Source: Candidatus Hermodarchaeota archaeon (GTDB lineage: Archaea > Asgardarchaeota > Lokiarchaeia > Sigyniarchaeales > SOKP01). Taken from it: 14,014 nucleotides of DNA. Numbering within the stretch: position 1 is the first letter of the stretch; the number at the start of each line of letters is the position of its first letter. Shown piece after piece: positions 1 to 14,014 of the stretch. The stretch is from positions 1-14,014 of the forward strand of contig JBHLLG010000071.1 in assembly GCA_048885925.1 (NCBI GenBank), read 5' to 3'. A program made the translations under genes and the position numbers. The notes under the pieces are model-generated. The model had not been told where the DNA came from and searched no databases. It was given only the letters and a program-made list of their open reading frames with translations.

Positions 1-96
1 GCCAAAGAAAGAAGAGATCTGATTATGAAAAAAGATATTGTTAAAGAAGAAAAATTTGAGATTGAACATGAAGTTAATATCGATGAAGATGAATAA
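1..96 (+). CDS. 3' end of a paralogue of the 680..2557 membrane LbH (hexapeptide-repeat) protein; partial
   Basis: Frame 1 reads AKERRDLIMKKDIVKEEKFEIEHEVNIDEDE* (TAA at 94-96). It aligns without gaps to AEEKRDVIIKRDVDKAKKFKQIHEVNIDED near the C-terminus of 680..2557; HEVNIDED is identical. Not in the ORF track. Confidence 0.85.
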   Translation, partial: AKERRDLIMKKDIVKEEKFEIEHEVNIDEDE

Positions 97-114
97 GATT
101 TTGCTTAAAAGTTC

Positions 115-519
115 TTAATATATTTTATTTATTTCCAAATTTAATTGCTTCTTTAAAAACACCCTTAAGTTTTGACATGTAATTTTAAAATCTTGGTTAT
201 TTTGATAAAACAGATTAGTTCTAGGGCAATCTTCATCAAGTTTGCATCTTTTTTCATTTATATCGTAAATTAATGGGTAAAATCTACATCCTTGAGGTCG
301 AAACAGATAAATCGTGCAATTTTTAGAAGTATTATCGAAAAATACACAATAACCTCTCTTATTTTTCAGTTGGAATTGATCATTTTCATTTTTTAATACA
401 AAATCGTAACTATTTATAATATTAGAATATTTATTTTTTATTAATTCAATATCATTTTCGGATAAAATCATTTCTGTTTCCACACAGCATTTTCCGCAAT
501 TCTCACATGGATTTTTCAT
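115..519 (-). CDS. YkgJ family (CxxCxxCC) cysteine-cluster protein, putative Zn/Fe-S binding
   Basis: N-terminal CENCGKCC, then GYCVFFD...CTIY..RP.GCRFYP, the characteristic YkgJ/UPF0153 pattern. Confidence 0.88.
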   Translation of the reverse strand: MKNPCENCGKCCVETEMILSENDIELIKNKYSNIINSYDFVLKNENDQFQLKNKRGYCVFFDNTSKNCTIYLFRPQGCRFYPLIYDINEKRCKLDEDCPRTNLFYQNNQDFKITCQNLRVFLKKQLNLEINKIY

Positions 520-679
520 ATTAAGTCCTTATTTTTGCTTAATACTCATAAATTTAAAAGGAAAAAAAATTTATCTATTAAATTAATATAGAGATGAATT
601 AAGTTTTAATTGAGCAAGAATTTAAAAATATCAAATTTAACAATATTTTTGTATTATAGTAAAGAAAAATAACAAAAAA

Positions 680-2557
680 ATGAGCACTGAACAGAAAGAA
701 ACAGAACATCCTAATACGGGAGAAACAGATAATGAAGTAGTAAAAGAGGAACAAAGTCTTCAGTTTCATTTGTATATTATACTTTTCGCTATTATTTATT
801 ATATATCATGGGTTATACCAGGAATGGTATTTTGGTTATACTTTTTTTATCCTTTTCGAATTTACTTTTTAGAAAATCTTGGGTTTATATCAATTTTTAC
901 AGAACTAAGCTCATTGATAACACTTTTATTAATGCCACTTGTAATTATTTGTTGCTATTTACTACATTTAGTATTAATCGGATTGACGACGCGACTTTTA
1001 TGGAGAATCACGGAAAGAATCTCTCCATCAAGATCTGGCGTTATACCAAGGAATATAAGGAGTAGAGCTGCAAATTATTACCATATCAGGAGTTTTATGA
1101 TAAAGTATGGCAAGAATACTTTTGCTAAAGGAATTTTTCCTTGGTTATCTAATTGGTTTTTCAATACAGTTGGTTCAGACAAAATTGGTAAAAATACAAC
1201 GTTAGAAGAATCAGTGGGAAATGATAAATTTATAAATGTTGGTAAGAACTGCTATATTGGAGTAAATTCTACTCTAGCTAGTCATTTAATTCAAGGAATT
1301 TTTGGTAATATTTCCTACTTTGAAATTAAGCTTGGGGATAATGTTACAGCTGCTGGAATGAATCAAATTGGACCAGGAAGTGAGCTTCATGATAATTGCT
1401 TTTTGTTACCATTAGCTTCTACTAGTAAGCATAGTGTTGCGAAAGGTGCATATTATTTTGGAATTCCATTTCGAAAAATTTTTAGAAAAAAACTTATAAA
1501 TTATCTTGGAGTAACTGTAAAAAATTTAGAAATGAATGAGAATATCGAAGGTTATAAAGATAAAAAACTATTGAAGCGTATCAAAGAGAAGCAAAAACTA
1601 AATGAACAAAAAGCTGAAATTGTTGAAAATGGCATAATATTGGGTGATCTAGAAGAAAATGAAACTGATTTAAATAATTTAACAAAAGATGAATTAGCAA
1701 TTGATTTTAGTACTAGCTCAGCTATAAGTAGAGTTAATATAAAATTCCTAGCAGTATATTTACCTATTTTTTGGATTTCTGGTTTAATAATTACTATAAT
1801 ATGGTATTGGTACTCTGAAGATTTTATGAGTACTATGAAATTTAAATTAGGATTTTTTTTATTTTTCCCCTTAATGTTGTTTGGATTAATATATCTCTTT
1901 ATTTTAGCATGCATTCTCTTCAGTAAATTGCTATTAATATTAGTAAATTTAATCCATCGCCCAAAAGAGGGTGTTTTTAAAGCAGAAATAAGAGATACAG
2001 ATTTTGAGTTTTGGATGTTAAGAACCGAATTAAAGAAAATAGCCTTATGGTTCATGCGAAATTCTCCATTACCATGGACAGATGTAGTGTCTTTGAAACT
2101 ATTTGGAGTTAATATGGATTTCTCTAGTCATCTAAATGACGCATGGTGCGATGCTGAATTCATAAAATTTGGTAGAAAAAATTTAATTGGGCAAGGTGCA
2201 ACTATTAGTTCGAGTATGGTTATTGGAAAGTATTTATTAATTAAAAGTATAATTTTTGATGATTACGTAATGGTTGGAGGGCACGCATCAATATCTCCTG
2301 GAACAATAATGGGTAAGGAGACTGTGATTGGAGCCCTCAGTTCATCGACTTATAATCAGGTTTTAGAGCCAGGATGGGTTTATTTTGGATTCCCAGCAAT
2401 AAAACTGAAGGAAAACAAGTATGCTGAAGAAAAAAGAGATGTTATAATTAAACGGGATGTGGATAAAGCTAAAAAGTTTAAACAGATACATGAAGTCAAT
2501 ATTGATGAAGATAAAAAAAAATTAATTAAAACTGACAAAGAGATGAGAGAAACGTGA
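680..2557 (+). CDS. Membrane protein with two tandem TM-TM + left-handed beta-helix (hexapeptide-repeat acyltransferase-like) modules
   Basis: Two pairs of hydrophobic helices, each followed by hexapeptide repeats (IGKNTT/VGKNCYIGVNSTL/LGDNVT...YYFGIP and FGRKNLIGQGATI/VMVGGHASISPGTIMGKETVIGALS...YFGFPA), joined by a charged linker. Confidence 0.8.
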   Translation: MSTEQKETEHPNTGETDNEVVKEEQSLQFHLYIILFAIIYYISWVIPGMVFWLYFFYPFRIYFLENLGFISIFTELSSLITLLLMPLVIICCYLLHLVLIGLTTRLLWRITERISPSRSGVIPRNIRSRAANYYHIRSFMIKYGKNTFAKGIFPWLSNWFFNTVGSDKIGKNTTLEESVGNDKFINVGKNCYIGVNSTLASHLIQGIFGNISYFEIKLGDNVTAAGMNQIGPGSELHDNCFLLPLASTSKHSVAKGAYYFGIPFRKIFRKKLINYLGVTVKNLEMNENIEGYKDKKLLKRIKEKQKLNEQKAEIVENGIILGDLEENETDLNNLTKDELAIDFSTSSAISRVNIKFLAVYLPIFWISGLIITIIWYWYSEDFMSTMKFKLGFFLFFPLMLFGLIYLFILACILFSKLLLILVNLIHRPKEGVFKAEIRDTDFEFWMLRTELKKIALWFMRNSPLPWTDVVSLKLFGVNMDFSSHLNDAWCDAEFIKFGRKNLIGQGATISSSMVIGKYLLIKSIIFDDYVMVGGHASISPGTIMGKETVIGALSSSTYNQVLEPGWVYFGFPAIKLKENKYAEEKRDVIIKRDVDKAKKFKQIHEVNIDEDKKKLIKTDKEMRET

Positions 2558-3504
2558 GTGTACCAAATACAATGAGGGTGGGTCCTTTTACGCCCACAGT
2601 GTTGGTAAAAAAAAGATATTTAATTTTTTACATTCTGCTTATTTGGATAAGTATTATTCCTATACTTTTAGAGTTTTGGGTTTATTGGCGTTTCTTATGG
2701 AGTTATAGTCGACCAGTACATTTTTATACATTTCTTCCCCTTTTGGTATTTTTAATGTACGTAACACTTGTTTTTTCTGGTATTATTTTCGCTAAAATCT
2801 TATTAGTAATTGTTAATGCTATCAGAAAGCCCAGAGAAGGAATATTTTTACGAATTCCAGAAGATAAGGACTACCGGTACTGGAGCTTACGAAACACGAT
2901 AAAAAGATGGCCTATTTGGCTTGCTCACAGATTTCCATTTCCAGGGATTTTAGATAATATTTGCTTTAAAATGTTTGGGGTTAAAACCAAAATCTCGAAT
3001 TCATTATTTGAAGGCTGGGTAGACACAGAATTTATAGAATTCGGTAAGGATGTGGTAGTTGGACAAGGCGCAATTGTACAGTCGGCTGTAATTATAGGTA
3101 ATCTTTTAATAATACGAAAAACTGTTATTGAGGATGAAGTTAGAATAGGTTCACATGCCATTGTTATGCCTGGTACTCACATTGGGCAGCAAAGTATTCT
3201 CGCTGCTAATTCAGTTACAACAGTAGGCCAAGTTTTAGAAAGAGGGTATATATATGTAGGAATTCCTGCAAAAAAATTCAAGAGAAACTATTTTTTTGAA
3301 GATGGTTTAGAAGATAAAATAGGACATGTTGAAGATGTCGAGGCATTGCGAGAAAAATATGAAGAGATCTATACAAAACGATACGATCAGCTCACACTTA
3401 AAGAACGTCGTGAGTTAAGGAAAGAAAAGAAAGAAGAAGAGAAAAAAAGGTTTGATCTTGAGGCCGAAGAATGGGAAGAATTTGATGATGGTTTTAATAT
3501 CTAA
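2554..3504 (+). CDS. Membrane protein with a single TM-TM + left-handed beta-helix (acyltransferase-like) module
   Basis: GTG start overlaps the upstream TGA (GTGA at 2554-2557). Two TM helices, then FGKDVVVGQGAIV/IEDEVRIGSHAIVMPGTHIGQQSILAANS...YVGIPAK. Homologous to module 2 of the upstream gene (WVDTEFIEFG vs WCDAEFIKFG). Acidic, charged tail. Confidence 0.82.
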   Translation: MSVPNTMRVGPFTPTVLVKKRYLIFYILLIWISIIPILLEFWVYWRFLWSYSRPVHFYTFLPLLVFLMYVTLVFSGIIFAKILLVIVNAIRKPREGIFLRIPEDKDYRYWSLRNTIKRWPIWLAHRFPFPGILDNICFKMFGVKTKISNSLFEGWVDTEFIEFGKDVVVGQGAIVQSAVIIGNLLIIRKTVIEDEVRIGSHAIVMPGTHIGQQSILAANSVTTVGQVLERGYIYVGIPAKKFKRNYFFEDGLEDKIGHVEDVEALREKYEEIYTKRYDQLTLKERRELRKEKKEEEKKRFDLEAEEWEEFDDGFNI

Positions 3505-3596
3505 TGAGTTTAATATATTAAAATAGAGATTTTTTATAAAATTACTTTCTTTCAAGAATATAGTGTAATTAAAAAAAAAGAGATTTTTTTAATAAT

Positions 3597-4286
3597 TTAT
3601 TTGTTGATTTTTTGTTTTCTTATTAGTATAATAAAGACACTAGCGATAATGCCTATCAATAAGGGATAACTATAGCCAGGAATCTCTGTCTCTCCAGAAT
3701 TTCCTGTATCTTCTGGAGGATCAAAAGCATTAGTCTCAATAAATTCAAATGTTTGCCAATTTGTGTTATCTATCCTTGTACCATTTACAAGAAATCCTTT
3801 TGTCTTCTCAAACCAAAGTACACTTCCGTAATCATCTTCTAATACCCAAACTGCCATAGAGTCATAAGTTGATTCACCTGTAATATTATATATCGTATCA
3901 TCGTTCTTAAAAAAATCAAATAATGCAAATTGATCATCCAATGAAACATTTGCATATATCCAACAAAAATCATGGTAACCACTATCTGGTCCAAAGTCTT
4001 GCATATTTGATACAACTCTGGATGTAATATTTACATCCCAAGAACCTGTATCATGTACAGAGCCTCCTAATTCCCATTCTACATGAAAAATATCCTCTGA
4101 TGTTTTAGTCCATGTGAAAGTTGAAGGAAATTCTTCTGTGGTCATTGAAATACCATAAGTATGTTTAACATATATATTATTGAAAATTCCCACATCATTA
4201 GAATTAGCAATCGGGAGAAAGCCCGAAATTAATATTGAGATTGTAATTAATATCAATAAGGATTTCATTAGATTCGACTTTTTCAT
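3597..4286 (-). CDS. Secreted surface protein with C-terminal IPGY-TM-basic (Loki-CTERM-like) sorting signal; paralogue 1
   Basis: Signal peptide (MKKSNLMKSLLILITISILISGFLPIANS), beta-rich acidic body, low-complexity linker, then IPGYSYPLLIGIIASVFIILI-RKQKINK. Confidence 0.8.
   Translation of the reverse strand: MKKSNLMKSLLILITISILISGFLPIANSNDVGIFNNIYVKHTYGISMTTEEFPSTFTWTKTSEDIFHVEWELGGSVHDTGSWDVNITSRVVSNMQDFGPDSGYHDFCWIYANVSLDDQFALFDFFKNDDTIYNITGESTYDSMAVWVLEDDYGSVLWFEKTKGFLVNGTRIDNTNWQTFEFIETNAFDPPEDTGNSGETEIPGYSYPLLIGIIASVFIILIRKQKINK
3790..3860 (+). repeat. 71-bp near-identical segment, copy 1 (copy 2 at 4786..4856)
   Basis: 70/71 identity between the two paralogous genes; the single difference is G/A at 3828 vs 4824. 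Confidence 0.9.
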
Positions 4287-4344
4287 TTTTATTTATCATC
4301 CTTTATTAAAATTTTTATTAAGTAATATCTATTTCATAAATGTA

Positions 4345-4400
4345 TTTATAGATTTAACTTCGGAATATTCAAAAAATTTCAAAGTTCATTGATTTTTGAA
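4345..4400. promoter_or_regulatory. Conserved upstream element, copy A
   Basis: tttatagatttaacTTCGgaatattcaaaaaatTTCAAAgttcattgattTTTGAA. Aligns without gaps to copies B and C; ends about 59 nt upstream of the 4286 ATG. Confidence 0.7.
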
Positions 4401-4595
4401 TTTAATAATAAAAAATAAACCAGTCCAAAATTGAAATTTAGGTATATTATTCCTAGAAGATTGATTGAATTTCTCCAGACATATAATAACTCCAACTTTT
4501 TTAATTTTTAAAAAAAAATAGTCAAAATTTTTAAAAGAAAAGAAGATAAAATTCTGATTATATTCCTAAAAGGAGAATAAAAAATAAAAATTGAT

Positions 4596-5282
4596 TTAAA
4601 TTTTATTTTTTGATTTTTGGTTTTTTATTAGAATAATAGAGACACTAGCGATAATACTTATCAATAAGAGATAACTATATCCAGGGATTGCTGCACCATC
4701 AGTATCCTCTGGAGGTTCAAAAGCATTTGTTGATACAAATTCATATGAATTCCAATCTGTAAGATGATTAATTGTCCCATTCACTAGAAATCCTTTTGTC
4801 TTCTCAAACCAAAGTACACTTCCATAATCATCTTCTAATACCCAAACTGCCATAGAACCATGCATCGCTTCACCAGTAACATTAAATAAAACATCACCGT
4901 CAAAACCATGGACGCATCTCCAGATGTTACACATTGGAAATTGATCATTAATGGAGATATCCGTGTAAATCCAAAAGACCGAATGATTGCCATTAAAAGG
5001 ACCGAAATTCACCACATTTGATATAATTCTCGTGGTAATATTTACATCCCACGAACCATCATCATTAATAGGATCTTTCAATTCATTTTCAATACGAAAC
5101 GTATCCTCAGATATCTTTAAAAACGTTAGTGTCATAGGTATTTCCGTCCCTGGCATTGGAGAAAGAGTATAAGTATGATTTACATACATACCATCGAATA
5201 TTCCAATTTCATTAGAATAAGCAACCGAAAGAAAGCACGAAAGTAATATCGAGGAAGTAATTAATCCCAGTAATGATTTCAT
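4596..5282 (-). CDS. Secreted surface protein with C-terminal IPGY-TM-basic (Loki-CTERM-like) sorting signal; paralogue 2 (true start possibly ATT at 5300)
   Basis: Full-length similarity to 3597..4286 (GSWDVNIT; SMAVWVLEDDYGSVLWFEKTKGFLVNGT identical; IPGYSY). N-terminal signal peptide. Confidence 0.8.
   Translation of the reverse strand: MKSLLGLITSSILLSCFLSVAYSNEIGIFDGMYVNHTYTLSPMPGTEIPMTLTFLKISEDTFRIENELKDPINDDGSWDVNITTRIISNVVNFGPFNGNHSVFWIYTDISINDQFPMCNIWRCVHGFDGDVLFNVTGEAMHGSMAVWVLEDDYGSVLWFEKTKGFLVNGTINHLTDWNSYEFVSTNAFEPPEDTDGAAIPGYSYLLLISIIASVSIILIKNQKSKNKI
4786..4856 (+). repeat. 71-bp near-identical segment, copy 2 (copy 1 at 3790..3860)
   Basis: agaaatccttttgtcttctcaaaccaaagtacacttccRtaatcatcttctaatacccaaactgccataga. 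Confidence 0.9.
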
Positions 5283-5357
5283 TAATGTCGATTTTTTAAT
5301 TTTAATAAAACCTCATTATTTTAAATACTGTTAATAAATATTTAAATCACCAATTTA

Positions 5358-5413
5358 TTTTTAGATTGAGCTTCGGAAGAGTTTAGAAAGTTCGAAGTCT
5401 ATTGAATTTCGAA
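5358..5413. promoter_or_regulatory. Conserved upstream element, copy B
   Basis: tttttagattgagcTTCGgaagagtttagaaagTTCGAAgtctattgaatTTCGAA. Contains a perfect CTTCG-N17-CGAAG; 44/56 identical to copy C by hand count. Confidence 0.75.
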
Positions 5414-5673
5414 TTTTACCGATAGTTGTAAGATGATTTGAAATTTAAACATGGAATCTTTATCATTAAAACGGACAATTTACGAAAATTGTTGAAAATT
5501 TTCTATATTTGAGAAGAAAAATTATTAGAAGTTCCTTTATACAACAATTGCTGTCTAATACTTACTTCTCACAATTATTTAAGAATTAGTTTGGCAATTT
5601 TGCGCAAATAAATAATTTGCGAAGATCATTAATACTAACTAATCGAGTATTAATAAATTTTAAAAAAAAATAA

Positions 5674-5717
5674 ATAGAATAGGAGGAATAGTTGTTTACT
5701 AATCCTCTATTTTCTAT
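5674..5717. terminator. Imperfect inverted repeat downstream of the beta-helix gene; possible terminator or stabilising hairpin
   Basis: atagaatagGAGGAaTAGT-tgttt-ACTAaTCCTCtattttctat, with 9/10 pairs in the core stem. It lies about 40 nt past the 5756 stop and is followed on the - strand by a T9 run (the A run near 5662-5670). Confidence 0.4.
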
Positions 5718-5755
5718 CATTTATTTTAGATATATGGAAATGAAAGTTTAGCTCG

Positions 5756-7081
5756 TTAAAATTTAGGGAAAGATTGAACAAATTCTCTCTTCCGCTCCAT
5801 CGCTTCTTGGATTTCTGGACCTGGGGGATTACCTTGCATATTATTCATTCCAACTATGAGATTGTTGTCACCACCAAAATTTAACACATTCGTCTTTGTA
5901 GACCCTCCAACAACTATACAATTGAAGGAGTAAGCCAATACAATAGGAGCTGCCTGAGCATCAACATTTTGAACATTATTACCAAGCAGTAAGTTATTAT
6001 AAGCAGAAGCACAAAAAATACCATAAGATCCTGTACCGCGAATGATATTGTTAGAAAAAAATGCATCTTGCAGACCCTGTGTCCAAATTGCGCCCCAGTT
6101 TGCATCATCTAAAATAATTTTATTATTTAAGACAACTGCTTCGAGTGATTTGGGCGAAAAATCCATTAAAGATATACCATCGGAGTCAAGAGATAATACT
6201 TTTATAGTGTTATGAGTTATAAGCCATTGGGAGGGAGATTCCCTGGGAGGAGGCTGCATTACCCAAATACCACCAAAAAAAGTTGTTTCAATATAATTTC
6301 GAGAAATCTCCAATTTTGAATTGTCAACTTCAGCATTAATTATTCCAATAGCACCTTCTTTAATCGAATTTGACTTAATTGTAAATTCACAATTCATTAA
6401 TCCGTATGCTGTAATTCCTAACCATAGGGAGCTAAAATCACATTTAGTAACAATATGTCTTCCTGTTGTTGGTAAACCACCTCCATATTCAACTCCTACT
6501 CTAACATTAAAGCTTTTTACCGAAAAAAGAGGATGCCAAGGATCATAAAGTATTGTTCCTTCATGACCAGTAAATTTAACATCTTCAATTCGGGAATTTA
6601 TGTCTCCTGCTATTAGGATAGGCGCTAACAAATCGTCCCACCCTGGTCCCCATGGTTCAGCGGGCGAATAAGGCGTAATTTCAAAGCATAAATCCGAAAT
6701 ATAGGTATCTCCACCTATAAACGTAAATAAATGAGGTCCATAAGGACTAGATACTCCCGGTGCTCCAGAATCTAATCCTCTGAGGACATCAATTTTAGTA
6801 AGACCCATACCCGCCCCCATAAATGTACCATAGAAATTTTCAGCAATAATTGCATTTGTATAAAATTGACCTGGAGTTAATAGAACAATGCTTCCTGGAC
6901 CTGCAGCAATGGCATCATCAAATGCGGCTTGGATGTTTGCAGTATCGTCTCCCCCTGATGGAGTCACCGTAAAAGTAGGTGAATCAGCACGAACTATTCC
7001 GATTACTAAAGTAAAAGTTCCAAATATCATTACTAATGTAAAAATTCCGGTTAATAGACTTGATTTTGTTTTCGTTTTCAT
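5756..7081 (-). CDS. Secreted right-handed parallel beta-helix (pectin-lyase-fold) protein
   Basis: Signal peptide; TPSGGDDTANIQAAFDDA...IVLLTPGQFY cap typical of Pectate_lyase_3/beta-helix proteins; repeated I.S/N.N.I and G.GI rungs; SD-like GGAGTGA 6 nt before the ATG. Confidence 0.8.
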   Translation of the reverse strand: MKTKTKSSLLTGIFTLVMIFGTFTLVIGIVRADSPTFTVTPSGGDDTANIQAAFDDAIAAGPGSIVLLTPGQFYTNAIIAENFYGTFMGAGMGLTKIDVLRGLDSGAPGVSSPYGPHLFTFIGGDTYISDLCFEITPYSPAEPWGPGWDDLLAPILIAGDINSRIEDVKFTGHEGTILYDPWHPLFSVKSFNVRVGVEYGGGLPTTGRHIVTKCDFSSLWLGITAYGLMNCEFTIKSNSIKEGAIGIINAEVDNSKLEISRNYIETTFFGGIWVMQPPPRESPSQWLITHNTIKVLSLDSDGISLMDFSPKSLEAVVLNNKIILDDANWGAIWTQGLQDAFFSNNIIRGTGSYGIFCASAYNNLLLGNNVQNVDAQAAPIVLAYSFNCIVVGGSTKTNVLNFGGDNNLIVGMNNMQGNPPGPEIQEAMERKREFVQSFPKF

Positions 7082-7205
7082 ATTTATTCACTCCATTTTT
7101 CTAATTTTTGTTTTATTTCACTTTTTATCGAAAAAAATGATTAAATTTTATTTTTCGACCTCTTTTTATTAAATTTTGGTTATTGATATCTTTCCTATAA
7201 TTTTA

Positions 7206-7261
7206 TTTTTAGATTTGGCTTCGGAATATTGTATGAAGGTCGAAGTTTAACGAATTTCGAT
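7206..7261. promoter_or_regulatory. Conserved upstream element, copy C (in the divergent region between the beta-helix gene and the wHTH gene)
   Basis: tttttagatttggcTTCGgaatattgtatgaagGTCGAAgtttaacgaatTTCGAt, containing CTTCG-N17-CGAAG. Confidence 0.75.
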
Positions 7262-7416
7262 TTGAAATATAAAATAGATTTGAAATAAGCTTTTTTTTTA
7301 AAAAAAGAATATAAGTACATCTAGCATATTTTTAAATGAATATTTTAAGATAAGTTAATAACATGAGTAAAGTAATATGATAAATTAAAATAAGAGATCC
7401 ATGGTGTTTTCATAAG

Positions 7417-8760
7417 ATTTGTGCTAAAAAACTAAATTATCCTGCTCAAGAAATAATTACTCCCACAGGGATTGAGAAAAAAGATTTTGAATATATTATT
7501 TTATGGATGCTTAACAATAATGAAGAATGTAATTGGTCTGACTTTTTAGATAAACCTTTAGAATTTAGTCTTGCCACATTATCAAAATATATGAATCTAT
7601 TAATGACAAATGGGTTTGTTGAAAAGAAAGAGAAGGGTCTATACTCGATTACATCTGAAGGAAAAAAAAGATATTTTGATTTAAGGTTTAAAGATTCATT
7701 TGATAGAAAGTTACGATATCCTCCCGAAATAATATTAAATAAGAGAAATTACGTCCACATTATTCTTTGGATGCTACATAATAATGAATATTGTAAATGG
7801 AAAGACTTTCTTGAGAAACCTCTTTCAATCAATAACAATTCTCTTTCAAAAAATATGAATCTTTTATTAAAAAAGAAATTTGTGAAAACCGAAAATATGG
7901 AATATCGAATTACGAAAGCTGGTGAATCTCAATATGCTAAAATGTTAGAAAAATACGAATTAGATTATCAATCAGTTTTACAAGAAGAAATTAAAAGAAT
8001 CGAAGAAATCAAAGCAAAAATGAATAAATTCCTCGAAAAATATAGAATTGACGATGACGAGATTAAAATTGTATTTTTGGATTTAAATAACTATTTAGAC
8101 TATTCTAAGATTGAAAAATTATTAGCATTTGAGGAAGATTATTACAAAATTTTATTATTTTTTTCTATGAATCATCCGATTAAATATCCAGAATATACAT
8201 CACCTGAAACCTATTCTCTTAAATTTGAAATTGATATTACTACACTTAATTTTTTTATTCAAAAAATTGTGAAGGATAATTTATTTGACTTAAAGTTCTT
8301 CAATTTAAGATTTAAAGATTATGAAACTTATTATTTTCGAGTAGGCGAAAAATTTGAAGACATGATGCACTTAATTATAGATGAAAACATTGTCAAATTT
8401 AGTTATCTGAAAAAATTACAGCCAGATCTTCCAAATGAAGATAAAACTTTGCAAACAATAGATTTATTTGAAAATATTGTAGATGATATCTGTAATAAAA
8501 TGTTCGATGACAAAATTAAGCCAGATATAATCCTATTTTTACAAGAATATATTAAATATTTGAACTTAAAATTCCAGAGAGGGGATGTTTCTGATGATGT
8601 AGTCCATACCTTCAAAGGCATGGCTTATCAAAACTTAACTAATTTAGATTTAAATGATTTTAAAAAAGTAACTGAGAATAAAAAAATAATCTCAATTATG
8701 GTGAAGAATTTTCCAAAATATACGATTTTAGATGAAATCAAAAAAAAATGGAAAGAATAA
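7417..8760 (+). CDS. Tandem winged helix-turn-helix DNA-binding protein, putative transcriptional regulator (start uncertain; the track start at 7507 is internal)
   Basis: Two wHTH repeats: IILWMLNNNEECNWSDFLDKPLEFSLATLSKYMNLLMTNGFVEK..GLYSITSEGK and IILWMLHNNEYCKWKDFLEKPLSINNNSLSKNMNLLLKKKFVKT...YRITKAGE. The frame stays open upstream of 7507 (KKLNYPAQEII matches RKLRYPPEII) back to the TAA at 7381-7383. Confidence 0.75.
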   Translation: MCAKKLNYPAQEIITPTGIEKKDFEYIILWMLNNNEECNWSDFLDKPLEFSLATLSKYMNLLMTNGFVEKKEKGLYSITSEGKKRYFDLRFKDSFDRKLRYPPEIILNKRNYVHIILWMLHNNEYCKWKDFLEKPLSINNNSLSKNMNLLLKKKFVKTENMEYRITKAGESQYAKMLEKYELDYQSVLQEEIKRIEEIKAKMNKFLEKYRIDDDEIKIVFLDLNNYLDYSKIEKLLAFEEDYYKILLFFSMNHPIKYPEYTSPETYSLKFEIDITTLNFFIQKIVKDNLFDLKFFNLRFKDYETYYFRVGEKFEDMMHLIIDENIVKFSYLKKLQPDLPNEDKTLQTIDLFENIVDDICNKMFDDKIKPDIILFLQEYIKYLNLKFQRGDVSDDVVHTFKGMAYQNLTNLDLNDFKKVTENKKIISIMVKNFPKYTILDEIKKKWKE

Positions 8761-8773
8761 ATTTAAGAATCTA

Positions 8774-8812
8774 TTCGAACTTTGTAAAAAGTTACGAACC
8801 TAAATCTAAAAA
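8774..8812. promoter_or_regulatory. Conserved upstream element, copy D (inverted; upstream of the ubiquitin-like gene)
   Basis: Reverse complement is tttttagatttaggTTCGtaactttttacaaagTTCGAA, with the same spacing as A-C but no third box. Confidence 0.68.
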
Positions 8813-8904
8813 TGCTAATTAAATAGATATATTATAATTAACTCTTTAAATAGTATAATAATTAGTTATTAGGTAAGAATTAGGAAAAAAAAATAAAAAG
8901 TCAT

Positions 8905-9186
8905 ATGATACTCTCTGTAGAAGATACTAGAGCAGGAAAGATAATTAAATTAGATGTTAATGAAAAGCATTTAGTTGAGAGTATCATAAGTATTGTTGTT
9001 AAACATATGAATATAATTAGTTCAGAACAACGTTCTTTTGCTTTAATATATAAAGGAAAAGAATTACCTAATTCGATAACCATCGGAGATGTAGTCAAAG
9101 ATTATGGTTTGAAAGAAAATGATAAACTGGAACTATGGGCTAAGGTAATCGGAGGCTACAGTAACAATTTATTCATGTATTTTTAA
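8905..9186 (+). CDS. Ubiquitin-like (beta-grasp) protein precursor with di-glycine and a 9-aa C-terminal extension
   Basis: QRSFALIYKGKELPNSITIGDVVKDYGLKENDKLELWAKVIGG parallels ubiquitin [36 protein letters not shown]. GG is at residues 83-84 (9151-9156), followed by YSNNLFMYF. Confidence 0.85.
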   Translation: MILSVEDTRAGKIIKLDVNEKHLVESIISIVVKHMNIISSEQRSFALIYKGKELPNSITIGDVVKDYGLKENDKLELWAKVIGGYSNNLFMYF

Positions 9187-10207
9187 GATCATCTTTTAAA
9201 GTATCAAAATAAGATAATGTAGTTAAAATAATCCGTGCTTCTTTCTTTAATCCTCCTTTCTTGTATAATTCAGCAGCTCTTCTAATCATTGTTGTAATTT
9301 TTTGGTAATTTTCTATATTAATTTTGAATTGTTTCTCTTTTTCATAGTCTAAGATTAGTTTTAACGCATTACAAAAATCTGAATTTCCTAGTGCTAGGAA
9401 TTTCAATTTTGCACCAGCAATACTTTCGCTAGCCTGTTTAAAGTGATTCGCTGCTTCTATAAAATTTTTTGCTTCGCCTTTTTCTTCAGCATAAGCCAAA
9501 TATTCCCAAGCTTTACATAAATGATATAATGTATCAACTTCTTCTTTTTCTTGCTTAAGAACAGTTTCTAAATAAAGATTCTTAAATTGAGATGCTACAC
9601 TTGCGAATATTTTAGCCGCTTTGGAACATTCTCCTCTTGTTACCAAAATTTTTGCTTCCTCGATTTCTAAAAATAGAGTATCATATTTAGAAGGTAATCG
9701 TTTTTCTTTTTCGATAATTGATTTCCTTAAAATTTCATTTATAATGGAGATCATTTCATCTTTAGAATCCTTCTGAACCGCTGAAAATCCAAATGTTTTT
9801 TCTCCAAAAATTTCTTCAATTTTTTCTATTTCTATGACTTTTCCTTTTCTATCTTGAAAATTAGCTATAATATAATAGTCTACATTTTGAATTTCTTGTT
9901 TTAATTTTAATAATAAATTTTGAGACTTTTCTACATTGGTTAAAGTTGAATTAGTAACAACACAAATTATATTAATAGATTGTAAGAGTTTTTTATAGGA
10001 TTTCAAATTATTAATTAGTTCCTTTAATTCAATGACTTTTAAAATGAATTGCTCAATTTCTTTAAGTTCAATTATATCAATTGTTTTTTTTAAAATTTCA
10101 TTTAAATCTAAGTCTATTTCTAATATATTTTCACCAGGGAATAGATTTAAAATTGTTAATTTTCCTACTCCTTCTTCTCCTGTTAACAAAATTTCAACCG
10201 TAACTAT
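9173..10207 (-). CDS. Degenerate Arf/Ras-like small GTPase domain fused to a C-terminal TPR/SNAP-like helical domain (start uncertain: ATA 10207 vs TTG 10189)
   Basis: VEILLTGEEGVGKLT (G1-like), YYIIANFQD (G4-like), FGFSAV (G5-like). The C-terminal helices carry AAKIF, AANHFKQA and AAELYKK patterns. Confidence 0.7.
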   Translation of the reverse strand: MVTVEILLTGEEGVGKLTILNLFPGENILEIDLDLNEILKKTIDIIELKEIEQFILKVIELKELINNLKSYKKLLQSINIICVVTNSTLTNVEKSQNLLLKLKQEIQNVDYYIIANFQDRKGKVIEIEKIEEIFGEKTFGFSAVQKDSKDEMISIINEILRKSIIEKEKRLPSKYDTLFLEIEEAKILVTRGECSKAAKIFASVASQFKNLYLETVLKQEKEEVDTLYHLCKAWEYLAYAEEKGEAKNFIEAANHFKQASESIAGAKLKFLALGNSDFCNALKLILDYEKEKQFKINIENYQKITTMIRRAAELYKKGGLKKEARIILTTLSYFDTLKDDLKNT

Positions 10208-10454
10208 TTTTGTCCCTCCTTCATAATATTGAGAGATTTAATTGTCAAAATCCATTTATTCAAAACTATTTTTAATACTATTGATTACCTTTAATGAAGT
10301 TATAACTAGCTCTTTTGATAATAATAGCTTTTCCTTCTTATATTTATAATTAATTTTAATATAGGCTTTAATGGTAATTAAAGTGACTGCCTTGGTTAAA
10401 TAGGGGATTAATTTACTATATTTTCTTTTTTCAGTAGGAAATTTACCTTAATTA

Positions 10455-10643
10455 TTATTCTCTTGATCGTAGATAAATATATAATCCAAACAAAAAAGGA
10501 ATTAACCAAATGATTAAAACCCATAAAAAGACATTCATATTTCTTTTTTTAGCATCTTGATATACCCATATTGATATTAATAACGAAGTGAGAAAAGTTG
10601 TTACTAAGAAAATAATTAAAATCAAAATTATAAATTCTATCAT
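10455..10643 (-). CDS. Small two-TM membrane protein (WVYxDAxxR type, PLDc_N-like)
   Basis: TM - WVYQDAKKRNMN - WVLIIWLIPFLFGLYIYL-RSRE pattern. Confidence 0.7.
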   Translation of the reverse strand: MIEFIILILIIFLVTTFLTSLLISIWVYQDAKKRNMNVFLWVLIIWLIPFLFGLYIYLRSRE

Positions 10644-10694
10644 TAGCTTTATATTTCCTATATATTTCTTATTTAATTTTACTCAATTTCATTA

Positions 10695-11684
10695 TTAGTT
10701 TTGCCTTTCATATGTTTTAGGATTAAACTTTGTAAAAGGTGTTTCACATCCCCAACAATTATTTTCTAACTCAGTTAAGGCTTCGCAACATTTTATGCAA
10801 TACCAAGCTTCACATTTGGGACATACATAAGTTAACCCTGAAATTTTGTTTTTACACACCAAACAAAATCCTTTTTCTTTGCTATATTTGACGTCTTCAA
10901 CACTGAATTTTAACGGTTTGGTAAAAATCCTTAAAGTTTCTTGCAATTCTTCTTTTTTAGTAGCAGATTCAGCTCTCCTTGTATAAAAATAAATTATATA
11001 CCCTAAAATTAAAATTAGTGTAAAAATTGCCATCCAGATCATAATTAAAAATAAATGTACTAATTGAAGATTAAAGAATAATATTAAACCCACAAATATC
11101 GCAAGTATACTTATCATTATCAATACAAATAACTTGATAATTGCTTTAGAAAAAAACTCAAAATAACCTATTAATGGAGAAGTAGCAATAAGCACTCCTA
11201 TAATAATAAACATTGAACCTAAAATAGGGGAAAATAGGTTTGAATTTTTTATTATTATTGCCTCAAAACTCCAACCAATCAAAAAAGTGGCAAATCCAAG
11301 GGTTATTATTGAAGAGATTGCTTGAAACTCACGCTTTGATTTAAATGTGGACCAAATAAACAAGATTATTATAATTATTGTGTTAATAAAAGTATAAGTA
11401 TATAGATATAAGTAGAAATATAGAAAGAGATAACTTATAACGTTATAAGTCTGGATTATAACATTTAAATCTCCAATATAAGTTCCTTCTAGAAAATAAT
11501 CGAGAACAAATAAGAATAGTCGTGTTAAAGCAATGTTAAGCCAAAATACTCCAAATCCGATCATTAAGATTTTTTCATTTTTATCATTTTTTCTGAATCC
11601 TCTAGAAAGATAAGAAATACCGCAGACGAATATTATAAAAATAGCCATACTTGACAAAAAGCGCTCTAAAGGTTCGGGAATCAT
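10695..11684 (-). CDS. ~7-TM membrane protein with C-terminal C4C4 RING-like zinc finger
   Basis: Seven hydrophobic segments followed by C-x2-C-x10-C-x2-C-x4-C-x2-C-x10-C-x2-C (10746..10865). Confidence 0.78.
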   Translation of the reverse strand: MIPEPLERFLSSMAIFIIFVCGISYLSRGFRKNDKNEKILMIGFGVFWLNIALTRLFLFVLDYFLEGTYIGDLNVIIQTYNVISYLFLYFYLYLYTYTFINTIIIIILFIWSTFKSKREFQAISSIITLGFATFLIGWSFEAIIIKNSNLFSPILGSMFIIIGVLIATSPLIGYFEFFSKAIIKLFVLIMISILAIFVGLILFFNLQLVHLFLIMIWMAIFTLILILGYIIYFYTRRAESATKKEELQETLRIFTKPLKFSVEDVKYSKEKGFCLVCKNKISGLTYVCPKCEAWYCIKCCEALTELENNCWGCETPFTKFNPKTYERQN

Positions 11685-11867
11685 AACATTTGCTAAGTTG
11701 AGTTTCTTAATAAATAACTATTAAGGATTTTCAGTATTAATAAATTATGATTTTTCTGCTGAATTATAACTAATATTGTTAAAGAAAGTTCTTTAGTTAT
11801 TAATTTAAATATAAATCTATCTTATTTAATTACTTAAGGAAATCTTTCATCTTATAAGACTTCTAAT

Positions 11868-12863
11868 ATGAAGAGAAAATTTGAAGCTATAGTTACTATA
11901 AACCTTATTTTTGTATTTACTATAGTAAGTATTCCAAGTTTGGTAATTTTTGCGGAATTTGCTAACTTCAATAGAATTGATGAATCTCTTACATATACAT
12001 ATTCATCAACGACACCACCAATTAAAAAAGAATTGAATCTTAATGCTGATGTAGGTACAATCGACATAAGATATACTACTCAACCAGTCGATTATCTTGT
12101 AAGAGTAGATGTAAACATTGAAATGGCGGGTCCAAACCTAAATGGAAAATCTTATTTAGATTTTTTTAATATTGGGTGGGATAATTTTACTTCTCCAGTA
12201 AATTTCACTTTAGAATTTATATCAGATATGTTGGAGGATTTTTCAAATTTACATAAAGCTAATATAATAATCAACATTATGCTTCGAACTGATATCATTT
12301 TCGATATTAATACTTCCATTATTGAGGGTGCAATAGAATTAGCAAATCTTAGAAGTATTACTGTTAATAGTTTATTCTTAAGTGTAGATAAAGGAGACAT
12401 TAATTGTGATTTCAATCATTGTACCATTGAAGGTAATATTACTGGAATTGTTAATTATGGAAATATAACTTTAAAATCTTATAATAATCAGTTTACACAG
12501 AATAGTAAATTAACTCTTATTAATGAATTGGGTAATACGTCAATTGATATTTATCAATATGAAGAATTCGGAGCTAATATCACTGGCACTGCATCTACAA
12601 AAACAGGAATAATTCATTTAATCTATAAAGATGATTCACCTAATATTGGAGCTCAATTTATATTGTATAATAAAACAACTCAGGGCGCTGAAGGAAAAAA
12701 TACATGGGATGGATTCGAAAGGGATTATTTACCATTAAGTGCATTATGTGAAGGACAATATTATAATTCCACAGATTTTCCTGCTCAAAATAACTATTAT
12801 TTCTCCTTATTTAAATGGGATGGTGGAGATTATCTATGGAATCTCTATAGTATCCCACTTTAA
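11868..12863 (+). CDS. Membrane-anchored or secreted beta-rich protein, possibly DUF4097/adhesin-like
   Basis: N-terminal basic plus hydrophobic anchor; repeats such as LNLNADVGTIDI, INTSIIEGAIEL, LSVDKGDINC, VNYGNITL and ASTKTGIIHL; many N-x-S/T sequons. Confidence 0.6.
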   Translation: MKRKFEAIVTINLIFVFTIVSIPSLVIFAEFANFNRIDESLTYTYSSTTPPIKKELNLNADVGTIDIRYTTQPVDYLVRVDVNIEMAGPNLNGKSYLDFFNIGWDNFTSPVNFTLEFISDMLEDFSNLHKANIIINIMLRTDIIFDINTSIIEGAIELANLRSITVNSLFLSVDKGDINCDFNHCTIEGNITGIVNYGNITLKSYNNQFTQNSKLTLINELGNTSIDIYQYEEFGANITGTASTKTGIIHLIYKDDSPNIGAQFILYNKTTQGAEGKNTWDGFERDYLPLSALCEGQYYNSTDFPAQNNYYFSLFKWDGGDYLWNLYSIPL

Positions 12864-12869
12864 GTAATA

Positions 12870-14014
12870 TTACTTGTCTAGATAAGCAAATTTTAGGATT
12901 AATCTTAAAGGGGCACCATCAATTGGAATCCCTTTTACATCTGAATCCCAGATATCATAGCTTATAGGAAACGCCAACCATAAAGCTGGATAAAGCTCTT
13001 CAATAAGACGCTGCTGAATATTAAAATATAATTGTTCTCTTGCAGTTTCATTGAATTCTTCAAGAGCATGGTCAATCCATAGTTGTACTTCTGTATCATT
13101 AAAATTAATAAAATTAGCAACACCATCTAATTTACTTGAGTATAATGGGTTGATAATATCAATAGGATCTACACTAGCAATACCCCATCCCAAAGTAAAC
13201 ATATCTAATTCTTTATCATACAATTTATATTCCATTTCTAAAGAACCCATTGTGTTAAGATTTACTTTCACACCAATCTGTTTAAGATATCCAATTGTTA
13301 GATTAGCTATGAATTCCATCCATGGCCAACAAGTTGAAAAATTATATTCACCAAGAGGTGTGATACTATTTGCTAAGGTTTCCCATTCATTTCCAGCGGA
13401 AATATTATTATTTGCTGTTAACCCGGTTGTACCAGACCAATTCGCATTTATCAAGATTTGCCTTGCTCTTGTAATATTATAATCTGGTACCTCAAAATTC
13501 CAGTTAGAATAACGCAACTTTCTTGGAAGAGGAGATCTTGCTCTTTCTGCGTGTATCCCCCAATTTCCTTCTATACAGTGAGTATAATTAAATGCATATG
13601 AGATTGCCTTTCTCATTGTAAGATTTATTTTATTATTATTCATACCAATATAAAAGAAAATTAATCTCGTTTTTGGCACTACTGTAATTCCGGGAGTATT
13701 TCTAAATATATCGAGTGTTTCATCATTACGAGATCCCATAGCATATGAAAGCTCCCCAGATAACATTCTCTCTTTTATTTCTATTTCACTTAAAGCTAGG
13801 AAGGTAACTTTATTAATTTTAGGAGCTCCACCCCAATAATCTGGATTAGCATGTATTTCTGTTTTCAAACTCTCGCCCTTATAATTTAACTCACAGGAAT
13901 CAAAAATAAAGGGACCAGTTCCGACTAGCTTTCCAGTCCCAATATCGATGAAATCATCTTCAGGAGTAGAGGTCGGGGAAAGTATGTAAGAGTTCCAGAG
14001 GGCAAGTAAATCTT
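12870..14014 (-). CDS. ABC transporter substrate-binding protein, family 5 (DppA/OppA-like); 5'-partial
   Basis: The frame is open beyond the track start at 13868 to the window edge (...ILSPTSTP...LVGTGPFIFD...). It contains NPDYWGGAPKI, MRKAISYAFN, LKQIGVKV and REQLYFNIQQRLIEELYP, all SBP_bac_5 hallmarks. Confidence 0.92.
   Translation of the reverse strand, partial: DLLALWNSYILSPTSTPEDDFIDIGTGKLVGTGPFIFDSCELNYKGESLKTEIHANPDYWGGAPKINKVTFLALSEIEIKERMLSGELSYAMGSRNDETLDIFRNTPGITVVPKTRLIFFYIGMNNNKINLTMRKAISYAFNYTHCIEGNWGIHAERARSPLPRKLRYSNWNFEVPDYNITRARQILINANWSGTTGLTANNNISAGNEWETLANSITPLGEYNFSTCWPWMEFIANLTIGYLKQIGVKVNLNTMGSLEMEYKLYDKELDMFTLGWGIASVDPIDIINPLYSSKLDGVANFINFNDTEVQLWIDHALEEFNETAREQLYFNIQQRLIEELYPALWLAFPISYDIWDSDVKGIPIDGAPLRLILKFAYLDK

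Follow-up and report, generated by a model that had tools for sequence, protein, structure and literature searches.

Archaeal core promoters carry an A/T-rich TATA box approximately 26 nt upstream of the TSS, with a purine-rich BRE before the TATA box, and activators such as Ptr2 of Methanocaldococcus and TFB-RF1 of Pyrococcus act from a UAS that immediately precedes BRE/TATA. Regulators of the MarR/PadR type are proteins of approximately 150 aa with a single wHTH domain, use palindromic operators located between divergent genes and function as homodimers; most are repressors whose site overlies the promoter. HTH and TPR domains are combined in one-component regulators, for example those of the bacterial RRNPP type. 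Sta1 of Sulfolobus is reported to be an activator that binds a UAS immediately before BRE/TATA (PMC1635249), and ubiquitin clusters that comprise E1, E2, RING, JAB and Ub are reported for Asgard archaea (PMC9192718, PMC5654768). Literature listings and abstracts contained no Asgard transcription factor for which a site had been mapped, and nothing on the element or the regulator protein family considered here.

We analyzed a 14,014-nt stretch of DNA (the window; positions 1–14,014 of contig JBHLLG010000071.1) from Candidatus Hermodarchaeota archaeon (GCA_048885925.1), in which positions 4,345–8,812 harbor four copies of an element around a gene for a tandem wHTH protein (Table 1). Judging from sequence comparisons, we consider it reasonably probable that the copies act as composite regulated promoters, in each of which a predicted site for the neighboring regulator is fused to a weak TATA box.

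Architecture of the element

The element is approximately 44 nt long and occurs in four ungapped copies, 58–124 nt upstream of four genes, with the layout ACTTCGAACTTT-N9-TTCCGAAG-N3-AATCTAAAAAT in gene orientation. A preliminary description of the locus had located these copies, their distances to the called starts (59, 76, 125 and 93 nt for A–D), their common orientation towards the downstream gene and their dyads, all of which were recovered here; the single dyad mismatch in copy A is TTTG in the distal half-site, and copy D begins 12 nt past the regulator stop codon. An independent repeat search grouped A–C into one family of direct repeats (three members, 106 nt, 69–72% identical) and also returned the inverted pairs B/D (40 nt, 83%) and C/D (78%). 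The copies are real. Similarity among A–C reaches approximately 48 nt further geneward than originally marked. The third TTYGAW box noted earlier is likewise present in A–C but is not general, as even a loose pattern fits only 9 of the 35 copies found across genomes (see below).

Table 1. Positions of the element copies and of the genes discussed; bit scores of copies are from a matrix of foreign copies.
Feature	Position	Strand	Description
Copy A	4342..4385	−	dyad 4358–4384; TATA-like AAATCTATAAAT 4344–4355; 5' of gene 3597..4286; 41.2 bits
Copy B	5355..5398	−	exact dyad CTTCG-N17-CGAAG 5371–5397; TATA-like 5357–5368; 5' of gene 4596..5282; 49.6 bits
Copy C	7203..7246	−	exact dyad 7219–7245; TATA-like 7205–7216; 5' of beta-helix gene, divergent from regulator gene; 56.9 bits
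Copy D	8772..8815	+	dyad TTCG-N17-CGAA 8774–8798; TATA-like 8802–8813; 5' of ubiquitin-like gene; 47.5 bits
Target gene A	3597..4286	−	229-aa secreted protein; signal peptide, C-terminal PGY + TM + basic tail; Loki-CTERM 18.5 bits
Target gene B	4596..5282	−	228-aa paralog of A, tandem duplicate; Loki-CTERM 17.2 bits
Target gene, beta-helix	5756..7081	−	441-aa right-handed beta-helix, N-terminal signal/anchor; Pfam Beta_helix 43.4 bits, NosD 27.5 bits
Candidate regulator	7417..8760	+	447 aa; two wHTH domains, third wH-like unit, helical C-terminal part, no TPR
Target gene, ubiquitin-like	8905..9186	+	93 aa, ...VIGG plus 9-residue tail; second paralog

Within the 5' 28 nt (ACTTCGAACTTT-N9-TTCCGAAG), an inverted repeat of imperfect symmetry has half-sites CTTCGRA, the centers of which lie approximately 22 bp apart; this corresponds to two helical turns and would place both half-sites on the same face of the DNA. 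ACTTCGAACTTT agrees with the reverse complement of the right part, GCTTCGGAATAT, at 8/12 positions, and the core pairs of the dyad are complementary in 30–35 of the 35 copies.

The 3' 12 nt (AAATCTAAAAAT), which constitute the most conserved block of the element, are probably the BRE/TATA box itself, rather than belonging to a site just upstream of the promoter as the preliminary description had proposed. Promoters of the A/B type feature an AGAGGT Shine–Dalgarno sequence approximately 45 nt past the element and a start codon 54–59 nt past it in 9/12 cases, so the TSS must fall within approximately 40 nt, and a TATA box approximately 26 nt before such a TSS would coincide with AATCTAAAAAT. AA(A/T)CTATAWAT occurs at the corresponding position in promoters of regulator paralogs, and TTATAA-type boxes precede tRNA genes, a comparison based on few cases (aragorn called only 12 tRNA genes at the settings used). 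Genome-wide, TATA-like words show only a broad, weak rise 20–80 nt before ORF starts; this diffuse profile provides no independent calibration of the putative TATA assignment.

Specificity and distribution across the genus

A scoring matrix was built from 31 copies in other genomes only, with no sequence of the window included. In the 3.9-Mb genome (7.8 million positions) it detected exactly four copies (41.2–56.9 bits), with the next best match at 16.4 bits and maxima of 7.3–13.8 bits in three Markov-1 random genomes, which excludes a chance origin. All four copies lie on one contig within 4.5 kb, and CTTCG-N17-CGAAG occurs genome-wide in B and C only. Two weaker matches were evaluated as further copies and rejected: C178:1281–1324 (16.4 bits), a promoter with a TTCGAACTTCG box and a AAAACTATATAAT box that resembles paralog-type boxes, and C29:20604–20647 (9.6 bits), which adjoins a paralog and has the same resemblance.

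Among 30 genomes of the genus the element was found in ten (35 copies), and a reversed control pattern in none. The identical ten genomes contain an ortholog of the regulator (63–73% identity, approximately 447 aa); the element is absent from 19 genomes with only 40–48% identical paralogs. It always lies a few kb at most from the ortholog, with 2–5 copies per ortholog locus in the nine other genomes, and every complete ortholog gene (9/9) has one copy divergently upstream and one that starts 5–56 nt 3' of the stop codon. A total of 34 of the 35 copies sit 34–146 nt upstream of an ORF in the same orientation (the remaining copy is without an ORF call), where start codons, and hence distances, are approximate because ORFs were called with a crude longest-ORF script. 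Their 34 targets belong to non-homologous families, namely Ubl (ubiquitin-like; 11), the A/B family of Loki-CTERM-like secreted proteins (12), beta-helix proteins (6) and other secreted proteins (5). In four genomes without the ortholog, Ubl homologs with 57–61% identity have no element, and the best scores for these genes and for the canonical Ub gene on contig C41 of the present genome are −9 to −17 bits. The motif therefore tracks the regulator, not the gene family. The matrix scan, the enrichment upstream of genes and the co-occurrence with a tandem wHTH protein, which the preliminary description had put forward as checks, all came out in its favor. It had also remarked that duplication could explain A and B, which are tandem duplicates, whereas C and D precede unrelated genes.

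Co-occurrence by itself cannot separate a protein that binds the element from one that travels with it, and could merely reflect co-inheritance of one island with its promoters. A regulated promoter might then be read by a factor encoded elsewhere, either another wHTH protein or a specialized TFB/TBP paralog, with the neighboring regulator being co-inherited or island cargo. We regard this as unlikely, given that element and ortholog are never apart in the 29 genomes compared for both, that copies bracket the regulator gene at 9/9 loci, and that paralogs of the same family adjoin related boxes of their own. A special basal factor could account for how very strongly AAATCTAAAAAT is conserved, but four copies per genome are few for such a variant.

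Information is concentrated in the columns of TTCG, CTTT, TTCCGAAG and AAATCTAAAAAT and almost absent from the 30-nt flank upstream, and scores of 40–62 bits are retained across genomes in which orthologous proteins are only 45–90% identical. This pattern argues against homologous strong core promoters that have no dedicated factor, were spread by local duplication or rearrangement and are kept alike by youth or gene conversion. Such a history would fit the tandem duplication of A and B, the 106 nt common to A–C, a gene order around the regulator that is shuffled between species, and strain-level joints with changes in A/B copy number. It fits poorly with one element before non-homologous genes and with column-specific conservation that includes a dyad symmetry unneeded by a basal promoter alone, which makes this explanation less probable still. 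The chance that the element acts as RNA, as a 5' leader hairpin or small RNA, appears very small: CTTCG...CGAAG could form a 5-bp stem, but the loop would be 17 nt, the window contains no Rfam match at E <= 1, and the 35 copies show no compensatory change, the sole variable pair being C-G in 19 and A-G, G-G or A-C in 11, a one-sided variation. The dyad is also probably not transcribed, since the TATA-like box lies downstream of it. It is equally improbable that the copies are sites of recombination or ends of mobile elements, delimiting cassettes that can be inverted or exchanged. In favor, C and D are inverted repeats that flank the regulator gene and gene order differs among species, but there are just four copies at a single locus, unlike a MITE or mobile-element end, the ORFs of the window that were scanned revealed no domain of a recombinase or transposase, the arms are just 78–83% complementary, and the inverted form is in no contig of four runs, among the joints listed. 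Neither random spread nor a mobile-element end, which the preliminary description had named as grounds for abandoning its proposal, was found.

The candidate regulator, its paralogs and the target genes

The gene of the candidate regulator probably has ATT as a non-canonical start codon, 10 nt past GGTG (7403–7406). Pfam searches matched HTH_45 in two stretches (34.9 bits, cutoff 25.5) and HTH_34 (31.5 bits, cutoff 27), and the AF2 model (pLDDT 83) features two H-H-H-beta-beta units at residues 24–78 and 112–165. At the domain level, Foldseek matched PadR, MarR, NadR and PhiH1 repressor-like proteins with probabilities of 0.8–1.0; the whole model matched nothing at E <= 0.001, with all E-values > 0.01. 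NCBIfam similarities were sub-threshold, both to the Sta1 family (28.5 bits, cutoff 80) and, for the first wHTH domain, to Sso10a.

Paralogs of the regulator are 630–1050 aa long and consist of N-terminal DNA-binding domains and C-terminal TPR repeats. By eye, these TPR-bearing proteins have their own subgroup-specific conserved boxes with GAAST/CGAA cores, located between their own gene and the TATA box of the divergent gene. A family-wide half-site rule, ACTTC-N13-27-GAAGT, was derived after viewing the paralog loci of genome G000, where four of five intergenic matches adjoin paralogs, and was dropped when only 8/39 paralog upstream regions of other genomes matched, versus 3/39 for a reversed control (39 of 40 regions were usable, one being too short). 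The argument from paralogs is therefore qualitative. A gene for an SBP_bac_5 solute-binding protein belongs to the conserved neighborhood of the regulator.

The label of surface proteins is upheld by signal peptides, judged by eye from the translations, and, for A and B, by Loki-CTERM matches (NCBIfam NF033507) just below the cutoff of 19.9 bits. The one RNA library with related sequence yielded three contigs, all inside the beta-helix gene; contigs show neither starts nor strand, and uncovered parts carry no information. The Ubl scores 21.9 bits against Pfam PF00240, under the gathering cutoff of 25.4, so the designation as ubiquitin-like, which also stands, is based on fold and C-terminal GG. 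Its AF2 model (pLDDT 83.6) has the order beta-beta-alpha-beta-beta-alpha-beta of a beta-grasp fold, and ubiquitin chains rank first among its Foldseek matches (E 1.9e-7, probability 1.00, target-normalized TM approximately 0.8, 23–35% identity). G83 and G84 are invariant in 10/10 sequences, 5/10 of which end exactly at GG. Neighbors of the Ubl gene encode a P-loop protein and a multi-TM protein that has a Cys-rich zinc finger at its C-terminus, and the 14,014-nt window encodes no E1 or E2. A canonical Ub with E1/E2/JAB is encoded on contig C41, and the Ubl is 61% identical to it.

A candidate regulated promoter and its significance

In the mechanism that we propose, the tandem winged-helix protein whose gene lies between C and D would recognize the 5' 28-nt dyad and sit directly against the TFB/TBP site, with transcription starting approximately 25 nt downstream of the BRE/TATA box AAATCTAAAAAT. 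The regulator would co-control three to five outward-facing promoters around its own gene, and secreted Loki-CTERM-type proteins, beta-helix surface proteins and an island-specific ubiquitin paralog would be switched together. Activation, by recruitment of TBP/TFB to a sub-optimal TATA box, is marginally favored over repression by BRE occlusion; AAATCT follows the proximal half-site at a distance of 3 nt, and repression in which TFB is blocked is thus equally conceivable.

Such a promoter would resemble those of Ptr2, TFB-RF1 and Sta1, in that a wHTH-type protein would act on a local target set, from a site that directly adjoins BRE/TATA in a weak promoter. It differs in that the protein is a 447-aa polypeptide with two wHTH domains, a third wH-like unit and a helical domain, and in half-sites 22 bp apart; no membership of the regulator in these families was detected, all scores being below cutoff, and activation is predicted here. 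MarR/PadR-type systems share the fold of the DNA-binding domain, a dyad operator (a candidate one here) and the divergent arrangement of regulator and target gene, but the protein here is three times longer, its domains are in tandem and the TATA-like box comes after its predicted site. The paralogs, with N-terminal DNA-binding domains and C-terminal TPR, may be likened to RRNPP regulators at the level of architecture only, and the SBP_bac_5 neighbor adds to this likeness, although the regulator itself is without a TPR part. Compared with the Asgard ubiquitin clusters, the Ubl has the GG end, the ubiquitin fold and its identity to the cluster Ub of its own genome in common with them, but is a second paralog outside the cluster with its own predicted regulated promoter.

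A broader and rather doubtful extension is that tandem-wHTH proteins form a genus-wide expanded set of one-component regulators (3–10 per genome), in which each subgroup would read its own GAAST/CGAA box variant against a TATA box. The short member without TPR would then control an accessory island, in which secreted Loki-CTERM and beta-helix surface proteins would be switched on along with a dedicated ubiquitin paralog whose neighbors are a P-loop protein and a multi-TM protein carrying a RING-like zinc finger. If true, ubiquitin-like modification would be wired to cell-surface remodeling or sorting in this Asgard lineage.

The locus pairs a 447-aa protein with a 28-nt dyad, for which the 35 copies supply natural variants, and this ready-made pair can be tested without culture. 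It also offers a first concrete picture of a regulated promoter in Asgard archaea, with a putative transcription factor site abutting BRE/TATA and a leader that contains a Shine–Dalgarno sequence. A second ubiquitin paralog that is apparently co-regulated with secreted surface proteins may make the question of what Asgard archaea use ubiquitin for more approachable.

Distribution of the element and its candidate target genes

The shared element holds up as genuine: it is specific and conserved, and it is associated with promoters. Its four copies lie in a window that is an entire contig (14,014 nt, 28.6% G+C) of a 3.9 Mb genome (GCA_048885925.1; 181 contigs, 29% G+C, completeness estimate 95%), and the window's proteins have database relatives labeled as Promethearchaeota or other Asgard MAGs. 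Read towards the gene, the copies give the ungapped alignment ACTTCGAACTTT-N9-TTCCGAAG-N3-AATCTAAAAAT. An independent repeat search returned three direct copies (106 nt, 69–72% identity) and the inverted pairs B/D (83%) and C/D (78%) over 40 nt. The distances of 59, 76, 125 and 93 nt to the gene starts in the preliminary description are correct, as is the exact dyad CTTCG-N17-CGAAG in B and C, which occurs nowhere else in the genome. A matrix from the four window copies scored them at 51–62 bits versus 17.7 for the next site, but this test is circular, and the matrix was therefore rebuilt from 31 copies in other genomes. Run over the genome, this second matrix recovered exactly the four window copies (41.2–56.9 bits); the runner-up among 7.8 million positions reached 16.4 bits, and the maxima on three Markov-1 random genomes were 7.3–13.8 bits.

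Table: Features of the window and of the canonical ubiquitin cluster. ORFs were called with a simple longest-ORF script, so their starts are approximate.
Feature	Position	Strand	Remark
Copy A	4342–4385	−	precedes secreted paralog A, 3597..4286
Copy B	5355–5398	−	precedes secreted paralog B, 4596..5282
Copy C	7203–7246	−	precedes beta-helix gene, 5756..7081
Copy D	8772–8815	+	precedes ubiquitin-like gene, 8905..9186
Regulator	7417..8760	+	candidate; 447 aa, tandem winged-helix
TTTTTAAATGAA-like block	7327–7340		about 85 nt 5′ of the regulator's ATT
Ubl neighbor, 338 aa	within 9173–11684	−	P-loop-like GEEGVGK at start
Ubl neighbor, 62 aa	within 9173–11684	−	membrane peptide
Ubl neighbor, 329 aa	within 9173–11684	−	multi-TM, Cys-rich zinc finger at end
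Window flanks	680–3504 and 12870–14012		two hexapeptide-repeat (LbH) transferase-like proteins; SBP_bac_5 solute-binding protein, gene truncated by contig end
Canonical ubiquitin cluster	contig C41, 17376–23389		domain names assigned by eye from translations

Orthologs of the regulator (63–73% identity, about 447 aa) were found in 8 of 23 other genus genomes in a first search and in 1 of 5 more; the other 19 contain only longer paralogs (40–48% identity). A degenerate element pattern (≤2 mismatches) matched 36 sites in 10 of 30 genus genomes, versus none of the 30 for the reversed control pattern. The anticipated co-occurrence with the tandem wHTH family was borne out across these related Asgard genomes: the ten positive genomes are exactly the window's own and the nine that carry an ortholog (the protein search covered all 30 but the motif-negative G045), and no match is more than a few kb from an ortholog or a fragment of one. 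Each of the nine complete ortholog genes has one copy divergently upstream and a second that starts 5–56 nt past its stop codon and points at the next gene. The alignment of the 31 foreign copies has its information concentrated in TTCG, CTTT, TTCCGAAG and AAATCTAAAAAT, with close to none in the 30 nt upstream. The third box described for copies A–C is present there but is not general, as a loose pattern for it fits no more than 9 of the 35. A different spacer, forming an inner palindrome of the AACTTT-N4-AAAGTT type, is seen in copy D and in several foreign copies (in G002, G006, G010 and at the second ortholog locus of G014). It is similar to the putative operator of the ~635-aa paralogs; by spacer, there may be two element sub-types.

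A target census covered 35 copies at 11 loci in 10 genomes (ORFs of ≥60 aa that run in the same direction and lie no more than 260 nt away). The common orientation first noticed in the window extends to 34 of these copies, each with such an ORF downstream, while one has no ORF call. The predicted targets are ubiquitin-like proteins (11 copies), the A/B family (12), beta-helix proteins (6) and five others that lack a window homolog; these five have signal-peptide-like N-termini, and two of them also consist of beta-helix repeats and have a C-terminal tail that is hydrophobic and basic. Translations of A and B feature a signal peptide and a PGY motif, transmembrane segment and basic tail, with NCBIfam Loki-CTERM scores (18.5 and 17.2 bits, respectively) just below the cutoff of 19.9. 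Joints in contigs from DNA runs leave out or duplicate about 1 kb at window positions 3505–5657 (3505>4579, 4598>5657, 4692>3699), which is consistent with the tandem A/B genes varying in copy number between strains.

Promoter anatomy and the proposed role of the regulator

Reverse-complemented, the right half reads GCTTCGGAATAT and matches the left half ACTTCGAACTTT at 8 of 12 positions; the half-site centers are about 22 bp apart, and the dyad core pairs are complementary in 30–35 of 35 copies. The single variable pair varies on just one of its sides, so RNA-type covariation is absent; a search of the window against Rfam gave no match. The best conserved part is the 3′ block AAATCTAAAAAT. 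In A/B-type promoters an AGAGGT Shine–Dalgarno sequence lies about 45 nt 3′ of this block and the start codon 54–59 nt 3′ in 9 of 12 cases, a spacing with which a TSS would fit only if the block is the TATA box, as it probably is. Promoters adjacent to paralogs have AA(A/T)CTATAWAT in the equivalent position and the few tRNA genes found have TTATAA-type boxes upstream; the genome-wide word profile was too diffuse for TATA calibration.

With the block read as a TATA box, the proximal half-site abuts the BRE position. Some archaeal activators have their site immediately upstream of BRE/TATA, and the regulator, placed beside the BRE of a non-consensus TATA box, would recruit TBP and TFB; by this analogy, the position of the element suggests activation. 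Repression, where the regulator occludes the BRE, is possible. The best-supported reading of the sequence, which we regard as likely, is that the element joins a BRE/TATA box to a candidate operator/UAS for the adjacent regulator. The regulator may have its own TATA box in the TTTTTAAATGAA-like block, which most orthologs keep and which is separated from copy C's distal end by about 70 nt.

The putative regulator family and the ubiquitin-like protein

Pfam places two wHTH domains in the regulator above cutoff, and its AF2 model (built on a 14-sequence alignment; pLDDT 83) has two H-H-H-beta-beta units, a third unit that is wH-like (residues 263–308) and a helical C-terminal part. Foldseek gave no match at E≤0.001, only domain-level likeness to PadR, MarR and PhiH1-repressor-like proteins. 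Translation appears to start at a non-canonical codon, ATT in 8 and ATC in 3 of 11 orthologs, always 10 nt after a conserved GGTG (window 7384–7420; loci L019–L026 and L033). In 10 of 11 orthologs there is no ATG, GTG or TTG between this codon and the nearest upstream in-frame stop, which in three of them is merely 1–3 codons away, and the next canonical start comes 5–30 codons into the first wHTH domain, which is conserved. Many records of this protein in databases are 417–419 aa long, consistent with annotation from an internal ATG that would cut into this domain.

The 93-aa ubiquitin-like protein (Ubl) has an invariant VIGG, and 5 of 10 relatives terminate at GG. Its model is a beta-grasp fold (pLDDT 83.6) whose top hits in the PDB are ubiquitin itself (E 1.9e-7); the Pfam ubiquitin model remains below threshold (21.9 versus 25.4 bits). 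Since a cluster of canonical Asgard-type appearance is present on C41 (small GTPase, 791-aa protein, MPN/JAB-like, ThiF-like E1, E2-like and an 86-aa ubiquitin ending VIGGNL, 61% identical to the Ubl), the Ubl is a second paralog. Its neighbors are conserved, and the block Ubl-338-62-329-331-SBP occurs up to three times in a relative's contig (L021). The zinc finger of the 329-aa protein (C-x2-C...C-x2-C...C-x2-CC...C-x2-C) reaches only 17.3 bits with Pfam C1_2; this tail resembles that of an ORF adjoining the canonical ubiquitin. Ubl homologs also occur in 4 of 5 searched genomes without a regulator ortholog, three of them preceded by a gene ending in an NPNPxDPL motif of E2-like type. None of these four loci has the element (best matrix scores −9.4 to −16.8 bits), hence it follows the regulator and not the gene family.

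The window's genome encodes seven members of the regulator family, with 2–10 matches per genus genome. The paralogs (630–1050 aa) carry extra C-terminal TPR repeats, and conserved boxes that differ from subgroup to subgroup lie in their divergent intergenic regions, between the side of the regulator and the TATA box of the target. As grouped by eye, these are TTCGAACTTC-N4-GAAGTT (~635 aa), ACTTCA-NN-TGAAGT...CGAAGT (~1000 aa) and repeated GAACT (~845 aa); a single pattern did not generalize across paralog upstream regions (8 of 39). That each subgroup lies beside its own GAAST/CGAA-type boxes is expected if these proteins read those boxes. A wHTH regulator with a dyad site and a local regulon is a known kind of system; new here are the protein family, the site and the target set.
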